Assembly (NCBI GenBank): GCA_965221125.1 | Contig: CBDCRW010000007.1 | Coordinates: 768,001-832,000, forward strand | DNA from: Alphaproteobacteria bacterium | Lineage (GTDB): Bacteria > Pseudomonadota > Alphaproteobacteria > UBA828 | DNA length: 64,000 nt | Direction of reading: 5' to 3' | Part shown: positions 1 to 64,000 of the stretch, in pieces | Position numbering within the stretch: the first letter of the stretch is position 1 | How the letters are laid out: every line of letters begins with the position of its first letter | Made by a program: the position numbers and the translations under genes | Notes under the pieces: generated by a model | Database searches by the model: none | What the model saw: only the letters and a program-made list of their open reading frames with translations | What the model was told of the DNA's origin: nothing

Positions 1-149
1 TAGCGGGTGTTGCCGCCGCGCTCTTCCCTCGGCGCGCGCTCCAGCAGGGCCACCCGCGCACCCGCTTGCTGGGCGCTCACGGCCGCCGAAAGGCCCGCGA
101 TGCCGCAGCCCACCACGATCACGTCGTAGCTATTGTCTCCGATGCCCAC
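1..149 (-). CDS. FAD-dependent oxidoreductase, TcuA (tricarballylate dehydrogenase)/flavocytochrome c-like, N-terminal part only (runs off window)
   Basis: Manual translation from GTG at 149: MGIGDNSYDVIVVGCGIAGLSAAVSAQQAGARVALLERAPREERGGNTR(Y). Rossmann GxGxxG plus the ERAPxxxRGGNTR motif typical of the TcuA family. Not in the ORF track. Confidence 0.8.
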   Translation of the reverse strand, partial: MGIGDNSYDVIVVGCGIAGLSAAVSAQQAGARVALLERAPREERGGNTR

Positions 150-229
150 GCTTGGCCGTCTCCCGCCGATTGCGACTTTCAGGCCGGCTATCTAACTTGC
201 GCGCGCACGCACGGCAATGCGGGGGCGGA

Positions 230-2590
230 ATGGCAGACGGCATCGGCGCGGCGGAGAGACGGGCGGAGGACGAGCGCTTCCTCACCGGCCGCGGGCGCTA
301 TCTCGACGACCTCGCGCTGCCCCGCCAAGCGTGGGGCTGCGTGGTGCGCTCGCCCCACGCCCATGCCGAGATCGGTGCGATCGAGACCGAGGCTGCCTTG
401 GCGATGCCGGGCGTGTACGCCGTCTACACTGCTGCCGACCTTGCGGCAGCGGGGATCGGTGCGATCCCCTGCGTTATGGCGCCCAGGAGCGTCGACGGTA
501 GCGCCGCCGCTCTGCCGCCGCGTCCCGTGCTCGCGTCCGGGCGCGTGCGCATGGTGGGCGACCCGGTCGCCTTCGTCGTGGCGGAGAGCGGGGCCGAAGC
601 CCGCGAAGCAGCCGAGGCGGTCACCGTCACGTATCGGCCGCTCCCGGCGGTGACGGACGCGAAGGCAGCGCTCGGCAAGGACGCACCCCCGCTCCACGAG
701 GAAGCGCCCGGCAATCTCTGTCTCGATTGGGAGCTGGGCGAGCGGGAGGCGACGGAGGAGGCGCTGAGCGTAGCGGCCCATCGGGTAAGCATGGAGACCC
801 GCAGCCCGCGGGTCACAGTCTGCCCCATGGAGCCCCGGGCCGCGCTCGGCGCCTACGATCCCGGAAGCGGCGATTACACGCTGACGGCCGGCACGCAGGG
901 CGTCCACCTGGTACGCAACGTCCTGGCCGAGCACGTGCTCAAGGTTCCGGCCCGAAGCGTGCGCGTGGTGACCCCCGATGTGGGCGGCGCCTTCGGTGTC
1001 AAGCTCTGGGTCTATCCCGAATACGCGCTCGTGCTCTTCGCCGCGCGCTTACTCGGCCGCCCGGTCAAGTGGGTGGGGGACCGGGGCGAGACCATGGCGA
1101 GCGACCACCAGGGCCGCGACCTCCGCTCGCGCGCGACGCTGGCGCTGGATGCCAACGGCCGATTTCTGGCATTGGCCGCAGACAGCGTCGCCAACCTCGG
1201 CGCCTACGCGTCCAACTACGGACCGTCGGTCCCCACCCAGGGCGGCACGCGCGCGCTCGCCGGCCCCTACTGCACGCCCCTGCTCCATGTGCGCGTGCGT
1301 GCTGCCTACACGAACACGGCGCCGACGGATGCGTATCGCGGCGCCGGCCGGCCTGAGAACGTCTATCTACTGGAACGCCTGATCGACAAGGCCGCGCATG
1401 AGCTCGGCCTCGACCCCGCCGAGCTGCGTCGCCGCAACCTCGTCGCCGCCGATGCCATGCCCCACCGCACCCCGCTCGGCCAGAATTACGATTCGGGCGA
1501 CTTTCCCGCGATCCTGGAGACCGCGTGCGAGGCCAGCGGCTGGCGTGCGGCACGGCGGAGGCCAGGGGCAGGGGAGGGGGCGCCGGAGCGCCTGCGCGGC
1601 ATCGGGCTCGCCTTCTACGTTGATCCCTGCGGCGCCAACCGCAACCAGTGGGCGGCGCTCCGCTTCGATGCGGAAGGCGGGGCGACCGCGCTCATCGGGA
1701 GCCAGTCCACGGGGCAGGGGCACGAGACGGCCTACGCCCAGATCGTCGCCGATCGTCTCGGTATTCCTTTGGGCAGCGTGCGCGTGCGGCAGGGGGACAC
1801 CGATCTCATCGCCCACGGCAGCGGCTCCAGCGGCTCACGCAGCCTCCCCTACGGCGGCAACGCGGTGCTCCGAACTGCAGAAGAGGCTGCGGAGCGAGGG
1901 CGTGCCGTCGCCGCCGCGTTGCTGGAGGCGCGGGTCGACGACATCCAGTTCTCCGGCGGCCGCTACCGCATCGCCGGCACCGACCGTTCGGCGGGCTTTG
2001 CGGAGGTGGTGCGCGCCTCCTTCGATCCGGCGCTCCGGCCGGACGCCGAATCGCTCGGCCTCGACGGCGAGGTCAACCACATGGCCCGCGCGGTGACCTT
2101 CGCCAACGGCTGCCACGTGTGCGAGGTGGAAATCGAACGCGCGACGGGTGTCGTTCGCATCGTCCGTTATGTCGCCGTCGACGACTTCGGGCGGATCCTC
2201 AACCCGCTCCTGGTGGCAGGGCAGGTCCACGGCGGCGTCGCGCAGGGAATCGGTCAGGCGCTTTGCGAGCATGCGGTGTACGACGAAGCGAGCGGGCAGC
2301 TCGTCGCCGGCTCGTTCATGGACTACACGCTGCCGCGCGCCGACGATCTGCCGTTCTTCGACGGCCATCTCGCCGTGATACCGTGCCTGACCAACCCGCT
2401 GGGCGTGAAGGGCTGCGGCGAGGCGGGTTCGATCGTGGCGCCGGCGGCCGTGATGAACGCGGTGGCCCACGCGCTCCGCGACCACGGCGGGCACGATGCG
2501 GTCGAGATGCCGGCCACGCCCGAGGCGATCTGGCGCATCCTGCACGGGCCGTCACCGCCTCAGCCAAAGGAAGGAACCGACGAGTCATGA
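230..2590 (+). CDS. Xanthine dehydrogenase family molybdopterin-binding subunit (CoxL form II-like)
   Basis: RxEDxRFLTGRGRYLDD, RSPHAHA, VGGAFGVK, AYRGAGR, QVHGGVAQGIG and KGCGEAG motifs; ATG at 230. Confidence 0.93.
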   Translation: MADGIGAAERRAEDERFLTGRGRYLDDLALPRQAWGCVVRSPHAHAEIGAIETEAALAMPGVYAVYTAADLAAAGIGAIPCVMAPRSVDGSAAALPPRPVLASGRVRMVGDPVAFVVAESGAEAREAAEAVTVTYRPLPAVTDAKAALGKDAPPLHEEAPGNLCLDWELGEREATEEALSVAAHRVSMETRSPRVTVCPMEPRAALGAYDPGSGDYTLTAGTQGVHLVRNVLAEHVLKVPARSVRVVTPDVGGAFGVKLWVYPEYALVLFAARLLGRPVKWVGDRGETMASDHQGRDLRSRATLALDANGRFLALAADSVANLGAYASNYGPSVPTQGGTRALAGPYCTPLLHVRVRAAYTNTAPTDAYRGAGRPENVYLLERLIDKAAHELGLDPAELRRRNLVAADAMPHRTPLGQNYDSGDFPAILETACEASGWRAARRRPGAGEGAPERLRGIGLAFYVDPCGANRNQWAALRFDAEGGATALIGSQSTGQGHETAYAQIVADRLGIPLGSVRVRQGDTDLIAHGSGSSGSRSLPYGGNAVLRTAEEAAERGRAVAAALLEARVDDIQFSGGRYRIAGTDRSAGFAEVVRASFDPALRPDAESLGLDGEVNHMARAVTFANGCHVCEVEIERATGVVRIVRYVAVDDFGRILNPLLVAGQVHGGVAQGIGQALCEHAVYDEASGQLVAGSFMDYTLPRADDLPFFDGHLAVIPCLTNPLGVKGCGEAGSIVAPAAVMNAVAHALRDHGGHDAVEMPATPEAIWRILHGPSPPQPKEGTDES

Positions 2591-3618
2591 CGAGCTGGCG
2601 CAACCGCAAGACCCTGATCCTGAGCCGCACCGACATGATGGGCCTGCTGGAGCCCGGCGAGTACGTCGATTGCGTCGAGACCGCGTTCCGCCGTCACGGC
2701 GAGGGGCGCTGCTACCTGGAGCCCAAGGGCCATATCGTGCTCGACAAGTATCCGGGCGAGTGGGAGGTCATGCCCTCCTACATCGAGGAGCCCGCCGGCG
2801 CCGGCGTGACCGAGGCCGCCGCCTGCAAGTGGGTCTCGATCCGCGAGCACAACCGAGCGAAGTTCGACCTGCCGACGGTGTTCTCGATCCTGATCTACAC
2901 GGAGCCCGAGACCGGCTTTCCCTTGGCCATCGTCGACGGCAGCTACCACACCATGATGCGCACCGGGGCGTCCGCCGCGGTCTCCATCCGCTGGCTCGCG
3001 CGCAAGGATGCCTCCGTGCTCGCCCTCGTGGGGGCGGGCGACGTCGGCATCGGCTCGCTCAGGACCTGCGCCGCCGTGCGCGACTGGTCCGAGGTGCGGG
3101 TCTGGAGCCGCACGCAGGCCACGCTCGATGCCTTCATGGAGAGCGAAGCCCCGCGCCATCCGGGCCTCACGCTCAAGCCCTCCACCGATCTCGAGGCCGT
3201 GGTGCGGGGCGCCGATGCGGTCGTGACGACCACGACTGGCGCCGCTCCCGTGGTCAAGGATGCGTGGATCGCTGACGGCGCCCACATCGCAGCATTGGGT
3301 TCCGACCTCGCCGGCAATCAGGAGCTTGAGAGCGCGATCTGCGCGCGGGCGCGCATCTTCGTGGACGACATCAGGCAGTGCGTGCCGGACGGCGAGATCA
3401 ACGTACCGATCAAGGAGGGGGCGATCACGGCCAACGACGTGGCCGGCGAGATCGGCGCCGTCATCTGCGGCAGTCTCGAAGGCCGCCGGGACAACGCCGA
3501 GGTCACGCTCTTCGATTCGACCGGAATCGCGATCCAGGACTCTGCGACCGTCCCGCTCGAATATCAGCGCGCCGTCGAAGCCGGCGTCGGCATCGAGAAG
3601 AAGATGATCTCGACCTGA
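2587..3618 (+). CDS. Ornithine cyclodeaminase / mu-crystallin family protein
   Basis: RTGASAA, GAGxVG, FDSTGIAIQD motifs; ATGA overlap with upstream stop. Confidence 0.9.
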   Translation: MTSWRNRKTLILSRTDMMGLLEPGEYVDCVETAFRRHGEGRCYLEPKGHIVLDKYPGEWEVMPSYIEEPAGAGVTEAAACKWVSIREHNRAKFDLPTVFSILIYTEPETGFPLAIVDGSYHTMMRTGASAAVSIRWLARKDASVLALVGAGDVGIGSLRTCAAVRDWSEVRVWSRTQATLDAFMESEAPRHPGLTLKPSTDLEAVVRGADAVVTTTTGAAPVVKDAWIADGAHIAALGSDLAGNQELESAICARARIFVDDIRQCVPDGEINVPIKEGAITANDVAGEIGAVICGSLEGRRDNAEVTLFDSTGIAIQDSATVPLEYQRAVEAGVGIEKKMIST

Positions 3619-3643
3619 CGCCTGGCACGGCCGACGGGCGGCC

Positions 3644-4408
3644 TTAACCGTTGTCCCAGATCACCTTGGGGTAGGGCACGACCCAGGAGGCCTTGAGGTA
3701 CCAGGTCTCCAATATCTCGACCGGCTCGAGCTTGTGGAGGTGCGGGTAGAGGCCGGATCGGCCTAGTTCCAGATGGCCAGGGCCGGTCCAGATCTCGTGC
3801 AGCGCAAAATCCTCGGGCCTAATCAGGAGCAGTTGCTTGATCGGCTTGCCGCCTTCCTCGGGGTTGGGGATCTTCCGAATCTGCAGGAAGTCGGCGTCGA
3901 CCAGTTCGGCGAAGCGATCATCGATCGCGCTGTCGGCGCGGCGGATCGGCGGCGGGCTGGTGACGTTCATGCTGAGCCGCATCAGACACTCGCCGGCGCG
4001 GTGGCAATGGCCGATCGCCTGGCTGCCGTGGAAGGTCAGCGGCGTGGTGTCGCACATGTTGGCGGGCCAGCCGTAAATCTCACGCTCGAAGGTGAGCGCC
4101 ATGTCGTTGTCGACCCAGATGTAGTTGATGTACCAGCCGGTCCACTCCTTGTAGCGGACCATGATGCCGGTCAGGCACTCGTGATAGAGCTCGACCGAGT
4201 GGGTGGGCTGGCCCATGTCGCCGAGCCAGGCCAGCACGAGGTTGGGTTCGACCGGCTCCAGCGGCTCCGGCACCTCGAAGGCGACCGCGTCCGGGTCGGC
4301 GCGGTAGGCCATCATCAGGATCTTGCTGGCAGGCGTCGCGTAGAACGGTGGCGCCGTGAAAGTCGGCGCCGCGAGCGGCATCGAATAGCCTTCTTCGTGC
4401 TCCTTCAT
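3644..4408 (-). CDS. Acetoacetate decarboxylase-like superfamily protein
   Basis: YSMP..AP, VPEPLEP, YHEC, REIYGWP motifs; GGGAG RBS. Confidence 0.85.
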   Translation of the reverse strand: MKEHEEGYSMPLAAPTFTAPPFYATPASKILMMAYRADPDAVAFEVPEPLEPVEPNLVLAWLGDMGQPTHSVELYHECLTGIMVRYKEWTGWYINYIWVDNDMALTFEREIYGWPANMCDTTPLTFHGSQAIGHCHRAGECLMRLSMNVTSPPPIRRADSAIDDRFAELVDADFLQIRKIPNPEEGGKPIKQLLLIRPEDFALHEIWTGPGHLELGRSGLYPHLHKLEPVEILETWYLKASWVVPYPKVIWDNG

Positions 4409-4508
4409 GATCTCCCTCTCGTGGTTGGGCGCGCTGGCTCGAGCGGCGCGGCGAGTGTGGGGGCGCCGGTGGGGCCGGTCAACCCGATCCCGATGCGCAG
4501 CCGCGCGC

Positions 4509-5261
4509 CTAATACGTCGCGCGGCCGCCGGAAAGATCGAACACGCCGCCGGTCGAGAAGGAGCAGTCTTCGGAGCAGAGCCAGGCGACCATGGCGGCGA
4601 TCTCCTCCGGCAGTCCGAAGCGCCCCATCGGGATCTTCGACCTCATCATGTCGATGTGGGCTTGCGTCATCTGGTCGAAGATGCGGGTCTCCACTGCCGC
4701 AGGGGTCACGCAATTCACCAGCACGCCGCTGCCGGCAAGCTCCTTGCCGAGGCTCTTGGTGAGTGCAATGAGGCCGCCCTTCGCCGCGCTGTAGGCAGGC
4801 GCGTTGGCGTTGCCCTCCTTGCCGGCGACCGAAGCGATGTTGACGATGCGCCCGTATCCGGCGTCCTTCATCTGCGGCACCACCGCGCGGCAGACCAGGT
4901 AGGGGCCGTTCAGGTCGATGTCGATGACCCGGCGCCAGTCGTCCACGGGGTACTCCCATGTCGTCATGTTGGGGCCGGAGATGCCGGCGTTGTTGACGAC
5001 GATGTCGATGCCGGCGGCGCTCGCCTGCGTCTCGTGGAGCGCCGCCTCGACCGCGTCCGGATCCGACACGTCGACCTCGATCCACCCTGCGGGACCGCCG
5101 CCGGCCCAGTCCGCCTGCGCGTGCCTCATGGCGGCCGCGTCGAAGTCCCAGACGTAGACACATGCGCCTGAGGCCTGCAGCCGCTCGGCAATCGCGCGCC
5201 CGAGCCCCTGGGCGCCGCCGGTCACGATGGCCCGCCGGCCGTTCAGGTCGATGGTGTTCAT
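4509..5261 (-). CDS. SDR family NAD(P)-dependent oxidoreductase
   Basis: TGGAQGLG, NNAG, YSAAK, DLSGGRATY end; start MNTIDL with GAGGG RBS. Confidence 0.93.
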   Translation of the reverse strand: MNTIDLNGRRAIVTGGAQGLGRAIAERLQASGACVYVWDFDAAAMRHAQADWAGGGPAGWIEVDVSDPDAVEAALHETQASAAGIDIVVNNAGISGPNMTTWEYPVDDWRRVIDIDLNGPYLVCRAVVPQMKDAGYGRIVNIASVAGKEGNANAPAYSAAKGGLIALTKSLGKELAGSGVLVNCVTPAAVETRIFDQMTQAHIDMMRSKIPMGRFGLPEEIAAMVAWLCSEDCSFSTGGVFDLSGGRATY

Positions 5262-5289
5262 GGTTCTTGTCCCTCTTGGCATTCGCGCG

Positions 5290-5688
5290 TCATGAGCTGG
5301 CCGGCAACCACGACACTTCATAACGCGCGATCTGAGTGTCCTCGGTGACGATCGTCAGGTCGTCAGCGAGCGCTTGCGCGATCAACATGCGGTCGAACGG
5401 ATCCCGGTGAAGGAACGGGAGCGACTCTAATCGATCAATGTGCCTGAAAGCGATTGGCAGCGCCCTAAAGCCGCTCTCGGAGACGCCCTCCTCGAATCGG
5501 GAATCGAGCCGGAGCTTGCCAATCGAAATCTTGATGGCCGCCTCCCAGGCCGAGGCCATGCTGACGTAAACGGTCTCGGCCTCGGCGATGGCATGCAACG
5601 CGTCCGCGCCAACTCGCGACTGGGCCGCGCGCCACCAGAGGAAGGTGTGAGTATCAAGAAGCAGGCGGCTCGCTATCGTCGCCGCCAT
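5290..5688 (-). CDS. vapC: Type II toxin, VapC/PIN-domain ribonuclease
   Basis: LLLDTHTFLWW, SAWE, HRDPFDRMLIAQA motifs; overlaps the upstream antitoxin. Confidence 0.92.
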   Translation of the reverse strand: MAATIASRLLLDTHTFLWWRAAQSRVGADALHAIAEAETVYVSMASAWEAAIKISIGKLRLDSRFEEGVSESGFRALPIAFRHIDRLESLPFLHRDPFDRMLIAQALADDLTIVTEDTQIARYEVSWLPASS

Positions 5689-5914
5689 AGAACGCGTCCT
5701 CTAACGCCTTTGGGAGCGGTGCGTCGAAGTCGTCGGCCATCCAGACCTTCCCCTCCCAGCCGCCGGGCTTGCGCGGGCGCATCGAGGGTTCCAGCGCGAC
5801 CAACCGCGCCACTGGCCGGTTGTGCTTGGCGATGACGATCTCCTCGCCGCCCGCTGCCTCTTCGACGAGGCGCGACAGGTGGGTCTTCGCTTGATGGATA
5901 TTGACCGTGCGCAT
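5654..5914 (-). CDS. Type II antitoxin, Phd/YefM family
   Basis: MRTVNIHQAKTHLSRLVEEAAGGEEIVIAKHNRPVARL; DDFDAPLP. Confidence 0.93.
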   Translation of the reverse strand: MRTVNIHQAKTHLSRLVEEAAGGEEIVIAKHNRPVARLVALEPSMRPRKPGGWEGKVWMADDFDAPLPKALEDAFYGGDDSEPPAS

Positions 5915-5949
5915 TTAGTTAAACTAAGTCTAACCAGATCAACTGTCAA
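5915..5949 (-). promoter_or_regulatory. Sigma70 promoter and palindromic operator of the TA operon (leaderless transcript)
   Basis: Minus strand reads TTGACA(5949-5944)-17 nt-TAGTTT(5926-5921)-6 nt-ATG; inverted repeat TTAGTT-A-AACTAA at 5915-5927. Confidence 0.8.
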
Positions 5950-6064
5950 GTTGTCTTTCGTTCGGTTGTCCCGCGGCCATCCGCTCGCGAGCGTGCGCTG
6001 CGGCAGCACGGGCGCTATCTCGCTCTGGCGCCCGTGACCGTCTCGGGCCAGGATGCGGGCCACT

Positions 6065-6949
6065 ATGGACCGGATCGTCGACTCCCACCACCACATCTGG
6101 CGTCAGCAGGATCTGCCGTGGCTTCTCGGCCCGATGCAGCCCCGCATCTTCGGCCCCTACGAGCCGATCCGCCGCGACTACGCCATCGAGGAATACCTGG
6201 GCGACATCGCCGGCAGCGGCGTTGCGCAGTCGATCTACGTGCAGGCCAATTGGGCGCCCGAGCGCGCCGTGGACGAGGTGGCGTGGGTGCAGGCGGAGGC
6301 TGACCGGACGGGCTATCCCCACGCCATCGTCGGTTACGCCGATCTGCGGGATGCTGACGTCGGCGACGTCCTCGAAGCACAGAGCCAGTACCCGCTGCTG
6401 CGCGGCATCCGCATGCAACTCCACTGGCACGAGAACGAGCAGTACCGCTTCGCCGTCGGGCCGGCGGTGATGAACGACGCGGCACTGCGCCGCAACGTGG
6501 ACCTCTTGGCAAGGCACGACCTCGTCTTCGAGCTTCAGGTCTTCACCGAGCAAATGGAGGATGGCGCCTCCTTCGCCGGGGCGTTTCCCGACGTGCCGAT
6601 GGTGCTTGCCCACTGCGGTATGCCCGAGGACCTGACGCCGGAGGGCTGGCACGCCTGGCGCAAGGGGATGGAACGGCTCGCCGCCGTGCCCAGCGTCTTC
6701 GTGAAGCTCTCGGGCCTTGGCACGTTCGTTCATTGTCTCGACGAGGCGCATATCACGCGCACGGTGCGAGAGACCGTTGAGCTCTTCGGACCCGAACGCT
6801 GCCTCTGGGGCAGCAACTTCCCGATCGAAAAACTCTGGACCGATTACGCGAGCCTCGTCGAGGGCTACCGGAAGGCGCTGGCCCGTTTGAGCCCGGCGGC
6901 TCGGGAAGCGATTTTTTGCGGCACCGCGCGGCGGCTGTATCGGCTTTAG
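6065..6949 (+). CDS. Amidohydrolase_2 family protein (lactonase-like)
   Basis: IVDSHHHIW, HCGMP, VKLSG, WGSNFP motifs; start could also be 6053. Confidence 0.9.
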   Translation: MDRIVDSHHHIWRQQDLPWLLGPMQPRIFGPYEPIRRDYAIEEYLGDIAGSGVAQSIYVQANWAPERAVDEVAWVQAEADRTGYPHAIVGYADLRDADVGDVLEAQSQYPLLRGIRMQLHWHENEQYRFAVGPAVMNDAALRRNVDLLARHDLVFELQVFTEQMEDGASFAGAFPDVPMVLAHCGMPEDLTPEGWHAWRKGMERLAAVPSVFVKLSGLGTFVHCLDEAHITRTVRETVELFGPERCLWGSNFPIEKLWTDYASLVEGYRKALARLSPAAREAIFCGTARRLYRL

Positions 6950-7004
6950 CCGACGTGGGGGTGCTATCGCCGAAGCGAGAAGAGCAGATACGAAAGGAAC
7001 GGTA

Positions 7005-7409
7005 ATGGCGATCCAACGCGTGCTGACGCCCCATGTGCCCGAGCCGGCGCCCGGCCTCTGGTCCAACTGCCTGCGCCACGGCAACAACGTCTATGTCGCG
7101 GGCCTCGTGGCGGTGGATGCGGACTTCAACGTGCTCGCCGTGGGCGATCCGGGCGAACAGTCGCGCATCATCTTCCGCAGCATCCGCCACTATCTCGAGG
7201 CGGCGGGCGGGAGCCTCGCCGACGTGGTCCGCATGCGGATCTATCTTTCGAACCTGGAGCGCGACCGCCCTGCGTTCCTGGCCGCGCGGCAGGAGTTCTT
7301 CACTGGCAACTTCCCGTGCTCCACGCTGGTTGAGGTCTCGGCGCTGGTCTCGCCGGAGATGCTGGTCGAGGTCGATGCCGATGCGATCATCGGCGCCGGC
7401 ACGGCATAG
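7005..7409 (+). CDS. RidA/YjgF family protein
   Basis: AGGSLADVV, FPCSTLVEVSALV, LVEVDA. Confidence 0.9.
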   Translation: MAIQRVLTPHVPEPAPGLWSNCLRHGNNVYVAGLVAVDADFNVLAVGDPGEQSRIIFRSIRHYLEAAGGSLADVVRMRIYLSNLERDRPAFLAARQEFFTGNFPCSTLVEVSALVSPEMLVEVDADAIIGAGTA

Positions 7410-7487
7410 CATCGGGCGCACGGCATGATAGAGTCTGTTCGCCGCCGGGCGAGAGCGAGGCGTATTGTCGCAAAGGGAGGGAATGGG

Positions 7488-8384
7488 ATGATCGAGGTCA
7501 ATTCACCGCGGCTGCTGGATCTCGTGGCCGAAGATGCAGCTGTCGACCAGGTTTGCACGGGCTTTGTTTTTACCGAAGGGCCGATCTGGCACCCCCAAGA
7601 GCAATGCCTCTATTTCAGTGACATCCCGGCGGATACGCGCCGGCGTTGGAGCGCGGCGGATGGGGCGAGCGACGTGCGCCACCCCAACAACAAGGGCAAC
7701 GGCATGACGCTGGATGCCGACCTGAATCTCTACATCTGCGAGCACGTGACCAGCGTGCTGGCGCGCGAGACACCGTCCGGCGAGCGCCAGGTTCTTGCCT
7801 CGCATTACAACGGCAAGGAGCTGAACAGCCCCAACGACGTGGTCGTGAAATCCGACGGCTCGGTCTACTTCTCCGATCCGTGGTACGGGCGCATGCCGGT
7901 CTACGGTCTGGAGCGCGAGCGGGAGCTGGGCTTCCAGGCGGTCTTCCGCATCGCGCCCAACGGTGAGCTTCACTGCGAGGTCGATGACTTCGATCAGCCG
8001 AACGGCCTCTGCTTCTCGCCCGACGAGAGCATCCTCTACATCAACGACACCACGCGCGCCCACATCCGGGTGTTCGACGTGGGCTCCGACGGCTCGCTCT
8101 CCAACGGGCGCATGTTCGCCGAGAACGTCGGCGACGGCGTGCTGGAGAACGGCGTGGTCGACGGCATGAAATGCGATGAGCACGGCAACGTCTACGTAAC
8201 CGGCCCGCGCGGCTTCTGGGTCTTCGCGCCGGACGGCGAGCATCTCGGCGTCATCGGGGTGCCCGAGCACTCGGCCAACCTCAACTGGGGCGGCAGCGGG
8301 TGGAACGAGCTCTATTGCACGTGCTCGACCTCGGTCTATCGGATCGCGCTCAAGGTGGCCGGCAACCGCCTGGCCTACATGTAG
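7488..8384 (+). CDS. SMP-30/gluconolactonase family protein
   Basis: FTEGPIW, LNSPND, PNGLCFSPDE, DGMKCD; GGAGG RBS before ATG 7488. Confidence 0.92.
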   Translation: MIEVNSPRLLDLVAEDAAVDQVCTGFVFTEGPIWHPQEQCLYFSDIPADTRRRWSAADGASDVRHPNNKGNGMTLDADLNLYICEHVTSVLARETPSGERQVLASHYNGKELNSPNDVVVKSDGSVYFSDPWYGRMPVYGLERERELGFQAVFRIAPNGELHCEVDDFDQPNGLCFSPDESILYINDTTRAHIRVFDVGSDGSLSNGRMFAENVGDGVLENGVVDGMKCDEHGNVYVTGPRGFWVFAPDGEHLGVIGVPEHSANLNWGGSGWNELYCTCSTSVYRIALKVAGNRLAYM

Positions 8385-8394
8385 GAGGGGACCC

Positions 8395-9006
8395 ATGGCC
8401 TTCGAACTGGACCCCGCGCACAGCGCGCTCATCATCCAGGATCTGCAGAACGACGTGATCGCGGAAGGCGGCGCCTTCGCCGATTCCGGCGCGCCGGCCC
8501 ATGCCCAGTCGCAGAACGTGGTGGAGAACGTGAAGTCTCTCGCCGCGGCCGCGCGTGAGGCCGGCATGGCGGTGATCCACGTCCACTACGTCGTCGAGGA
8601 AGGGGCGCCGGGACTGAAGTTGAACGCGCCGCTCTTCCAGGGCGTTGCCGAGGCCAAGGCGCTGGTGCGCGGCACCTGGGGTGTTGCTGCGGTGGCCGGG
8701 CTCGGGCCGCAGGCGGGCGACCTGGTGGTCGAGAAGATGCGCATGAACGCGTTTCACGACACGCATCTCGAGACGATCCTCAAGGGCCTCGGCGTGGACA
8801 CCATCGTGATATCCGGCGCGTGGACCAATTTCTCGGTCGAGCACACCGCGCGACACGGTGCCGATGCGGGCTATCGCGCCATCGTGCTCACCGACGGGAC
8901 GTCCACCATCAGCGACGAGTGGCACAACGCCGGCCTCAACTACGCGCTGGAGAATATCGCCGAGCGCGTGACCTGCGCCGAGGTCGAAGCCGCGCTCAGG
9001 GGCTGA
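8395..9006 (+). CDS. Isochorismatase/cysteine hydrolase family protein
   Basis: ALIIQDLQND, VEK, TARHGADAGY; SVE at the usual CVE position. Confidence 0.88.
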   Translation: MAFELDPAHSALIIQDLQNDVIAEGGAFADSGAPAHAQSQNVVENVKSLAAAAREAGMAVIHVHYVVEEGAPGLKLNAPLFQGVAEAKALVRGTWGVAAVAGLGPQAGDLVVEKMRMNAFHDTHLETILKGLGVDTIVISGAWTNFSVEHTARHGADAGYRAIVLTDGTSTISDEWHNAGLNYALENIAERVTCAEVEAALRG

Positions 9007-9019
9007 ACGCCTCGGGGCG

Positions 9020-9865
9020 TCAGTCGGCCAGCGGTGCCAGGAGGTCGTTGCGGCCGCCGAGGAAGTTGACCACCACCCGCATGTTCTCTTCGGTGTTGTC
9101 GAAGAGCGTCGAGTGGTTCGAGCCCCGGATCACGTGCTTGATGGCGTTCGGGATGTTCTCGGCGAGCCACGTCTGGCCTGCGCCGGTCTCGCCCACCTCC
9201 CACGGCGTCATGATGTCCTCGTCGCCGCCGATAACGAGCGTCGGCGCCTTGATCTGGGCGGCGTAGGGCCTGAGGTCCATCTCCATCATCGCGCGGCATG
9301 CCCGCTGATAGACCTCCCTGCGGTTCGAGCGCTCCAGGATGTCCTGAATCATGTCGACAGCGCCGGGGCCGTTCGGCCCGTCGAGGAATTTCCGCGATAG
9401 CGCCTGGACCGCGATCAGCTCGGCAAGGGTGCGGCTGCCGCAGCCATATGCTTCCGAGATGTCGATCCAGTTCTGGAAGGTGAGGCGGCCGGCCAGGTCG
9501 AGCTTCGCGGCCGAGCAATTGATGATGAGCCGGTCGGTTCGGTCGGCATATTTCGCTCCGAAAACCTGGGCGATCATCCCGCCCATGGATGTGCCGTGGA
9601 TGTGGGCGCGCTCGATCTTCAGCGCGTCCATGAGGCCGGCGACATCGTCGGCCCACACCTCCATGTCGTAGGGCTGGATGGGTTTGTCCGACTGCCCGTA
9701 GCCCCGCATGTCGAAGTCGACGCAGCGGAAGTATTTGGACGCGATCGGCGTCGCGGTGGCGAAGTTGAAGTGGCCGAAGCCTGCGCCGTGGATGTGAACC
9801 ACGGGCGCGCCGTCCCCCGTCGTCTCGTACCAGAGCCTTACGCCGTTGACCTCCGCGAACGCCAT
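9020..9865 (-). CDS. Alpha/beta fold hydrolase
   Basis: MAFAEVNGVRLWYE start with GGAGG RBS; DMRGYGQS, GTSMGG nucleophile elbow. Only the last ~281 aa of track ORF 9020-11716 are real. Confidence 0.92.
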   Translation of the reverse strand: MAFAEVNGVRLWYETTGDGAPVVHIHGAGFGHFNFATATPIASKYFRCVDFDMRGYGQSDKPIQPYDMEVWADDVAGLMDALKIERAHIHGTSMGGMIAQVFGAKYADRTDRLIINCSAAKLDLAGRLTFQNWIDISEAYGCGSRTLAELIAVQALSRKFLDGPNGPGAVDMIQDILERSNRREVYQRACRAMMEMDLRPYAAQIKAPTLVIGGDEDIMTPWEVGETGAGQTWLAENIPNAIKHVIRGSNHSTLFDNTEENMRVVVNFLGGRNDLLAPLAD

Positions 9866-10024
9866 GACCGCCTCCCTCGCCAGCTTGGCCCGCCGTGGGC
9901 GGCCGATCTTACACCGACCCGCGCCGGAATGATGCAGGCCGGCGCCCGATTCTGTTTGCCATCGGGCAACGTTGCGCCCAAAGTCCGGCCGGCGTCGCGC
10001 AGCGAAGACGGGGAGGGGCACGAC

Positions 10025-12334
10025 ATGGCGGAGGACCTGCGCCAAGCGGCGCTCGACTATCACCGCAAGCCCAAGCCGGGCAAGCTCGGCATCCACGCGA
10101 CCAAGCGCATGAACACGCAGCGCGACCTGGCGCTTGCCTACAGCCCGGGAGTGGCTGCCGCGTGCGAGGAGATCGCGAAGGAGCCGGCGCGGGTCTGGGA
10201 CTACACCGCGCGGGCCAACCTGGTCGCGGTGATCAGCAACGGGAGCGCGGTGCTGGGCCTGGGCTCCATCGGCGCACTCGCCTCCAAGCCCGTGATGGAA
10301 GGCAAGGCAGTCCTCTTCAAGAAGTTCGCCAACATCGACGTCTTCGACATCGAGGTCGACGAGGGCGACGTCGACGCGCTGGTGGAGACCGTCGCCCGGC
10401 TGGAGCCGACATTCGGTGCGATCAACCTGGAGGATATCAAGGCGCCCGAGTGCTTCGAGATCGAACGCCGCCTCAAGGAACGACTCAACATCCCGGTGTT
10501 CCACGACGATCAGCACGGCACTGCCATCTGCGTCGCCGCCGCCGCGCTGAACGCGCTCCGGATCGTCGGCAAGGCGCCGGATGCGGCGCGGGTGGTGTGC
10601 TCCGGCGCAGGTGCCGCGGCCATCGCCTGCCTCGACCTGCTGCAAGAGCTTGGTGTGGCTCACGGCAACATCGCGGTGTGCGACAGCAAGGGCGTTGTCC
10701 ATGCGGGCCGGACTGACCTGAACGAGCAGAAGGCGCGCTACGCGATCGCCACCGATGCGCGCACGCTCGACGACGCCATCGCGGGCGCCGATATCTTCCT
10801 CGGCCTGTCCGGCCCCGGCACCATGACCCAGGGGATGGTGCGGAGCATGGGCGAGAGGCCCATCATCCTCGCGCTTGCGAACCCGACGCCCGAAATCATG
10901 CCGGAGGACGTGCTTGCCGCGCGGCCCGACGCGATCATCGCGACTGGGCGCTCGGATTATCCCAACCAGGTCAACAACGTCCTCTGCTTCCCGTTCATCT
11001 TCCGGGGCGCGCTCGATTGCGGCGCGACCGAGATCAACACGGCCATGAAGCTCGCCTGCGTGCGCGCGATCGCCGACCTGGCGACCGCGGAGTCCTCCGA
11101 TGTGGTGGCGGCGGCCTACGGCGACCAGTCGCAGAAATTCGGTCCCGACTACATCATCCCCAAGCCCTTCGATCCGCGCCTGATCGAGACCGTGCCGGTC
11201 GCCGTGGCCGAGGCGGCGATGGAGAGCGGAGTCGCGGCCCGGCCGATCGCGGACCTCGACGCCTACCGGGCCGAGCTCGCGGGCCTCGTGTTCCGCACCG
11301 GCTATCTGATGAAGGTGGTGCTGGACCAGGCCAAGAAAGCGCCGCAGCGCGTGGCCTACGCCGCCGGCGAGGACGAGCGCGTGCTGCGCGCCGCCCAGCA
11401 GGCGGTCGACGAGGGCATTGCGCGCCCGGTCCTGATCGGCCGGCCATCCCGCATCGAGGAGCGCATTGACCGGCTCTCGCTCCGCATACGGCCGGGGAGC
11501 GATGTGGAGGTCGTCGACCCGCAGCGCTACGAGAGATACGAGGACTACTGTCGGCTCTACCACGAGCTGATGGGGCGCCGCGGCGTCGCGCCTGCGGCGG
11601 CCCGCACGACACTGCGCAATCAACCCACGGCGATCGCCTCGATGATGGTGCGGACGGGCGACGCCGAGGCAGTTCTGGCCGGGCCGGCCCCGCGCTTCCG
11701 GCCTGAACTCAAGCACGTGCTCGACGTCATCGGGCTCCGTTCAGGCGCCGACTCGGCGGCGGCGCTGCAGGTGCTGATCCTGAGCAAGGGGGTGTTCTTT
11801 ATCGCGGACACCGATATCACCGAGGACCCAAGCCCGTCGCAGCTCTGCCAGTCGGCGGTGCTGGCGGCGGAGCAGGTCCGCCGCTTCGGCATGACGCCGA
11901 AGATCGCGTTGTTGTCGGCGTCCAATTTCGGCAGCAACGACCTGGCAGCCTCGGTGAAGATGCGTGAAGCGCTGCGTCTTCTGCACGAGCGCGCGCCCGG
12001 CGTGGAGGCGGAGGGAGAAATGAACGCCGACGCTGCGCTCGACGAGGCGGTTCGTGCGGAGATGTTTCCCAATGCGCGGCTCAAGGGCCAGGCCAACACG
12101 CTGATTCTGCCCGACCTGACTTCAGCCAACATCGCCTACGGCATGCTCAAGGTGCTGGCCAATGGCATCTCGGTGGGCCCGATTCTGCTCGGGCTCGCAG
12201 CGCCGGCTTATGTACTGCATGGGTCCGCCACCACGCGGGGCGTGCTGAACATGACCGCGGTTGCCGCCGTCGAGGCTCAAAGCCGCGCGGGGGAGAGCGG
12301 CATCGCTCGCGCCGCCGCCGACGCGGTTGGCTGA
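10025..12334 (+). CDS. maeB: NADP-dependent malic enzyme with phosphotransacetylase-like C-terminal domain
   Basis: [37 protein letters not shown]-terminal PTA-like domain ([10 protein letters not shown]). Confidence 0.96.
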
Positions 12335-12345
12335 GTGGGGGCTCC

Positions 12346-13752
12346 GTGGTGCGGCCCGACCAGCCGCCGGAGATCGGCCCCCGGACTGGGCCGGGCGGAC
12401 CCGAGGGCCTCTATGGCCTGACGCCCGAACTTGTCGGTGCCGTGCGGGCAGCGCTGGCGGGTTCGGATGGCGACCGGGTCCGCGCCCTGGTCGCTCCGCT
12501 CCACGAGGCCGACGTTGCCGATCTGATCGAGCGGCTCCGCGCAGGCGAGCGTCGCCGCCTCGTCGCCATTGCCCACGACGTGCTGAGCGGCGACGTGCTC
12601 CCCCATGTCGAGGACGAGATCCGCGAGGAGCTGATCGCGGAGATCGGCGCGGAGCGGGCTGCCGAGGCCATCGCCGATATGGAGAGCGACGACGCCGTCG
12701 CCGTCCTCGAGGACCTCGACGATCCGCAGCGCAAGGAGATTCTGGACGCGATCTCGAGTGAGGAGCGGGCCGGCGTCGCGGAGAGCCTGACCTACCCGGA
12801 GGACAGCGCCGGCCGCCTCATGCAGCGCGAACTGGTGTCGCTGCCGGCTTTCTGGACCGTTGGCCAGACCATCGACCACATGCGCGAGACCGGCGGCGAC
12901 ATGCCGGACGACTTCTACGAGATCTACGTCATCGACCCACACCACCGGCCCATCGGGCGCATTCCCCTGCACCGGCTGCTTCGCACCCGCCGCCCCGTGC
13001 GGCTCCGCGACATCATGGCGACGGACCTGAAGGCGATCCCGGCCGAGACCGATCAGGAGGAGGTGGGCCACGTCTTCGACCAGTACGACCTGGTATCAGC
13101 GCCGGTGATCGGCGAGAGCGGGCGGCTGATCGGCGTCATCACCGTGGACGACGTGGTCGACGTGATCCAGGAGGAGGCGGAGGAGGACATTCTGCGCCTC
13201 AGCGGCGTGAAGGAGCCGGACATCTACCGCGCCGCGCTGCGCACCGCCACCGGCCGCTTCACCTGGCTGCTGGTCAATCTCGGCACCGCGATACTCGCCT
13301 CCCTGGTGATCTACCAGTTCGATGGCACCATCGATCAGATGGTGGCGCTCGCGGTGCTCATGCCGATCGTCGCCTCCATGGGCGGCAACGCAGGCACCCA
13401 GACCATGACCGTGGCGGTGCGCGCCATCGCCACCAAGGACTTGACGACCTCCAACGTGCTCCGAGTGCTGTGGAAAGAGGTGCTGGTCGGCGGCATCAAC
13501 GGCATCGTCTTCGCCATCCTCATCGGTGTGGCCGCCGCAGCTTGGTACGACAACATCGCGCTCGGCATCGTCATCGGTGCGGCGATGATCATCAACATGC
13601 TGGTGGCCGGCTTCTTCGGCCTGGTAATCCCGGCGGCGCTCTGGCGGTTGAAGATCGACCCGGCGACGGCGGCCGGCGTGTTGCTCACCACGGTGACCGA
13701 TGTGGTGGGCTTTCTCGCCTTCCTCGGTCTCGCGGGGATGCTTCTGGTTTGA
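12346..13752 (+). CDS. mgtE: Magnesium transporter MgtE
   Basis: YPEDSAGRLM, CBS pair, MGGNAGTQ, DPA, TTVTDVVG. Confidence 0.95.
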   Translation: MVRPDQPPEIGPRTGPGGPEGLYGLTPELVGAVRAALAGSDGDRVRALVAPLHEADVADLIERLRAGERRRLVAIAHDVLSGDVLPHVEDEIREELIAEIGAERAAEAIADMESDDAVAVLEDLDDPQRKEILDAISSEERAGVAESLTYPEDSAGRLMQRELVSLPAFWTVGQTIDHMRETGGDMPDDFYEIYVIDPHHRPIGRIPLHRLLRTRRPVRLRDIMATDLKAIPAETDQEEVGHVFDQYDLVSAPVIGESGRLIGVITVDDVVDVIQEEAEEDILRLSGVKEPDIYRAALRTATGRFTWLLVNLGTAILASLVIYQFDGTIDQMVALAVLMPIVASMGGNAGTQTMTVAVRAIATKDLTTSNVLRVLWKEVLVGGINGIVFAILIGVAAAAWYDNIALGIVIGAAMIINMLVAGFFGLVIPAALWRLKIDPATAAGVLLTTVTDVVGFLAFLGLAGMLLV

Positions 13753-13871
13753 GGCGTCGTTGGCGCCGCCGCTGGCGGAGCCGCAGGGGCGCTGATAAAT
13801 TTCAGGCGCGTTCTTCGCACTCTACGATCCCGCGTGACAGGGAACCGGGATCCACGAAGAGGTGTCGAATC

Positions 13872-14876
13872 ATGTTACATGCCGTGAAACGCGCAGGGGT
13901 CCGCGTCGCCTCTGCGGCGCTGTTCTCGCTCTGCCTGATCGCCCCGGCCGCCGCCGAGACCGAGTGGGACCTGCCCCTCGCCTGGACCGACGGCAACTTC
14001 CACGTGGAAAACGCCAGGACCTTCGCCAAGGTGGTGGGGCAGGTGACCGGAGGCGAGGTCACCATCAACATCCATCCCGGCGGGTCCCTCGGCTTCAAAG
14101 GACCTGAGATGCTGAACGCGGTCGGCGACGGCCTCGTGCCCATCGGCGAGATGCTGCTCAACCAGCAGGTGGGGGAGCGGAAGATTCTCGGGCTGGAGAC
14201 GCAGCCCTATATCATCGAGGACCTCGACCAGCTTGCCATCTTCCACAGGCATTTCCGCCCGGCCATCGAGAGAGTCGCGGCGGAGTACAACCAGAAGGTC
14301 CTCTACGTCGTGCCGTGGCCGCGCCAGTACGTCTACACCAAGGTGGAGGCGAAGGGGGTGACGGACCTCGCCGGCATCAAGATCCGCACCTACAACGACA
14401 CGACGACGGAGATGTTCAACCGCATCGGCATGACCTCGGTACAGCTCCCCTGGGGCGAGGTGGTGCCGTCGCTCGCGGCCGGAACCATCGACGCGGTCAC
14501 GACCTCGGCCAGCTCCGGCGTGGACGGGAAGTTCTGGGAGTTCCTCACGCACATGTACCCGACGAATCATGTCTGGTCGTCGAACATGGTCTCCGTCAAC
14601 CTCGATGCTTGGAACGACCTGGACGACGGACAGCGCCGCGCCATCGAGGCAGCCGCCCGGATGCTCGAGCCTGTGTTCTGGCAGGTCAGCAAGGCGGAGG
14701 ACGCGGCGAAGTCACGGATTCTGAACGAGCGGGGCGTAACGATGGGCCACGTGCCGGCGGCGATGCTGGCCGACATGCAGGCCGCGACCAAGCCGATGCT
14801 GGCCGAGGCGCTGGCGGAACTCGGCGAGGAGGGGCAGGCCATCGTCGACGGCTTCTTCGCCGACATCGGGCGTTAG
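13872..14876 (+). CDS. dctP: TRAP transporter substrate-binding protein
   Basis: Signal peptide; HPGGSLG, DLAGIKIR, LPWGEV motifs. Confidence 0.92.
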   Translation: MLHAVKRAGVRVASAALFSLCLIAPAAAETEWDLPLAWTDGNFHVENARTFAKVVGQVTGGEVTINIHPGGSLGFKGPEMLNAVGDGLVPIGEMLLNQQVGERKILGLETQPYIIEDLDQLAIFHRHFRPAIERVAAEYNQKVLYVVPWPRQYVYTKVEAKGVTDLAGIKIRTYNDTTTEMFNRIGMTSVQLPWGEVVPSLAAGTIDAVTTSASSGVDGKFWEFLTHMYPTNHVWSSNMVSVNLDAWNDLDDGQRRAIEAAARMLEPVFWQVSKAEDAAKSRILNERGVTMGHVPAAMLADMQAATKPMLAEALAELGEEGQAIVDGFFADIGR

Positions 14877-14891
14877 CGGAGTACGGCTCCG

Positions 14892-15497
14892 GTGCCCGGC
14901 GGGCCGTCGTCAGCGCCGGGTTCCGATCGGGATAGCCCGGAGCGGGTAGGGAAGGCCGGCGTCCCGTCCGCCCTCGCGCGGGCTCTCGCCGGCATCGACG
15001 CACTGTCGCGCGCCTGCGGCTACCTCGCGGCGGTGCTGGTGCTGGGAATCGCGGGGCTGATCCTCGCGGAAATCTTCTGCCGCACCGCGCTCAACGTCAG
15101 CCTCTCCTTCGCATGGGAGTACGCGGCGTACTTCTTCGCCGTCTCGATCTTCCTCGCCGCGGCGTTCGCGTTGCGGACGGGCGGCTACGTCAGGGTGATG
15201 CTGCTCTCGCAGAGTATTCCTCCTCGCCTGGCGTACTGGCTCGACGTCGCCGCCACGCTGGCCGGAACCATGATCGCCGGCGTCCTGACCTGGGCGCTCA
15301 CCGCCTTCGCCGCGAGGTCATGGGTGAGCGGCAGCACGTCCGCCACCATCGACGAGACGCCGCTGGTCTATCCGCAGGCGGCGATGGCCTTTGGCGCTGC
15401 GCTGCTCTCGCTTCAGCTCTTGGCCCGGCTCGTCCGGCTCTTCATCGGCGAGCCACCTGAGGACGAGGAAGCGAAGCAGGACTTCGGCACGGGATGA
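14892..15497 (+). CDS. dctQ: TRAP transporter small permease
   Basis: 4 hydrophobic helices between dctP and dctM; start uncertain. Confidence 0.88.
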   Translation: MPGGPSSAPGSDRDSPERVGKAGVPSALARALAGIDALSRACGYLAAVLVLGIAGLILAEIFCRTALNVSLSFAWEYAAYFFAVSIFLAAAFALRTGGYVRVMLLSQSIPPRLAYWLDVAATLAGTMIAGVLTWALTAFAARSWVSGSTSATIDETPLVYPQAAMAFGAALLSLQLLARLVRLFIGEPPEDEEAKQDFGTG

Positions 15498-15501
15498 GGC
15501 C

Positions 15502-16806
15502 ATGACCGTCGCTGCCGCCGGCGCCGTTCTCGGCGTGCTCGCCCTGGTTCTCGGTGCGGGCGTGTGGGTCGGGCTCGCGCTCTACGCCCCCGGTCTGGCG
15601 GGCCTCGCCATCTTCCGCGACTTGCCCGTCGAGAAGCTGCTCGCGCAACTCACCTGGAACGCGACGACCACGCCGGAACTGATCGCGCTTCCGCTCTTCA
15701 TCCTGATGGCGGAAATCCTGTTTCACTCGCGCCTCTCGGCCTCGCTCTTCACCGGATTGGCACCATGGACGACGCGCCTGCCTGGCCGGCTGCTCCACGT
15801 GAACGTGCTCGGCTGCACGATGTTCGCGGCGATCTCGGGCTCTTCGGCCGCGACCACGGCGACGGTCGGCCGCATCACGCTGACGGAACTCCTGCACCGC
15901 GGCTACGACCGCGACCTCGCGATGGGCTCGCTCGCGGGCGCGGGCACGCTGGGTTTTCTCATTCCGCCGAGCATCATCCTCATCATTTACGGCGTGCTGG
16001 CCGAAGCTTCGATCCTCAAGCTCTTCCTCGCCGGCATCGTTCCGGGGCTCATGCTCGCGCTCCTCTACATGACGTGGCTTGGTATCCGCGCGTCGTGGAA
16101 ATCGACGCTCGCGCCGGACGAAAGGGAACGCATGAGCCTCGCCGACAAGCTTCTCGGCCTGCGGCACCTCGGCCCAGTCGTGTTCCTGATTCTCGCGGTG
16201 CTGGGCTCGATGTACGGCGGCATCGCGAGCCCGTCCGAGGCGGCGGCGGTCGGCGTCCTCGGCGCGCTGATCGTGAGCGCCGTACAGGGGACGCTGACCT
16301 GGGAGACGATGCGCAAGGCGAGCCTAGGCGCGGTCCGGACGATCAGCATGATCGGCCTGATCATCGCGGGCGCGTACTTTCTCTCCATCGCCATGGGTTT
16401 TTTGGGCGTGCCCCGCCTGATCGCGGGCGAGATCGCGGCCCTCGATCTCTCGCCCATCGCGCTCATCGTGCTGCTGCTCGTCTTCTACGCGATCCTCGGC
16501 TGCGTGCTCGAGGGCTTATCGAGCATCGTCATGACGCTCCCCATCACGCTGCCCCTCGTGCTCGCGGCAGGGTTCGACAAGATCTGGTTCGGCGTGTTCC
16601 TGGTGATCGTGGTGGAGATGGCGCAGATCACGCCGCCCGTCGGCTTCAATCTGTTCGTAATTCAGGGGATGACGGGCGAGCGGATCGGCCGCATCGCCCG
16701 CGCGACCTTCCCCTTCTTCCTGATCATGGCGGGGCTTGCGCTACTCATCACCTTCGTGCCCGAGGTCGTGACCTTCCTGCCGAACGCCATCCAACTCGGC
16801 AGCTGA
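15502..16806 (+). CDS. dctM: TRAP transporter large permease
   Basis: ALPLFILMA, SGSSAAT, GTLGFLIPPS, ITPPVGFNLF. Confidence 0.94.
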   Translation: MTVAAAGAVLGVLALVLGAGVWVGLALYAPGLAGLAIFRDLPVEKLLAQLTWNATTTPELIALPLFILMAEILFHSRLSASLFTGLAPWTTRLPGRLLHVNVLGCTMFAAISGSSAATTATVGRITLTELLHRGYDRDLAMGSLAGAGTLGFLIPPSIILIIYGVLAEASILKLFLAGIVPGLMLALLYMTWLGIRASWKSTLAPDERERMSLADKLLGLRHLGPVVFLILAVLGSMYGGIASPSEAAAVGVLGALIVSAVQGTLTWETMRKASLGAVRTISMIGLIIAGAYFLSIAMGFLGVPRLIAGEIAALDLSPIALIVLLLVFYAILGCVLEGLSSIVMTLPITLPLVLAAGFDKIWFGVFLVIVVEMAQITPPVGFNLFVIQGMTGERIGRIARATFPFFLIMAGLALLITFVPEVVTFLPNAIQLGS

Positions 16807-16812
16807 AGGGCG

Positions 16813-17217
16813 CTACTCACCCCGCAGCCAGCGGGTCGCTTCCGCAGGCTCGTGGCCGGGGTCGAACTCGAAAAGCTCCAGCAGCACGTCGTCGGGTGCG
16901 GCGCACATGATGTAGCGCCAGGTGCCGAACTCGCGGATCTCGCTGCGAAAGGGCACGCCCGCCGCCTTCAGGCGGGCGACGAGGGCACGCAGGTCGTCGC
17001 TGCGGATGCCGATGTGGTGGACCGCGCCGCGGCCTTCGTCGCGCGGCGGCTGGTCATAGAGGTGAAGCCCGCCGCTGCCGATCCGCATGAAGACGTTGCG
17101 GGAGCCGGCCAGCACCCCGTCGTAGATCAGCTCGCCGCCCAGCATGTCGCGCCACCAGGCGATGGTGGCGTCGATGTCGCGGGCGAAGATATGGACGTGG
17201 TGGAGGTTCTCCGCCAT
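16813..17217 (-). CDS. VOC/glyoxalase family protein
   Basis: MAENLHHVHIF...VHHIGI...APDDVLLELFE. Confidence 0.87.
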   Translation of the reverse strand: MAENLHHVHIFARDIDATIAWWRDMLGGELIYDGVLAGSRNVFMRIGSGGLHLYDQPPRDEGRGAVHHIGIRSDDLRALVARLKAAGVPFRSEIREFGTWRYIMCAAPDDVLLELFEFDPGHEPAEATRWLRGE

Positions 17218-17225
17218 GGCGCGAG

Positions 17226-18242
17226 CTAGGCGCCGCCTTCGACCTGCGGCACCACCTCCTCGGCGAAGAGCCGCATGCTGTCGGTCACCTGCGCGTGGGG
17301 CATGCCGAGCCAGTCCATGCCGAGGATGAAGGTAGTGATGCCGAGGCGGCGGTCGTAGCCGGCGATCTGCTCCGCCACCTCTTGCGGAGAGCCGAAGAGG
17401 AAGCGGTCGCGCATCAGCTCCTCGAAGTCGAGGGAAAGGTCGTCGTCGCCCTTCGGCATGGCCTTGTCCTGGCCCCATTGATGATAGGTCTTGTACTTCT
17501 CCTCCAGGTAGGGGCGGGCCAGCCGCTCCGCCTCCGCCCTGGTGCGGGCCACGAAGATCTCGCGCATGAGCGGAAGCTCGTCGGGGAAGGGTTTTTGGGC
17601 CTCATCGAGCGCGCGCCGGTAGATCGAAAGCTGGCGCTCCGTCGTCTCCATGCGCTGGTGCGGGTTGATGAACCAGGTGTCGCCGAGCCGGGCCGCGCGT
17701 TCGACCGCGGCGTCCGCGTTGGCGCCGAGCCAGATCGGCGGGTGCGGCTTCTGCATCGGCTTAAGCGAGACGGTGGCGTCGTCGAGCGTGAAATGCGAGC
17801 CCGCCATGCTCACGCCGTCCTCGGTCCAGAGGCGGACGATAGCCTCCAGGTTCTCCTCGAGACGCACCACCCGCTCGGCCTGGGTGGTCCCGAAGCCCTT
17901 GAACTCCACCTCGCGGTAGCCGAGGCCGGCGCCGAAGATCATGCGCCCGCCGGACATCACGTCGAGCGTGGACACCTGCTCGGCAATATCCAAGGGCTTG
18001 TGGAGCGAGAGCAGGATGATCCCGGGCAGCAGGCGGCAGCGCGGCGCCTCGGCCATGAGCCGCGCCAGCAGCGGAAGCTGCTGATACTGCTGCAGCGGGT
18101 AGGCGGCGTAGTGCATGCCCGTCGCCAGTATGTCGAACCCCAACTCGTCCGCGAGCCGTGCCTGAGCGCAGAGGTCCGCGAACCGCGCGTTCATGTCCTC
18201 GCCGCGGCGGAACTGGCCGCGGATGAAGAAGCCGTACTTCAT
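17226..18242 (-). CDS. LLM class flavin-dependent oxidoreductase
   Basis: ADELGF, TLDVMSGGR, GLGYR, PPIWLG, RAARLGD motifs. Confidence 0.92.
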   Translation of the reverse strand: MKYGFFIRGQFRRGEDMNARFADLCAQARLADELGFDILATGMHYAAYPLQQYQQLPLLARLMAEAPRCRLLPGIILLSLHKPLDIAEQVSTLDVMSGGRMIFGAGLGYREVEFKGFGTTQAERVVRLEENLEAIVRLWTEDGVSMAGSHFTLDDATVSLKPMQKPHPPIWLGANADAAVERAARLGDTWFINPHQRMETTERQLSIYRRALDEAQKPFPDELPLMREIFVARTRAEAERLARPYLEEKYKTYHQWGQDKAMPKGDDDLSLDFEELMRDRFLFGSPQEVAEQIAGYDRRLGITTFILGMDWLGMPHAQVTDSMRLFAEEVVPQVEGGA

Positions 18243-18250
18243 GGGAGTCC

Positions 18251-19054
18251 TCAGTCGGTTGTCGGCCCCGACGCCAAGTCGAGGAGGCAATCGTCGCCCA
18301 AGGGCTCGATCGCCGACCAGTCGCGGGTGCAGTGGTGCTCGGCGCGCTCGAACCTGGTGGGCGGGTTATCGGTGGCGGCGACGTTGAGATAGAAGATGCG
18401 CCGCGGCCAGGGCGTGATGTTGCCGGCTGAGCCGTGGACCATGTTGGCGTGGCTGATGAGCACCGAGCCGGCGGGGCCGACGACGGGCTCGATGCCGCCC
18501 GCGTCCACGATGTGGGTGAGGTGCTCGTCCGAGATCACGAAGAGCGTGTAGCCGGGCGATTCGCGGTTGTCCGCGGCCTCGGCGATCAGCCCGTAGTGGT
18601 GCGAGCCCGGCACGAGCATGAGCGGGCCGTTGGCAGCGTTGGCCTCGTCCAGCAGGATCGCGACCATGAAGGCTCTGGGTTCCTTGAGCCCGTCGCGGTC
18701 GGACCAGGTCGCGTAGTCCTGGTGCCAGTCCCATGGGCCGCCGCGGAAGGCGGCCTTGGGGTTGAGGCGCGACTGGTGGATGTAGACCGGCCCGCCCATC
18801 AGCTCCTGCACGGGCTCCAGCCAGCGCGGATGACGCGAGAGCCGCCCGAACGCCTCGTTGAAGCGGTGGGCGCCGTAGACGAGTCGCACTTCGTCCGACT
18901 CCGCCTCGGCGACGACCTCGGGGCCTTCCCGCGCCGCCACGGTCTCGACCTCGGCCCGCACGGCGGCGATCTCGGCCTCCGAAAAGAGGGCAGGGAGCAG
19001 CAGGTACCCGTGGTCCTCGAACTCGCGCCGCTGGGCGTCGGTGAGCGCGGGCAT
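18251..19054 (-). CDS. Phytanoyl-CoA dioxygenase family Fe(II)/2OG dioxygenase (EctD/proline hydroxylase-related)
   Basis: WHQD (HxD), NGPLMLVPGSH, VHGSAGNITPWPR. Confidence 0.9.
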   Translation of the reverse strand: MPALTDAQRREFEDHGYLLLPALFSEAEIAAVRAEVETVAAREGPEVVAEAESDEVRLVYGAHRFNEAFGRLSRHPRWLEPVQELMGGPVYIHQSRLNPKAAFRGGPWDWHQDYATWSDRDGLKEPRAFMVAILLDEANAANGPLMLVPGSHHYGLIAEAADNRESPGYTLFVISDEHLTHIVDAGGIEPVVGPAGSVLISHANMVHGSAGNITPWPRRIFYLNVAATDNPPTRFERAEHHCTRDWSAIEPLGDDCLLDLASGPTTD

Positions 19055-19071
19055 GTTCCCGACCCCCGGCC

Positions 19072-19776
19072 TCAGCCGCCCATGCCGACGAACTCGGCGA
19101 CCAGATCGGGGTTGGAGAGCTGGTCCGGCGACACTTCGCTGGTGAACTGGCCGCGCTGGATAATCAACACGCGCTGGGACAGCTCGGCGATGAAGTCGAG
19201 GTTCTGCTCGACCAGGACGACCGTGAGCTTGCGCCGGGCCTGCAGGGTCTTGAGGATCTCCACGATCTCCTCGACGATCGAGGGCTGGATGCCTTCCGTC
19301 GGCTCGTCGAGGAGGATCAGGCGCGGGCGGCCGCAGAGGCAGCGCGCCAGCGCCAGGATCTGCTGCTCGCCGCCGGAGAGGACGCGGCCGGCCCGGTCGA
19401 GCAGGGGCTTCAGCCGGGGGAACTCCTCCAGCACCTCGTCGAGGACCACCTGCTCGTCCACCTTCTGCACCGCGAAGCCCAGCCTGAGATTGTCGCGCAC
19501 GCTCACATTGGGGAAGATCTCGCGCCCTTGCGGCACGTAGCCGATGCCGCGCCGATTGCGCTTGTGCGGCGGCTCCCGCGTGATCGTCTCGCCCTCGAAA
19601 GTAATCGTGCCGTCGGTGGTCTTGACCAGGCCGATCAGGGTCTTGAGCAGGGTGGTCTTGCCCATCCCGTTATGGCCCAGGATGCCGACGAACTCGCCCT
19701 CCGCCACCTCGAGGTCGATGCCGTGCAGGATCGGGATCCTGCCGTAGCTCGCGCGGATGCCTGCGGCGCTCAACAT
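19072..19776 (-). CDS. ABC transporter ATP-binding protein (UrtE/LivF type)
   Basis: GHNGMGKT, LSGGEQQ, LLDEPTEG. Confidence 0.93.
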   Translation of the reverse strand: MLSAAGIRASYGRIPILHGIDLEVAEGEFVGILGHNGMGKTTLLKTLIGLVKTTDGTITFEGETITREPPHKRNRRGIGYVPQGREIFPNVSVRDNLRLGFAVQKVDEQVVLDEVLEEFPRLKPLLDRAGRVLSGGEQQILALARCLCGRPRLILLDEPTEGIQPSIVEEIVEILKTLQARRKLTVVLVEQNLDFIAELSQRVLIIQRGQFTSEVSPDQLSNPDLVAEFVGMGG

Positions 19777-19779
19777 GGC

Positions 19780-20516
<737 letters not shown>

Positions 20517-20520
<4 letters not shown>

Positions 20521-21572
20521 TGAGCCGCCTCCCGCACTCTCTCGCCGCCGCCCTCGCCGTCACGCATTCCGGGCACGAAGCGCTCCGCAAGCTGGCGCGC
20601 GGTGGGCAACAGCCCGGCCGGCACCAACAGCACGAACACCATAATGATCCCGCCGAAGATGAGGTAGGTGTTGGTGATCTGCTGCTGGCCGATCTCGAAC
20701 TTTAGCATCAGGAGCCCGATGCAGCCGATCATCGGCCCGACCAGGGTGCCGAGCCCGCCGATCAGCGTCCACATGATGATCTCTGCCGCGAAGTTGAGCG
20801 CGAACACGTCCGGGTTGACGAAGGAGTTGAAGTTGACGCCGAGGCAGCCTGCAAGCCCCGCCATGCCGCCGCCGATGGTGAAGGTTTGCAGCTTATGCAG
20901 GCGAACGTCGTAGCCGAGCAGCTCGGCGCGCAGCTCGTTCTCCCGAATCGCGACCGCGACCCGTCCGAAATGCGAGCGATTGAGGAGCTTGAGGCCGAAA
21001 TAGCACAGAATCAGGCACCCCATCGCGAGATGGAATATGTCGTCCGGGAAGAGCGGCGCGTTGCCGTCCCCCGGCCAGTTGATGGGCTGGATCGAGGAGA
21101 TGCCGTTGAAGCCCATCAGCCGCTGCGCGCCGATGGCGTATTCCTCGCCCGCCGTGGAGCGCATGAAGTTGTAGAGGATAAGCGTGACCGCGAGCGTCAC
21201 CACCGCGAGATAGACGTCGCTGAGGCGGCCGTAGAACATGAAATAGCCGAGCAGGGCGGCAAAAGCGGCCGGCACGACGATCGCCAGGAAGAAGGGCCCC
21301 GTGCTCTCGCCGAAATTGCCCACGGCGATCGCGTAGCTGTAGGCGCCCAGGCCATAGAACGCGGATTGCCCGAAGCAGAGGATGCCGCCATAGCCCCAGA
21401 TGAAGCCCATGGAAAGCGCCAGGATCGACATGGCGACAAAGAGCGTCACCTTGAAGAGCGTGAAGAGATCGAAGATGTGGGGGCCGGCGAACAGCAGCAC
21501 CAGCATGACTGCGCCCACCAGGGTAGTGCCCCAGGTCTCCCAGCTCCTCAGGTTGAAACCCAAGACCGTCAC
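20517..21572 (-). CDS. Branched-chain amino acid/urea ABC permease (UrtC/LivM type)
   Basis: WGYGGILCFGQ, AIRENE, GGLGTL; GTG start overlapping the upstream stop. Confidence 0.9.
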
Positions 21573-22438
21573 AGCGAGCGCCTGAAGATCTTGCCGGTGA
21601 TGCCCTGGGGCAGCAGCCTGAGCATGACCACGGCGACGATGAGCAGGCCGACCCCGCCGAGCACCGGCGTGAACTCGTAGCTGAGAAGCTGGCGCACGGT
21701 GCCGAAGACGCCGGAGGCGACCAGCGTGCCGGTCACGGCGCCGGTGCCGCCGGTGATGACGGTGATGAAGGTCTGCGCGACGTAGGCCGCGCCGGCGGTC
21801 GGGATGACCTGCGAGATCGGCGCCAGCAGGCCGCCCGCCAGCCCCGTCAGTCCCGCGCCGATCGCGAACGTCACCATGTAGACACGCTGCGTGCTGATGC
21901 CGAGCACTGAGGCCTGGGCCGGGTTCTGCATGGTGCCCCGCGCGATGAGGCCGAGCTTGGTGCGCGTCAGCACCAGGAAGACCCCGATGAACAGCAAGAT
22001 CACGATGCCGATGAGCACCATGCGATACTGGGCGACGTTGTAGACGCCGACCTCGAAGCTCCCCATCGGCGCGGACACGCCTTCGATGATGTTGCCGAAG
22101 ATCGCGGTGACGATGCCGATGAGCAACAGGCTGAGCCCCCACGTGGCGATCAGCGTGTCGATCATGCGGCCGTAGAAGAAGCGGATGAAGGCGCGTTCCA
22201 CGACGATGCCGATGATTCCGACGACGATCGGGGAGATAATCAGCATCGAAATCCAGATGTTGATGCCGAGCGTCTTGGTGCACACCACGGTGGTGTAGGC
22301 GCCCAGCATCATGAACTCGCCGTGGGCGAAATTGATCACCCGCATCATGCCGAAGATGATCGCCAGCCCGGCGCAGGCGAGCGCCAGGCTGGCAATCCCG
22401 TTCAGCACTTCGATGATCAGGAGCGCAGCGGTATCCAC
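21569..22438 (-). CDS. Branched-chain amino acid/urea ABC permease (UrtB/LivH type)
   Basis: GLAIIFGMMRVINFAHGEF. Confidence 0.92.
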   Translation of the reverse strand: MDTAALLIIEVLNGIASLALACAGLAIIFGMMRVINFAHGEFMMLGAYTTVVCTKTLGINIWISMLIISPIVVGIIGIVVERAFIRFFYGRMIDTLIATWGLSLLLIGIVTAIFGNIIEGVSAPMGSFEVGVYNVAQYRMVLIGIVILLFIGVFLVLTRTKLGLIARGTMQNPAQASVLGISTQRVYMVTFAIGAGLTGLAGGLLAPISQVIPTAGAAYVAQTFITVITGGTGAVTGTLVASGVFGTVRQLLSYEFTPVLGGVGLLIVAVVMLRLLPQGITGKIFRRSL

Positions 22439-22495
22439 GGCGCGCCCGTCGTCAAGCGTGCTATCGCACTCGTTACGCTGCGACCGTCAGAACGC

Positions 22496-23743
22496 CTAGA
22501 TGATCGGCTCCAGATGAGCGTTCATGTCGGGATCCTTGGTCAGGTCGCAGCGGTCGATCACGTCGCTCGGATAGAGCTGCGAGTAGCTCTCGAAGATGTT
22601 CCAGGTCTGGTTCTGGCACTCGGCCATGTGCATGTCCTGGATGACGTGATTGGTGACCGGGTCGACCACCATGTGCCCGGCCGGGCCGTCCCAGGCGATA
22701 TCGCCGCTGCGCAGCGCTTCGATCACCGCCTCGCGCTCGTGGCTGCCGGCGGCCTTGACGCCGAGCGACCAGAGCATGGTACCGAGGTAGCCGCCGATGC
22801 CCACCGAGTTGAGGTACTGGGCGTCGTCGCCGAAGCGTTCCTGATAGCGCTTGACGAACTCGACGTTGGCCGGCAGCTGCAGCTCCTGGAAGTAGGGCTG
22901 GGCGCTGACGATTCCGTTGCCTTCCTCCGCGCTGAGCTGGACGTGCTCGTTGCCGACGCCGAAGGTCACCGAGACGATCGGGATCTCGTTGAGCATGCCC
23001 GCCGCGTACCACTGACGGTAGAAGCCGGTGTGCGCCGCGCCCACGAGACAGGTGGAGAGCCAGTCGGGCTTCGCTTCCTGAATCTTGGCGATGGCCGGGC
23101 CGAACTCCGCCACGTCGAGGGGGAAGAAGTCCTTGGTGATGACTTCCGAGCCTTGTTCCTTGGCGAAGACCTCGGTCCACTTGCCGATGATCTGGGGCGC
23201 GTTGTAGTCGGCGCCGATGTAGTAGCAGCGCTTGCCGTGGGTCTTGAAGCCGTAGTCGGCCATGGGCTTCACCCACTGCACGGCGGTGACGCCGCTGACG
23301 AAGTTGTTGATGTCGCAGACGCCGCCCTCGTAGATCACGCTGTACCACAGCAGCGTCTGGAAGCGCCGGAGAATCGGCCGAATGACCTCGCGCGACGCGC
23401 TGGTGATGGCGCCGTGCACCAGGTCGACACGCTCCTTGAGCGCAGCTTCCTGGGCGTACTGCGCGTAGAGCTCCATGTTGGACTGCGGGTCGTACTTGAT
23501 CAGCCGTATCTTCTTGCCGAGCAGGCCGCCGGCCGCGTTGATCTCCTCGACCGCGAGCTCGCAGGTCTGGGTCATCGGCGTGCCGTAGATATCGAGGCCG
23601 CCGGACTGGTCGAAGATGCTGGCGATGACGATCTCGTCGTCGTCGGCATAGGCCTTGGGCGATGCCGCGAGGCCTGCCGCCACCAGCGTTGCGGCGGTGC
23701 CCGCCGTGCCCTTGAGAAAACCTCTGCGAGTGCTGTCGAACAT
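22496..23743 (-). CDS. ABC substrate-binding protein, UrtA/AmiC-type, Tat signal
   Basis: STRRGFLK twin-arginine signal; INAAGGLLGKK, ITSASRE, YEGG. Confidence 0.92.
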   Translation of the reverse strand: MFDSTRRGFLKGTAGTAATLVAAGLAASPKAYADDDEIVIASIFDQSGGLDIYGTPMTQTCELAVEEINAAGGLLGKKIRLIKYDPQSNMELYAQYAQEAALKERVDLVHGAITSASREVIRPILRRFQTLLWYSVIYEGGVCDINNFVSGVTAVQWVKPMADYGFKTHGKRCYYIGADYNAPQIIGKWTEVFAKEQGSEVITKDFFPLDVAEFGPAIAKIQEAKPDWLSTCLVGAAHTGFYRQWYAAGMLNEIPIVSVTFGVGNEHVQLSAEEGNGIVSAQPYFQELQLPANVEFVKRYQERFGDDAQYLNSVGIGGYLGTMLWSLGVKAAGSHEREAVIEALRSGDIAWDGPAGHMVVDPVTNHVIQDMHMAECQNQTWNIFESYSQLYPSDVIDRCDLTKDPDMNAHLEPII

Positions 23744-23843
23744 GGGTTCAAGCCCCTCCCTGGGTTGATCGAATGCGCGCCGCCGCGCCCGGCTGAAGGT
23801 TAGGCGCACGGCGCCGCATGCGCAACGGGTCGGCGCCCGCGTT

Positions 23844-25016
23844 TCAGCCGGCGAAGCCGAGGATGCGCTCGACGAAGGAACGGAGGATCAGCGCCGCATC
23901 CACCATCTCCGTGATCGGCACGAACTCGTTGGCGGCGTGGCTCACGGCGCCGTCTCCGGGGCCGAAATTGACGATCTCGATGCCGTCCCGCGCGAAGAAG
24001 CGGCCGTCGCTCGCGGCGAGCGCGTTGAGCACCGCCGGCGGTCTGCCGAGGCGCTCCTCGATGGCCGCAGCCAACGCCGAGACGTGGGGGCCGTCGAGAG
24101 GCGCGGAAAAACCGTCGGTGCCGACCAGCCGGCGCACGCTGCAGGACCCCGCAGGCTCGCCGGCGCCTGCCAGCACGGCCTCCATCTCGGCCACCGCCGC
24201 GCCGACGGGCTCATCGGGCAGCAGGCGTCGGTCGATACAGGCGGTGCAGCGGTCCGGCACCACGTTGGGGTTCTCGCCGCCGTGAAGGGTGCCGATGTTC
24301 ATGGTCGAGATTTTTTGGCCGCTCCGCCGTGCGGCGAGTCTCGGCTCGAGCTCGCTCTGTAGCCTCTCCAGCAGTCGCATCATGCGGAGAATGGCGTTGT
24401 CGCCCGCCGGCGGATCGCCGCCGTGGGCGGCGCGGCCGGTGGTCTCGATCTCCAGCCAAAGGATGCCGCGCTCCTCGACGATGAGATGGTTCTCGGTGGG
24501 CGCGCCGAGCACCAGGGCATCGGGCTCGATCAGCCCTTCCTCGCGGAGGTAGGCGGTGCCCTCCGAACCCAGGCGCTCCTCGTCGCCCGCGAGCACGAAG
24601 ACCACGCTTCCCAGCCTGGGCCCTCCGCGCCGCGCAATCTCGCTGGCGAGCCAGAGGTGCACCGCAGCCGAGCCCTTGCAGTTGTTGGCGCCGAGCCCGT
24701 AGATGCGGCCCTTCTCCATGGTCGCGGCGAAGGGGTCGGTGCGCCAGGCTGCGCGGTCGCCGGTGCCGACCGTGTCGATATGGGAATTGAACACGATGCA
24801 GGGCGAGCCCTCGCCTAGCCGGGCGACGAGGTTGGCGATCGGCGGGGTCCGCATCGGCATGGAGACCGCGTAGCCAGTGGCTCTGAAGTGTTGGCCTGCG
24901 GCCTCGCAGATCGTCCTGGTGTCTCCCGGCGGCGTGGTGGACGGGATCGCGATCAGTTCGGCAAGGAGCGCGTGCAGCGATTCGGCGATGGACTGTTCGC
25001 TGTCCGTCACGGTCAC
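23844..25016 (-). CDS. M20 family metallopeptidase (ArgE/DapE-like)
   Basis: NSHIDTV, DEE, GRAAHGG, NVVPD, SHAANE; GTG start at 25016 or 25010. Confidence 0.9.
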   Translation of the reverse strand: MTVTDSEQSIAESLHALLAELIAIPSTTPPGDTRTICEAAGQHFRATGYAVSMPMRTPPIANLVARLGEGSPCIVFNSHIDTVGTGDRAAWRTDPFAATMEKGRIYGLGANNCKGSAAVHLWLASEIARRGGPRLGSVVFVLAGDEERLGSEGTAYLREEGLIEPDALVLGAPTENHLIVEERGILWLEIETTGRAAHGGDPPAGDNAILRMMRLLERLQSELEPRLAARRSGQKISTMNIGTLHGGENPNVVPDRCTACIDRRLLPDEPVGAAVAEMEAVLAGAGEPAGSCSVRRLVGTDGFSAPLDGPHVSALAAAIEERLGRPPAVLNALAASDGRFFARDGIEIVNFGPGDGAVSHAANEFVPITEMVDAALILRSFVERILGFAG

Positions 25017-25906
25017 GCGTCTTTGTCGGTTCGGATGATCGACGTGGCGCTGAGCGAGCGCGGATCGCGGGTCTGCCAGCGGCCGTTCTCGACCTGGGCG
25101 AAGAAGTCCGCACAGGCCTGATTGAAGGCGTCCGGCTCCTCCAGGTTGATCGTGTGGCCCGACTTGGGGATCACCAGCAGACCAGATGTGGGGATCGTGC
25201 GCTTGAGATAGAGGTTCGCGTCGAGGCAGGGCTCGTCCTCGTCGCCGGTGATCAGCAGGGTCGGCACGCTGAGCGCAGCGAGGTCCTCCTCGAGATCGTA
25301 GAGCGACGGGCGGCGGGACTGCACGCCGCGCAGGGTATTGGCCGTGCCCTTGGCCGAGTGCTCCACGAGCCGGTCGCGGAACGTCGACCACCCGCGCGGG
25401 TCCTTGGTTTGAAACTGCACCCGTGTGGGGCCGAGCGCGTAGTCGGCGCCGACCGGGCCTGCGCCCTCGCGCTCCAGGCGGTCGGCCACCGCGTGCGTCT
25501 CGCGCTGGAAGCCGTCGCGTGCGTGCTTCGGTGCGCCGTAACCACAACCGGCGACCACCAGCGCCGAGGCGCGTGCCGGATGCGTAAGGCCGATGTGGAT
25601 GGTCGCAAAGCCGCCCATACTCAAGCCCACGATGTGAGCACGCTCGATGGACAAGTGATCGAGCACCGCGATGGCGTCCGCCACCGCGTGGGCCTGGCTG
25701 TAGCTGTCGGCGTCTTCCGGCACGTCCGACGGTGGATAGCCGCGGGCATTGTAGGCGATGCAGCGGTAGCGCCGCGCAAAATGGCTAAGCTGGGGCTCCC
25801 AGCTCAGGTGGTCGCCCGCGAACTCATGAATGAAGAGCACCGGATGGCCTGACCCGACCTCCTCGTAGTAGAGCTTCGTCCCGTCCGGCGATGGCGCGTA
25901 GGGCAT
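25013..25906 (-). CDS. Alpha/beta fold hydrolase
   Basis: HEFAGD, ARGYPPSDVP, GLSMGG, SGHTINLEEP. Confidence 0.92.
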   Translation of the reverse strand: MPYAPSPDGTKLYYEEVGSGHPVLFIHEFAGDHLSWEPQLSHFARRYRCIAYNARGYPPSDVPEDADSYSQAHAVADAIAVLDHLSIERAHIVGLSMGGFATIHIGLTHPARASALVVAGCGYGAPKHARDGFQRETHAVADRLEREGAGPVGADYALGPTRVQFQTKDPRGWSTFRDRLVEHSAKGTANTLRGVQSRRPSLYDLEEDLAALSVPTLLITGDEDEPCLDANLYLKRTIPTSGLLVIPKSGHTINLEEPDAFNQACADFFAQVENGRWQTRDPRSLSATSIIRTDKDA

Positions 25907-25941
25907 GGCTGCCATTCCTCCCGCGCGCACCATAGATAGCG

Positions 25942-25978
25942 GCGTGCCGGCACGCGAGTCCCCGATTCATGGTATAAT
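25942..25978 (+). promoter_or_regulatory. Extended -10 promoter with upstream palindrome for the glutamate-synthase-like operon
   Basis: TGGTATAAT at 25970-25978 (TGn-TATAAT); perfect palindrome GCGTGCCGGCACGC at 25942-25955. Confidence 0.6.
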
Positions 25979-26014
25979 CGGTTGTTTTCGGAGTGACTAA
26001 GCGGGACGGCGCGC

Positions 26015-26950
26015 ATGTGCGGAATAGCGGGCGTGATGTTCAAGCACGGTGAAACGGGTCTGTCGGCGGGCCGGGCGCTGATCGACATGCTGGACGGGTG
26101 CCAGCACCGGGGCCCGGATTCGACCGGCTTTGCGCTCTACGAAGATACCGATCCGGGTCAGCTTCGGTTGCGCTTCCTGGTCGAGGAGGAGGAAGGCGCC
26201 GGCGGCGTCGGCCACAACAGCGCCGAGAGCGCGATTGTGGACATCCGCAAGACACTCGAGGAGCACGGCGCGGGAATCGTCGACAGCGAGCGGGTCGGCA
26301 ACAGCTACCGGGTGGTGGTCCGCTTCTCGGGCGACGTGCAGAAGCTCACCTACGACATGGAGCACGCGGCGACACTGATCTCGATCGGCGAGAGCCTGGA
26401 CATCCGCAAGGACGTGGGCGGCGCTCACGACGTGGACGAGGTCTTCCACGTGGGCGAGGTTGCGGGCACTCACGGGCTCGGTCATGTCCGCCTGGCGACC
26501 GAGTCCGAGGTGAAGCCCGAGGCGGCGCATCCTTTCTGGGCGACCGGCTTTACCGACATCGCGATCGTGCATAACGGCCAGATCACCAACTACTGGAAGA
26601 TGCGCCGCCGCCTCGAGCGCCGCGGCTTCGCGTTCCACACGGACAACGATAGCGAACTGATCGCAGTCTATCTGGCGGACAAGCTCGCCAACGAGGTACC
26701 CCTGGAGGACGCGCTGAAGACCTCGATCGACGACCTCGACGGCACGTTCTCGTTCCTGGTCTCGACCAAGGATGAGATCGGCTACGCCAAGGATCACCTC
26801 GCGGCCAAGCCGATGATCATGTACGAGAACGACGACCTGATCGCGATCGCCTCGGAGGAGGTCTCGTTGAACCGTCTCTTCCCGGGCCGCGCGCTCGACA
26901 CGCGGGAACCGCCGCCGGGGAGCTATGGCACATGGTCCAGATTGACCTAG
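26015..26950 (+). CDS. Class II (Ntn) glutamine amidotransferase, GlxB/MgsA-like
   Basis: N-terminal MCGIAG, QHRGPDS, GHVRLATES, AHPF, HNGQ, DSE. Confidence 0.9.
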   Translation: MCGIAGVMFKHGETGLSAGRALIDMLDGCQHRGPDSTGFALYEDTDPGQLRLRFLVEEEEGAGGVGHNSAESAIVDIRKTLEEHGAGIVDSERVGNSYRVVVRFSGDVQKLTYDMEHAATLISIGESLDIRKDVGGAHDVDEVFHVGEVAGTHGLGHVRLATESEVKPEAAHPFWATGFTDIAIVHNGQITNYWKMRRRLERRGFAFHTDNDSELIAVYLADKLANEVPLEDALKTSIDDLDGTFSFLVSTKDEIGYAKDHLAAKPMIMYENDDLIAIASEEVSLNRLFPGRALDTREPPPGSYGTWSRLT

Positions 26951-28890
26951 GACAGGTTTCGGTCCGCGCCGCCAACGAGCAAATCCGGGATTGGGGAGAG
27001 AAGGGCGAGGACGTCGAGGTCCTCAACCCCGACGCGCGTCATCATATCGGCGTCGGCCTGATTCATCCCGTGCGCGTGCACATCCGGGGGTCTGCGGGCT
27101 ACTTCTGCGCCGGCCTTGCCGACCAGGCGCGCTTCGAGATCGACAACAACGTGGGCTGGGGCCTCGGCGACAACATGTATGCCGGCACGGTGACGGTGCG
27201 CGGCAACGCGGGTGCGATCGCGGGCGTCGCAATCCGGGGCGCGGAGATCGTGGTGCACGGCAACGTGGGCTCACGCGCGGGCCAGGTCATGAAGGCGGGC
27301 ACGCTCTGCTGCGTCGGCAACGCCAACTTCATGGCGGGCTACATGATGTACGGCGGGCGGATCATCATCCTGGGCGAGTCCGGCGAGCGCGTGGGCGAGG
27401 ACATGGCGGCCGGCAACATCTACGTCGGCGGCGCGGTGCGCTCGCTCGGCTCCGACGCCGAGCTCACCGACATGGACGAGGCGGAGGCCGACGATATCCG
27501 CGCGTTCCTGGATCGTCACGAGATCGCCTACAAGGGCGGCTTCCAGAAAATCGTGAACGCGGGCAAGCGGCTGCGCTACGCGACCAGCGAGCAGCAGGTC
27601 CGCAGCATCCCCTTCTTCACCTTCTCCGGCACGTCGGACTACTGGAACCCGAAGGTGCAGGAGGACGTCTATATCAAGTCGCAGATCGGCCGGTACCGGG
27701 TGCGGGGCTATGGCGGCGCGCGCACGCTGCCGCACCTCTCGGACCTCGCTTTCAAGCGCGATCTCTCGAGCGCCGGCACGGCAGGCGATCCGGTGGCGGC
27801 CGTCGAGATGCGGACGGAGATCGGCGGGTTGAACGGGGCGAAGCCGCTCAAGCTCTCCATGCCGGTGATGATCGCGCCGATGAGCTACGGCGCGCTCTCG
27901 CGCTCCACCAAGCAGGCGGTGGGGATGGCGTCCAGCATGGCGGGGATCGCCGAGAACACCGGCGAGGGCGGCATGAGCGACGCCCAGCGGGGCGCGGCGG
28001 AGCAGCTGGTCTTCCAGTGCCTGGGCGGCCGGCTCGGCTGGAACATCCACGACATGAACCGGGCCGACGGGTTGGAGATCTACATCAGCCAGGGCGCGAA
28101 GCCGGGCTTCGGCGGCCAGCTCATGGCCAAGAAGGTCACCAAGGAGCTCGCGACCATCCGGGGCATTCCGGAGGGCATCGACCTGCGCTCCCCCTCGCGC
28201 CACCCGGACATCCTGGGCGCCGACGATCTGGTCATCAAGGTGGAGGAGTTCCGCGAGGCGACGGGCTACCGCATCCCGGTGAGCGTGAAGCTCGGCGCGG
28301 GCCGAGTAAGGGACGACATCAAGATCGCCTACAAGGACGGCTTCGACTTCGTCGAGCTGGACGGGATGCAGGGCTCCACCGGCGCAGGCGGCGCGGAGGT
28401 GATGGAGCACGTGGGCGTGCCCACCCTTGCCGCCATCACCCAGGCCATCGAGGCGCTGGAAGAGGTGGAAGGCCTCGGCAAGATGCAGCTCGTGCTGATG
28501 GGCGGCATCCGGGACGGGATCGACGCGGTGAAGGGCCTCTGCCTCGGCGCCGATGCGGTGGCGATGGGGACGGCGGTCATCATCGCCGGCGGCTGCATCG
28601 CCTGCATGCAGTGCCACGTGGGCCAGTGCGTGACCGGGATCGCGACGCAGGACCCCACGCACGAGCGCCGCTACAACCCGGTGGCGGAGGCCCGCAACAT
28701 CCACCGCTACCTGGAGGGCGTGCGCTGGCAGATGGCGGCGCTGACCCAGGCGATGGGCTACGGCAGCACCACCGATCTTAGCCGGGACGACCTGGTGGCC
28801 GTGACCCGCGACGCGGCGGAGATGACGGGTCTTCCCTACGCGCCGGAGTACCGCGAGCGCGAGCAGGCGCTCCGCCGCAGGATGGGCTGA
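26932..28890 (+). CDS. Fused GXGXG (GlxC/MgsB-like) + FMN-binding glutamate synthase domain (GlxD/MgsC-like) protein with Fe-S cysteines
   Basis: First ~225 aa GXGXG repeats; then MSYGALS, NTGEGG, QGAKPG, SPSRHPD, CIACMQCHVGQC-x-GIATQDP. Confidence 0.9.
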   Translation: MVQIDLGQVSVRAANEQIRDWGEKGEDVEVLNPDARHHIGVGLIHPVRVHIRGSAGYFCAGLADQARFEIDNNVGWGLGDNMYAGTVTVRGNAGAIAGVAIRGAEIVVHGNVGSRAGQVMKAGTLCCVGNANFMAGYMMYGGRIIILGESGERVGEDMAAGNIYVGGAVRSLGSDAELTDMDEAEADDIRAFLDRHEIAYKGGFQKIVNAGKRLRYATSEQQVRSIPFFTFSGTSDYWNPKVQEDVYIKSQIGRYRVRGYGGARTLPHLSDLAFKRDLSSAGTAGDPVAAVEMRTEIGGLNGAKPLKLSMPVMIAPMSYGALSRSTKQAVGMASSMAGIAENTGEGGMSDAQRGAAEQLVFQCLGGRLGWNIHDMNRADGLEIYISQGAKPGFGGQLMAKKVTKELATIRGIPEGIDLRSPSRHPDILGADDLVIKVEEFREATGYRIPVSVKLGAGRVRDDIKIAYKDGFDFVELDGMQGSTGAGGAEVMEHVGVPTLAAITQAIEALEEVEGLGKMQLVLMGGIRDGIDAVKGLCLGADAVAMGTAVIIAGGCIACMQCHVGQCVTGIATQDPTHERRYNPVAEARNIHRYLEGVRWQMAALTQAMGYGSTTDLSRDDLVAVTRDAAEMTGLPYAPEYREREQALRRRMG

Positions 28891-28893
28891 GCC

Positions 28894-31413
28894 ATGGCGA
28901 TCCTGGAGGAGATGAAGGCCGGTGGGAACCTGCTCGCCGAGCTGCCTGACGACACGGAGGACGCGCACTTCGTGCCGGCTCCGTGCCAGATCGCCTGCCC
29001 GGTGGGGACGGATGCACCCTCCTACATCGCCTACATCTGGGAGCGGAAGTTCGAGGAGGCGTTCGAGGCGATCACGGCGACCAACCCGTTCAGCTCGATC
29101 TGCGGACGGGTGTGCGATGCGCCGTGCGAGCCCGCGTGCCGGCGCACGGATTCCGACGGCCCGGTGCAGATACGCAACCTCAAGCGCTTCGTCATGGACG
29201 AGGTGGGGCACGACTACGATCCGCCCCCGGTGCCGATCCGCCACGAGCAGAGCGTGGCTGTGGTGGGCTCCGGGCCTGCGGGCTTGACGGCGGCGCACGA
29301 GCTTTCGGTCGCGGGCTACAAGGTGCACGTCTACGAGATGACCGACCGCCTGGGCGGCATGATGATCTGGGGCATTCCGGCGTTCCGGCTGCCGCCCGGG
29401 ATCATCCAGGAGGATATCGACCGCATGACGCGGCGTTGCCCCGGCATGGAGGTGCACCTCAACACCGCGCTCGGGCGCGACGTGACGCTCGACGATCTCA
29501 AGGCGCGGCACGATGCCGTGATCCTCGCCATCGGCGCGTGGTGGGGCAAGAAGATGGGCATACCGGGCGAGGACGACACGCGCGTGATTGACGGCGTGCA
29601 ATTCCTCCGTGACGTGAACGAGGGCGCCCGGCCCGAGATGCCGGAGACGGTCGTGGTCGTGGGCGGCGGCGACGTGGCGATGGACGCCTGCCGCGTCGCG
29701 AAGCGCCTGCCCGGCTGCAAGCATGTGAAGGTGATCTACCGGCGCGGACCGGCGGAGATCCCCGCGCGCAAGATCGAGCTGGAAGGCGCGATCGAAGAGG
29801 GGATCGAGTTCGTCTACCACACGCAGCAGACCGCCATCGTGCCGCAGGGCAACGAGCTTGCCGTGCGCTGCGTGCAGACGACGCTGGGCGACCCGGACGA
29901 ATCCGGCCGGCGCGCGCCGGTGAACGTGCCGGGCACGGAGCACGACATCGCCTGCGGCATGATTATCGCTTCGGTGGGGCAGGAGGGTCTCTGCGAAGAC
30001 CTGAAGCAGCGGGGGATGATGCTGTCGGACCGCGTGCGGACCGCGTGGGACGACATGCGCACGAGCGATCCCAAGGTGTTCGCGGCCGGCGACGGGGCTT
30101 TCGGCGGGTCCACCATCGTCATGGCGATGAACCACGGCCAGCGGGTCGCCTACTACGTGAAGGCGTTCCTCGAGGGCCGCGCTGATCCGCTGCCCTACCG
30201 CACGCCGCACCGCACTCGGCGCGTGCCGGTGGCGCAGGACCTGGATTGGGAGCTGCTTCCGGTTCAGCACCCCGACTTCCTCGGCCTCGGCGACGATCCG
30301 GTGTCTTTCCCGGAGATCGAGACCACGTATGGCTGGGAGGCGGCGCGCAAGGAGGCGGCGCGGTGCTTCCGCTGCGACGCGGAGACCGGCTCGGCCGACT
30401 ACGCGGTGGGGCACCGCGAGGACATCTTCGTGATGGCCCGCACGGCGCCGGGGGATACCGCGGGCCAGCAGGCGATGCTGGAGAAGCGCCTGGGCGAGCG
30501 GGACGATCCCTTCCCGGACGAGCTTTCGGGCGTGCTGGACGATCTCGCCTTCCTGCCGGCGAACCTGTCGCGGCTGGTGATCGACCCCTACCGAGAGGCC
30601 TGCCGCATCGGCACCACGGTGGGCGGCACCGATCTCGCGCTGCCCTTCATGGTGACGGGATTCGACGATGCGCCGGTGGAAGTCCGCGCTGCGGTCGGGC
30701 GCGGCGTTGCGGAGGCGGACGCGAGCTACCTGGGAATGCAGCCCTTGGGCGACGGCGCGCGCTGGTTCCAGCTCGTGGTGCCGGGGCAGATTGCACCGAG
30801 CGCGGACGCGGCCGGGCTGATCCACGCCCTCGGCCACCGCTTCACGCCCGTCGAGGCGACCGCCGCGGCGGAGGGTCAGGTGCTCGGGCTTTCGGTTTCC
30901 TCGCCGGCGGTCCTGGAAGAAGCGATCCCCCATGCGCTCGACGCGGGCTTCGACATGCTGCTGCTGGATGGCAGCGCCGGCCTGGGCGCGCCCTGGGCCG
31001 AGCTGAGAGGCGCGCCCGATCTCACGATCCTGCGCGATGCCGTGGCGATCCTGCGGCGCCTCGACCGGGAGGAGGAGATCGACCTCGTCTACTTCGGCGG
31101 CGTGCGCTCGGGCACCGATGCGGCGAAGGTGATTGCACTCGGCACCGTCGCCGTGGTGCTGGGGGTGGCCGTGGGGCTTGCCGCCGGCGGCGCGATCACC
31201 GGCGCCCACGAGCTTGTGTTCTCGGCAGACCGCAGCGACGAGGACCGTACGGCAGGCACCGTCAACATCCTCAAGGCGACCGCCTCCGAGGCCTCGATGA
31301 TGGCGCGCTGCACCGGCAAGACCAACCTGCAGAACGTCGAGCCCGAAGACCTCCGCGCGCTCACCGTCGCGACCGCCACCGCAACCGGCATTCCTCTCGC
31401 AGGAACGCGGTAG
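28894..31413 (+). CDS. GltD-like Fe-S flavoprotein fused to a degenerate glutamate synthase FMN-barrel domain
   Basis: CQIACP, CGRVCDAPCEPAC, GSGPAG, GGGDVAMD, EAARCFRC; C-terminal LDDLAFLPANLSRLVIDPYRE, GGVRSGTDAAK, MARCTGKT..NVEPEDLRA. Confidence 0.88.
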   Translation: MAILEEMKAGGNLLAELPDDTEDAHFVPAPCQIACPVGTDAPSYIAYIWERKFEEAFEAITATNPFSSICGRVCDAPCEPACRRTDSDGPVQIRNLKRFVMDEVGHDYDPPPVPIRHEQSVAVVGSGPAGLTAAHELSVAGYKVHVYEMTDRLGGMMIWGIPAFRLPPGIIQEDIDRMTRRCPGMEVHLNTALGRDVTLDDLKARHDAVILAIGAWWGKKMGIPGEDDTRVIDGVQFLRDVNEGARPEMPETVVVVGGGDVAMDACRVAKRLPGCKHVKVIYRRGPAEIPARKIELEGAIEEGIEFVYHTQQTAIVPQGNELAVRCVQTTLGDPDESGRRAPVNVPGTEHDIACGMIIASVGQEGLCEDLKQRGMMLSDRVRTAWDDMRTSDPKVFAAGDGAFGGSTIVMAMNHGQRVAYYVKAFLEGRADPLPYRTPHRTRRVPVAQDLDWELLPVQHPDFLGLGDDPVSFPEIETTYGWEAARKEAARCFRCDAETGSADYAVGHREDIFVMARTAPGDTAGQQAMLEKRLGERDDPFPDELSGVLDDLAFLPANLSRLVIDPYREACRIGTTVGGTDLALPFMVTGFDDAPVEVRAAVGRGVAEADASYLGMQPLGDGARWFQLVVPGQIAPSADAAGLIHALGHRFTPVEATAAAEGQVLGLSVSSPAVLEEAIPHALDAGFDMLLLDGSAGLGAPWAELRGAPDLTILRDAVAILRRLDREEEIDLVYFGGVRSGTDAAKVIALGTVAVVLGVAVGLAAGGAITGAHELVFSADRSDEDRTAGTVNILKATASEASMMARCTGKTNLQNVEPEDLRALTVATATATGIPLAGTR

Positions 31414-31465
31414 AAGCGCGATGTCGGGCTGCCGCAGCATCCCGCGAATGGCATAGACTGAGCGA

Positions 31466-32752
31466 ATGCGCGTTCACCTGAACTACGGCCGGGGACAACG
31501 GGCGGTCGATCTGCCTGACGATCTCGACGTCACGGTGATCGCCAAGCAGGCGATGCCGCTGCTCGCCGACCCGGCGCAGGCGATGGCCGACGCACTGGCC
31601 GAGCCCGTGGGCTGCCTGCCGCTGGCGGCGGAAGCGGCCCGTGCGAAGCGCGTTTGCATCCTCATCTGCGACTTCACGCGGCCGGTCCCCAACGGCGTGA
31701 TCCTGCCCCCGCTCATCCGCACCCTGCTTGGCGCGAGGCTCAAGCCGGAGCAAATCACCGTGCTGGTGGCGACCGGGCTGCACCGGCCCAACGAGGGCGG
31801 CGAGCTTGCCGCCCTGGTCGGCGATCCCTGGGTGCTGGAGACGGTGACCGTCGCCAACCACTTCGCCCGAGAGGACGCCGACCACTTGCTGGTGGGCACG
31901 ACCGGGCGTGGCACGGTGGTGCGTCTCGACCGACGCTTCATGGAGGCTGATCTCCGCATCGCGACCGGCCTGGTGGAGCCGCATTTCATGGCCGGCTGGT
32001 CGGGCGGTCGCAAGGTGATCGCGCCCGGCGTGGCCCACGCCGAGACCATCACCACCTTCCACAGCGCGCGCTTCATGGAGCATCCCAACTGCACCAACTG
32101 CGTGCTGGAAGGCAATCCGCTGCACGAGGAGCAGCTGGAGATCATGGCGATGATCGGCGGCGCGCGGGCTGTCAACAGCGTGATCGACGACGAGCGCCGC
32201 ATCGCCTTCCTCAACTACGGCGAGGTCGTGGCGAGCCACGCGGGCGCGGTCTCCTTCGCGGAGCAGTACTGCACCGTTCCCGTGGGCGAGCGCTTCAGGA
32301 CCGTGCTCACCAGCGCCGCCGGCTATCCGCTCGATGCGACCTACTATCAGACCGTGAAGGGCATGGTCGGCCCGCTCGAAATCCTGGAGCCCGGCGGCGA
32401 CCTCATCGTCGCTTCGGCATGCTCCGAGGGCCTCGGCTCGCCCCACTACGCAGACGCGCAGCGCCGCCTGGTGGAGAACGGGCCGGACCGCTTCCTCGAC
32501 GAGATCAGCGCCAAGACCTACGCCGCGATCGACGAGTGGCAGACCGAGATGCAGCTCCGCCCCATGCGGGCCGGCACGGTTCACCTCTACACCGACGGCC
32601 TCGCGCCCGCGGACCGCGCGCTCACCGGCGTCAACATGACCGAGTCGCTCGCCGATGCGGTGGCAAAGAGCGCCGCCCGCCACGGCGATACCCGCGTGGC
32701 CGTGATCCCGGAAGGCCCCTACGTGGTGCCGGTCCACCGTCCGTCTGCATAG
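31466..32752 (+). CDS. larA: LarA-family nickel-pincer racemase/epimerase
   Basis: DFTRP, ATGLHR, EPHFMAGWSGGRK, YQTVKG motifs; substrate unknown. Confidence 0.9.
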   Translation: MRVHLNYGRGQRAVDLPDDLDVTVIAKQAMPLLADPAQAMADALAEPVGCLPLAAEAARAKRVCILICDFTRPVPNGVILPPLIRTLLGARLKPEQITVLVATGLHRPNEGGELAALVGDPWVLETVTVANHFAREDADHLLVGTTGRGTVVRLDRRFMEADLRIATGLVEPHFMAGWSGGRKVIAPGVAHAETITTFHSARFMEHPNCTNCVLEGNPLHEEQLEIMAMIGGARAVNSVIDDERRIAFLNYGEVVASHAGAVSFAEQYCTVPVGERFRTVLTSAAGYPLDATYYQTVKGMVGPLEILEPGGDLIVASACSEGLGSPHYADAQRRLVENGPDRFLDEISAKTYAAIDEWQTEMQLRPMRAGTVHLYTDGLAPADRALTGVNMTESLADAVAKSAARHGDTRVAVIPEGPYVVPVHRPSA

Positions 32753-32866
32753 CTCTGCAGCCCTTCCCATCTGCCAAGCCAGCCGCACCCTTGGCGCAGC
32801 GCGAATCCAGGGGTACGTTTCCCGTCATGCGGCCGGGTTCGGCCGACCGATTGCGCGGAGGACGTT

Positions 32867-34702
32867 ATGGCTTGGCAAGGCAGACTGTTACGCGTTGACC
32901 TCACCGCCGGCACTTGCACGGAAGAGGCACTCAACATGGAGTGGGCGCAGGACTACCTGGGCAGCAGGGGCCTTGCCACCAAGTATCTGGTGGAGGAGAT
33001 GGACCCGAAGGCGGACGCGCTCTCGCCCGAGAACGTCCTGATCTTCGCGACCGGCCCGCTGACCGGGACCACGGCGCCGACCGGCGGGCGCTACACGGTC
33101 GTCACCAAGGGCGCGCTGACCAATGCCGCCGCCAGCTCGAACTCGGGCGGCTACTTCGGGGGCGAGCTGAAGCTCGCCGGCTGGGACATGGTGATTTGCC
33201 AGGGCCGCTCGCCGCGCCCGGTCTACCTCTACATCAAGGACGACCACGCCGAGCTGATCGACGCCGAGGGCTTCATCTGGGGCAAGTCGGTCTGGGATAC
33301 CGAGCCGGCGATCAAGGCGCGCCATCAGGACGGCGCCATCAAGATCGCCTCCATCGGCCGGGCCGGCGAGAACCTCAACCGCTACGCCTGCGTGATGAAC
33401 GACCTCGACCGGGCCGCCGGGCGCTCCGGCGTCGGCGCGGTCATGGGGTCCAAGAACCTGAAGGCGATCGCCGTGCGCGGCACGCGGGGCGTCGCCGTGA
33501 ACGATTCCAAGGCCTTCGCGGAGGCGGTGGAGCACGCCGCAAACGAGCTCCTGGTGAACCAGACGCGCAAGGACCTCACGCGCACCGGCACGCTCTCGAT
33601 GATCGACGTGACCCAGGCCTTCGGCAGCCTGCCGACCCGCAACAACCAGGATGTGCAGTTCGAGGGCACAAGCAACCTCGGCCCTGCCGCAATGACGAAG
33701 GTGCGGCGCTCCGACGGCTCCGCCAATCTGGTCAAGAACCGCGCCTGCTTCGCCTGTACCATCGGCTGCCAGCGCGCATCGAAGATGGATCCCACGCATT
33801 TCGCGGCCAAGGGCGAGGGCAGGGAGCGCTACAGGAGCGTGAGCGGCGGGCTTGAGTACGAATCGGCCTATTCGCTCGGCCCCATGGTGGGCGTGGACGA
33901 TATCGAGGCGGCGACCTTCGCCAACTTCGTCTGCAACGAGGACGGAATGGACCCGATCTCCTTCGGCGCCACCGTCGCGGCGGCGATGGAGCTCTACGAG
34001 GAGGGCGTCATCACCGACGCCGAGACCGGCGGCGTCGCCTACACCTTCGGCTCGGCCGAGGCGCTCTGCCGGGCGGCGGAGGAAGCCGGCACGGGCACCG
34101 GCTTCGGCAAGGATCTAGGCCTCGGCTCCAAGCGGCTCTGCGAGAAGTATGGCCGCCCCGAGCTCGCCATGGTTGCCAAGGGGCAGGAGTTCCCGGGCTA
34201 CGACGGCCGCTCGATGCAGGGCATGGGCTTGGCCTACGCCACCAGCAACCGCGGCGCCTGCCACCTGCGCGCCGACCCCTACGAGGACGACTTCTCCGGC
34301 GGCAAGCTGGAGGGCAAGGCCAAGATCGTGAAGGACACGCAGGATTCAAACGCAGCCATCGATTCGGTCGGCATCTGCGCCTTCCCGATGATGGTCTGGG
34401 GTCTCGATGAGGTCGCCAGTCTGGTGAATGCGGGCTGCGAGGGCGAGTGGACCGTGGACCGCCTGAACGAGACCGGCGAGCGCATCTGGAACATGGAGCG
34501 CCAATTCAACCTCGACGCCGGCTTGACCGCCGCCGACGACACGCTGCCGCATCGCATCCTCAAGGAGGCGGCGAAGAGCGGCTCCGGCAAGGGCAAGGTC
34601 TGCGAGCTCGACACCATGCTGCCGCAGTACTATGAGCTGCGAGGCTGGACGGCGGACGGGCGGCCCAAGGCGGAGACGATGCAGCGCCTCGGCCTCGCAT
34701 GA
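32867..34702 (+). CDS. aor: Aldehyde:ferredoxin oxidoreductase (tungsten AOR family)
   Basis: LLRVDLT, AGRSGVGAVMGSKNLKAI, CFACTIGC, EYE, GACH, YYELRGW; GGAGG RBS; candidate own promoter TTGGCG-17-TACGTT at 32791-32819. Confidence 0.93.
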   Translation: MAWQGRLLRVDLTAGTCTEEALNMEWAQDYLGSRGLATKYLVEEMDPKADALSPENVLIFATGPLTGTTAPTGGRYTVVTKGALTNAAASSNSGGYFGGELKLAGWDMVICQGRSPRPVYLYIKDDHAELIDAEGFIWGKSVWDTEPAIKARHQDGAIKIASIGRAGENLNRYACVMNDLDRAAGRSGVGAVMGSKNLKAIAVRGTRGVAVNDSKAFAEAVEHAANELLVNQTRKDLTRTGTLSMIDVTQAFGSLPTRNNQDVQFEGTSNLGPAAMTKVRRSDGSANLVKNRACFACTIGCQRASKMDPTHFAAKGEGRERYRSVSGGLEYESAYSLGPMVGVDDIEAATFANFVCNEDGMDPISFGATVAAAMELYEEGVITDAETGGVAYTFGSAEALCRAAEEAGTGTGFGKDLGLGSKRLCEKYGRPELAMVAKGQEFPGYDGRSMQGMGLAYATSNRGACHLRADPYEDDFSGGKLEGKAKIVKDTQDSNAAIDSVGICAFPMMVWGLDEVASLVNAGCEGEWTVDRLNETGERIWNMERQFNLDAGLTAADDTLPHRILKEAAKSGSGKGKVCELDTMLPQYYELRGWTADGRPKAETMQRLGLA

Positions 34703-34959
34703 AGGTGACGGTGGAGCTCATCGCCATCGAGCTCCCCGAATTCGGCAGCGCGAAGAGCCGCGAACTCGATCTGCAGGCGCGCGCGAACCTGGCGGATGCG
34801 CTCTCCGGCCTCGGCGTGGGTAGCGACCCGGCGATTCTCGCCATGGTGAACGGCGAGGCCGTGCCACGCGATCAGTGGCCCGAGACGCCGCTCTCGGCAA
34901 ACGACACAATCAGTCTCTTCCGGCCGTTCAAGGGGGGAGGGCTAGAATCCCGCCCATAA
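34699..34959 (+). CDS. MoaD/ThiS family sulfur carrier with C-terminal extension after GG
   Basis: 86 aa; MVNG...DTISLFRPFKGG followed by GLESRP; ATGA overlap with aor. Confidence 0.85.
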   Translation: MKVTVELIAIELPEFGSAKSRELDLQARANLADALSGLGVGSDPAILAMVNGEAVPRDQWPETPLSANDTISLFRPFKGGGLESRP

Positions 34960-36470
34960 CACTACTTTTGGGCTCCTGCAGTATGAACACCCCCGTCATG
35001 TTCGGTCGATTACGACGGTAAGCGCTCAACTCCTTACATCATCCAGGACGGACAACTCCTACATCAACTCTCTCTTTACCATATTGCAACACCAAGTCAT
35101 TCCTCCATAACTCTTACTTCTCTATGCGAAGTACAAAATCAAAATTTGGCGTGTTATGTTGAATTGCAAACTCAAATCGTCGGATAAGATGAGCATCGAA
35201 ACACATCATCCGCGTAGACGTTTTTGCATGCCGTTCCAACATTTGTGCTGCCTGTACCATGCGAAATAATTGCTTTAGGTCGAGTATCTGTAATAGACCA
35301 CTAGTTTTTCGACAAAACTCTCGCAAATACCTCGAACCAAATTCCTCCGCTTGGTCGAGCAACGTTAGATCCGGAACAAGAATTATTGCATGTGGCGGAA
35401 CGTCGCGCTCAACATTCAGTAAGTTTCCCTTCGTATCTGCAATGGGATAGCCTTGCTTCATACTGCGTATTGCGCCAGACAGTTGTTTCGATGCCTTGGC
35501 AATCTGCTTTTTTAAATTTGCGGATAGCTTGCTTCGTGTCGGCAACCGTTGTCTTGATAGTATCGCTAGAGTCTTTGATTCAAACAACACTGACCCATAA
35601 GAATGACTAAGCAAGAGGTCGCATAGTTCTCGCGACCCCGAATTCATGTAAACAGTAGGATTTTTCGCTGCTCCTTGCGGATTCAACTCGTCAATCAACC
35701 AAAAGGCGGTTTCCTCCTGTTGGCCGCCTTCATCAGGTTCAAATGCTGAGATTCGGCTTATTATTGCCTGACTGCTGATGTACCAATTGACTATTTCGTT
35801 CCACTCCTTAACTTGAACAACTTTCAATATGTGCTCTTCACTTTTTTGTTTGTCGGTGATCCAGTCGTCTAATCTAAGTGACACATACTTGGTTATTTCA
35901 GTGTCTTGTGACGAACAAAGATGGGCGGAATGAATCCAATCCATTAGAGGCGCTGCACACAAATTAGAGTCGCTTCGTGCCCAAGATGCATTTACAACAA
36001 GTTCGTTGAATAGGAACGTTACAAAATTGGGCGTAAAAATCATCGATCGAAGTGCAGATCTTTCATCCTCTGACTCCATCATGGACCAAACAACAGCGGG
36101 GTAGCTTGGATCGTCTTCGATTTTGATCCCATAACCCAGACAATTACGCGGAGTGCGAAAGAAGGGTAGGGTAAGGGTGTCAGCTTGACTAATATATCTG
36201 AGTAGCAATGTTGATGCCTTAATGAGAAAGGTCGGTTCAAGGCCATCTGCGCCGGTTGCCAAAGTTGCTCTTACAAGCTGAGGTACAGCCAAAAACTCCG
36301 CGTGATGGCGCTGTGAAAGAACATGCATCTCCGTCTCCTTAGCTCAATCGACCGGCCAAGTCGGAATTGGACGATGCCATTCGGAACGAGGATCGGCGTT
36401 AGAGTACCCAAAATCAATACGAGGTGTCTCAAGAAACAGCGAGTTTAGTCAGATGCTGGTTTGCGTAGGA
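34945..36470. mobile_element. Low-GC foreign islet (no transposase or integrase seen)
   Basis: Abrupt drop from very high GC to visibly AT-rich sequence between convergent moaD and bcp; boundaries approximate. Confidence 0.65.
35114..36328 (-). CDS. Hypothetical protein with probable C-terminal PD-(D/E)XK/NERD-like nuclease domain
   Basis: 404-aa open frame in AT-rich DNA; AAGGAG RBS; QEE...ELCDLLL...LFESK...KASKQL pattern. Confidence 0.75.
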   Translation of the reverse strand: MHVLSQRHHAEFLAVPQLVRATLATGADGLEPTFLIKASTLLLRYISQADTLTLPFFRTPRNCLGYGIKIEDDPSYPAVVWSMMESEDERSALRSMIFTPNFVTFLFNELVVNASWARSDSNLCAAPLMDWIHSAHLCSSQDTEITKYVSLRLDDWITDKQKSEEHILKVVQVKEWNEIVNWYISSQAIISRISAFEPDEGGQQEETAFWLIDELNPQGAAKNPTVYMNSGSRELCDLLLSHSYGSVLFESKTLAILSRQRLPTRSKLSANLKKQIAKASKQLSGAIRSMKQGYPIADTKGNLLNVERDVPPHAIILVPDLTLLDQAEEFGSRYLREFCRKTSGLLQILDLKQLFRMVQAAQMLERHAKTSTRMMCFDAHLIRRFEFAIQHNTPNFDFVLRIEK

Positions 36471-36940
36471 GTCAGAGACCGCACCGCCTCCAGCACCTTC
36501 TCCACGTGGCCGGCGACCTTCACCTTGCGCCAGACCTTGCTGACATTGCCATCGGCGTCGATCAGGAAGGTCGCGCGCTCGATGCCCATGAAGGTCTTGC
36601 CGTAGTTCTTCTTCTCGACCCAGACGCCGTAGCGTTCGCAGATGTCGCTCTCGGCATCCGAGACGAGGGTGAAGGGGAGGTCGTACTTCTCCCGGAACTT
36701 GTCGTGCTTGGCGGCGGTATCCTTGGAGACGCCGACAATCACCGCGCCGGCGGCCGCGAATTCCGGCAGGGCCTCGGTGAACTCCTGCGCCTCGCGCGTG
36801 CACCCCGGCGTGTCGTCACGCGGGTAGAAGTAGAGCACGACCGCCTTGCCGCGCAGGTCTTCGAGGCAGAGCGAGCCGCCGTCGTTGGTGGGTGCCGTGA
36901 ATCCCGGCGCCGGGTTGCCGGCAGCGATCGTCGTGCTCAT
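36449..36940 (-). CDS. bcp: Thioredoxin-dependent thiol peroxidase (Bcp/PrxQ)
   Basis: VLYFYPRDDTPGCTREA, GIERATFLID; start MSTTIAAG with GAGG RBS. Confidence 0.95.
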   Translation of the reverse strand: MSTTIAAGNPAPGFTAPTNDGGSLCLEDLRGKAVVLYFYPRDDTPGCTREAQEFTEALPEFAAAGAVIVGVSKDTAAKHDKFREKYDLPFTLVSDAESDICERYGVWVEKKNYGKTFMGIERATFLIDADGNVSKVWRKVKVAGHVEKVLEAVRSLTPTQTSI

Positions 36941-36953
36941 GTCGGGTCTCCTC

Positions 36954-39923
36954 TCACTCCTTGTTGAGCGCCTCAGCGGGGGCCGCGATGAGGCGTCGAT
37001 AGGCGGCGCGGACGCGATCCTGGCTGCCGACGATCCTCTTCTCAAGGGAGGAAAAGTCTTCCATCGCCATCGCCCGCGCCAGCGTCTCCCGCACGCCCGG
37101 CGTGAAGCGCTCCACGTCTCGATTATGGCCGACGGTGAGACGGAGCAGGCCCTGGAGGCGCTGCAGAAAGGCGGCGCTATCGGCAAGCTCGGCCGCGTCG
37201 TCGGAGTCGAGAATGCCGGCCTCACCCAGCCGCCGGAACGCCGAAGGCGTCGACTGAACGAGAATCGACGGGTGCCGCGCGGCGTGCCGCAGCAGGTGGT
37301 ACTGGGCGATGAATTCGAGATCGAGAACGCCGCCCCGCACATGCTTGAGCCGCCACCTGTTCTCGGTCTTGCGTTCTTTGTCGACCCGTTCCCGCATCGA
37401 CGCGACATCCGCGAGCAGGGTGTCCGCGTCCCGGGGCGCGCAGAGGACCGCTCGAATGCCCTCCATCACGGTTGCGCAAAGCTCCCGGTCGCCCGCCACC
37501 GGCCTCGCGCGGGTGAGCGCCATGTGCTCCCAGGTCCACGCGTCCTGTTCGTGATAGCGGCGAAAGGCAGAAGCTTCGGTGGCGATCGGGCCCGAGCTGC
37601 CGGAGGGGCGCAGCCGCGTGTCGATTTCGTAGAGGCGCCCCTCGGCAGTGTGCGCGCTGAGGGCATGTGTCAGGCGCTGGCTGAAGCGGGCGAAGTAGTG
37701 GCTGGCCGCGAGCCCCTGAGCGCCGTCGGATTGCGCGTCCACCCCGTCGGGCGCGCCATAGACGAAGACCACGTCGAGGTCGCTGTCGAAGGTCATCTCG
37801 CGACTGCCGAGCTTGCCCAGGCCGAGGACCGCGAACGATGCGCCCGGCACGGCGCCGTGACGCCGCGCGAATTCATGCTGCACCTGGGGCAGCAGAGTCG
37901 CGATCGCCGTATCGGCGATGTCCGAGAGAGCGCCGGACAGCCTGTCGGCCGCCACGTCGCCGCGCAGGATCTGCATGCCGACCTGGAACTCGCGCTGGTG
38001 TTGCCAGCGTCTCACGTCGTCGAGCACGGCTTGTCCATCGGCGGCGGGAGCGAGGGTCCGTTGAAGATCGTCACGCAGCTCGTCCCGATCCGGCAGGCGT
38101 TCGTGAAGCTCGCCGCTCACGAGGCCTTCGAGCAGGTCCGGGCTGCGACTCAGGTGCTCGGCGATGCGCGGCGCGCTGCCCAGGATTTCCGCCAGCCGGT
38201 CGAGCAGGCCGGGATTGTCGTGAAGAAGCAGGAAGGGTTGCACACCGGACGGCAAGCCGCGCAGAAATTCGTCGAGCTTGCGGAACGCCGAGTCGGGATC
38301 GGCGGTGCCAGCCAGCGCGCGGAGGAGCGCCGGCATGAGTTCGGTCAGCAGTTCTCTGGCGCGCGTGCTGCGCGTGGCCATGATGCGGCCGTGGTGCCAG
38401 TGGCGCACCGTCGCCGAGACGGCGGTGGCATCGCCGAAGCCCATGCGCCGCAGGCTGGCCAGGGTATCGGGATCATCGGCGGTGCCGGTGAACACCAGGT
38501 TGCCGCCCTCCCCGCCGAGCGCGGGTTCGTCCTCGAAGAGGGCGGCATAGTGCTCCTCGACAGCGTGCGCGTGCGCGAGGAGCGCATCGGCCAGGCCGGC
38601 CTCGTCCTGGAAGCCCATGAGGCGGGCAACTGCGGTGCGGTTGTCCTCGTCGTCCGGTATCAGCAGGTCCGCTTCATCGTCGATCATCTCCAGCCGGTGT
38701 TCGAGCCGGCGGAGAAAGCGGTACGACTCGACCAGCTCGTCGACCGCCTCGCCGCTGGAGCGACTGGCAGCAGCAAGCGAGCGCAGGGCATCGCAGGTCG
38801 CGCGCACGCGTAGCGACGAATCGCGGCCGCCCCAGATCAACTGCTGCGTCTGTGCATAGAGTTCGATCTGGCGAATGCCGCCCCGGCCGCGCTCGATGTC
38901 GTGACCGGCGATGTCGATGGGGCGGCTGTCCGGCTCGACGGCGATCTGTCGCTTGATCGACTGAATGTCCTGGATGGCGGCAAAATCGAGATACTTGCGC
39001 CAGACGAAGGGCCGCAGTCGCTCCATCATGTCCGCGCCGACCGCTGGATCGCCGGCGACCGGGCGCGCCTTGATCATCGCGGCGCGCTCCCAGTTCTGGC
39101 CGTGACTCTCGTAGTACTGTTCCGCCGCCGCGATCGAGAGCGCCAGCGGTGTCGCGCCCATGTTGGGCCTGAATTTGAGATCGGTCCGATAGACGCAGCC
39201 GTCGTCGGTCCGTTCGCCGAGCAGGGTGGCGAGGTCACGAACGAGTCGGTGAAGTGTTTCCGTGGGCTCGCCCCGTCCCCGGTGCTGCACCCGCTCCGGG
39301 TCGAACAACACGAACAGGTTGAGCTGGCTCGAATAGGTGAGCTCGCCCGCGCCAAGCGCACCCACACCGAACACGGCAAGCCCGCACGCCAACGCCGGCT
39401 GATCGCGGTCCACGGGCACAAGGCTGCCGCGCGCGGCTGCCTCCTCGAGTAACTGGCCAAGTGCGCACGCAACGGCGGCATCGGCGAGCCGGGTCAGCGA
39501 CGCGGCTACCTCTTCATGCTGCCAGGCGCCGGCAATGTCGGCCAGCGCGACAGTAAGCGATGCCCGCCGCTTGGCCGCCCGGAGCCGCTGTTGCAGGGCA
39601 CGACGGCCATCGGGGCGATGCGCGATACCCGATATCTCTTCAAGTATGTCCGCTAACGCGGCGTTCGGGCCATGCTCGGCCGCCGCGCGGAGCTGGGCCG
39701 GTTCGCGGGCCAGCCACCGGCCGAGAGCGGGGCCGTTGCCGAACACGCCATCCATGAACGCTGAAGCGCGTCGATCGCCGACAAGCGCATTGGCGAAGGT
39801 TTCATCGGTGCCGCCGAGCGCCGCCGCCGCTGTCAGCCAGGCATCGCGCCCAGCGCGCGCGCGCGCGCCCGAGATCGGCTCGGGGCACATTGCGTCATCC
39901 TGAAGGAAAGGCAGAAGCGACAC
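36954..39923 (-). CDS. glnE: Glutamine synthetase adenylyltransferase/adenylyl-removing enzyme (N-terminal active site degenerate)
   Basis: Two nucleotidyltransferase repeats; YYESHGQNWERAAMIKAR, FVWRKYLDF, GKLGSREM..SDLD, DTRLRPSG, WEHMALTRAR. Confidence 0.94.
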   Translation of the reverse strand: MSLLPFLQDDAMCPEPISGARARAGRDAWLTAAAALGGTDETFANALVGDRRASAFMDGVFGNGPALGRWLAREPAQLRAAAEHGPNAALADILEEISGIAHRPDGRRALQQRLRAAKRRASLTVALADIAGAWQHEEVAASLTRLADAAVACALGQLLEEAAARGSLVPVDRDQPALACGLAVFGVGALGAGELTYSSQLNLFVLFDPERVQHRGRGEPTETLHRLVRDLATLLGERTDDGCVYRTDLKFRPNMGATPLALSIAAAEQYYESHGQNWERAAMIKARPVAGDPAVGADMMERLRPFVWRKYLDFAAIQDIQSIKRQIAVEPDSRPIDIAGHDIERGRGGIRQIELYAQTQQLIWGGRDSSLRVRATCDALRSLAAASRSSGEAVDELVESYRFLRRLEHRLEMIDDEADLLIPDDEDNRTAVARLMGFQDEAGLADALLAHAHAVEEHYAALFEDEPALGGEGGNLVFTGTADDPDTLASLRRMGFGDATAVSATVRHWHHGRIMATRSTRARELLTELMPALLRALAGTADPDSAFRKLDEFLRGLPSGVQPFLLLHDNPGLLDRLAEILGSAPRIAEHLSRSPDLLEGLVSGELHERLPDRDELRDDLQRTLAPAADGQAVLDDVRRWQHQREFQVGMQILRGDVAADRLSGALSDIADTAIATLLPQVQHEFARRHGAVPGASFAVLGLGKLGSREMTFDSDLDVVFVYGAPDGVDAQSDGAQGLAASHYFARFSQRLTHALSAHTAEGRLYEIDTRLRPSGSSGPIATEASAFRRYHEQDAWTWEHMALTRARPVAGDRELCATVMEGIRAVLCAPRDADTLLADVASMRERVDKERKTENRWRLKHVRGGVLDLEFIAQYHLLRHAARHPSILVQSTPSAFRRLGEAGILDSDDAAELADSAAFLQRLQGLLRLTVGHNRDVERFTPGVRETLARAMAMEDFSSLEKRIVGSQDRVRAAYRRLIAAPAEALNKE

Positions 39924-40020
39924 CGCGCGCCGATTGTATTACAACGATTGGCGCGAAGAATAGGCAAAGGGAGCAGGGGGAGCACCGGCGCGGCGGGGGA
40001 GCCGCCTCCGGTTGATCGAA

Positions 40021-43000
40021 ATGAGATCGACGGCCCGCATCGCTCTCCAAGTGTTCGGCGCCCTGTTCGGCGTGCTTGCCGTTCTCTTCGCCCTCGGCGC
40101 GTGGCGGCTGTCGAGCGGCCCGCTTTCGCTGGGATTCCTCTCCCCCTACATCCAGGAGGCCCTCGAGGGCGAAGACCTTCCCTATCGCTTCGAGTTCGAG
40201 GATACCGTCCTCGTCTGGGCGGGCTGGGGCGAAGCTCTCGAATTCCACTTGACCGATCTCCGCATCGCCGACACGAATGGCCACACTCTGGCTGCGGTTC
40301 CGGCCGCCTCGCTGGGCCTGAGCGGCACCTCCCTGTTGCGCGGCAGCATCGCGCCGACGTCGATAGAGCTGATCGAGCCGCGCCTCGGCCTCGTTCGCAG
40401 ACCCGACGGGAGCGTGCACCTCGCCACGAGCGGCGAGGGAGTGAGCACGGACGATGCCGCCAGCGATGCGCTCGTTGCCGACCTGCTTGACCCGCCCCGC
40501 GACGATCACCCGTTATCACAGTTAAGGCGGGTGAGCCTCCGGGATGCCGCCCTCGTCCTTCACGACGAAGTGACCGAACACGACTGGAAGGCGCCGCGTG
40601 CCGATCTCACCCTCAACCTCGACGACGATGCGGTCCTGGGACATCTGTCGATGGAGCTGCAGGTGCAGGACCTGGAGACCCATCTCGAGGTGGAGCTGTT
40701 CCATCACCGCGAGAGCAAGATGGGGAGCGCCGCCATCGGGTTCGCCGGGTTGAACCTGGCCGAGCTTGCCTTCATCGTCCCCGAGCTAGACGACTTCGCT
40801 GGCTTGCGCGTTCCTCTCTCCGGCACGCTCGCGTTCGATATCGCTCCCGGTGGCATTCTCGGCGGCGTGGTCTTCGATGTCGCAGGTGGGGCGGGGGAAA
40901 TCTCCTTGGCCGAGATCCTGCCCACACCGCTTCCGGTTCGCCGGCTCGCCGCCGCGGGCTCGGTCGACGGCGAGCTTTCGCGGCTTGCTCTCAGGGCGCT
41001 CGAAGTCGATACCGACCGCCCCCAATTCCGCCTCGATGGCGAATTGTGGCGAACGGATGCCGGCGTCGGCATCGAGGGGCGGTTCCAGGCAATGGACATG
41101 CCGCTTGACCAACTCGGTACGTACTGGCCGGAGACGTTCATCGAGAACGGCCGCGAATGGATCGTGCAGAACGTCACGGACGGCGTGATCACTCAGTTCG
41201 ACGCCGCTCTCGATATCGAGCCGGGCGACTTTGAAGCCGACCGCTTCGGCGCATCGTCCGCGGTGGGGTCGCTCGAGTTCAAGGATGCGAGCATCCATTA
41301 CTTACGGCCGATGCCACCTGTGACGGGTGTCGACGGAACTGTGCGCTTCACCGGGGATTCTCTGGACATCGCGATGAGCGGGGGCCGCGTCGCAGGGACC
41401 GATGCGCGGCGCGGGACCGCCCTGGTGAGCGACATCCACTCGGCGGTGCCGCGAATGGCGGTGATGGTCGAGGCGGAAGGACCTCTGACCGATGCCCTTA
41501 CCCTGATGGATCATCCTCGGCTCAAGCTGGTGAGCAGCCTCGACCTGGAGCTGGCGTTGACCGGCGGCAGCGTGCACTCCCTGTTCGCTCTTGAGTTCCC
41601 GTTGCTCAAGGAGGTCGAGGCGGAGCAGATCGACGTAAGCGCCGTCGCCCGCGTGCGGGATGTCGGGGTCGAGGAGGTTGCCGGCGTCCTGGACATCACG
41701 GAGGGGGCTCTGCGCCTCGGCGCCGACACCGCAAGCATGGACGTGCGCGGCACGGTCACGCTCGAAGGCGTGCCGGCCACGATCGCTTGGCAACAGCACT
41801 TCAGCGATAATGCTCCATTCGCACGTCAAATCGACGTGTCGACAACGATGACGCCGGAAGGGCAGTCCGCCCTGGGTCTCGACCTGGCGCCTTACGTCGA
41901 GGGGAGCTTCGTCGTCGACGCGATGTACACCGATCCAGGGGCCGGCGAGACGCCGCACGCGGCGTTCGCGCTCGACGTGTCCGAGGCAAGACTGGAGATC
42001 CCGGAGCTCTATTGGGACAAGCCAGCCGGTTCGCCAGGGTCGGTGCGCGTTCTCGCCAACACTCCATCGGAGGGTGCGGTCGAGCTCACCGAGGTCGAGA
42101 TCGAAACGGAGACGCTCTATGGCCTCGGTCGGGTCTCGCTCGCGCGCGAGCTCGGCGGCGTTCGCGACATTACGATCGCGAGACTGCGACACGGAGCCAC
42201 GGACATATCCGGCAGGGTCGAGACTACTGACGCTTCGACCAACATCTCGATCCGGGGCGCCAGTCTGGATGCGCGGCCCTATTTCAGCGAACTGACCACC
42301 GAAGGCGCTCCTGAATTCGGCGAGTACGTGCTCGATATCGATGTCGAACGCCTCCTGACGTCGGACGATCAGCAGTTGACGGGCTTTCGCGCCCGGTTCG
42401 AGGCTGGCGCGGAAAGCGGTCACGTCGGGTTCATGGAAGGAACGTTGGCGACGGGCGCGCCTGTGCGCGTCACCCTCCAGCCACACGAGGGGGAGCGGCT
42501 GCTGACCGTGCGCTCGCGCGACGCAGGCGCCGTAGCCCGCACCTTCGGCATCTACGACAACGCCGTGGGCGGCGAGCTCTCGATGGAGGCGGTGGTGCAC
42601 GACGACCGGCCGGGCAAACCCATCACCGGCACGGTCCGCATAGAAGACTACCGCGTGACCAACGCCCCGACGCTGGCGAAGCTGCTCTCCATCGCGACGC
42701 TGACCGGAATTGTGGATGAGTTGCAGGGCGAGGAGGGGATCGCCTTCTCGCAGTTCGAGATGCCGTTTTCGATCGAAGAAAGTCTACTCACCATTCGGGA
42801 TGGACAGACTTCGGGCTTCGCGCTCGGCGTCAACGTGGGAGGGGCCGTCGATCTTGAGACGGATCAGGTGGCTTTGGACGGTACACTCGTGCCGGCCTAT
42901 ACGCTCAACACCATTTTCGACGCCATTCCGATCTTGGGCGATTTGCTGACCGGCGGCGAAGGCGAGGGCCTGTTCGCGGCGTCGTTTCGTGTCGGCGGGA

Positions 43001-43095
43001 CGACCGAGGAGCCTGACATCTCGGTGAATCCGCTGTCCATCCTGGCGCCAGGATTCGTCCGCGATCTGTTTCCGTTCCTCAAGGGCAACGAGTAG
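40021..43095 (+). CDS. YhdP/AsmA-like protein (DUF3971 + AsmA_2 type)
   Basis: N-terminal TM then WRLSSGP; C-terminal GTLVPAYTLN..IPILG..GEGEGLFA..VNPLSILAPG; typical divergent neighbour of glnE. Confidence 0.88.
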   Translation: MRSTARIALQVFGALFGVLAVLFALGAWRLSSGPLSLGFLSPYIQEALEGEDLPYRFEFEDTVLVWAGWGEALEFHLTDLRIADTNGHTLAAVPAASLGLSGTSLLRGSIAPTSIELIEPRLGLVRRPDGSVHLATSGEGVSTDDAASDALVADLLDPPRDDHPLSQLRRVSLRDAALVLHDEVTEHDWKAPRADLTLNLDDDAVLGHLSMELQVQDLETHLEVELFHHRESKMGSAAIGFAGLNLAELAFIVPELDDFAGLRVPLSGTLAFDIAPGGILGGVVFDVAGGAGEISLAEILPTPLPVRRLAAAGSVDGELSRLALRALEVDTDRPQFRLDGELWRTDAGVGIEGRFQAMDMPLDQLGTYWPETFIENGREWIVQNVTDGVITQFDAALDIEPGDFEADRFGASSAVGSLEFKDASIHYLRPMPPVTGVDGTVRFTGDSLDIAMSGGRVAGTDARRGTALVSDIHSAVPRMAVMVEAEGPLTDALTLMDHPRLKLVSSLDLELALTGGSVHSLFALEFPLLKEVEAEQIDVSAVARVRDVGVEEVAGVLDITEGALRLGADTASMDVRGTVTLEGVPATIAWQQHFSDNAPFARQIDVSTTMTPEGQSALGLDLAPYVEGSFVVDAMYTDPGAGETPHAAFALDVSEARLEIPELYWDKPAGSPGSVRVLANTPSEGAVELTEVEIETETLYGLGRVSLARELGGVRDITIARLRHGATDISGRVETTDASTNISIRGASLDARPYFSELTTEGAPEFGEYVLDIDVERLLTSDDQQLTGFRARFEAGAESGHVGFMEGTLATGAPVRVTLQPHEGERLLTVRSRDAGAVARTFGIYDNAVGGELSMEAVVHDDRPGKPITGTVRIEDYRVTNAPTLAKLLSIATLTGIVDELQGEEGIAFSQFEMPFSIEESLLTIRDGQTSGFALGVNVGGAVDLETDQVALDGTLVPAYTLNTIFDAIPILGDLLTGGEGEGLFAASFRVGGTTEEPDISVNPLSILAPGFVRDLFPFLKGNE

Positions 43096-43143
43096 ACGGA
43101 ATCCGGGTAGCTGCTGCGATGCGGCTGACCAGAACTCGGCGGG

Positions 43144-43806
43144 TTATATCGTCGGGGAAGGGGACTCGGCGTTGCTGTCGCTGCCGGCAGCCGTGGCAAG
43201 CTCGAAGACCCGCTCGAAGACGTCCGGCGGCTGCGCGCCGGAAACCGCATACTTGCCCTCGAAGATGAAGCAGGGCACGCCGGATATGCCCATGCGGCTC
43301 GCCGCCTCGCTTTCCCTGCGCACGTGCTCGGCCCCGTCAGTGCCAGCCAGGAAGTTCTCCACGGCTTCTTCGTCGAGGCCGCCGTCCACGCCAGCCGCGG
43401 CAAGGACGGCGCGGTCGCCGATGTCCTCGCCCTGCTCGAAGTAACGGCGAAACAGGGCCTCGACCACCTGGTCCTGTACGCCCTGCTGCCCGGCGTACTC
43501 GATCAGCCGGTGCGAATCGACCGTATTCGGCGTGCGTGCGATGCGATCGAAGACGAATTGGATGCCCTCTGCTTCGCCGGCCTGCTCGATGGTCCCAAAA
43601 ATCTCGGCGACCCGCTCCTCGGAGCCGAACTTGGCCACCATGTAGCGCTGACGGTCCACGCCGTCGGCCGGCATGTCGGGATTGAGCTGGAACGGGCGCC
43701 ACTCGACCGCAAGGTCGGCGGGCCGGCCGGCGCGCGCACGCTCGAAGCGACGCTTGCCGATGTAGCACCAAGGGCAAATCGTGTCGGAAACGATGGAGAC
43801 CTGCAT
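43144..43806 (-). CDS. DsbA family oxidoreductase (FrnE-like)
   Basis: SDTICPWCYIGKRR, PFQLNP, GVP, SGAQP. Confidence 0.93.
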   Translation of the reverse strand: MQVSIVSDTICPWCYIGKRRFERARAGRPADLAVEWRPFQLNPDMPADGVDRQRYMVAKFGSEERVAEIFGTIEQAGEAEGIQFVFDRIARTPNTVDSHRLIEYAGQQGVQDQVVEALFRRYFEQGEDIGDRAVLAAAGVDGGLDEEAVENFLAGTDGAEHVRRESEAASRMGISGVPCFIFEGKYAVSGAQPPDVFERVFELATAAGSDSNAESPSPTI

Positions 43807-44136
43807 TGCGCGAGTATAGCCGGCAGCTCGCCATCCTGCGAGCCGAGACAGGATGGCACAACCGAGGTGTGCGGACCGGCGGCACCCCACGTCTGCCTGC
43901 GCCAACGCGCCAGTCGTGCTTAGTTAGCATGCCAATAAATATGTCGCGGAGTGACAAGCGTCATTTCGAGCATGTGGTCGAATCGACGACCGGCACCGCC
44001 CATGCCCATTCGGCCAACGACGCAGATGGCACGCCGGAGAACGCAGGGTAAGCCCTGCAGCAACACCACCTTATTCGGAAAATATTTCTACTGGTTAGAT
44101 GATTAGAGTGTTTTGTTTATTTTCTGATCGAAGAAC

Positions 44137-44166
44137 GCCGGCGGTGCTGATGTTGGCACCGCCGGC
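44137..44166 (-). terminator. Hairpin terminator after the aminotransferase
   Basis: GCCGGCGGTGC-8 nt-GCACCGCCGGC just past the stop, followed by GTTCTT on the minus strand. Confidence 0.6.
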
Positions 44167-44171
44167 ACCGG

Positions 44172-45575
44172 CTACTCTGCCGAGGCGGCGAGGGGGACCG
44201 GCCCCATGCCTTCGCGGGTGGCGGTGTCGGCGATCTCGTCGAGCACCGCGCCGAGGGAGTCCATCAGCTCGCCGATCTGCTCGGCCGTGATCGAGAAGGG
44301 CGGAGCAACGATGACGGCATCGCCGATGGGCCGCGTGATTAGCCCGCGCGCGTAGGCCGCCTGAACGATGCGCTCGCCGATCTCGTGCTCCGGCGCGAAA
44401 GGACGCTTGCCGGGCTTGTCTGCAACGATCTCGAGCGCGCCGAGGAGACCCACATGCCGCACCTCGCCCACCAGCGGATGGCTCTCGAAGCCCTCGAGCG
44501 CCGCCTTCAGGGTGGGGGCGACCGCCTTCACGTTGTCCAGGAGGCCACCGGGCTCCGTGATGAGCGCAATCGCTTCCAGCGCAACCGCCGCTGCCCCCGG
44601 GCTGCCGCCGGTGGTGAAGCCGTGGGGAAACTCGTCGTAGGCCTCGGCGGCAACGCGCAGCCGGCGGTCCATCTCCGGCGAGAGCAATACCGCCCCCATC
44701 GGCATGTAGCCGGAGGTGAGAGCCTTGGAGGTCACCACGATGTCCGGCGTGAATTCGTATGTCTGGGCGCCCCAGAGATTGCCCGTGCGGCCGAGGCCGG
44801 TGACCACCTCGTCGGCGACCAAGGGGATGCCGTGGCGGTTGAGAACCGCCTGAATCTTCGGGAAATAGCCGGCCGGTGGCGGCACCGCGCCACCTGCGCC
44901 CATGACGGGCTCGGCGAAGAATCCGGCGATGGTCTCCGCTCCCTCGGCCTCGATCAGGCTTTCGAGCTCCGCCGCAAGGCGGTCGGAATAGGCTTCTTCG
45001 CTCTCGCCTGGATGCGCGTTGCGCCAGTGGTGCGGCGCCTCGGCATAGAGCACCTCCGGCAGCGGCAGACCGAATGCGTTGATGTAGGGCTTGCCGTTCA
45101 GACTGCAGGACGCGACGGTGGTGCCGTGATAGGCCATGGAGCGCGAGATGAGCTTGCGCCGCTCCGGCTCGCCCGCGCCCCGCGCCATCATCCACAGCAT
45201 CTTGATGGTGGTGTCGTTGGCCTCTGACCCCGAGTTCACGAAGTAGACCCGCGCCACGTCCATCGGCGCGATCTCCACCAGCTTCTCGGCGAGCACGACC
45301 GGCGGCAGCGCGGTGCGCCCGAAGAACGTGTGGTAGGCGGGCATCTGCGCCATCGCCTCCTGGGCCGCCTGCACCAGCCTGGGCTCGCTGAAACCCGCGA
45401 CGACGTTCCACAGGCCGGACACGCTCTCCAGATAGCGCTTGCCATGCGTGTCGTGGACATAGATACCTTCGCCTCGCTCCAGCACGAGCGGGCCGTCCCG
45501 CTCCAGGCTGGGAAGATGCGTGAAGGAATGAAGATGATGCGCGAGATCGCGCGCCTCGGGGGAGTTCAGCGCCAT
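44172..45575 (-). CDS. Class III aminotransferase (omega-transaminase-like)
   Basis: NSGSEAND, AYHG, FFAEP, ADEVVTGLGRTG, SKALTSGY. Confidence 0.93.
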   Translation of the reverse strand: MALNSPEARDLAHHLHSFTHLPSLERDGPLVLERGEGIYVHDTHGKRYLESVSGLWNVVAGFSEPRLVQAAQEAMAQMPAYHTFFGRTALPPVVLAEKLVEIAPMDVARVYFVNSGSEANDTTIKMLWMMARGAGEPERRKLISRSMAYHGTTVASCSLNGKPYINAFGLPLPEVLYAEAPHHWRNAHPGESEEAYSDRLAAELESLIEAEGAETIAGFFAEPVMGAGGAVPPPAGYFPKIQAVLNRHGIPLVADEVVTGLGRTGNLWGAQTYEFTPDIVVTSKALTSGYMPMGAVLLSPEMDRRLRVAAEAYDEFPHGFTTGGSPGAAAVALEAIALITEPGGLLDNVKAVAPTLKAALEGFESHPLVGEVRHVGLLGALEIVADKPGKRPFAPEHEIGERIVQAAYARGLITRPIGDAVIVAPPFSITAEQIGELMDSLGAVLDEIADTATREGMGPVPLAASAE

Positions 45576-45655
45576 CGCTCGGAACCTCGTACCGTTCGGT
45601 TGGTGCCGGCACGCTCCGCTGACCGTCGCGTTCGACCGCGAGCAGCGGAGCCACC

Positions 45656-46621
45656 ATGCCAAAAGTAATCATACACGATGCAATCGACGAGGCGGGACTC
45701 GATCTTCTTGAACGCCGCGCGGACCTGGAAATCTGCGAGGTGGCGCGGGACGATGACGAGCGGCTCTGCCGCGAGATCGCGGACGCCGACGGCCTCATCC
45801 TGCGCTATCTGCCGCTCGGCGCCGAAGCGCTCGCGGCCTCCACCCGGCTCAAGGTGATCGCGCGGCACGGTGTCGGCTGCGACAACATCGACCTGGCGAC
45901 GGCGACAGCGATGAAGATTCCCGTCGCCACGGTGGGCGACGCCAATGCGGTCACGGTCGCCGAGCTCACCCTCTACTTCATGCTGGCGTTGGCCAAGAAG
46001 AGCCGGCACTACGACGACTCGGTGCGGCGTGGCGACTTTCTCGTGCGCGAGGCTGCCGACCACCTGGAACTCTATGGGCGCACCGTGCTGATCATCGGTT
46101 TCGGGCGCATCGGACGGCGCGTTGCGGCGCGCTGCCGCGCCTTCGAGATGACGGTCCAATGCTGCGATCCCTACATTCCGCAACAGGACATAATCGATGC
46201 CGGGTGTACGCCGGTCGCAAGTCTTGCCGAGGCATTACCCAGGGCGGACTACGTGAGCGTACACGTGCCGCTGAACGATGAGACGCGGCATCTAGTCGAT
46301 CGGACGGTGCTCAACTCGATGAAACCGGGTGCGATCTTCGTCAATGCGGCGCGGGGACCCATCGTGGATGGCAAGGCTCTCCACGAGGCCCTGGAAGCGG
46401 GGCATTTGGCCGGGGCGGGCCTCGACGTATTCGACGAAGAACCGCCGCGACTCGACGACCCACTATTGCAACATCCCTCCACGTTGCTCATGCCGCATAT
46501 GGGAGGCTCGTCCCGCGGCGCTTTTGTCCGCATGGCGACACGGTGCGCGCAAAACGTGCTCGACGCGCTGGATGACCGCCTCGATTCTTCGTTTGTAATC
46601 AACTCTCAAGCTCTGGAATAA
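45656..46621 (+). CDS. D-2-hydroxyacid dehydrogenase (SerA-like)
   Basis: RHGVGCDNID, GFGRIG, VNAARG, LDVFDEEP, PHMG. Confidence 0.92.
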   Translation: MPKVIIHDAIDEAGLDLLERRADLEICEVARDDDERLCREIADADGLILRYLPLGAEALAASTRLKVIARHGVGCDNIDLATATAMKIPVATVGDANAVTVAELTLYFMLALAKKSRHYDDSVRRGDFLVREAADHLELYGRTVLIIGFGRIGRRVAARCRAFEMTVQCCDPYIPQQDIIDAGCTPVASLAEALPRADYVSVHVPLNDETRHLVDRTVLNSMKPGAIFVNAARGPIVDGKALHEALEAGHLAGAGLDVFDEEPPRLDDPLLQHPSTLLMPHMGGSSRGAFVRMATRCAQNVLDALDDRLDSSFVINSQALE

Positions 46622-46728
46622 GCGACCGTCCGGCGCACTCGGGCCAAACCTCGATCACCAACGCTTGAATGGCGCCGAAACAAATAGGGGTTGGCGCGAC
46701 GATACCCGGCGTGTCATAGGGGCCCGCC

Positions 46729-47739
46729 ATGAGGCGGCGCGAAACGCGAATCGGGATGAAACCCGCGTGCATGGCGGCAAGTGCGGCGCTCTTTGGCGCG
46801 CTGCTAATGGGCGGTGCAATGGCGCAGGAAGACGGCGCCGAAAGCTTTGCAGAGTGGCGCGAAGGCGTGCGTAACGAGGCGCTGGAGATCGGGATTAGTG
46901 CGGCGATTTTCGATGCTGCTTTCACAGATGTCGAGCCCATTCCGCGCGTGATCGAACTGGACCGTTCCCAACCTGAAGTCACCCTGACGTTTGATCAGTA
47001 CGTGGAGCGTGTGGTGCCCGAATCGCGGGTCGAGAAGGGGCGGACGCTGCTCACGGAGCACCGCGACCTGCTCGAGCCGATCGGCCGCAAGTACGGCGTG
47101 CCCCCGCGTTTCATCGTCGCACTCTGGGGCATCGAGACGAATTTCGGCCAGTATCTTGGCGGCTTCCCGGTGATCGCCTCCCTCGCCACGCTTGCCTACG
47201 ACGGTAGGCGCAGCGCCTATTTCCGCCAGGAGCTTCTGCAAGCGCTCCGCATCCTGGAGGACGGCCACATCACGCCGGAGGCGATGATGGGAAGCTGGGC
47301 CGGCGCCATGGGGCAGAGCCAGTTCATGCCGTCGAGCTTCGTGAACTACGCCGTGGACCATGACGGCGACGGCAGGCGCGACATCTGGGGCACGCAGGGC
47401 GACGTCTTCGCCTCCGCGGCCAACTATCTTGCGCAAGCCGGTTGGCGGGCCGGCGAGACCTGGGGGCGGCAGGTGACGCTGCCGTCGGGCTTCGACCATG
47501 CTCTCACCGGGCTGGAGGTGAAGAAGACCCTCGCCGAGTGGCAGGCCCTGGGTCTTCGCCGCGCCGACGGCAGTGACCTGCCGCAAGCCGACATCGGCGG
47601 CTCCGTGGTCCTGCCCGGTGGGGAAGGGGGGCCTGCCTACCTCGTCTACAACAACTACCGGACGATCATGCGGTGGAACCGGTCGTTCTACTTCGCAACA
47701 TCTGTCGGTCTGCTCGCCGACGGAATTGGAAGGCGGTGA
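46729..47739 (+). CDS. mltB: Lytic murein transglycosylase (MltB family)
   Basis: QPE, WGIETNFG, GSWAGAMGQSQFMPSS; start may be 46756. Confidence 0.92.
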   Translation: MRRRETRIGMKPACMAASAALFGALLMGGAMAQEDGAESFAEWREGVRNEALEIGISAAIFDAAFTDVEPIPRVIELDRSQPEVTLTFDQYVERVVPESRVEKGRTLLTEHRDLLEPIGRKYGVPPRFIVALWGIETNFGQYLGGFPVIASLATLAYDGRRSAYFRQELLQALRILEDGHITPEAMMGSWAGAMGQSQFMPSSFVNYAVDHDGDGRRDIWGTQGDVFASAANYLAQAGWRAGETWGRQVTLPSGFDHALTGLEVKKTLAEWQALGLRRADGSDLPQADIGGSVVLPGGEGGPAYLVYNNYRTIMRWNRSFYFATSVGLLADGIGRR

Positions 47740-47758
47740 CGGCCGGCCGCTCCGGCCG

Positions 47759-48712
47759 ATGACGCGGAAACCGCTCTTTCTCTTGTCGCTTGCGCTCGGC
47801 CTGCTCGCGCTCGCCGGCTGCAACGAGATGAAGCTCGCCCTCCACGTCGTCAAGAAGCTGAGCCTAGAGACGGAGGAGACGGAACCCCTGCCCGCAGCGG
47901 CAGAGGAGGAGGGTTACAAGCTCGGCGAGCCCTACGAGATCGATCACGTCTGGTATTTCCCGAACTACGACTCCAACTACGACCGGACCGGCGTCGCCTC
48001 CTGGTACGGGCATCCGTTCCACGGCCGGCCCACGGCCAACGGCGAGCGCTACGACATGAACGACGTCACCGCCGCCCATCCGACGCTGCCGCTCCCCAGC
48101 CGCGTGCGCGTGACCAACCTGGAAAACGGCCGGCAGCTGATCGTGCGCGTGAACGACCGCGGGCCCTTCATCGATGGGCGGCTCATTGACGTCTCCCGCC
48201 GTGCCGCGCAGCTTCTCGGCTTCTACCGCACGGGCCTGGCCGAGGTCCGGGTCGAGTATCTCGGCCTGGACCATCTCGAGCCCGACGTGCCGTGGCCCGC
48301 GGATTCGCCGAAGACCCTGCTGGCCAACGGCACGCCGTCCGAGACCGCCACGTCTCACGAAGTAGCGTCTTCGGCCGGGGCGGTCGAGCGGCCGCCGGTC
48401 AAGCCGGTACGCAAGGCGGCTCTCGACCCGCCGCAAACGGAGAATGGGCGCACAGCGGCCAGTGCAGGCCGGTCGCGGGGTTTCCTGGTGGAAGCTGCAG
48501 TGATGGAGGGGCGCGACGACGCCGACCGCCTGAGCGCCATCGTGCGCTCGCTCGGCACCGTCGCCGTCGAGCCGGAGCGGCGCAGCGGTCGCGTGGTCTT
48601 TGCGGTCCGCATCGGCCCGGTCGACTCCGACGACGAGGCGGCCACCATTCTCGCGCAACTCAATCAGGCGGGGCTCAAGGAGTCGCATATCATCGCGGCC
48701 GGATACCGCTAG
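47759..48712 (+). CDS. rlpA: Septal ring lytic transglycosylase RlpA with SPOR domain
   Basis: Lipobox LAGC; GVASWYG, TAAHPTLP, VNDRGPF. Confidence 0.93.
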   Translation: MTRKPLFLLSLALGLLALAGCNEMKLALHVVKKLSLETEETEPLPAAAEEEGYKLGEPYEIDHVWYFPNYDSNYDRTGVASWYGHPFHGRPTANGERYDMNDVTAAHPTLPLPSRVRVTNLENGRQLIVRVNDRGPFIDGRLIDVSRRAAQLLGFYRTGLAEVRVEYLGLDHLEPDVPWPADSPKTLLANGTPSETATSHEVASSAGAVERPPVKPVRKAALDPPQTENGRTAASAGRSRGFLVEAAVMEGRDDADRLSAIVRSLGTVAVEPERRSGRVVFAVRIGPVDSDDEAATILAQLNQAGLKESHIIAAGYR

Positions 48713-48818
48713 AATTGCCCTTTCGCTTGGCCAGCCCCCCGGCGACGGTGTACATCTTGCTGGCTGCGACAATGCGACGCGGGGGAGCCGGAACGTGATG
48801 GCCAATCGAGGAAGCCCG

Positions 48819-49982
48819 ATGCACCGTCGTGTCGCGCCTGCCGTATTCTGCTTCGCGCTCTGCCTGTTGGTGGTTGGCGCCTTCATTGCGGGGTCGCAGT
48901 CCCGGCCGGCTGCCGCAGTCGACACGGAAGCGCAGCAGTTCATCCTGATGGATGCCGGGACCGGCATGGTGCTGGCCGAGAAGAACGCCGACGAGCCCAT
49001 GCACCCGGCGTCCATGAGCAAGATCATGACGCTCTACGTCGCCTTCGAGCATCTGGCGGACGGCCAGCTCACCATGGAGGACACCTTCACGGTGAGCAAG
49101 AAAGCGTGGCGCATGAAAGGGTCACGCATGTTTCTTGAGGTCAATTCGAAGGTGACCGTGGGCGAATTGCTGCGGGGCATCGTCGTGCAGTCCGGCAACG
49201 ACGCCAGCATCGTGATCGCCGAGGGCCTGGCCGGGTCGGAGTCCGCCTTCGCTGACCTGATGAACGAGAAGGCCGCCGAGCTCGGCCTCGACGACAGCCA
49301 CTTCGTCAACTCCACCGGCTGGCCCGATGTCGAACACATGACCACAGCGCGCGACATGGCCGAGCTGTCGCGACGCATCATCATCGACTTCCCCGAGTAC
49401 TACCCGCTGTTTGCCGAGAAGACCTACACCTACAACGGCATCAAGCAGGGCAACCGCAACCCGCTGCTCTACCGTTTCGACGGGGCGGACGGGCTCAAGA
49501 CGGGATACACGCAGGCTTCGGGCCACGGCCTTGCGGCGTCGGCCAAGCGCGGCGAGCAGCGCCTGGTGCTGGTCGTGAACGGGATCAATGGCGTCGATGT
49601 CCGGGCGCGGGAGTCGGAACGCCTGCTGGCTTACGGATTTCGCGCGTTCAAGACCTACGTCCTGTTCCGCGCGGGTGAGGTGGTCGACGAGTTCGAGGTC
49701 TGGATGGGAGAAGCCGACGCGCTGCCGCTGGTCGTGGAAAGCGACGTGGTGCTGATGATGCCGCGCAAGTCGCGCAAGGAGATGATCGTCAAGGTCGTGG
49801 CCGACGGTCCGGTCGCGGCGCCGGTCGAGAGGGGGACACGGGTGGCCAAGCTCGTGGTGAGCGCACCGAACGTGGAGACGCGCGAATGGCCGCTGGTCGC
49901 CGGCGGAACGGTGGACAGCCTCTCCGGATTCGGAAGGATCGGGGCCGCGATCGACGCGCTGATCTGGGGCCGGGGCGGGTAG
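48819..49982 (+). CDS. dacA: D-alanyl-D-alanine carboxypeptidase
   Basis: PASMSK (SxxK), SGN, KTG; start 48819 or 48798. Confidence 0.93.
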   Translation: MHRRVAPAVFCFALCLLVVGAFIAGSQSRPAAAVDTEAQQFILMDAGTGMVLAEKNADEPMHPASMSKIMTLYVAFEHLADGQLTMEDTFTVSKKAWRMKGSRMFLEVNSKVTVGELLRGIVVQSGNDASIVIAEGLAGSESAFADLMNEKAAELGLDDSHFVNSTGWPDVEHMTTARDMAELSRRIIIDFPEYYPLFAEKTYTYNGIKQGNRNPLLYRFDGADGLKTGYTQASGHGLAASAKRGEQRLVLVVNGINGVDVRARESERLLAYGFRAFKTYVLFRAGEVVDEFEVWMGEADALPLVVESDVVLMMPRKSRKEMIVKVVADGPVAAPVERGTRVAKLVVSAPNVETREWPLVAGGTVDSLSGFGRIGAAIDALIWGRGG

Positions 49983-49998
49983 GGCACCACGCTGCCGC

Positions 49999-50637
49999 AT
50001 GACGCGCGGACGCTTCATCACGCTGGAAGGCGGCGACGGCGCCGGCAAGTCCCTTCAGGCCGCTCTGCTTCGTGATGTGCTGGAAGCGCGTGGCGTCAGC
50101 ACGCTGCTGACCCGCGAGCCGGGCGGTTCGCCCGGTGCCGAGGAAATCCGCCGCCTCTTGGTCTCCGGCCCGGTGGAGCGTTGGGAGCCGCTGGCCGAGG
50201 CCATGCTCCATGCGGCCGCGCGGCGGGATCATCTGTTGCAGACCATCGAGCCGGCGCTGAAGCAGGGACTCTGGGTCATCTCGGACCGCTTCGTGGATTC
50301 CATGATCGTCTACCAGGGCTACGGCCAGAGCGCCGACCTCGATGTCCTGGAACGCCTCAGCGACCTCTCTCTCGAAGGATTCAAGCCGGACCTTACGGTG
50401 GTGCTGGATATCCCTGTGGCGGAAGGGCTGAGGCGTGCCGAGGCGCGTGCCGGATCGAACCGCTACGAGCGCATGGGCAGCGACTTTCACGAGCGGGTGC
50501 GAGAGGGTTTTTTGGCCCGCGCACGCGCGGAGCCAAAGCGCTTCGCAGTGGTGGATGCGACGGCAGATCCCGATACGGTAAGCCGAGAGATCCTGGACAT
50601 TGTGGCAGCGCGCCTGCCGGTTTCGTTCAATGACTGA
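49999..50637 (+). CDS. tmk: Thymidylate kinase
   Basis: FITLEGGDGAGKS, TREPGG, SDRF, YQG. Confidence 0.96.
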   Translation: MTRGRFITLEGGDGAGKSLQAALLRDVLEARGVSTLLTREPGGSPGAEEIRRLLVSGPVERWEPLAEAMLHAAARRDHLLQTIEPALKQGLWVISDRFVDSMIVYQGYGQSADLDVLERLSDLSLEGFKPDLTVVLDIPVAEGLRRAEARAGSNRYERMGSDFHERVREGFLARARAEPKRFAVVDATADPDTVSREILDIVAARLPVSFND

Positions 50638-51709
50638 GAGCGCCGATTCGGCCTTCGCCTGGCCGGAGCCGCGCGAGAATCCTCATCTCGTCGGGCACCA
50701 CGGCGCTACCAGCGTTTTCATGGGCGCATGGCACAGCGGCAGGCTCGCGCATGCCTGGCTGATCGCCGGGCCCCGCGGCATCGGCAAGGCAACGCTGGCC
50801 TATCGCTTCGCGCGCTTCGCGCTTGACGGCGGCCGGGGGGGCGGTGAGGACGGGCTGGACATGTCGCCCGATCATCCCGTCTTTCGGCGAATCGCGGCCG
50901 GCGGCCACAGCGATTTGGCCGTCATCGAACGCGGCATCGGCGACCGGGGGCGGCTCCGGGCCGAGATCGTGGTGGAGGATGTGCGGGCCGCGAATGCCTT
51001 CCTCTCGCTCACGGCGGGCGAGGACGGCTGGCGCGTGGTGATCGTCGACGCGGCCGACGAGATGAACCGGAACGCCGCCAACGCGCTGCTGAAGCGCCTG
51101 GAGGAGCCGCCCGGTCGCGTGCTCTTCCTCCTCGTGAGCCACGCGCCGAGCCGCGTGCCGGCGACGCTTCGCTCGCGCTGCCGCGTGCTCTCCCTGTCGC
51201 CGCTCTCCGCAACGGCGCTCGATGGACTGCTGGCAGACGCCATGCCCGCTCTGCCGGCGGAAGAGCGCCGGGTCCTGGGTCTGCTCGCCGAGGGCAGCCC
51301 CGGCCGCGCGGCGGCGCTGGCCGAGCAGGGGGGTGTCGCGCTTTACCAACGCCTTATCGGGCTGGTCGGCACATTGCCTGTGCTCGACGCAGGGCCGCTG
51401 CACGAACTCGCCGACGGGCTCTCGGGCCGGGACGGCGTGGACCGCATGCGCACGCTTTTCGAGCTGATCCTCTGGTGGCTCGGCCGCTCGATCCGCGCGT
51501 CGGCACGGGGCGAGCTGCAGACGATGGAGGAGGTGGTGCCCGGCGAAAGGGCGTGCGCCGCCTTCCTGCAGGGAGCGGCGCTTGATCGCTGGGTCGCCGT
51601 GTGGGAAAACCTCGGCCGCTCGTTCGCAGACGCGGACGGGCTGAATTTCGACCCCCGGCAGGTCCTGATCGGTGCATTCTCAGCGCTGCAGGAGGCCGCG
51701 CGGGCCTAA
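50630..51709 (+). CDS. holB: DNA polymerase III subunit delta'
   Basis: HAWLIAGPRGIGKATLA, AANALLK.LEEPP, SRC. Confidence 0.94.
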   Translation: MTESADSAFAWPEPRENPHLVGHHGATSVFMGAWHSGRLAHAWLIAGPRGIGKATLAYRFARFALDGGRGGGEDGLDMSPDHPVFRRIAAGGHSDLAVIERGIGDRGRLRAEIVVEDVRAANAFLSLTAGEDGWRVVIVDAADEMNRNAANALLKRLEEPPGRVLFLLVSHAPSRVPATLRSRCRVLSLSPLSATALDGLLADAMPALPAEERRVLGLLAEGSPGRAAALAEQGGVALYQRLIGLVGTLPVLDAGPLHELADGLSGRDGVDRMRTLFELILWWLGRSIRASARGELQTMEEVVPGERACAAFLQGAALDRWVAVWENLGRSFADADGLNFDPRQVLIGAFSALQEAARA

Positions 51710-51727
51710 CCGGCAGGACCGGAATCC

Positions 51728-53287
51728 ATGGTGCCTCGAGCGGCCTACTACCTGACCACACCGATCTACTATGTGAACGATTCGCCCCACATCGGGCACG
51801 CCTATACGTCGCTCGCCTGCGACGTGCTGGCCCGCTTCATGCGACTCGACGGCCGCGACGTGATGTTCCTCACCGGAACCGACGAGCACGGCCAGAAGGT
51901 CCAGAAATCCGCCATAGCCGCCGGCATGGAGCCGCAGGACTTCGTCGACCAGGTCTCGGAGCGGTTTCGCGCCCTCGGCGAGGTCATGGACTACAGCAAC
52001 GACGACTTCATCCGCACCACGGAGGATCGCCACACCCGTTCGTGCCAGGAGCTGTGGCGCCGGATCGAGGCCAACGGACACATCTACCTCGGCAAGTATG
52101 CGGGCTGGTACTCGGTGCGGGAGGAGGCGTTCTGCACCGAATCGGAGGTCAGGGACGGCCCCGACGGCGGCAAGGTGACGGTGGCGGATGGCTCGCCGGT
52201 CGAATGGGTCGAGGAGCCCAGCTATTTCTTCCGCCTCTCGGACTGGCAGGAGCCGCTGCTCGAATTCTACGAGAAGAACCCCGAGGCGGTCGCACCCCAG
52301 AGCCGCCGCAACGAGGTCATCAGCTTCGTTTCCGGTGGACTGAACGACCTCTCCGTTTCGCGCGCGAGCCTGAAATGGGGCATTCCCGTGCCGGACGCTC
52401 CCGACCACACCATGTACGTGTGGCTCGATGCGCTCACCAACTACATCAGCGCCGCAGGATTCCCGGACACTGAGAGCCACACGTGGCAAACCTACTGGCC
52501 CGCCGACCTGCACATGGTGGGCAAGGACATCCTGCGCTTTCACACGGTCTACTGGCCGGCCTTCCTGATGGCCGCAGGCGTGGAGCCGCCGAGCCGCGTC
52601 TTCGCCCACGGCTGGTGGACGAACGAAGGCGAGAAGATGTCGAAATCGCTGGGCAACGTGATCGACCCGCACGACATCGTCGCGCGCTACGGGCTCGACG
52701 CCGTGCGCTACTTCCTGCTGCGCGCACTGCCCTTCGGCAGCGACGGCGATTTCTCGCACCGGGCCATCGTCGGGCGCATGAACGACGACCTGGCGAACGA
52801 CTACGGCAATCTGGCGCAGCGGGTGCTGACCATGGTCAACCGCAATTGCGACGCCGCCGTGCCCGAGCCGGGCGCCTTCGCGCCGGCCGACAATGCGCTG
52901 CTGAGCGCGGCGGAGGCGCTGGTGGAGACGGTGCGCACCGACCTCGGCAAGCAGGGGTTTCACCGCGCGCTGATCCACATCTGGGAGGTCGTGGGCCAGG
53001 CCAACCGCTACGTCGACGAGCAGGCGCCCTGGGTGCTGCGCAAGGAAGACCCCGCACGGATGGCAACGGTGCTCTACGTCGTGATCGAGACGCTGCGTCA
53101 TCTGGCGGTGCTGACCCAGCCCTACATGCCGGCCTCGAGCGGGCGCATGCTGGACCAGCTGGGCGTGGCGGAGGACGCGCGCACGCTGGCGGCGCTCGGC
53201 CCGGAAGGGCGCCTCGTGCCGGGCACGGCGCTGCCCAAGCCCGAGCCAGTTTTCCCGCGGTTTGTCGAGGATAGCGCATCTTCCTGA
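51728..53287 (+). CDS. metG: Methionyl-tRNA synthetase
   Basis: HIGH, TGTDEHGQK, YVWLDAL, KMSKS. Confidence 0.97.
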   Translation: MVPRAAYYLTTPIYYVNDSPHIGHAYTSLACDVLARFMRLDGRDVMFLTGTDEHGQKVQKSAIAAGMEPQDFVDQVSERFRALGEVMDYSNDDFIRTTEDRHTRSCQELWRRIEANGHIYLGKYAGWYSVREEAFCTESEVRDGPDGGKVTVADGSPVEWVEEPSYFFRLSDWQEPLLEFYEKNPEAVAPQSRRNEVISFVSGGLNDLSVSRASLKWGIPVPDAPDHTMYVWLDALTNYISAAGFPDTESHTWQTYWPADLHMVGKDILRFHTVYWPAFLMAAGVEPPSRVFAHGWWTNEGEKMSKSLGNVIDPHDIVARYGLDAVRYFLLRALPFGSDGDFSHRAIVGRMNDDLANDYGNLAQRVLTMVNRNCDAAVPEPGAFAPADNALLSAAEALVETVRTDLGKQGFHRALIHIWEVVGQANRYVDEQAPWVLRKEDPARMATVLYVVIETLRHLAVLTQPYMPASSGRMLDQLGVAEDARTLAALGPEGRLVPGTALPKPEPVFPRFVEDSASS

Positions 53288-53307
53288 GATCGCTTGCGAG
53301 GGCACGA

Positions 53308-54102
53308 ATGCTGGTCGACAGCCACTGCCATCTCGACTTTCCGGACTTCAGCGACGACCTTGACGGCGTGCTCGCGCGCGCGGCCGAAGCGGGCGTGGGC
53401 ACGGTGCAGACGATCTGCACCCGCGTGACTCAATTCGATTCGGTCCGTGCTCTGGCCGAGAACAATGAGAGAATCTGGTGCTCGGTCGGCATCCATCCGC
53501 ACCATGTCGCGGAGGAGCCGGCGGTGACTGCCGACCACCTCGTGCGGATGGCGGAACACCCGAAGGTCATCGGCATCGGCGAGACCGGGCTCGATTTCCA
53601 CTACGACAACAGCCCGAGGCCGCAGCAGGAGGCGAGCTTCCGTCAGCACATCGCGGCCGCCAGGCAGACCGGGCTGCCGCTCATCGTCCACACGCGCTCG
53701 GCCGATGAAGACACTTGCCGAATTCTGCGCGAGGAAGCGGGGAAGGGGGCCTTCCCCGGCGTGATCCACTGCTTCAGCGCGGGCCGCGCGGTCGCCGAGA
53801 CGGCGCTGGAAATCGGATTTCACGTTTCGTTCTCAGGGATCCTGACCTTCAAGAATGCAGAGGAGGTGCGCGCCGTCGCCCGCGACGTGCCGGTGGACCG
53901 GCTGCTGGTGGAGACCGATGCGCCCTATCTCGCGCCGGTGCCTCACCGCGGGCGACGCAACGAGCCTGCGCACGTGGTCCATACCGCCGCGCGGCTCGCC
54001 GACATCAAGGGGCTGGACGAGGCGGAATTGGCCCGTGCGACGACCGATAATTTCTTCAGATTGTTTTCCAAATCCGTACCACATCAGTCTGCAATGCAAT
54101 GA
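53308..54102 (+). CDS. tatD: TatD family hydrolase
   Basis: DSHCHL, GETGLD, HCFS, ETDAPYLAP. Confidence 0.94.
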   Translation: MLVDSHCHLDFPDFSDDLDGVLARAAEAGVGTVQTICTRVTQFDSVRALAENNERIWCSVGIHPHHVAEEPAVTADHLVRMAEHPKVIGIGETGLDFHYDNSPRPQQEASFRQHIAAARQTGLPLIVHTRSADEDTCRILREEAGKGAFPGVIHCFSAGRAVAETALEIGFHVSFSGILTFKNAEEVRAVARDVPVDRLLVETDAPYLAPVPHRGRRNEPAHVVHTAARLADIKGLDEAELARATTDNFFRLFSKSVPHQSAMQ

Positions 54103-54869
54103 AAATAACCGTTCTCGGTTGCGGCACGTCGAGCGGGGTCCCGATGATCGGCTGCGACTGTGCGGTGTGTCGCTCGCCCGATCCGCGCAACCGGCGGCGG
54201 CGGGTCTCGGTGCTGGTCGATTCGGGCGATTCCCGGCTCCTGATCGACACGCCGCCGGACCTGCACGCGCAACTGGTCGATGCGGACGTCTCGCGCCTCG
54301 ACGCCGTGCTGTACACGCACGGCCATGCCGATCACGTGCACGGGATCGACGACCTACGCTCTATCAACTTCCAGATGGGGCAGGCGCTCGATGCCTACGG
54401 CTCTGCCAGGACGCTGGCAGCCATCATGGGCCGCTTCGCCTATGCGTTCGGGCCCATGGGCACCAGGGGCTGGGCCAGGCCCAGCCTCAACGCGGTCGAA
54501 GTCGACGGCCCGTTCGATGCCGGCGGCCTTGCGGTCCTGCCATTCCCGCAGGAGCACGGGCGCAGCGTCACCACGGGCTATCGCATCGGCGACATGGCGT
54601 ACTCGACCGACGTGAAGGCGTTACCGGAGGAGGCCTTCGCGGCGTTGGACGGCGTCAAGCTCTGGATCGTCGATTGCCTCGGCTACCGCGAGCATCCGAC
54701 GCACGCGCACCTGGACCTCACGCTGGAATGGATCGCGCGGGCGAGGCCGAAGCTCGCCGTGCTCACGCACATGTCCCATCAGTTCGATTACGAGACTCTG
54801 CTTGCCGCGTTGCCGGACGGCGTAGTGCCGGGCCACGACGGGCTCACGATCGAGACGGACGCGCTGTGA
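54099..54869 (+). CDS. MBL-fold metallo-hydrolase (PhnP/YcfH-neighbour type)
   Basis: LGCGTSSGVP..GC.C..C, THGHADHVHG. Confidence 0.92.
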   Translation: MKITVLGCGTSSGVPMIGCDCAVCRSPDPRNRRRRVSVLVDSGDSRLLIDTPPDLHAQLVDADVSRLDAVLYTHGHADHVHGIDDLRSINFQMGQALDAYGSARTLAAIMGRFAYAFGPMGTRGWARPSLNAVEVDGPFDAGGLAVLPFPQEHGRSVTTGYRIGDMAYSTDVKALPEEAFAALDGVKLWIVDCLGYREHPTHAHLDLTLEWIARARPKLAVLTHMSHQFDYETLLAALPDGVVPGHDGLTIETDAL

Positions 54870-54918
54870 TGCGCGCGGTAAGCCATTGTGCGACCTCTAA
54901 CTATCGGAATCGCCTAAC

Positions 54919-54946
54919 ATTTCCCATAATATACCTTATGCGAATT
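54919..54946 (-). other. dif site (XerCD chromosome dimer resolution site)
   Basis: Minus strand AATTCGCATAA-GGTATA-TTATGGGAAAT vs E. coli dif GGTGCGCATAA-TGTATA-TTATGTTAAAT; intergenic AT-rich patch. Confidence 0.85.
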
Positions 54947-55053
54947 ATGCCTCAAGCGAGTCGCATGCGTCGGACGTCGTTGTGCACGGCGCCAACGGTC
55001 CTTGAGACCGCTCCCTTCTCTCCGGGCCCGGACGCAGCAACGACACGAATACG

Positions 55054-55983
55054 ATGAGCGAGACCCCACCACCCAGCCGCCAGGACGACGACGACGCAGC
55101 GGGAACACGGCCCCCCGCCGGCATCGATCGGCTGCTGGAGGTCATGGCGCGGCTGCGCGATCCGGCCGGCGGTTGCCCGTGGGACCTCGAGCAGAGTTTT
55201 GCGACCATCGCGCCCTACACCATCGAGGAAGCCTACGAGGTCGCCGAGGCGATCCGGCAGGACGACCGCGAGGCGCTCCGCGACGAACTGGGCGACCTGC
55301 TGCTGCAGGTGGTCTTCCACGCGCAGATGGCGCGCGAGGACGGCAGCTTCGACTTCGACCAGGTCGCGCGGGGCATCGCGGACAAGATGATCCGCCGCCA
55401 CCCCAACGTCTTCGGCGACGACGATTCCGAGGCGCGCAGGTCGGCGCGGGCGCAGATGCGGTCCTGGGAGGCCCAGAAGGCCGCCGAGCGCGACGCCAGG
55501 GCGCACGCCGAAGGGCGCCGGCCCAGCGTGCTCGATGGGGTGGCGCTGGCCCTCCCTGCCCTGCTCCGCGCCGAAAAGCTGCAGAAGCGCGCCGCCCGCG
55601 TGGGCTTCGACTGGCCGGATACAGGGCCCGTGTTCGCCAAGGTGCTGGAAGAGGTGGCCGAGCTGCGGGAGGCCGCGGCGACAACGAGTGCGTCGAAGGC
55701 GGCGGACCCGGCCGTCGCGGAAGAGGTCGGCGACTTGCTGTTTGCCTGCGTCAACCTGGCACGCCACCTAGGCGTCGAGCCCGAGGGCGCGCTCCGCGCC
55801 GCCAATGCCAAATTCACGGCGCGTTTCCATCACGTCGAGATGGCGCTTGCGAACTCGGGGCGCGATGCGGACAAGGTGGGACTCGCCGAGCTGGACCGCC
55901 TGTGGGATGAGGCGAAGCGGGCGGAGCGCAGCTCATCAGCCGGTCCGGCGACGGTCGATCCGACGCGAGCGGGAAACGAGTAG
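55054..55983 (+). CDS. mazG: Nucleoside triphosphate pyrophosphohydrolase
   Basis: LRDP..GCPWD, EEAYEV, ELGDLLLQVVFH, RRHP, GFDW, EVGDLLF. Confidence 0.95.
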   Translation: MSETPPPSRQDDDDAAGTRPPAGIDRLLEVMARLRDPAGGCPWDLEQSFATIAPYTIEEAYEVAEAIRQDDREALRDELGDLLLQVVFHAQMAREDGSFDFDQVARGIADKMIRRHPNVFGDDDSEARRSARAQMRSWEAQKAAERDARAHAEGRRPSVLDGVALALPALLRAEKLQKRAARVGFDWPDTGPVFAKVLEEVAELREAAATTSASKAADPAVAEEVGDLLFACVNLARHLGVEPEGALRAANAKFTARFHHVEMALANSGRDADKVGLAELDRLWDEAKRAERSSSAGPATVDPTRAGNE

Positions 55984-56110
55984 AGCGTTTCACCCCCGCT
56001 GCAAGCCGGGGGCCCCTCCCCGATCCCCTTTTCGACCATGGTGCGGTGCATGGCGCGTGGTCAGCGCGACATTGGCCGTGAGCGGGGCGGGGAACCTCGC
56101 TGGATACGAG

Positions 56111-56134
56111 AAAGGGGGCCGCGCGGCCCCCTTT
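56111..56134. terminator. Intrinsic terminator between convergent mazG and groEL
   Basis: AAAGGGGGCC-GCGC-GGCCCCCTTT(T) perfect hairpin with T-runs on both strands. Confidence 0.85.
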
Positions 56135-56159
56135 TCGAAATCTGGCGGATGGCAGGCAG

Positions 56160-57857
<1,698 letters not shown>

Positions 57858-57901
57858 CGCCGATTGCTCCGGATTCGCTGTCTATGCAGGCAGGTGCGGC
57901 G

Positions 57902-58189
57902 TCACTCGATCACACCCATGATGTCAGATTCCTTCATGATCAAGAGCTCTTCGCCCTCGACCTTGACCTCCGAGCCCGACCACTTGCCGAAGAGGATGCG
58001 ATCGCCCGCCTTCACGTCGAGCGGGGTTACCTTGCCGTCCTCGCTGCGCTCGCCGGAGCCCGCCGCGACGACCTCGCCTTCCTGCGGCTTCTCCTGGGCG
58101 GTGTCGGGAATGATGATGCCGCCTGCCGTTTTCTGGTCCTGCTCAATCCGCCGCACCAGCACGCGGTCGTGCAAAGGCCTGATCTTCAT
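57902..58189 (-). CDS. groES: Co-chaperonin GroES
   Basis: [28 protein letters not shown]; GGAGG RBS. Confidence 0.97.
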
Positions 58190-58245
58190 GCCGCCCTCCA
58201 GAGACGTGAACGCGTCCAACGCACGTGTGCCGCTCCGAGCGATTG

Positions 58246-58272
58246 TTAGCGCTCTGGCGCGGCGAGTGCCAA
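58246..58272 (-). promoter_or_regulatory. CIRCE element (HrcA operator)
   Basis: TTGGCACTC-N9-GAGCGCTAA on the minus strand vs consensus TTAGCACTC-N9-GAGTGCTAA. Confidence 0.9.
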
Positions 58273-58273
58273 C

Positions 58274-58302
58274 TTAATAGGGAGACGGCCGGGCGGTGTC
58301 AA
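58274..58302 (-). promoter_or_regulatory. groES promoter
   Basis: TTGACA(58302-58297)-17 nt-TATTAA, with CCCTAT resembling an alphaproteobacterial RpoH -10, directly before CIRCE. Confidence 0.65.
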
Positions 58303-58521
58303 CTATCAGGCAAAGCGATGGACGCGCCTGCGCTCGTGGCTGCCGTTCTCAGATTGTTCCGCGTTCATTCCAATCCAGAATTCCGTCGCCCCAGTCACCT
58401 ATCGAATGTCGACAGGCATCTGCACCGCTCGGCTGCGAGTTGTGCCGCCTCGAGCCTCAACCCCGCCTCGCCAGACATTAGCGGGGCAAGAACAGGAAGT
58501 ATTTATAAGGTATTGAAGAAT

Positions 58522-58549
58522 ATTACGCTGATTATACATTATGTAAATT
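58522..58549 (-). other. Second, degenerate dif-like site
   Basis: Minus strand AATTTACATAA-TGTATA-ATCAGCGTAAT; 20/28 identical to the 54919 site in direct orientation. Confidence 0.5.
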
Positions 58550-58588
58550 CAGCCGCGATTCGATTGTGGAGGCGGCCTGGAACATCGC

Positions 58589-59956
58589 TCAAGCGCTGGC
58601 GAACGAGACGCCGGGGCGCTGCTCCAGACGGCCCGCGTCCGCCGGGGTAAGCCCGACCCTGAGCAGGGCCTCGCCATCGTCGTCCGCGTGCTCGATGACC
58701 TCGCCGTGACGGTAAAGCCAGGCCAGGGTGGCCCCGTCGGCATAGGGCACGCGGACTTCGACGACTCGCCGCGCCGCCGACAGCCGGGCGTCGATCGCGC
58801 CGATCAGGTTCTCGAGCCCGGTTCCCGTCAGTGCCGACGCTGCAACCACGCTCTCCTCGCCGGGGTGGCCGTTGGCCCCGTTGCCCCCTCCCCTCCCCTG
58901 CTGCGCGAGGCAGGCGCGTTGTTGCTCATCGAGGAGATCGACCTTGTTGAGCACCTCGATCGCGCCGCTCTGCAGCCGGTCTTCGAGGCCGAGCTCGGTC
59001 AGCACACGCAGGACGTCGGCGCGTTGTTCCGCACTGTCCGCATGGGCACAGTCCCGAACGTGCACGACGAGGTCAGCCGCAACCACCTCCTCCAGCGTGG
59101 CGCGGAATGCCGCCACGAGGTCGTGCGGCAGATCCGATACGAAGCCCACGGTGTCCGAAAGGATGACGCGCTGACCGGAGGGCAGGACGACGCCGCGCAT
59201 GGTTGGGTCGAGGGTCGCGAAGAGCTGGTCGCGCGCGACGGCGCAGGCCCCCGTCAGCAGGTTGAAGAGCGTCGTCTTGCCGGCGTTCGTGTAGCCGACC
59301 AGGGCGATTACCGGAAAGGGTACCCGCTGGCGGGCTGCGCGGTGCAGGCCGCGGGTGCGCCTGACGGCATCCAGCGCGCGTTCCAGCCGGCCTATGCGGG
59401 TGCGGATCTGGCGCCTGTCGGCCTCGATCTGCGTTTCGCCCGGCCCGCCCACGAAGCCGAGACCGCCGCGCTGGCGCTCCAGGTGCGTCCAGGATCGCAC
59501 CAGGCGGCTGCGCTGGTAACGAAGGGCGGCCAGCTCGACCTGGAGCCGGCCCTCCCGCGTGCGTGCGCGCGCCCCGAAGATCTCGAGGATGAGCGCGGTG
59601 CGGTCGATGACCTTGCAGCGCCAGGCACGTTCGAGATTGCGTTGCTGGACCGGGGTGAGCACCCCGTCCACGATGACCAGATCCAGGGAGTCCGACGACG
59701 CGGTCTCCCCTATCGTCTCGACTCGACCGGGGCCGAACAGCGTTGCTGGACGCGGCCTCTGCACGGGCACGACCTCCGCCAGCACCACGTCGAGCTCGAT
59801 CGCGCGGGCGAGGCTGACCGCTTCGGCGAGGCGACTCTCCGGCTCCCGTGCTGGCGCGCGTGCGAACTCCGCCGCTGGCGGACGCGCCCACGCCGGATGC
59901 AGAACACAGGTGCGCGATGGCGAACGTGCGCCACGTGGATCGCGTGCGTTCGCCAC
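58589..59956 (-). CDS. hflX: GTPase HflX
   Basis: GPGETQIE.DRR, GYTNAGKT, LFATLD, DTVGF, NKVD. Confidence 0.96.
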   Translation of the reverse strand: MANARDPRGARSPSRTCVLHPAWARPPAAEFARAPAREPESRLAEAVSLARAIELDVVLAEVVPVQRPRPATLFGPGRVETIGETASSDSLDLVIVDGVLTPVQQRNLERAWRCKVIDRTALILEIFGARARTREGRLQVELAALRYQRSRLVRSWTHLERQRGGLGFVGGPGETQIEADRRQIRTRIGRLERALDAVRRTRGLHRAARQRVPFPVIALVGYTNAGKTTLFNLLTGACAVARDQLFATLDPTMRGVVLPSGQRVILSDTVGFVSDLPHDLVAAFRATLEEVVAADLVVHVRDCAHADSAEQRADVLRVLTELGLEDRLQSGAIEVLNKVDLLDEQQRACLAQQGRGGGNGANGHPGEESVVAASALTGTGLENLIGAIDARLSAARRVVEVRVPYADGATLAWLYRHGEVIEHADDDGEALLRVGLTPADAGRLEQRPGVSFASA

Positions 59957-60217
59957 TTACGTTTCGTCCTCCTCTGCCGGTGCGCCGCCCTGATCGAACA
60001 ACTGGATCGGCTGGACCGGCATGACCGTCGAAATCGCATGCTTGTACACGAGCTGCGAATGGTCATCGCGTTTGAGCAGGACGCAGAAATTATCGAACCA
60101 GGTGATGATTCCCTGGAGCTTCACCCCGTTCACGAGAAAGATCGTGACCGGCATCTTCCCTTTGCGCACGTGATTGAGGAAGACGTCCTGGAGACTGTGG
60201 GATCCCTTGCCAGTCAT
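59957..60217 (-). CDS. hfq: RNA chaperone Hfq
   Basis: [25 protein letters not shown]. Confidence 0.97.
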
Positions 60218-60301
60218 CGTTTCTCTATCCTTGCCTGCCCCCGCCTTCCGGAGGCTGGAGGCCGGGCGCCGGGTACACCCACGCGATCATACCACTTTTG
60301 T

Positions 60302-60958
60302 TTATATGGTGACTCCGTGCTGCCGTAAAAACCCCTGAAGTCCTGCGTGGTCGGCGACCTGATGATCCGGCGTGCGCGGACTGTCGCCGTCGCGGGGCGG
60401 GTCGGCGCTCACGATCACTGCGGTGCATCCGGCATTTCGGGCGCACGTGACGTCGATCCCCGTATCGCCCACGTACCAGACGTCCGGGCCGGCCGCGATT
60501 CCAGTTCCCTCCAGCGCCATGGCCATGACCTCGGGCGCAGGCTTGTCCATCGGTCCGTCTTCAGCGCCGACAATGCGCGCGAAGTAGCCGGTCCAGCCCA
60601 GATGCGCCGCTTCCTTGCGCACCAGGTCGCCCTGCTTGCTGCTGACCACGCCGAGGGGCAGTCCGTTTCGATGAAGCGCTGCCAGCGTGGCTTCGGCATC
60701 GGTGAGCGGGGTCAGCCGGCGCAAGTGATTCGCTCGATAGTGCCGGTAGAATAGGTACTCGGCTCTCGCGGCATCGGCGCCGAACAGGTCAGGGAACGAG
60801 TCCCGCATCGAGCGCCGCACCCACGCCTTGGTCTGTTCGAAGCTCCAGGGCTCGCGGCCCAGGTCCAGGAAGGTCAGCCGCAGACTTTCGTGGATAATCT
60901 CCCAACTCACGACCAGCGTGTTGTCCCAATCGAACAGGACGGCGCGGGGCGTTCTCAC
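60302..60958 (-). CDS. HAD family hydrolase (phosphoglycolate phosphatase-like)
   Basis: FDWDNTL, KPAP, YVGD; GTG start overlapping the dat stop. Confidence 0.9.
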   Translation of the reverse strand: MRTPRAVLFDWDNTLVVSWEIIHESLRLTFLDLGREPWSFEQTKAWVRRSMRDSFPDLFGADAARAEYLFYRHYRANHLRRLTPLTDAEATLAALHRNGLPLGVVSSKQGDLVRKEAAHLGWTGYFARIVGAEDGPMDKPAPEVMAMALEGTGIAAGPDVWYVGDTGIDVTCARNAGCTAVIVSADPPRDGDSPRTPDHQVADHAGLQGFLRQHGVTI

Positions 60959-61818
60959 CGATTCGTGCGCCCGCCGCGGCAATAGGCGAGGTAGAGATCG
61001 CGCAGACGCAAGGTCACCGGCCCCGGCTTCCCGGTGCCCACCGGGCAGCCGTCGATGCGAACGATGGCGCGGACGAACGACGTCGTGCTGGTCAGGAAGG
61101 CTTCCGGCGCGGCCTGCGCCTCGGCCAGCGTGAACGCGCGCTCGACAACCTCGATCCCCGCCTCGCGGGCCAGCCTGATCACCGTCTGGCGGGTTATGCC
61201 GCCGAGGATGTTCGCTTCGAGGCCGCGCGTTATCACGCGGCCCGAATCGTCGACGATCCAGGCGTTGGTGGAGGAACCCTCGGTGACCCGGCCCTCGGGA
61301 TCGACGAACCAGGCCTCGTAGGCTCCCTGCTCGCGCGCGTCCTGCTTGGCCAGCACGTTGGGCAGCAGCGAGACGGACTTGATATCGCAGCGGCCCCAGC
61401 GCCCCTCCGGTATGGAAACGACATCGGCCCCGCGATCCTCGGCCGCATCCTCGGGCCAGCGGACCGGGCGCGCGGTGAGGACCACCGCGCCTTCCGCGTC
61501 TTCCGGGAAGGGATGGTCCCGCGCGGCGGCGCCGCGCGTGACCTGCATGTACACCATGCCGTCGCGGACCCGGTTCCTGCGCAGGACTTCGCGGGTGACG
61601 AGTCTCAGCGCGCTGCGCGGGATCGGCATCTCCATCCTGAGCTCACGGAGCGAGCGCTCCAGCCTGTCCAGGTGCGGCTCCTCGTCGATCACGCGGCCAG
61701 CGAAGACGGCGGCGACCTCGTAGACCCCGTCCGAGAACTGGTATCCCCTGTCCTCGACGTGGACGTGCGCCAGGTCATGGCGCTCATAGCGGCCGTTGAC
61801 GTAAGCGATACGCGACAT
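60955..61818 (-). CDS. dat: D-amino acid aminotransferase (class IV)
   Basis: EDRGYQFSDGVYE, CDIKS, EGSSTN, ILGGITR. Confidence 0.93.
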   Translation of the reverse strand: MSRIAYVNGRYERHDLAHVHVEDRGYQFSDGVYEVAAVFAGRVIDEEPHLDRLERSLRELRMEMPIPRSALRLVTREVLRRNRVRDGMVYMQVTRGAAARDHPFPEDAEGAVVLTARPVRWPEDAAEDRGADVVSIPEGRWGRCDIKSVSLLPNVLAKQDAREQGAYEAWFVDPEGRVTEGSSTNAWIVDDSGRVITRGLEANILGGITRQTVIRLAREAGIEVVERAFTLAEAQAAPEAFLTSTTSFVRAIVRIDGCPVGTGKPGPVTLRLRDLYLAYCRGGRTNR

Positions 61819-61830
61819 CCAGACCTCCGG

Positions 61831-63207
61831 TCAGAAGAATTCCAGACTCACTGCGAACATCTGCTCGATCTTCTTCACCGCGCGCGCCGTCGCCAGCATG
61901 ACGACCCGGTCATGCTCCTGAATCACCGTTTGCGGGCGCGGAATGATGACGTCCTGATCCCGGACGATCGCGCCGACGATAATTCCGGTGGGCAGCTTTG
62001 TTTCGACGAGCGGCTGGCCGACGATCGGCGAGGTCCCCAGAGCCTCGGCCTCGATGATTTCGGCGGCGCCGTCACGGATCGAATGGACCGCCAGAATGCG
62101 CCCCCGGCGAATGCGCTGCAGGATCGTCGAGACCGTCGACTCTCGCGGGCTTACGGCGACGTCGACGCCGAGGCTCCCCATCAGCGGCCCGTAACTGGAA
62201 TTGTTGACGAGGGAGATGGCGGTCCGGCAACCGGCACGCTTGGCCAGAAGTGCCGCCAGGATGTTCACTTCGTCGTCGTTGGAGACGGCGATCACCGCTT
62301 GCGCAAGCCCGATATTGATCTCGATGAAAATCTCGGGGTCCAGCGCGTCGCCGCCGATCACGGTGAAGCGCGACAGCCGTTCGGCCAGATAGCGCGCGCG
62401 GTCCGGGCGCAACTCGACGACCTTCACGTCGAGTCCGGGATGGCTCTCCTCGAGCTCCTGCGTCAGGAAGTAGCCGATATTGCCGCCCCCGATGATGACC
62501 ACCCGGCGGGCCTCGGGCTCCTCGTGCCCGAAGACCGACATGCCGCGCGCGACATGCTCGGAGTCGACGGCGAAATAGACCTCGTCTCCTATCAACATCT
62601 GATCGTCGCCGCTCGGCACGATCAGCCGGGAATCCCGGCTGATCGCCATCACCATGATGTTGAGATCGGGAAACAGCTCGGTGAGCTGGCGGAGCGGCGT
62701 GTTGATGATCGGGCAGCCTTCCTCGCAACGCACGGCGATAACCCGCACACGCCCGCCGCTGAACGGCAGCATGTCGAGGGCGCCGGGCACCTGAAGCCGG
62801 CGCTCGATGGCGCGGGCGACCTCGACCTCGGGCGAGATGATCAGGTCGATCGGCATGTGGTCCCGGCTGAAGAGATCGGCCCAGGCCGGGTTCAGGTAGC
62901 TCTGGTGGCGCACCCGCGCGATCTTTTCCGGCACGTCGAACAGCGAGTGCGCGACCTGGCACGCCACCATGTTGACTTCGTCGGAGTGGGTAACGGCGAC
63001 GATCATCTCGGCGTTCTTGGCATCCGCCTCCTCGAGCACGTCGGGGAGCGACGCGTTGCCGACGATCGCCCGCGCATCCACCGAGTCGGCGAACCGCTGC
63101 ACCACCGCCCGGTCGCTATCGATCACGGTCACGTCGTTCGCCTCGTTGGCGAGCTGACGGGCGATGCTGGCGCCGACCTGCCCGGCACCGCACACGATGA
63201 TCTTCAT
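61831..63207 (-). CDS. trkA: Trk system potassium uptake protein TrkA
   Basis: MKIIVCGAGQVG, two RCK repeats, GGGNIG. Confidence 0.95.
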   Translation of the reverse strand: MKIIVCGAGQVGASIARQLANEANDVTVIDSDRAVVQRFADSVDARAIVGNASLPDVLEEADAKNAEMIVAVTHSDEVNMVACQVAHSLFDVPEKIARVRHQSYLNPAWADLFSRDHMPIDLIISPEVEVARAIERRLQVPGALDMLPFSGGRVRVIAVRCEEGCPIINTPLRQLTELFPDLNIMVMAISRDSRLIVPSGDDQMLIGDEVYFAVDSEHVARGMSVFGHEEPEARRVVIIGGGNIGYFLTQELEESHPGLDVKVVELRPDRARYLAERLSRFTVIGGDALDPEIFIEINIGLAQAVIAVSNDDEVNILAALLAKRAGCRTAISLVNNSSYGPLMGSLGVDVAVSPRESTVSTILQRIRRGRILAVHSIRDGAAEIIEAEALGTSPIVGQPLVETKLPTGIIVGAIVRDQDVIIPRPQTVIQEHDRVVMLATARAVKKIEQMFAVSLEFF

Positions 63208-64000
63208 GGGCCGTTCAGCTTGTCGGAGTTGCCGCTTCTCCCGTCGGTCTCGGCGTCTCCATCCGCCGTCTGCTCGCCCTGCTCACGCTCGAGCATCCCG
63301 AGCGAACGCAGCTTGCGATGGAGCGCCGAGCGCTCCATGCCGACGAACTGGGCGGTGCGCGAGATGTTACCGCCAAAACGGTCGACCTGCGCGTTGAGAT
63401 AATCCCGCTCGAACAATCGGCGCGCTTCGCGCAACGGCATCGCCATGACATCGGCGGGACCGGGAACCGCCTGCGGCTGTCCCGGCGACGGCCCGAGTGC
63501 CGATTGGATCATGTCTGCACCAATTCGGCGGTTGGCGGAGGTCGGCGTCATGATCAGCAGCCACTCCACGAAGTTGCGGAGCTGGCGCACGTTGCCGGGC
63601 CAGTCGAAGGACTGAAGCATCGTCATCCCGTCGCCGGTGATCTCGTGCGGGGGCAGGCCTGCGCTCTCCGCCGCTTGTTGAATGAAGAAGCGCGCCAGCT
63701 CGGGGATGTCTTCGCGCCGCTCCCGCAGCGAGGGCACTTCGATCGGCGTGACCTGCAAACGGTAATACAGGTCTTCGCGAAATCGACCCTGCGCTATTTC
63801 CGTCGCCATGTCGCGCGTGGTCGCCGCCATGACGCGGATGTCGACTTCGATCTGCTGCGTGCCGCCTTCGCGCTCGAACGTGTGGGCCTGGAGCGCGCGC
63901 GCAATCTTGCCCTGAGTCTCGAACGGCATGTCGGCTATTTCGTCGAAGAAGAGCGTGCCGCCATGCGCACGTTCGAAGGTCCCGATCTTGCGTGAGCGGG
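63204..64000 (-). CDS. ntrX: NtrX-type response regulator (AAA+ and Fis HTH), C-terminal part
   Basis: GGTLFFDEIADM, FREDLYYRL, WPGNVRQLRN, GNISRTAQFVGMERSALHRKL; upstream of trkA; 5' end outside the window. Confidence 0.9.
   Translation of the reverse strand, partial: RSRKIGTFERAHGGTLFFDEIADMPFETQGKIARALQAHTFEREGGTQQIEVDIRVMAATTRDMATEIAQGRFREDLYYRLQVTPIEVPSLRERREDIPELARFFIQQAAESAGLPPHEITGDGMTMLQSFDWPGNVRQLRNFVEWLLIMTPTSANRRIGADMIQSALGPSPGQPQAVPGPADVMAMPLREARRLFERDYLNAQVDRFGGNISRTAQFVGMERSALHRKLRSLGMLEREQGEQTADGDAETDGRSGNSDKLNGP

Follow-up and report, generated by a model that had tools for sequence, protein, structure and literature searches.

A three-gene locus predicted to encode a rearranged glutamate synthase relative with its own NAD(P)H-type reductase

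Which enzyme is encoded by three consecutive genes of an Alphaproteobacteria bacterium (GCA_965221125.1, CBDCRW010000007.1:768001-832000)? The window, i.e. the whole stretch of DNA that was analysed, comprises 64,000 nt. The three ORFs are located on the + strand at 26015-26950 (311 aa), 26932-28890 (652 aa) and 28894-31413 (839 aa). Tight coupling had been claimed by the original prediction and is borne out by the ORF coordinates, which give an overlap of 19 nt between genes 1 and 2 and a gap of 3 nt between genes 2 and 3. Third-position GC values of 0.88, 0.94 and 0.90 mark the three frames as coding. Long ORFs antisense to the trio were dismissed as the usual artefacts of high-GC DNA. The trio is predicted to be a rearranged relative of glutamate synthase that carries its own NAD(P)H-type reductase.

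Gene 1 (P0001, 311 aa; 26015..26950, +) encodes an Ntn-type, Cys-start class II amidotransferase of the GlxB/MgsA type, as indicated by Pfam, conservation and identity to paralogues. Its N-terminus reads MCGIAG, and GATase_6 (6.5e-20) and GATase_7 (2.8e-18) are matched. C2, R32-G33-D35, H186-N187-G188 and N211-D212-S213-E214 are invariant across 48 members; the Cys-1 class II amidotransferase trait of GltB is present therein as C2, R32, N187-G188 and D212. Classic GlxB-type paralogues share 35-41% identity with gene 1. The expected Cys-start class II GATase was found, while its type has to be corrected to GlxB/MgsA with PurF/GlmS-like Pfam models. The GATase_2 type of GltB was ruled out, the Pfam matches being GATase_6/7.

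Gene 2 (P0002, 652 aa; 26932..28890, +) is a GXGXG::FMN-synthase fusion according to Pfam and the alignment to GltB structures, with a mean column identity of 80% among 52 members. A GXGXG beta-helix domain (residues 35-166; 27034..27429, +; PF01493, 1.6e-12), with further PDB matches to FwdC chains, is located N-terminal to a GOGAT-type FMN/2-oxoacid synthase barrel (residues 303-610; 27838..28761, +; PF01645, Glu_synthase, 2.1e-88). The barrel aligns to GltB residues 867-1186 of 7mfm_G, 856-1185 of 1ea0_A and 937-1209 of 1llw_A, and keeps GEGG, QGAKPG-x-GGQL and an Arg 14 residues downstream. An Fe-S cluster motif, C555-x2-C558-x2-C561-x4-C566 (28594..28629, +), emerges from alignment and conservation; of its four Cys, the first three are invariant and C566 is conserved to at least 90%. 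All motifs attributed to this gene beforehand were recovered, namely as NTGEGGM, QGAKPGFGGQL and the Cys cluster. Its C-x5-C-x4-C part aligns with the 3Fe-4S Cys loop of GltB (7mfm_G, 1llw_A, 1ea0_A), with one additional Cys in gene 2. Classic GlxD-type paralogues show the same four Cys, so that the predicted Fe-S cluster of gene 2 is by itself no mark of reductase coupling.

Gene 3 (P0003, 839 aa; 28894..31413, +) combines a GltD/Nfn-type reductase with a degenerate FMN-type barrel, as seen by Pfam and structure matches. The reductase half starts with a Fer4_20 Fe-S domain (residues 29-103; 28978..29202, +; 5.3e-23), in which C31, C35, C70, C74, C78 and C82 are all invariant or near-invariant. 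FAD and NAD(P)H dinucleotide-binding domains follow (residues 120-415; 29251..30138, +; Pyr_redox_2 3.7e-32) with intact GSGPAG and GGGDVAMD motifs and YRR after the second Rossmann strand. A permuted first Fer4_20 segment ending in EAARCFRCD with invariant C491 and C494 was located by alignment at residues 471-495 (30304..30378, +). The segment aligns with its counterpart behind the Rossmann domains in 9bov_A and 8oh5_C; in 55 of 58 members it matches positions 5-33 of the Fer4_20 profile, and its pLDDT in the full-length model of gene 3 is 86. Together, the eight invariant or near-invariant Cys would suffice for two predicted [4Fe-4S] clusters. The GltD-type small-subunit trait is present by sequence (Fer4_20 and Pyr_redox_2, eight Cys, dinucleotide motifs); none of the NCBIfam GltD models reaches its cut-off on gene 3. 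Among Stn/Nfn/GltD chains, residues 29-495 match 9bov_A (1.9e-87), 9n5u_A (6.7e-84) and 6s6s_G (3.2e-60). Every family expected from the original prediction (GATase_6/7, GXGXG, Glu_synthase, Fer4_20, Pyr_redox_2) was thereby matched by the HMM scan.

The reductase is connected to its C-terminal half by a linker (residues 496-568; 30379..30597, +) which is conserved, modelled with low confidence and ends in an invariant LPANLSRLVIDPYREAC motif. The following (beta/alpha)8 barrel of degenerate FMN type (residues ~569-830; 30598..31383, +) was identified by BLASTP, fold and model. A second FMN-type barrel, as anticipated, is real: it matches gene 2 with 31% over 176 aa (E 7e-12), shows pLDDT >90 across ~260 residues in the AlphaFold model and resembles flavocytochrome b2 (VIA Z 20.7, rmsd 3.0, 246 aligned) and GltB 6s6s_A (VIA Z 16.6). 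Pfam sees a weak second Glu_synthase match (681-764; 7e-4; 19.3 bits, cut-off 20.4) and FMN_dh (727-768, 6.6e-4), and DHO_dh is weak in 32 of 58 members (best E 0.0025). GEGG, QGAKPG and the Fe-S loops are missing, while GGVRSGTD and the C-terminal EASMMARCTGKT..EPED are retained. The two end motifs of the barrel are common to classic GlxD-type paralogues and absent from gene 2; with respect to the classic C subunits, their N- and C-terminal motifs are lost from gene 2 and survive only in the gene 3 barrel. By its sequence the barrel is thus assigned as a descendant of a classic GlxD/MgsC-type subunit.

The barrel had been proposed to stand in for the non-catalytic central domain of GltB that docks the reductase. 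Pfam finds no PF04898 central domain in P0001-P0003, and a Glu_syn_central identity was rejected with PF04898 weak in just 2 of 58 gene 3 C-terminal regions (best E 0.048). A substitute of the central domain is therefore not what the sequence indicates, the barrel being GlxD-type instead. The three chains were further modelled as a complex, yielding a score of 0.80 as compared to 0.46 for the best control. Runs share at least 92% of contacts and the partners show pLDDT of at least 89. Among solved complexes 58 of 80 attain this score mark, as against 2 of 110 mismatched pairs; these counts apply only roughly here, the custom alignments and three chains being unlike the calibration set. The modelled interface involves P0003 549-563, 568 and 806-818, GATase 189-199 and 242-244, and P0002 385-386 adjoining QGAKPG, and coincides with family-invariant motifs of all three proteins. 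In the model, the barrel bridges amidotransferase and synthase barrel via its invariant end motifs, and the reductase would thereby be tethered to both. Of the proposed role, the scaffold remains, but with amidotransferase and synthase barrel as the docked parts; docking of the reductase is not seen in the model, where it hangs on the barrel by a tether only.

GGVRSGTD is an invariant phosphate-binding motif, so the barrel might have kept the ability to bind FMN or a different phosphate ligand. A barrel that is alive and FMN-binding would transfer electrons from NAD(P)H via FAD and Fe-S to FMN as in dihydropyrimidine dehydrogenase (DPD), and would act as a second active or electron-relay site within the complex. 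We regard this as very unlikely. The invariant GGVRSGTD..K..G and the alignment of W624/Q626 with WxQL of FMN-dependent hydroxyacid oxidases would fit, the closest folds are FMN enzymes, and the GltD-like module plus barrel recalls DPD (1gt8_A Z 15.9, rmsd 4.4, 225 aligned). However, GEGG, QGAKPG and the Fe-S loops are deleted, the Pfam matches are at or under their cut-offs, and in the profile alignment Ser, Gly and Leu stand under the b2 segments 'ivikgv' and 'snhggrq', at positions which we take to be the catalytic Lys, His and Arg of b2. Moreover T741 and K745 lie within the modelled interface, which could explain the conservation of the motif. In DPD (1gt8) and the Stn/Nfn modules (9bov, 8oh5, 9n5u), too, another domain comes after a GltD-like Fe-S/FAD/NAD(P)H module. 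The permuted EAxRCxxC segment recurs behind the Rossmann domains of 9bov_A and 8oh5_C, and in DPD the added domain is likewise an FMN barrel. In contrast to DPD, the gene 3 barrel is GlxD-derived rather than DHODH-like and lacks catalytic loops, and the partner proteins are GOGAT-type. No domain C-terminal to the barrel, such as the 2x[4Fe-4S] ferredoxin domain of DPD, was found in gene 3.

How does the trio relate to known glutamate synthases? With GltB/GltD (6s6s, 7mfm, 1ea0) it shares the Cys-1 amidotransferase, FMN barrel motifs, Cys loop, GXGXG and the Fer4_20/FAD/NAD(P)H reductase. In contrast, the amidotransferase is separate and GlxB-type, and GXGXG precedes the FMN barrel in gene 2 (35-166, then 303-610), whereas in GltB 7mfm_G the FMN part (867-1186) precedes GXGXG (1275-1446). 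The gene 3 reductase scores higher against Stn/Nfn-type chains than against GltD (297 vs 207 bits); unlike GltD, it has its initial Fe-S segment relocated to a position after the Rossmann domains and bears an extra degenerate barrel. The claim that all GltB/GltD modules are present in permuted order is hence correct except for the central domain, which the trio lacks.

The classic MgsABC/GlxBCD enzyme needs, to our knowledge, no external reductant. The trio resembles it in the gene order GAT-GXGXG-FMN; the mgsABC/glxBCD operon order is given in PMC3160333. Genes 1 and 2 share 35-42% identity with classic GlxB/GlxC/GlxD-type proteins of the same genome and of L067, and some trio loci likewise have gmaS-type and Sox/Mgd-like genes downstream. 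Unlike the classic set, the B and C parts are fused, and the reductase with a degenerate second C-type barrel is always added (80/80 loci). PMC2614490 describes archaeal GltS of the Ignicoccus hospitalis type as GXGXG-ferredoxin-FMN with a separate GlxB, a layout also found in the database protein P0270. The N-terminal GXGXG of gene 2 is accordingly not unique. Gene 2 differs from archaeal GltS by lacking the 4Fe-4S dicluster insert, and the trio by its dedicated GltD/Nfn-type subunit with pseudo-barrel as proposed electron supply. The architecture is neither canonical GltBD nor classic MgsABC/GlxBCD, and its undescribed status is upheld: we found no published description, curated family or specific name for it. 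Public annotation reads 'glutamate synthase'.

The architecture search across genomes returned the same trio at 236 loci, nearly all in MAGs and many in uncultured marine bacteria; 15 of 301 sampled genomes of the class carry it. By tblastn, all 80 loci yield the gene 3 relative, 73 yield gene 2 and 67 gene 1, with the same order throughout and every missing gene 1 or gene 2 at a contig end. Mean column identity across the trio proteins is 69-80%. Two database proteins represent further fusions, one of 1486 aa joining genes 2 and 3 and one of 1031 aa in which gene 2 is joined to the barrel alone, the reductase being absent. Taken together, the family is tight and highly conserved, and the trio appears to form one unit.

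The sequences suggest a single iron-sulfur flavoenzyme complex of the glutamate-synthase/N-methylglutamate-synthase superfamily. In the GltD/Nfn-type half of gene 3, FAD would be reduced by NAD(P)H; from there, electrons would travel via both [4Fe-4S] clusters of this half to gene 2, reaching its Fe-S cluster and FMN. The Cys-1 amidotransferase would split a gamma-glutamyl amide and hand the freed amine to gene 2, where it would condense with 2-oxoglutarate and the imine would be reduced. The gene 3 barrel would have lost its catalytic loops while keeping old docking motifs. A complex that is mainly oxidative, an NAD(P)+-linked N-methylglutamate or glutamate dehydrogenase releasing the amine, appears highly improbable. 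Sequence fixes no direction and some loci contain several amine-oxidising flavoenzymes, but the invariant amine-delivering amidotransferase makes sense only synthetically, and a separate Sox/Mgd-type dehydrogenase already co-occurs.

As to the substrate, our assignment relies on gene neighbourhood and genomic co-occurrence. We tentatively read the trio as an NAD(P)H-driven, GOGAT-style N-methylglutamate synthase complex, at somewhat less than even confidence. The physiological substrate would most likely be gamma-glutamylmethylamide (GMA) from a GmaS-type ligase, and the reaction would be GMA + 2-oxoglutarate + NAD(P)H to N-methylglutamate + glutamate. A downstream ligase scores 676 bits against TIGR03105 (cut-off 469.6), a family taken to be of the GmaS type, in line with PMC3160333. 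A gmaS-type ligase is located within 200 nt downstream of the trio in 14 of the 69 loci with at least 1.5 kb of downstream sequence, and anywhere in the locus in 19 of 80. The remaining loci, about three quarters, have no nearby gmaS, which counts against methylamine. Recurrent neighbours are folD, SoxB/SoxA/SoxG-like genes (Sox/Mgd-like in 6-7 loci) and Amt-family transporters (14/80); folD and THF-dependent Sox/Mgd-like genes follow the ligase in L028-L030 and L038. Genome-wide, a gmaS-type gene is present in 14 of 15 trio genomes as opposed to 32 of 286 without trio, and an MgdA-like gene (E<=1e-130) in 13 of 15 as opposed to 17 of 286, counts taken among related genomes and thus not from independent samples. 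The guessed link to a methylated amine fits this context.

Neither a gmaS nor an mgd gene adjoins the trio in the window, which again counts against methylamine. The window genome belongs to the 14 carriers with a gmaS-type gene, yet at an unlinked position (G000:C5:321938), and its sox/mgd-like cluster is unlinked, too (C5:223020-228375). Classic separate GAT/GXGXG/FMN sets are found elsewhere in this genome, on C2 and C4. Next to the trio, in the window and in close relatives, lie genes for a LIV-type ABC transporter, an M20 peptidase and an alpha/beta hydrolase as well as a LarA-like and an AFOR gene. The LarA-like gene (nickel-pincer 2-hydroxyacid racemase family; 31466..32752, +; Lar_N 5e-53) lies directly downstream and stays below every cut-off of the NCBIfam equivalog models. 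In 13 of 80 loci such a gene comes next after the trio, a context limited to some clades. The aldehyde:ferredoxin oxidoreductase family gene (32867..34702, +; AFOR_N and AFOR_C) occurs in 7 of 80 loci, in close relatives only. The trio might accordingly use different or broader gamma-glutamyl amides or amines with methylamine as one context among several; in the window clade, transporter, peptidase and hydrolase would provide the substrate and the LarA-like racemase would supply or remove a 2-hydroxy/2-oxo acid. The highly variable flanks would fit, as would the distant LarA-like loci (59-67% identity), which hold an MFS transporter and a GlpD-like dehydrogenase. We nevertheless consider this unlikely: 14 of 15 carriers, the window genome included, possess a gmaS-type gene, and the mean column identity of 69-80% in all contexts argues for a single substrate.

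Alternatively, the trio could be an additional glutamate synthase isozyme, NAD(P)H-dependent and of unusual subunit layout, converting glutamine and 2-oxoglutarate to two glutamate together with type III glutamine synthetase and Amt under nitrogen limitation, which we judge unlikely. No GOGAT synthase motif and no part of the GltD-type cofactor set is missing, gene 1 keeps a Cys/Arg/Asn-Gly/Asp set predicted to bind the gamma-glutamyl amide, and the Amt-family genes, the downstream GS-family gene and the public name point the same way. However, canonical gltB is present in the window genome, where a gltD-like match adjoins it, and in four of five gmaS-linked carriers searched; hence the trio is no replacement of housekeeping GOGAT. 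Moreover, the downstream ligase is of the TIGR03105 family with folD and Sox/Mgd-like genes behind it, and plain GOGAT would leave the co-occurrence with MgdA-like genes unexplained. We searched the five genomes having gmaS directly after the trio for Glu_synthase domains. In the L068 genome these are confined to canonical GltB and the trio; the other four contain, in addition, just a different 'C2-type' cluster with an unrelated GS-like gene of its own. Behind the trio of L067 comes a full classic GAT/GXGXG/FMN set, and gmaS after that; at this locus the trio thus supplements classic Mgs instead of replacing it.

In an N-methylglutamate synthase complex of this kind, the product would feed N-methylglutamate dehydrogenase, and methylamine nitrogen would end in glutamate without free ammonia. 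Given that the trio usually occurs with methylamine-pathway genes, it may represent an undescribed route for methylamine nitrogen; if true, these bacteria would have an undescribed way to draw nitrogen from methylamine.

The three genes of the trio lie on the plus strand at 26015-26950 (gene 1, P0001, 311 aa), 26932-28890 (gene 2, P0002, 652 aa) and 28894-31413 (gene 3, P0003, 839 aa). By these coordinates there is an overlap of 19 nt between genes 1 and 2 and a gap of 3 nt between genes 2 and 3, which bears out the tight coupling described in the original prediction. The domain content described there was likewise recovered by Pfam on all three proteins: GATase_6/7 in gene 1, a GlxB/MgsA-type amidotransferase, GXGXG (35-166) followed by Glu_synthase (303-610, E 2.1e-88) in gene 2, and Fer4_20 (29-103) with Pyr_redox_2 (120-415) in gene 3, where borderline FMN_dh/Glu_synthase matches appear at residues 681-768. 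The ORFs were read as coding frames because of their third-position GC of 0.88, 0.94 and 0.90, respectively (window GC 67%); long antisense ORFs are common in this genome. No model reached its curated NCBIfam cut-off for P0001, P0002 or P0003, and in public records the family is known just as 'glutamate synthase', 'FAD-dependent oxidoreductase' or 'NADPH-dependent glutamate synthase beta subunit-like oxidoreductase'. No sigma-54 -24/-12-like pattern occurs in the 81 bp that precede gene 1. A TATAAT hexamer (25973-25978) lies within a 6-bp inverted repeat (CCGATT/AATCGG, 25962-25981), which is situated 34 nt before the start of gene 1. Both together may represent a promoter with operator, the arms being short enough to have arisen by chance.

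Gene 2 was aligned to the GltB chains 7mfm_G, 1llw_A and 1ea0_A using HMMER. It retains GEGG, QGAKPG-x-GGQL, an Arg 14 residues downstream and a Cys loop, motifs which we take to be Glu903, Gln969, Lys972, Gln978 and Arg992 of the Synechocystis enzyme. The loop (C555-x2-C558-x2-C561-x4-C566) has one extra Cys compared to GltB, a feature also of the classic GlxD-type paralogues that this genome encodes, i.e. the FMN subunits of the separate-gene MgsABC/GlxBCD layout. The family shows a mean column identity of 80% (52 members) and forms its own clade in the tree of FMN barrels (SH-aLRT 99). Judged by its sequence, gene 2 is a competent GOGAT-type synthase.

Residues 29-495 of gene 3 match chains of the Stn/Nfn/GltD type (9bov_A, E 1.9e-87; 9n5u_A, E 6.7e-84; 8oh5_C, E 1.2e-79; 4ylf_B, E 1.9e-71; GltD 6s6s_G, E 3.2e-60). 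The N-terminal Fer4_20 match does not begin until profile position 30. Its absent first segment, '...EAARCFRCD', sits behind the Rossmann domains at residues 471-495, aligned with the corresponding segment of 9bov_A and 8oh5_C. In 55 of 58 members of the family it matches Fer4_20 positions 5-33. In the full-length model this segment has a pLDDT of 86, and residues 495-568 fall below 50-55. Eight Cys are conserved (C31, C35, C70, C74, C78, C82, C491 and C494), hence their number is sufficient for two [4Fe-4S] clusters. A four-Cys cluster of C491, C494, C570 and C806 was considered and rejected: the first two belong to the permuted Fer4_20 segment, and the latter two lie in motifs common to classic GlxD-type subunits.

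The last ~270 residues of gene 3 are predicted to fold into a TIM barrel of the FMN-oxidoreductase type (pLDDT >90), whose degenerate part (residues ~569-830) is referred to as the fossil barrel. Foldseek relates it to hydroxyacid oxidases (E about 1e-10). In VIA it aligns with 1fcb_A (Z 20.7, rmsd 3.0, 246 aligned), with lactate oxidase, mandelate oxidase and IPP isomerase II (Z about 19 each) and with DPD 1gt8_A (Z 15.9). The fossil barrel shares 31% identity with P0002 over 176 aa (E 7e-12), 29-35% with classic GlxD-type subunits (BLASTP) and 35% over 292 columns with the upstream C2-type subunit of L067, another trio locus; percent identities are used here instead of the FMN-barrel tree, in which this barrel sits on a very long branch with unreliable placement. 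At the sequence level, the fossil barrel and the synthase barrel are related. In alignment A2 the fossil barrel has lost the GEGG, QGAKPG and Fe-S loops and retained DG..G and GGVRSGTD. Moreover, a FLPANLSRLVIDPYREAC motif at its start and a EASMMARCTGKTN.xN.EPED motif at its end are invariant and common to classic GlxD-type paralogues, and absent in gene 2. The original prediction had proposed the barrel as a possible stand-in for the GltB central domain. The Glu_syn_central model matched weakly in 2 of 58 members and was otherwise essentially unmatched, such that an identity with this domain is rejected by sequence. The VIA match to GltB 6s6s_A (Z 16.6) covers chain residues 484-1184, in which central and FMN domain are indistinguishable by fold.

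Relatives of the trio were retained at 80 loci, all of them MAG records. The order GAT, GXGXG::FMN, reductase::barrel is held wherever the contig extends far enough. Using tblastn, a gene 3 relative is found at 80/80 loci, gene 2 at 73/80 and the core of gene 1 at 67/80, and where gene 1 or 2 is missing the available sequence begins no more than 900 nt upstream of the match. When a profile of the C-terminal region was searched against 1.84 billion representatives, it retrieved 126 proteins with E<=1e-30, including many fragments. One database protein of 1486 aa combines all domains of genes 2 and 3 in a single chain and another of 1031 aa joins GXGXG, FMN and barrel without the reductase; the fusions cited are P0130 and P0134 only. 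Stand-alone barrels of about 370-440 aa are also present. Reductase-less or stand-alone variants of the fossil barrel comprise P0134, P0136, P0185, P0196 and P0201. The ORF caller suggested that gene 2 is fused to gene 3 in L043 and L073, and to gene 1 in L072. These calls are treated as artefacts, since intact gene 2 frames were recovered in all three; in L043, moreover, tblastn puts the gene 2 and gene 3 starts 1964 nt apart and out of frame.

A three-chain complex was modelled from P0001, residues 260-652 of P0002 and residues 545-839 of P0003 with the barrel as partner, each with its own family alignment. It scored 0.80 (runs 0.76, 0.80 and 0.80) compared to 0.46 for the best control, with a contact agreement of at least 92% and a partner pLDDT of at least 89. 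The mark applied to this score is met by 58 of 80 solved complexes and 2 of 110 mismatched pairs, counts which are only rough for this job. The model supports binding within the trio, without demonstrating it. The predicted interface of the barrel (gene 3 residues 549-563, 568, 724-727, 741, 745, 803, 806-811, 814, 816-818, 821, 823-825 and 835-838) consists largely of invariant motifs. On the amidotransferase it contacts residues 189-199, 242-244 and 261-264, directly after the oxyanion pair N187-G188, and on the synthase barrel, among others, residues 385-386 beside QGAKPG. With an unrelated protein in place of the synthase chain the score is still 0.46, thus part of the signal derives from barrel and amidotransferase. 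We infer that the surface by which the classic amidotransferase docks to its C subunit may persist on the fossil barrel, which would also pair with the live barrel. The fossil barrel would thereby represent an adaptor that anchors the reductase.

Compared to GltBD, the trio deviates in the central domain and in the order of FMN followed by GXGXG. From MgsABC it differs by not having three separate subunits and by possessing a reductase. The order of gene 2 has a printed precedent: according to PMC2614490, Ignicoccus GltS has GXGXG before the FMN barrel, with a ferredoxin insert replacing the reductase. Neither a reductase-linked Mgs/Glx system nor the trio architecture was found described in a literature search of main full texts that covered few subscription papers.

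The flanks of the trio vary among loci, with one recurrent theme of a ligase, folD and Sox-like genes. The ligase (435 aa, at least 69% identity between loci) reaches 676 bits on TIGR03105, the gmaS-type model, at a cut-off of 469.6. It is located <200 nt downstream of the trio in 14 of 69 loci with enough downstream sequence and anywhere in the locus in 19/80. At L028-L030 and L038, folD and SoxB-, SoxA- and SoxG-like genes come after it. This order agrees with PMC3160333, where mgsABC/glxBCD accompany glnT (putative GmaS) and soxBDAG as putative N-methylglutamate dehydrogenase. Amt-family genes occur in 14/80 loci, GntR/FCD and PuuR-like regulators in 7/80 each. In an evenly drawn sample of 301 genomes of the class, 15 from at least 10 families carry the trio. 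TIGR03105 is matched over its cut-off in 14 of these 15 (the exception being 79% complete) and in 32/286 others, an MgdA-like gene at E<=1e-130 in 13/15 and 17/286, ratios that overstate the statistical weight because related genomes are not independent.

Genes with a Glu_synthase domain were surveyed in five genomes where gmaS follows the trio. All five contain the trio, four canonical GltB, and four one C2-type classic cluster with its own unrelated 490-aa GS-like gene. In the genome of L068, no further candidate synthase was seen among these genes. The genome of the window has a canonical gltB with an adjoining gltD-like match (C1), two classic separate GAT/GXGXG/FMN sets (C2 and C4), a gmaS-type gene at C5:321938 (72% identical to the L028 copy) and a SoxBDAG-like cluster at C5:223020-228375, all unlinked to the trio.

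Several observations count against methylamine. In the window the trio is preceded by a LIV-type ABC transporter, an M20 peptidase and an alpha/beta hydrolase and followed by a LarA-like gene and an aldehyde:ferredoxin oxidoreductase (AFOR); a LarA-like gene follows the trio in 13/80 loci; and L067 contains a complete classic set plus gmaS after the trio. That the trio forms one NAD(P)H-linked GOGAT-like complex acting as N-methylglutamate synthase on gamma-glutamylmethylamide (GMA) is, as a full statement, plausible but slightly short of an even chance, because the window context, the LarA-like neighbours and the classic set of L067 speak against methylamine. Support for the wiring, as a single NAD(P)H-linked GOGAT-like complex, is much stronger than for the substrate.

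The LarA-like gene (nickel-pincer racemase family) and the AFOR gene occupy 31466-34702 on the strand of the trio. The LarA-like protein is under all NCBIfam equivalog cut-offs, and a second AFOR paralogue (59% identity) is located at G000:C6:851722-853563. Between 34001 and 36328 GC falls to 55.5%; this segment, in which a 404-aa ORF (35114-36328, minus strand) has no Pfam match, may be foreign DNA. A glnE gene (glutamine synthetase adenylyltransferase; 36954-39923, minus strand) follows 5.5 kb downstream of the trio and is present in 4/80 related loci, all close relatives. Elsewhere, a second, classic cluster (G000:C2:81516-87596, L089; also L093-L095) encodes a DAO-type flavoprotein, a 490-aa GS-like protein (not TIGR03105), GATase, GXGXG and FMN subunit, accompanied by a divergent GntR regulator. 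The FMN subunit of this cluster shares 86-89% identity with those in three MAG genomes reached via L028-L030 (recorded as Acidiferrobacterales or Proteobacteria), and clusters of this type adjoin the trio in L038, L057, L067 and L072. At G000:C5:502747-504393 (L091) a Glu_synthase-type FMN barrel bears an N-terminally fused Rieske [2Fe-2S] domain, in the vicinity of a ferric-reductase-like membrane::Rieske protein and two genes of the homocysteine S-methyltransferase family. This fusion is a further unusual use of the GOGAT barrel.

The closest loci belong to Alphaproteobacteria and Rhodospirillales MAGs. In a plasmid collection nothing related to the barrel region was found at E<=1e-10, hence this collection provides no named cultured carrier. 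In runs labelled as sponge metagenome, 21-36% of the words sampled from the stretch are present. Contigs of RNA libraries (four runs, three studies) match all three genes at 90-99% identity, one of 1380 nt over 30009-31361. They prove neither transcription nor an operon transcript, since they derive from relatives and DNA is possible in such libraries.

In its widest form, the reading is that the trio represents a fourth type of glutamate-synthase-like enzyme that has gone unrecognised, namely an NAD(P)H-driven N-methylglutamate synthase, which we regard as tentative and rather doubtful with cycle, tunnel and spread included. GMA would be used in the place held by glutamine in GOGAT. Together with GmaS and N-methylglutamate dehydrogenase this would constitute a 'GS-GOGAT-like' cycle that transfers methylamine nitrogen to glutamate with no release of ammonia. 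The amine tunnel would be built by the fossil copy of a catalytic subunit fused to the reductase, and the enzyme would occur widely among uncultured Alpha- and Gammaproteobacteria, Planctomycetota and others, both marine and sponge-associated.

Papers on SAR11 describe how marine bacteria draw nitrogen (and carbon) from methylated amines. The trio would represent a clear natural case of a catalytic subunit that was duplicated, stripped of its active-site loops and retained as inter-subunit adaptor. In canonical GOGAT, the GltB central domain plays a parallel role. To our knowledge, the three-subunit synthase of the accepted N-methylglutamate route needs no external reductant. The trio offers a small three-protein system for the study of amine channelling. 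If the synthase is indeed coupled to a reductase, the stoichiometry of methylamine assimilation would be altered, with nitrogen captured in glutamate without free ammonia, and metagenomic surveys would gain a new marker gene set that is now labelled 'glutamate synthase' or 'FAD-dependent oxidoreductase'.

Follow-up and report, generated by a model that had tools for sequence, protein, structure and literature searches.

The window analysed here is a stretch of 64,000 nucleotides from an alphaproteobacterium, and the three adjoining genes of interest all lie on its forward (+) strand. The first (26015..26950, +, 311 aa, N-terminus MCGIAG) encodes a class II glutamine amidotransferase subunit of the GlxB/MgsA type, with Pfam matches to GATase_6 (E 6.5e-20) and GATase_7 (E 2.8e-18). 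The second, P0003 (26932..28890, +, 652 aa), is the active synthase subunit, a GXGXG domain with an FMN/Fe-S Glu_synthase barrel (Pfam PF01645, E 2.1e-88, residues 303-610; PF01493, E 1.6e-12). The third is the open reading frame 28894-31413 (+), encoding 839 aa. It starts with a GltD-like NAD(P)H/FAD module that has an N-terminal two-cluster Fe-S region (28894..30384, +, residues 1-497) and terminates in an invariant ARC.RCDAETGS. A linker of two helices follows (30385..30522, +, residues 498-543), and the rest is an FMN-type (beta/alpha)8 barrel that appears to be catalytically dead (30523..31413, +, residues 544-839 and the stop codon).

A preliminary description of this DNA, made from the sequence, had reported about 340 aa of extra protein beyond the GltD-like part, and these are indeed seen after EAARCFRCDAETGS (residues 487-500). 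It had placed the start of the feature at 30480, a position within the linker helices; the barrel itself begins at about 30523. All three motifs that it quoted are found. They are the arm motif DDLAFLPANLSRLVIDPYREAC (30538..30603, +), the most conserved stretch of the barrel, the retained beta-7 phosphate-loop motif LVYFGGVRSGTDAAKVIALG (31084..31143, +), and the C-terminal motif MARCTGKTNLQNVEPEDLRALT (31300..31365, +), which is common to stand-alone GlxD-type enzymes.

The GltD-like module matches PF14691 (Fer4_20, E 5.3e-23) and PF07992 (Pyr_redox_2, E 3.7e-32). Both the Cys-rich two-cluster region and the FAD/NAD(P)H Rossmann motifs are present, with C31, C35, C70, C74, C78 and C82 invariant in 33 sequences. 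Two NCBIfam families of putative GltS small-subunit-like proteins score below their cut-offs, NF009410 with 393.5 bits (cut-off 516) and NF009454 with 379.7 bits (cut-off 916). The closest solved folds are the large subunits of NfnABC/StnABC (35-37% identity) and GltS beta (32%).

The tail is modelled by AF2 as a complete TIM barrel (residues 544-839, pLDDT 92, pTM 0.87) that has its eight strands complete and lacks just helices alpha-2 to alpha-4. It is homologous along its whole length to the FMN domains of GlxD/MgsC-type glutamate synthases, far beyond chance; the preliminary description had seen Glu_synthase hallmarks at both ends. An hhalign comparison of 16 barrels with nine true FMN domains gives a probability of 100 and an E of 3.8e-49 over 336 aligned columns, and BLASTP aligns tail residues 47-339 with a GlxD-like paralogue in the same genome at E 2e-23. 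In Pfam the protein matches PF01645 weakly (E 7e-4, residues 681-764), with 19.3 bits against a cut-off of 20.4, and the six-frame genome search gives 21.1 bits, above the same cut-off.

Less specific searches recover mainly the shared fold. VIA-align gives Z 20-22 to FMN oxidases; the match to the FMN-dependent alpha-hydroxy-acid oxidases (Z 21-22) is one of fold only, and their family PF01070 stays below its cut-off (19.3 bits vs 24.9, residues 727-768 only). The same method aligns 267 residues with the synthase domain of GltS alpha (6s6s_A, 824-1189; Z 20.0, rmsd 3.1), the only GltS alignment among the matches listed. Foldseek lists FMN oxidases at TM 0.50-0.60, with GltS absent among the matches listed. 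When the sequence of the tail was compared with PDB chains, an approach too insensitive for this purpose, 46 matches came up at E up to 10; none of them is a GltS chain, and the FMN oxidases match only weakly (best E 1.3e-5). Pfam shows no DHO_dh or Fer4 match in the tail, and no NCBIfam family matches it.

The barrel has lost the catalytic residues of its relatives. Among 60 columns that are near-invariant in 15 true FMN domains, 15 are still present in 80% or more of 21 barrels, and all of these lie in beta-1 or in the barrel's last third. The positions M317, S318, G320, E345-G347, K453, T483 and C555/C561/C566 are found in 0/21 barrels and K390 in a single one, so that MS.GA, GEGG, the beta-5 Lys and the Fe-S Cys residues are missing from all of them. 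In the hhalign alignment the QGAKPG-RSP.RHPD loop is deleted. These losses bear out what had been noticed in the single protein (MSYGALS, GEGG, QGAKPG, the RSP.RHPD loop and the Cys cluster), and a full catalytic set is clearly not retained. The motifs mark the tail as a relative of the FMN/synthase barrel that has lost catalysis, and predict that it would be free of flavin.

What is retained is strongly conserved. Across 48 sequences, down to 29% identity, 16 barrel positions are invariant and another 25 nearly so; they include A56, R60, I63, D64 and P65 of the arm motif, and G308, K309 and E316-D319 of the C-terminal motif. In the phosphate loop G735, G740 and D742 are present in 21/21 barrels, while G736 and G757 are present in 17. 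Tail residues 111-200 are the least conserved part. A four-Cys metal site (C491, C494, C570, C806) was considered and dropped: stand-alone barrels and the natural fusion P0136 do not have the C.RC pair, and the last Cys moves its position or is missing (P0196).

The tail is not a copy of its neighbour. The preliminary description had explained it by duplication of the upstream paralogue, and this is refuted by the tree, where all barrels group in a single clade (SH-aLRT 100), with a true GlxD-like enzyme as its sister, apart from the clade of the P0003 FMN domain. BLASTP agrees, as the tail scores 87 bits with another paralogue vs 53.5 bits with P0003. A recent tandem duplication of P0003 is excluded on both counts. 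As judged from the sequences, the barrel is an old, single clade next to the GlxD-like enzymes, with an independent origin within the GlxD-type clade.

P0003 itself looks like a live enzyme. All its catalytic motifs and four Cys residues (555, 558, 561, 566) show no or almost no variation among 30 orthologues. The claim that the active neighbour is devoid of the SRLVIDPYRE segment holds for P0003 and for 29 aligned orthologues, and that segment is a normal hallmark of stand-alone GlxD-type enzymes. Both the YRE.C arm and the EPEDLR motif are absent from P0003 and its aligned orthologues, and the C-terminal motif of the barrel occurs also in the consensus of true GlxD-like proteins. The motifs thus show a complementary loss: the partner keeps catalysis without arm and EPEDLR, the barrel keeps these motifs without catalysis. 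Among FMN domains in loci that carry the barrel, 82/83 are without YRE.C, and 32/33 of those in loci without a barrel have it. This contingency is essentially one of two clades, and the loci without a barrel came from a search by the EPEDLR pattern; it has to be read as one evolutionary event and not as a statistic.

The barrel is under purifying selection, in line with the preliminary description. Against 14 close orthologues its dN/dS is 0.07-0.25, compared with 0.06-0.14 for the GltD part, 0.04-0.15 for P0003 and 0.10-0.40 for the linker. The protein has more than 1000 homologues, and a relative is found on at least 541 stretches of species-representative genomes, which flags an uncharacterised enzyme. 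In 80 genome loci the GltD part is present in 78, the GXGXG-FMN gene in 66 and the amidotransferase gene in 56, in the same order; the amidotransferase gene adjoins the other two in those 56, and the remainder are mostly cut contigs. Two natural fusions were found, GXGXG-FMN-GltD-barrel (P0128, 1486 aa) and GXGXG-FMN-barrel (P0136, 1031 aa). At six loci the barrel is a stand-alone gene or the fourth gene of the operon, and the DNA retrieved around it contains no GltD module.

Relatives are present in sponge and marine metagenomes. The neighbours of the loci include Amt transporters, a type III glutamine synthetase and methylamine-related genes, which points to nitrogen uptake in the ocean from ammonium or methylated amines. 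The ESM Atlas contributes leads only: clusters whose members are about 330 aa long, and others of 392 aa from Nitrososphaerota. Contigs from RNA libraries that are 80-99% alike span all 30 bins in runs X18 and X20, which does not establish transcription. Existing annotation reads only "FAD-dependent oxidoreductase" or "glutamate synthase", and among the papers listed in literature searches there is none on the fusion or the barrel.

The preliminary description had further suggested an active/inactive heterodimer with the protein encoded at 26932, and for this part the support is a prediction, together with the fusions P0128 and P0136. Co-folding P0003 with the tail gives an ipSAE of 0.82 (runs 0.81-0.83), the best of three controls reaching 0.00. 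The ipSAE mark is passed by 58/80 solved complexes and 2/110 mismatched pairs, counts that apply only approximately here because our own alignments were used. The runs have at least 92% of the contacts in common, with a partner pLDDT of at least 88. The pairing comes from one structure predictor and its face-to-face geometry was read from residue lists; no solved split GlxD-type complex exists as a possible template. FMN barrels commonly oligomerise, and the pass may therefore partly reflect likeness to such assemblies.

In the predicted interface, tail residues 51-67 (the arm) lie against P0003 residues 457 and 493-497. Tail residues 236, 238-241 and 245, from the phosphate loop, also take part, and the interface spans the QGAKPG and RSP.RHPD loops of the partner. 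The linker residues are placed on P0003 helices 589-604 and 624-648. The predicted interface residues have an entropy of 1.18 vs 1.95 bits for the rest of the barrel, and 0/10000 permutations were as low. Folded without the partner, the arm has a pLDDT below 50. The full-length AF2 model (pTM 0.57) shows low pLDDT at linker residues 495-517 and does not place the barrel confidently against the GltD part, and it is silent on intramolecular contact. The invariant R221, E226, K309 and E316-D319 are outside the listed interface, so that a further partner or role is likely too.

Taken together, we consider it probable that the C-terminal 296 residues, a paralogue of the GlxD/MgsC-type FMN barrel without catalysis, serve as a docking and capping subunit. 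Most likely the barrel clamps the adjacent live barrel as the fourth part of an uncharacterised nitrogen-assimilation enzyme. Its C-terminal face, the former active-site face, and the invariant N-terminal arm (FLPANLSRLVIDPYRE) would bind the catalytic face of the live FMN/Fe-S barrel in the adjacent GXGXG-FMN protein, and the linker helices ahead of the barrel would wrap the same partner. The GltD-like NAD(P)H/FAD/[4Fe-4S] module would thereby be anchored next to the partner's Fe-S loop, making possible an electron path from NAD(P)H via FAD and the Fe-S clusters to the partner FMN. The GlxB-like amidotransferase would provide the amine. The tethering of the electron donor put forward earlier is thus proposed for this architecture. 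The barrel is also found without any GltD module at the six loci above, so reductase tethering would be a secondary use and cannot be the general role. The physiological role of the enzyme may be in ammonium or methylamine assimilation.

A more tentative possibility is that a homo-oligomeric GlxD-type synthase was split by duplication into a live barrel without arm and EPEDLR and a dead barrel that kept both motifs and lends the arm in trans to the live active site. If true, two obligate halves would make up a composite active site, and a dead barrel of the central-domain kind would have been invented a second time, independently, in the glutamate synthase superfamily. The result would be a widespread enzyme of four modules, to which an NAD(P)H reductase may or may not be fused, for the assimilation of ammonium or methylated amines in marine and sponge-associated bacteria.

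The alternative that survives best, although we regard it as unlikely, is that FMN or some other phosphorylated ligand is still bound in the barrel at an intact beta-7/beta-8 phosphate site, making the barrel a second redox or allosteric site; it can be likened to the FMN barrel fused to a GltD-like module in dihydropyrimidine dehydrogenase (DPD). The invariant GG.R.G.D of the beta-7 loop would also fit such a retained ligand, and the conservation of the loop glycines and D742, the strong purifying selection and the FMN enzymes that head the fold matches all agree with it. DPD shows that a GltD-like module and an FMN barrel are workable together (PMC8097209). However, all ring-side and substrate-side positions are gone, including the beta-5 Lys, and residues 111-200 are the least conserved of the tail. 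There is no Fe-S cluster or ferredoxin domain wiring the barrel to GltD, the barrel occurs in operons that have no GltD at all, the phosphate loop lies within the predicted protein interface, and the DPD barrel is a poorer match (VIA-align, Z 15.0).

Slightly less probable still, the barrel may chiefly replace the GltB central domain, holding the GlxB-like amidotransferase on the synthase and lining the ammonia/amine tunnel, with tethering incidental. The split system has no Glu_syn_central domain in Pfam, and the occurrence of the barrel without GltD, the invariant residues outside the predicted P0003 interface and the cover of the partner's QGAKPG and RSP.RHPD loops all fit. But plain GlxBCD/MgsABC systems function without such a domain (loci L129-L171; PMC6237917), the one GltS alignment listed falls on the synthase part of 6s6s_A (824-1189) rather than on its central domain, and the protein has no match to PF04898 at E up to 0.01.

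It is very improbable that the GltD-barrel protein is a self-contained oxidoreductase with an unknown substrate in the barrel, standing beside the GlxB and GXGXG-FMN genes for metabolic reasons only. Its architecture resembles DPD and PreT/PreA (PMC8097209), and a LarA-like gene is next in 18/80 loci; against this stand the few invariant polar residues of the barrel, none at ring-side or substrate-side positions, the strict three-gene synteny, the natural fusions to the synthase and the stand-alone barrels in operons without GltD. That the tail is a functionless, decaying remnant is hardly credible: every catalytic motif is lost, and at one locus (L049) the barrel persists with a GltD stub only, the partner genes being absent upstream (a locus that also tells against the docking reading), but the dN/dS, the conserved positions, the high-confidence fold and the absence of stop codons from all 15 genomes of the class sample already contradict it.

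The closest sequence relatives of the barrel are the GlxD/MgsC stand-alone FMN subunits (GlxBCD, N-methylglutamate synthase), its sister in the tree. They have the FLP..L.R....YRE.C arm, the GG.R.G.D loop and the ARCGKT..N.EPEDLR..T..TG.PL.G tail in common with the barrel, which differs from them by a deletion of about 50 residues and by the absence of MS.GA, GEGG, QGAKPG, RSP.RHPD, the beta-5 Lys, GGTGA and the Cys-cluster positions. DPD and likewise PreT/PreA (PMC8097209) resemble the 839-aa protein in that a GltD-like NAD(P)H/FAD/2x[4Fe-4S] module comes first and a TIM barrel with the FMN-oxidoreductase fold after it. The DPD barrel is DHODH-like, FMN-binding and catalytic and precedes an 8Fe ferredoxin domain, whereas the present barrel is Glu_synthase-like and, by its motifs, catalytically stripped, with nothing downstream in the protein. 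The GltD-like modules of GltD and NfnABC/StnABC have the same fold and cofactor motifs as residues 29-497, but none has the C-terminal Glu_synthase-type barrel of the 839-aa protein.

Glutamate synthase is a textbook modular Fe-S flavoenzyme. Its central domain, a textbook example of a decayed fold, is to our knowledge the only dead barrel described in it so far. That domain (GltB residues 423-780, Glu_syn_central) is non-catalytic, packs on the live barrel and lines the access path (PMC8097209 and PMC5011417), and both it and the present barrel are alpha/beta modules thought to be duplicates of the FMN/synthase barrel. Three beta/alpha units are gone from the central domain, which lies inside the synthase chain, while the present barrel, of separate origin, keeps eight strands minus helices alpha-2 to alpha-4 and is encoded on the reductase subunit or by its own gene. 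It would add a second, independently derived dead barrel that is still full-length and that moves between subunits, occurring by itself, attached to the reductase or to the synthase, or as part of a fusion of all modules. A dead barrel with complementary loss in its partner may offer a clean natural system for the origin of pseudoenzymes from oligomeric enzymes.

The C-terminal barrel of the 839-aa protein P0002 is a catalytically dead, conserved paralogue of the Glu_synthase barrel, which strictly co-occurs with synthase genes, is found in several fusions and has a motif pattern complementary to that of its live counterpart. P0002 (28894-31413, + strand) is the last gene of a tightly packed forward-strand cluster, after a class II amidotransferase of the GATase_6/7 type by Pfam (26015-26950, 311 aa, beginning MCGIAG) and P0003 (26932-28890, 652 aa), which carries a GXGXG domain (Pfam E 1.6e-12) and a Glu_synthase barrel (residues 303-610, E 2.1e-88). 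The first part of P0002, residues 29-497, is a GltD-like module (Fer4_20 5.3e-23, Pyr_redox_2 3.7e-32); for residues 29-494 the closest NCBIfam model, NF009410, scores under its cut-off. By structure and identity the module (28894-30384) is closer to the large subunits of electron-bifurcating NfnABC/StnABC than to the beta subunit of GltS, the identities being 37% to 9bov_A, 35% to 9n5u_A and 32% to GltS beta 6s6s_E.

The remainder of P0002, here called the tail, is a Glu_synthase relative, which confirms the preliminary description. Pfam gives sub-threshold matches to Glu_synthase (19.3 bits, cut-off 20.4, residues 681-764) and FMN_dh (19.3 bits, cut-off 24.9), and NCBIfam returned no family for the tail. 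A profile-profile comparison of 16 tails with nine genuine FMN domains (five from the same genome, namely P0003, GltB and three paralogues, plus four from databases) obtained a probability of 100 and E 3.8e-49 over 336 columns, and BLASTP of the tail aligns residues 47-339 with a GlxD-like paralogue encoded on contig 2 of that genome (87.4 bits, E 2e-23, 29% identity). The predicted fold agrees. The AlphaFold2 model of the tail, built from a 48-row alignment, has a pLDDT of 92.0 and a pTM of 0.87 and contains eight strands, with the helices between strands 2 and 5 absent. In VIA-align it resembles flavocytochrome b2 (Z 22.3, rmsd 3.1, 250 aligned), type II IPP isomerase (Z 21.9) and the A. brasilense GltS large subunit (Z 20.0, rmsd 3.1, 267 aligned), while the barrel of DPD is less similar (Z 15.0). 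The matched GltS residues, 824-1189, belong to the synthase domain and not to the central domain by the limits stated in PMC8097209.

To describe the loss of catalysis, 15 true FMN domains and 21 tails were aligned jointly; one sequence, P0185, was left out because its match fell into two pieces. Sixty columns are near-invariant, with one residue shared by at least 14 of the 15 true FMN domains. The tails keep that residue (in at least 80% of the 21 rows) at only 15 of these columns. The 15 positions are confined to beta-1 and the final third of the barrel; among them are the beta-7 phosphate-loop residues G735, G736, G740 and D742. None of the 21 tails has the Met or Ser of MS.GA, the E or GG of GEGG, the beta-5 Lys, the Thr of GGTGA or any of the three invariant Cys, and the loop from QGAKPG to RSP.RHPD, about 50 residues, is deleted. 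The list of lost catalytic motifs given earlier is therefore correct. Four cysteines outside known clusters (C491, C494, C570, C806; window 30355-30396, 30601-30603, 31309-31311) are invariant in 33 full-length proteins and are not retained in stand-alone barrels.

On sequence evidence the barrel is not decaying. Compared pairwise with 14 close orthologues (NG86), the barrel has a dN/dS of 0.07-0.25, the GltD part 0.06-0.14, P0003 0.04-0.15 and the linker 0.10-0.40, and 16 tail positions are invariant among 48 sequences. In a sample of the window's class, 15 of 301 genomes contain a P0002 relative, one copy each and free of stops. More than 1000 proteins, mostly of 830-870 aa and with tail identities of 59-99%, match the tail at E up to 0.001; a 50%-clustered library holds 500 representatives at this limit and 66 at up to 1e-30. 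At least 541 stretches of species-representative genomes encode a relative, among 568 pattern-matched stretches listed. The hosts of the 80 loci that were kept are uncultured Alpha- and Gammaproteobacteria, Planctomycetota and a few others. One MAG chromosome (L022 and L023) carries the three-gene cluster twice, both copies showing the same identities to the window, and the window's flanking genes are present at only one of them. Six sponge-metagenome runs from five studies (X5-X7, X9, X12, X16) have 21-27% of sampled words in common with 28894-31413.

The barrel had been described as a duplicate of the upstream paralogue, which is wrong. In a quick IQ-TREE analysis of 36 domain sequences (315 columns, GltB root, SH-aLRT support only) all 21 tails form one clade with support 100, the seven P0003-type FMN domains form a separate clade, also with support 100, and the sister of the tails is a genuine GlxD-like enzyme, P0208 (support 96). 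The BLASTP match of the tail to P0003 is also weaker than that to the contig 2 paralogue, 53.5 bits and confined to the C-terminal half. The topology indicates a single, ancient origin of the barrel from the GlxD/MgsC type, and not copying of the adjacent gene. The N-terminal arm and the C-terminal motif are no speciality of the tail either, as FLP..L.R....YRE.C and ARCGKT..N.EPEDLR..T..TG.PL.G are the consensus of genuine stand-alone GlxD-type enzymes. It is the live partner that lacks the arm: at loci with the barrel, 82 of 83 FMN domains are without YRE.C, the exception being the FMN protein of a second MgsABC-like set in L077, whereas at loci without the barrel 32 of 33 have it. This contrast amounts to effectively two clades, and the loci without barrel were recruited by the EPEDLR pattern itself. 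In L077 a second MgsAB-like pair of amidotransferase and GXGXG genes (9124-10751) lies directly 3' of the barrel gene.

In 78 of the 80 genome loci the barrel is preceded by the GltD part; 66 have a GXGXG-FMN gene and 56 the amidotransferase. The order is always that of the window, and absences are mostly found at contigs cut short. In the exception, L049 (7218-9041), an intact barrel with 63% identity follows only a stub, ...ARC.RCDAETGS, behind unrelated genes, and no GltD, synthase or amidotransferase gene was found within 8 kb upstream. Glycine-betaine-type ABC transporter genes surround this barrel. Other arrangements are the fusions P0128 (1486 aa, GXGXG-FMN-GltD-barrel) and P0136 (1031 aa, GXGXG-FMN-barrel, without GltD) and stand-alone barrels, about 360 aa long and with a start of their own. 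A metagenome scan gave 79 loci, 29 of them with GltD and barrel. In six others (L098, L102, L103, L106, L107, L109) a separate barrel gene comes after amidotransferase, GXGXG and FMN, with no GltD match at E up to 1e-8 within up to 15 kb; the rest are mostly plain GlxBCD/MgsABC-like operons without a barrel. The fusions, the stand-alone barrels and the GltD-less operons place the barrel in the synthase core, and the reductase fusion is one of several arrangements. The idea of an inactive partner barrel holds in kind, while its proposed role as a tether for the reductase is too narrow given the GltD-less loci.

Pairing with the active barrel is predicted by co-folding P0003 (30-row alignment) with the tail (48 rows). 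The ipSAE is 0.82 (0.81-0.83), and 0.00 for the best of three controls; of 80 solved complexes 58 reach the ipSAE mark, as do 2 of 110 mismatched pairs, counts that are rough because self-made alignments were used. At least 92% of the contacts are common to the runs, and the partner pLDDT is at least 88. The model supports binding between P0003 and the tail. Because FMN barrels often form oligomers, likeness to such assemblies may account for part of the score; no split GlxD-type complex was found among solved structures. On P0003 the predicted contacts are 385-394 (QGAKPG), 419-433, 454-459, 479-504, 525-530, 547-557 beside the Cys cluster and helices 589-648, overall the strand-end loops at the C-terminal side of the barrel. 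On the tail they are linker helices 1-42, the arm 49-67, 203-207, the phosphate loop 236-245, 258-269, 287-306 and the C-terminus. From these residue lists, the two barrels would pair face to face with the arm in between. The predicted interface residues show stronger conservation than the remaining barrel (entropy 1.18 versus 1.95 bits). None of 10000 random sets, drawn without regard to segment contiguity and burial, had so low an entropy. The arm has a pLDDT below 50 in the protein folded alone, which fits a segment that orders upon its partner.

The neighbouring genes suggest a physiological setting. In a scan of 39 of 83 candidate flanking ORFs, the ten distant GltD-fused loci contain Amt transporters (4), glutamine-synthetase-like genes (3) and GntR/FCD regulators (3). 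All three glutamine-synthetase-like genes are over the TIGR03105 cut-off for type III GS, the family of gamma-glutamylmethylamide synthetase. Of the six GltD-less loci, four have Amt 3' of the barrel, three a GS-like gene and two a DAO-type oxidoreductase, and L103 has MTTB and URO-D family genes. The MgsABC domain set is that of GlxB/GlxC/GlxD, as described in PMC6237917.

In the window, an alpha/beta hydrolase, an M20 peptidase and a Liv-type ABC transporter lie upstream of the cluster on the opposite strand. On its 3' side (31466-34959) follow a LarA-like nickel-pincer racemase homologue (332.6 bits, under the NF033504 cut-off of 460), a tungsten/molybdenum-type aldehyde:ferredoxin oxidoreductase and a ThiS/MoaD-like gene; 3' of the barrel the LarA-like gene occurs in 18 and the oxidoreductase in 8 of the 80 related loci. 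The G+C content of 34001-36000 is 0.555 compared with about 0.67 in the surroundings, and the 404-aa ORF at 35114-36328 (- strand) matches no Pfam family at E up to 0.01; this stretch is possibly foreign DNA. GlnE, the glutamine synthetase adenylyltransferase, lies 5.5 kb downstream of the cluster (36954-39923, - strand) and falls inside the 17-kb fetched stretch in 6 of the 80 loci, all six close relatives. Canonical gltB and gltD lie on another contig of the window's genome (contigs C1, C2, C4, C5; L001, L002, L004, L005), which besides them encodes three further GlxD-like FMN proteins with lengths of 455, 485 and 548 aa; the 548-aa protein has a Rieske-ferredoxin-like N-terminal region. The cluster is therefore an addition and not a replacement.

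According to our model, the barrel is predicted to clamp onto the catalytic face of the live barrel, and would itself be flavin-free. In the window it would anchor the GltD-like module near the Fe-S loop of its partner, whose FMN would receive electrons from NAD(P)H by way of FAD and the Fe-S clusters. Literature searches listed no description of this barrel domain. It may help to form the amine path from the amidotransferase, like the central domain of GltB, for which such a role is described in PMC8097209 and PMC5011417. Within the modular enzymes of the glutamate synthase family, the P0002 barrel system is a newly recognised variant.
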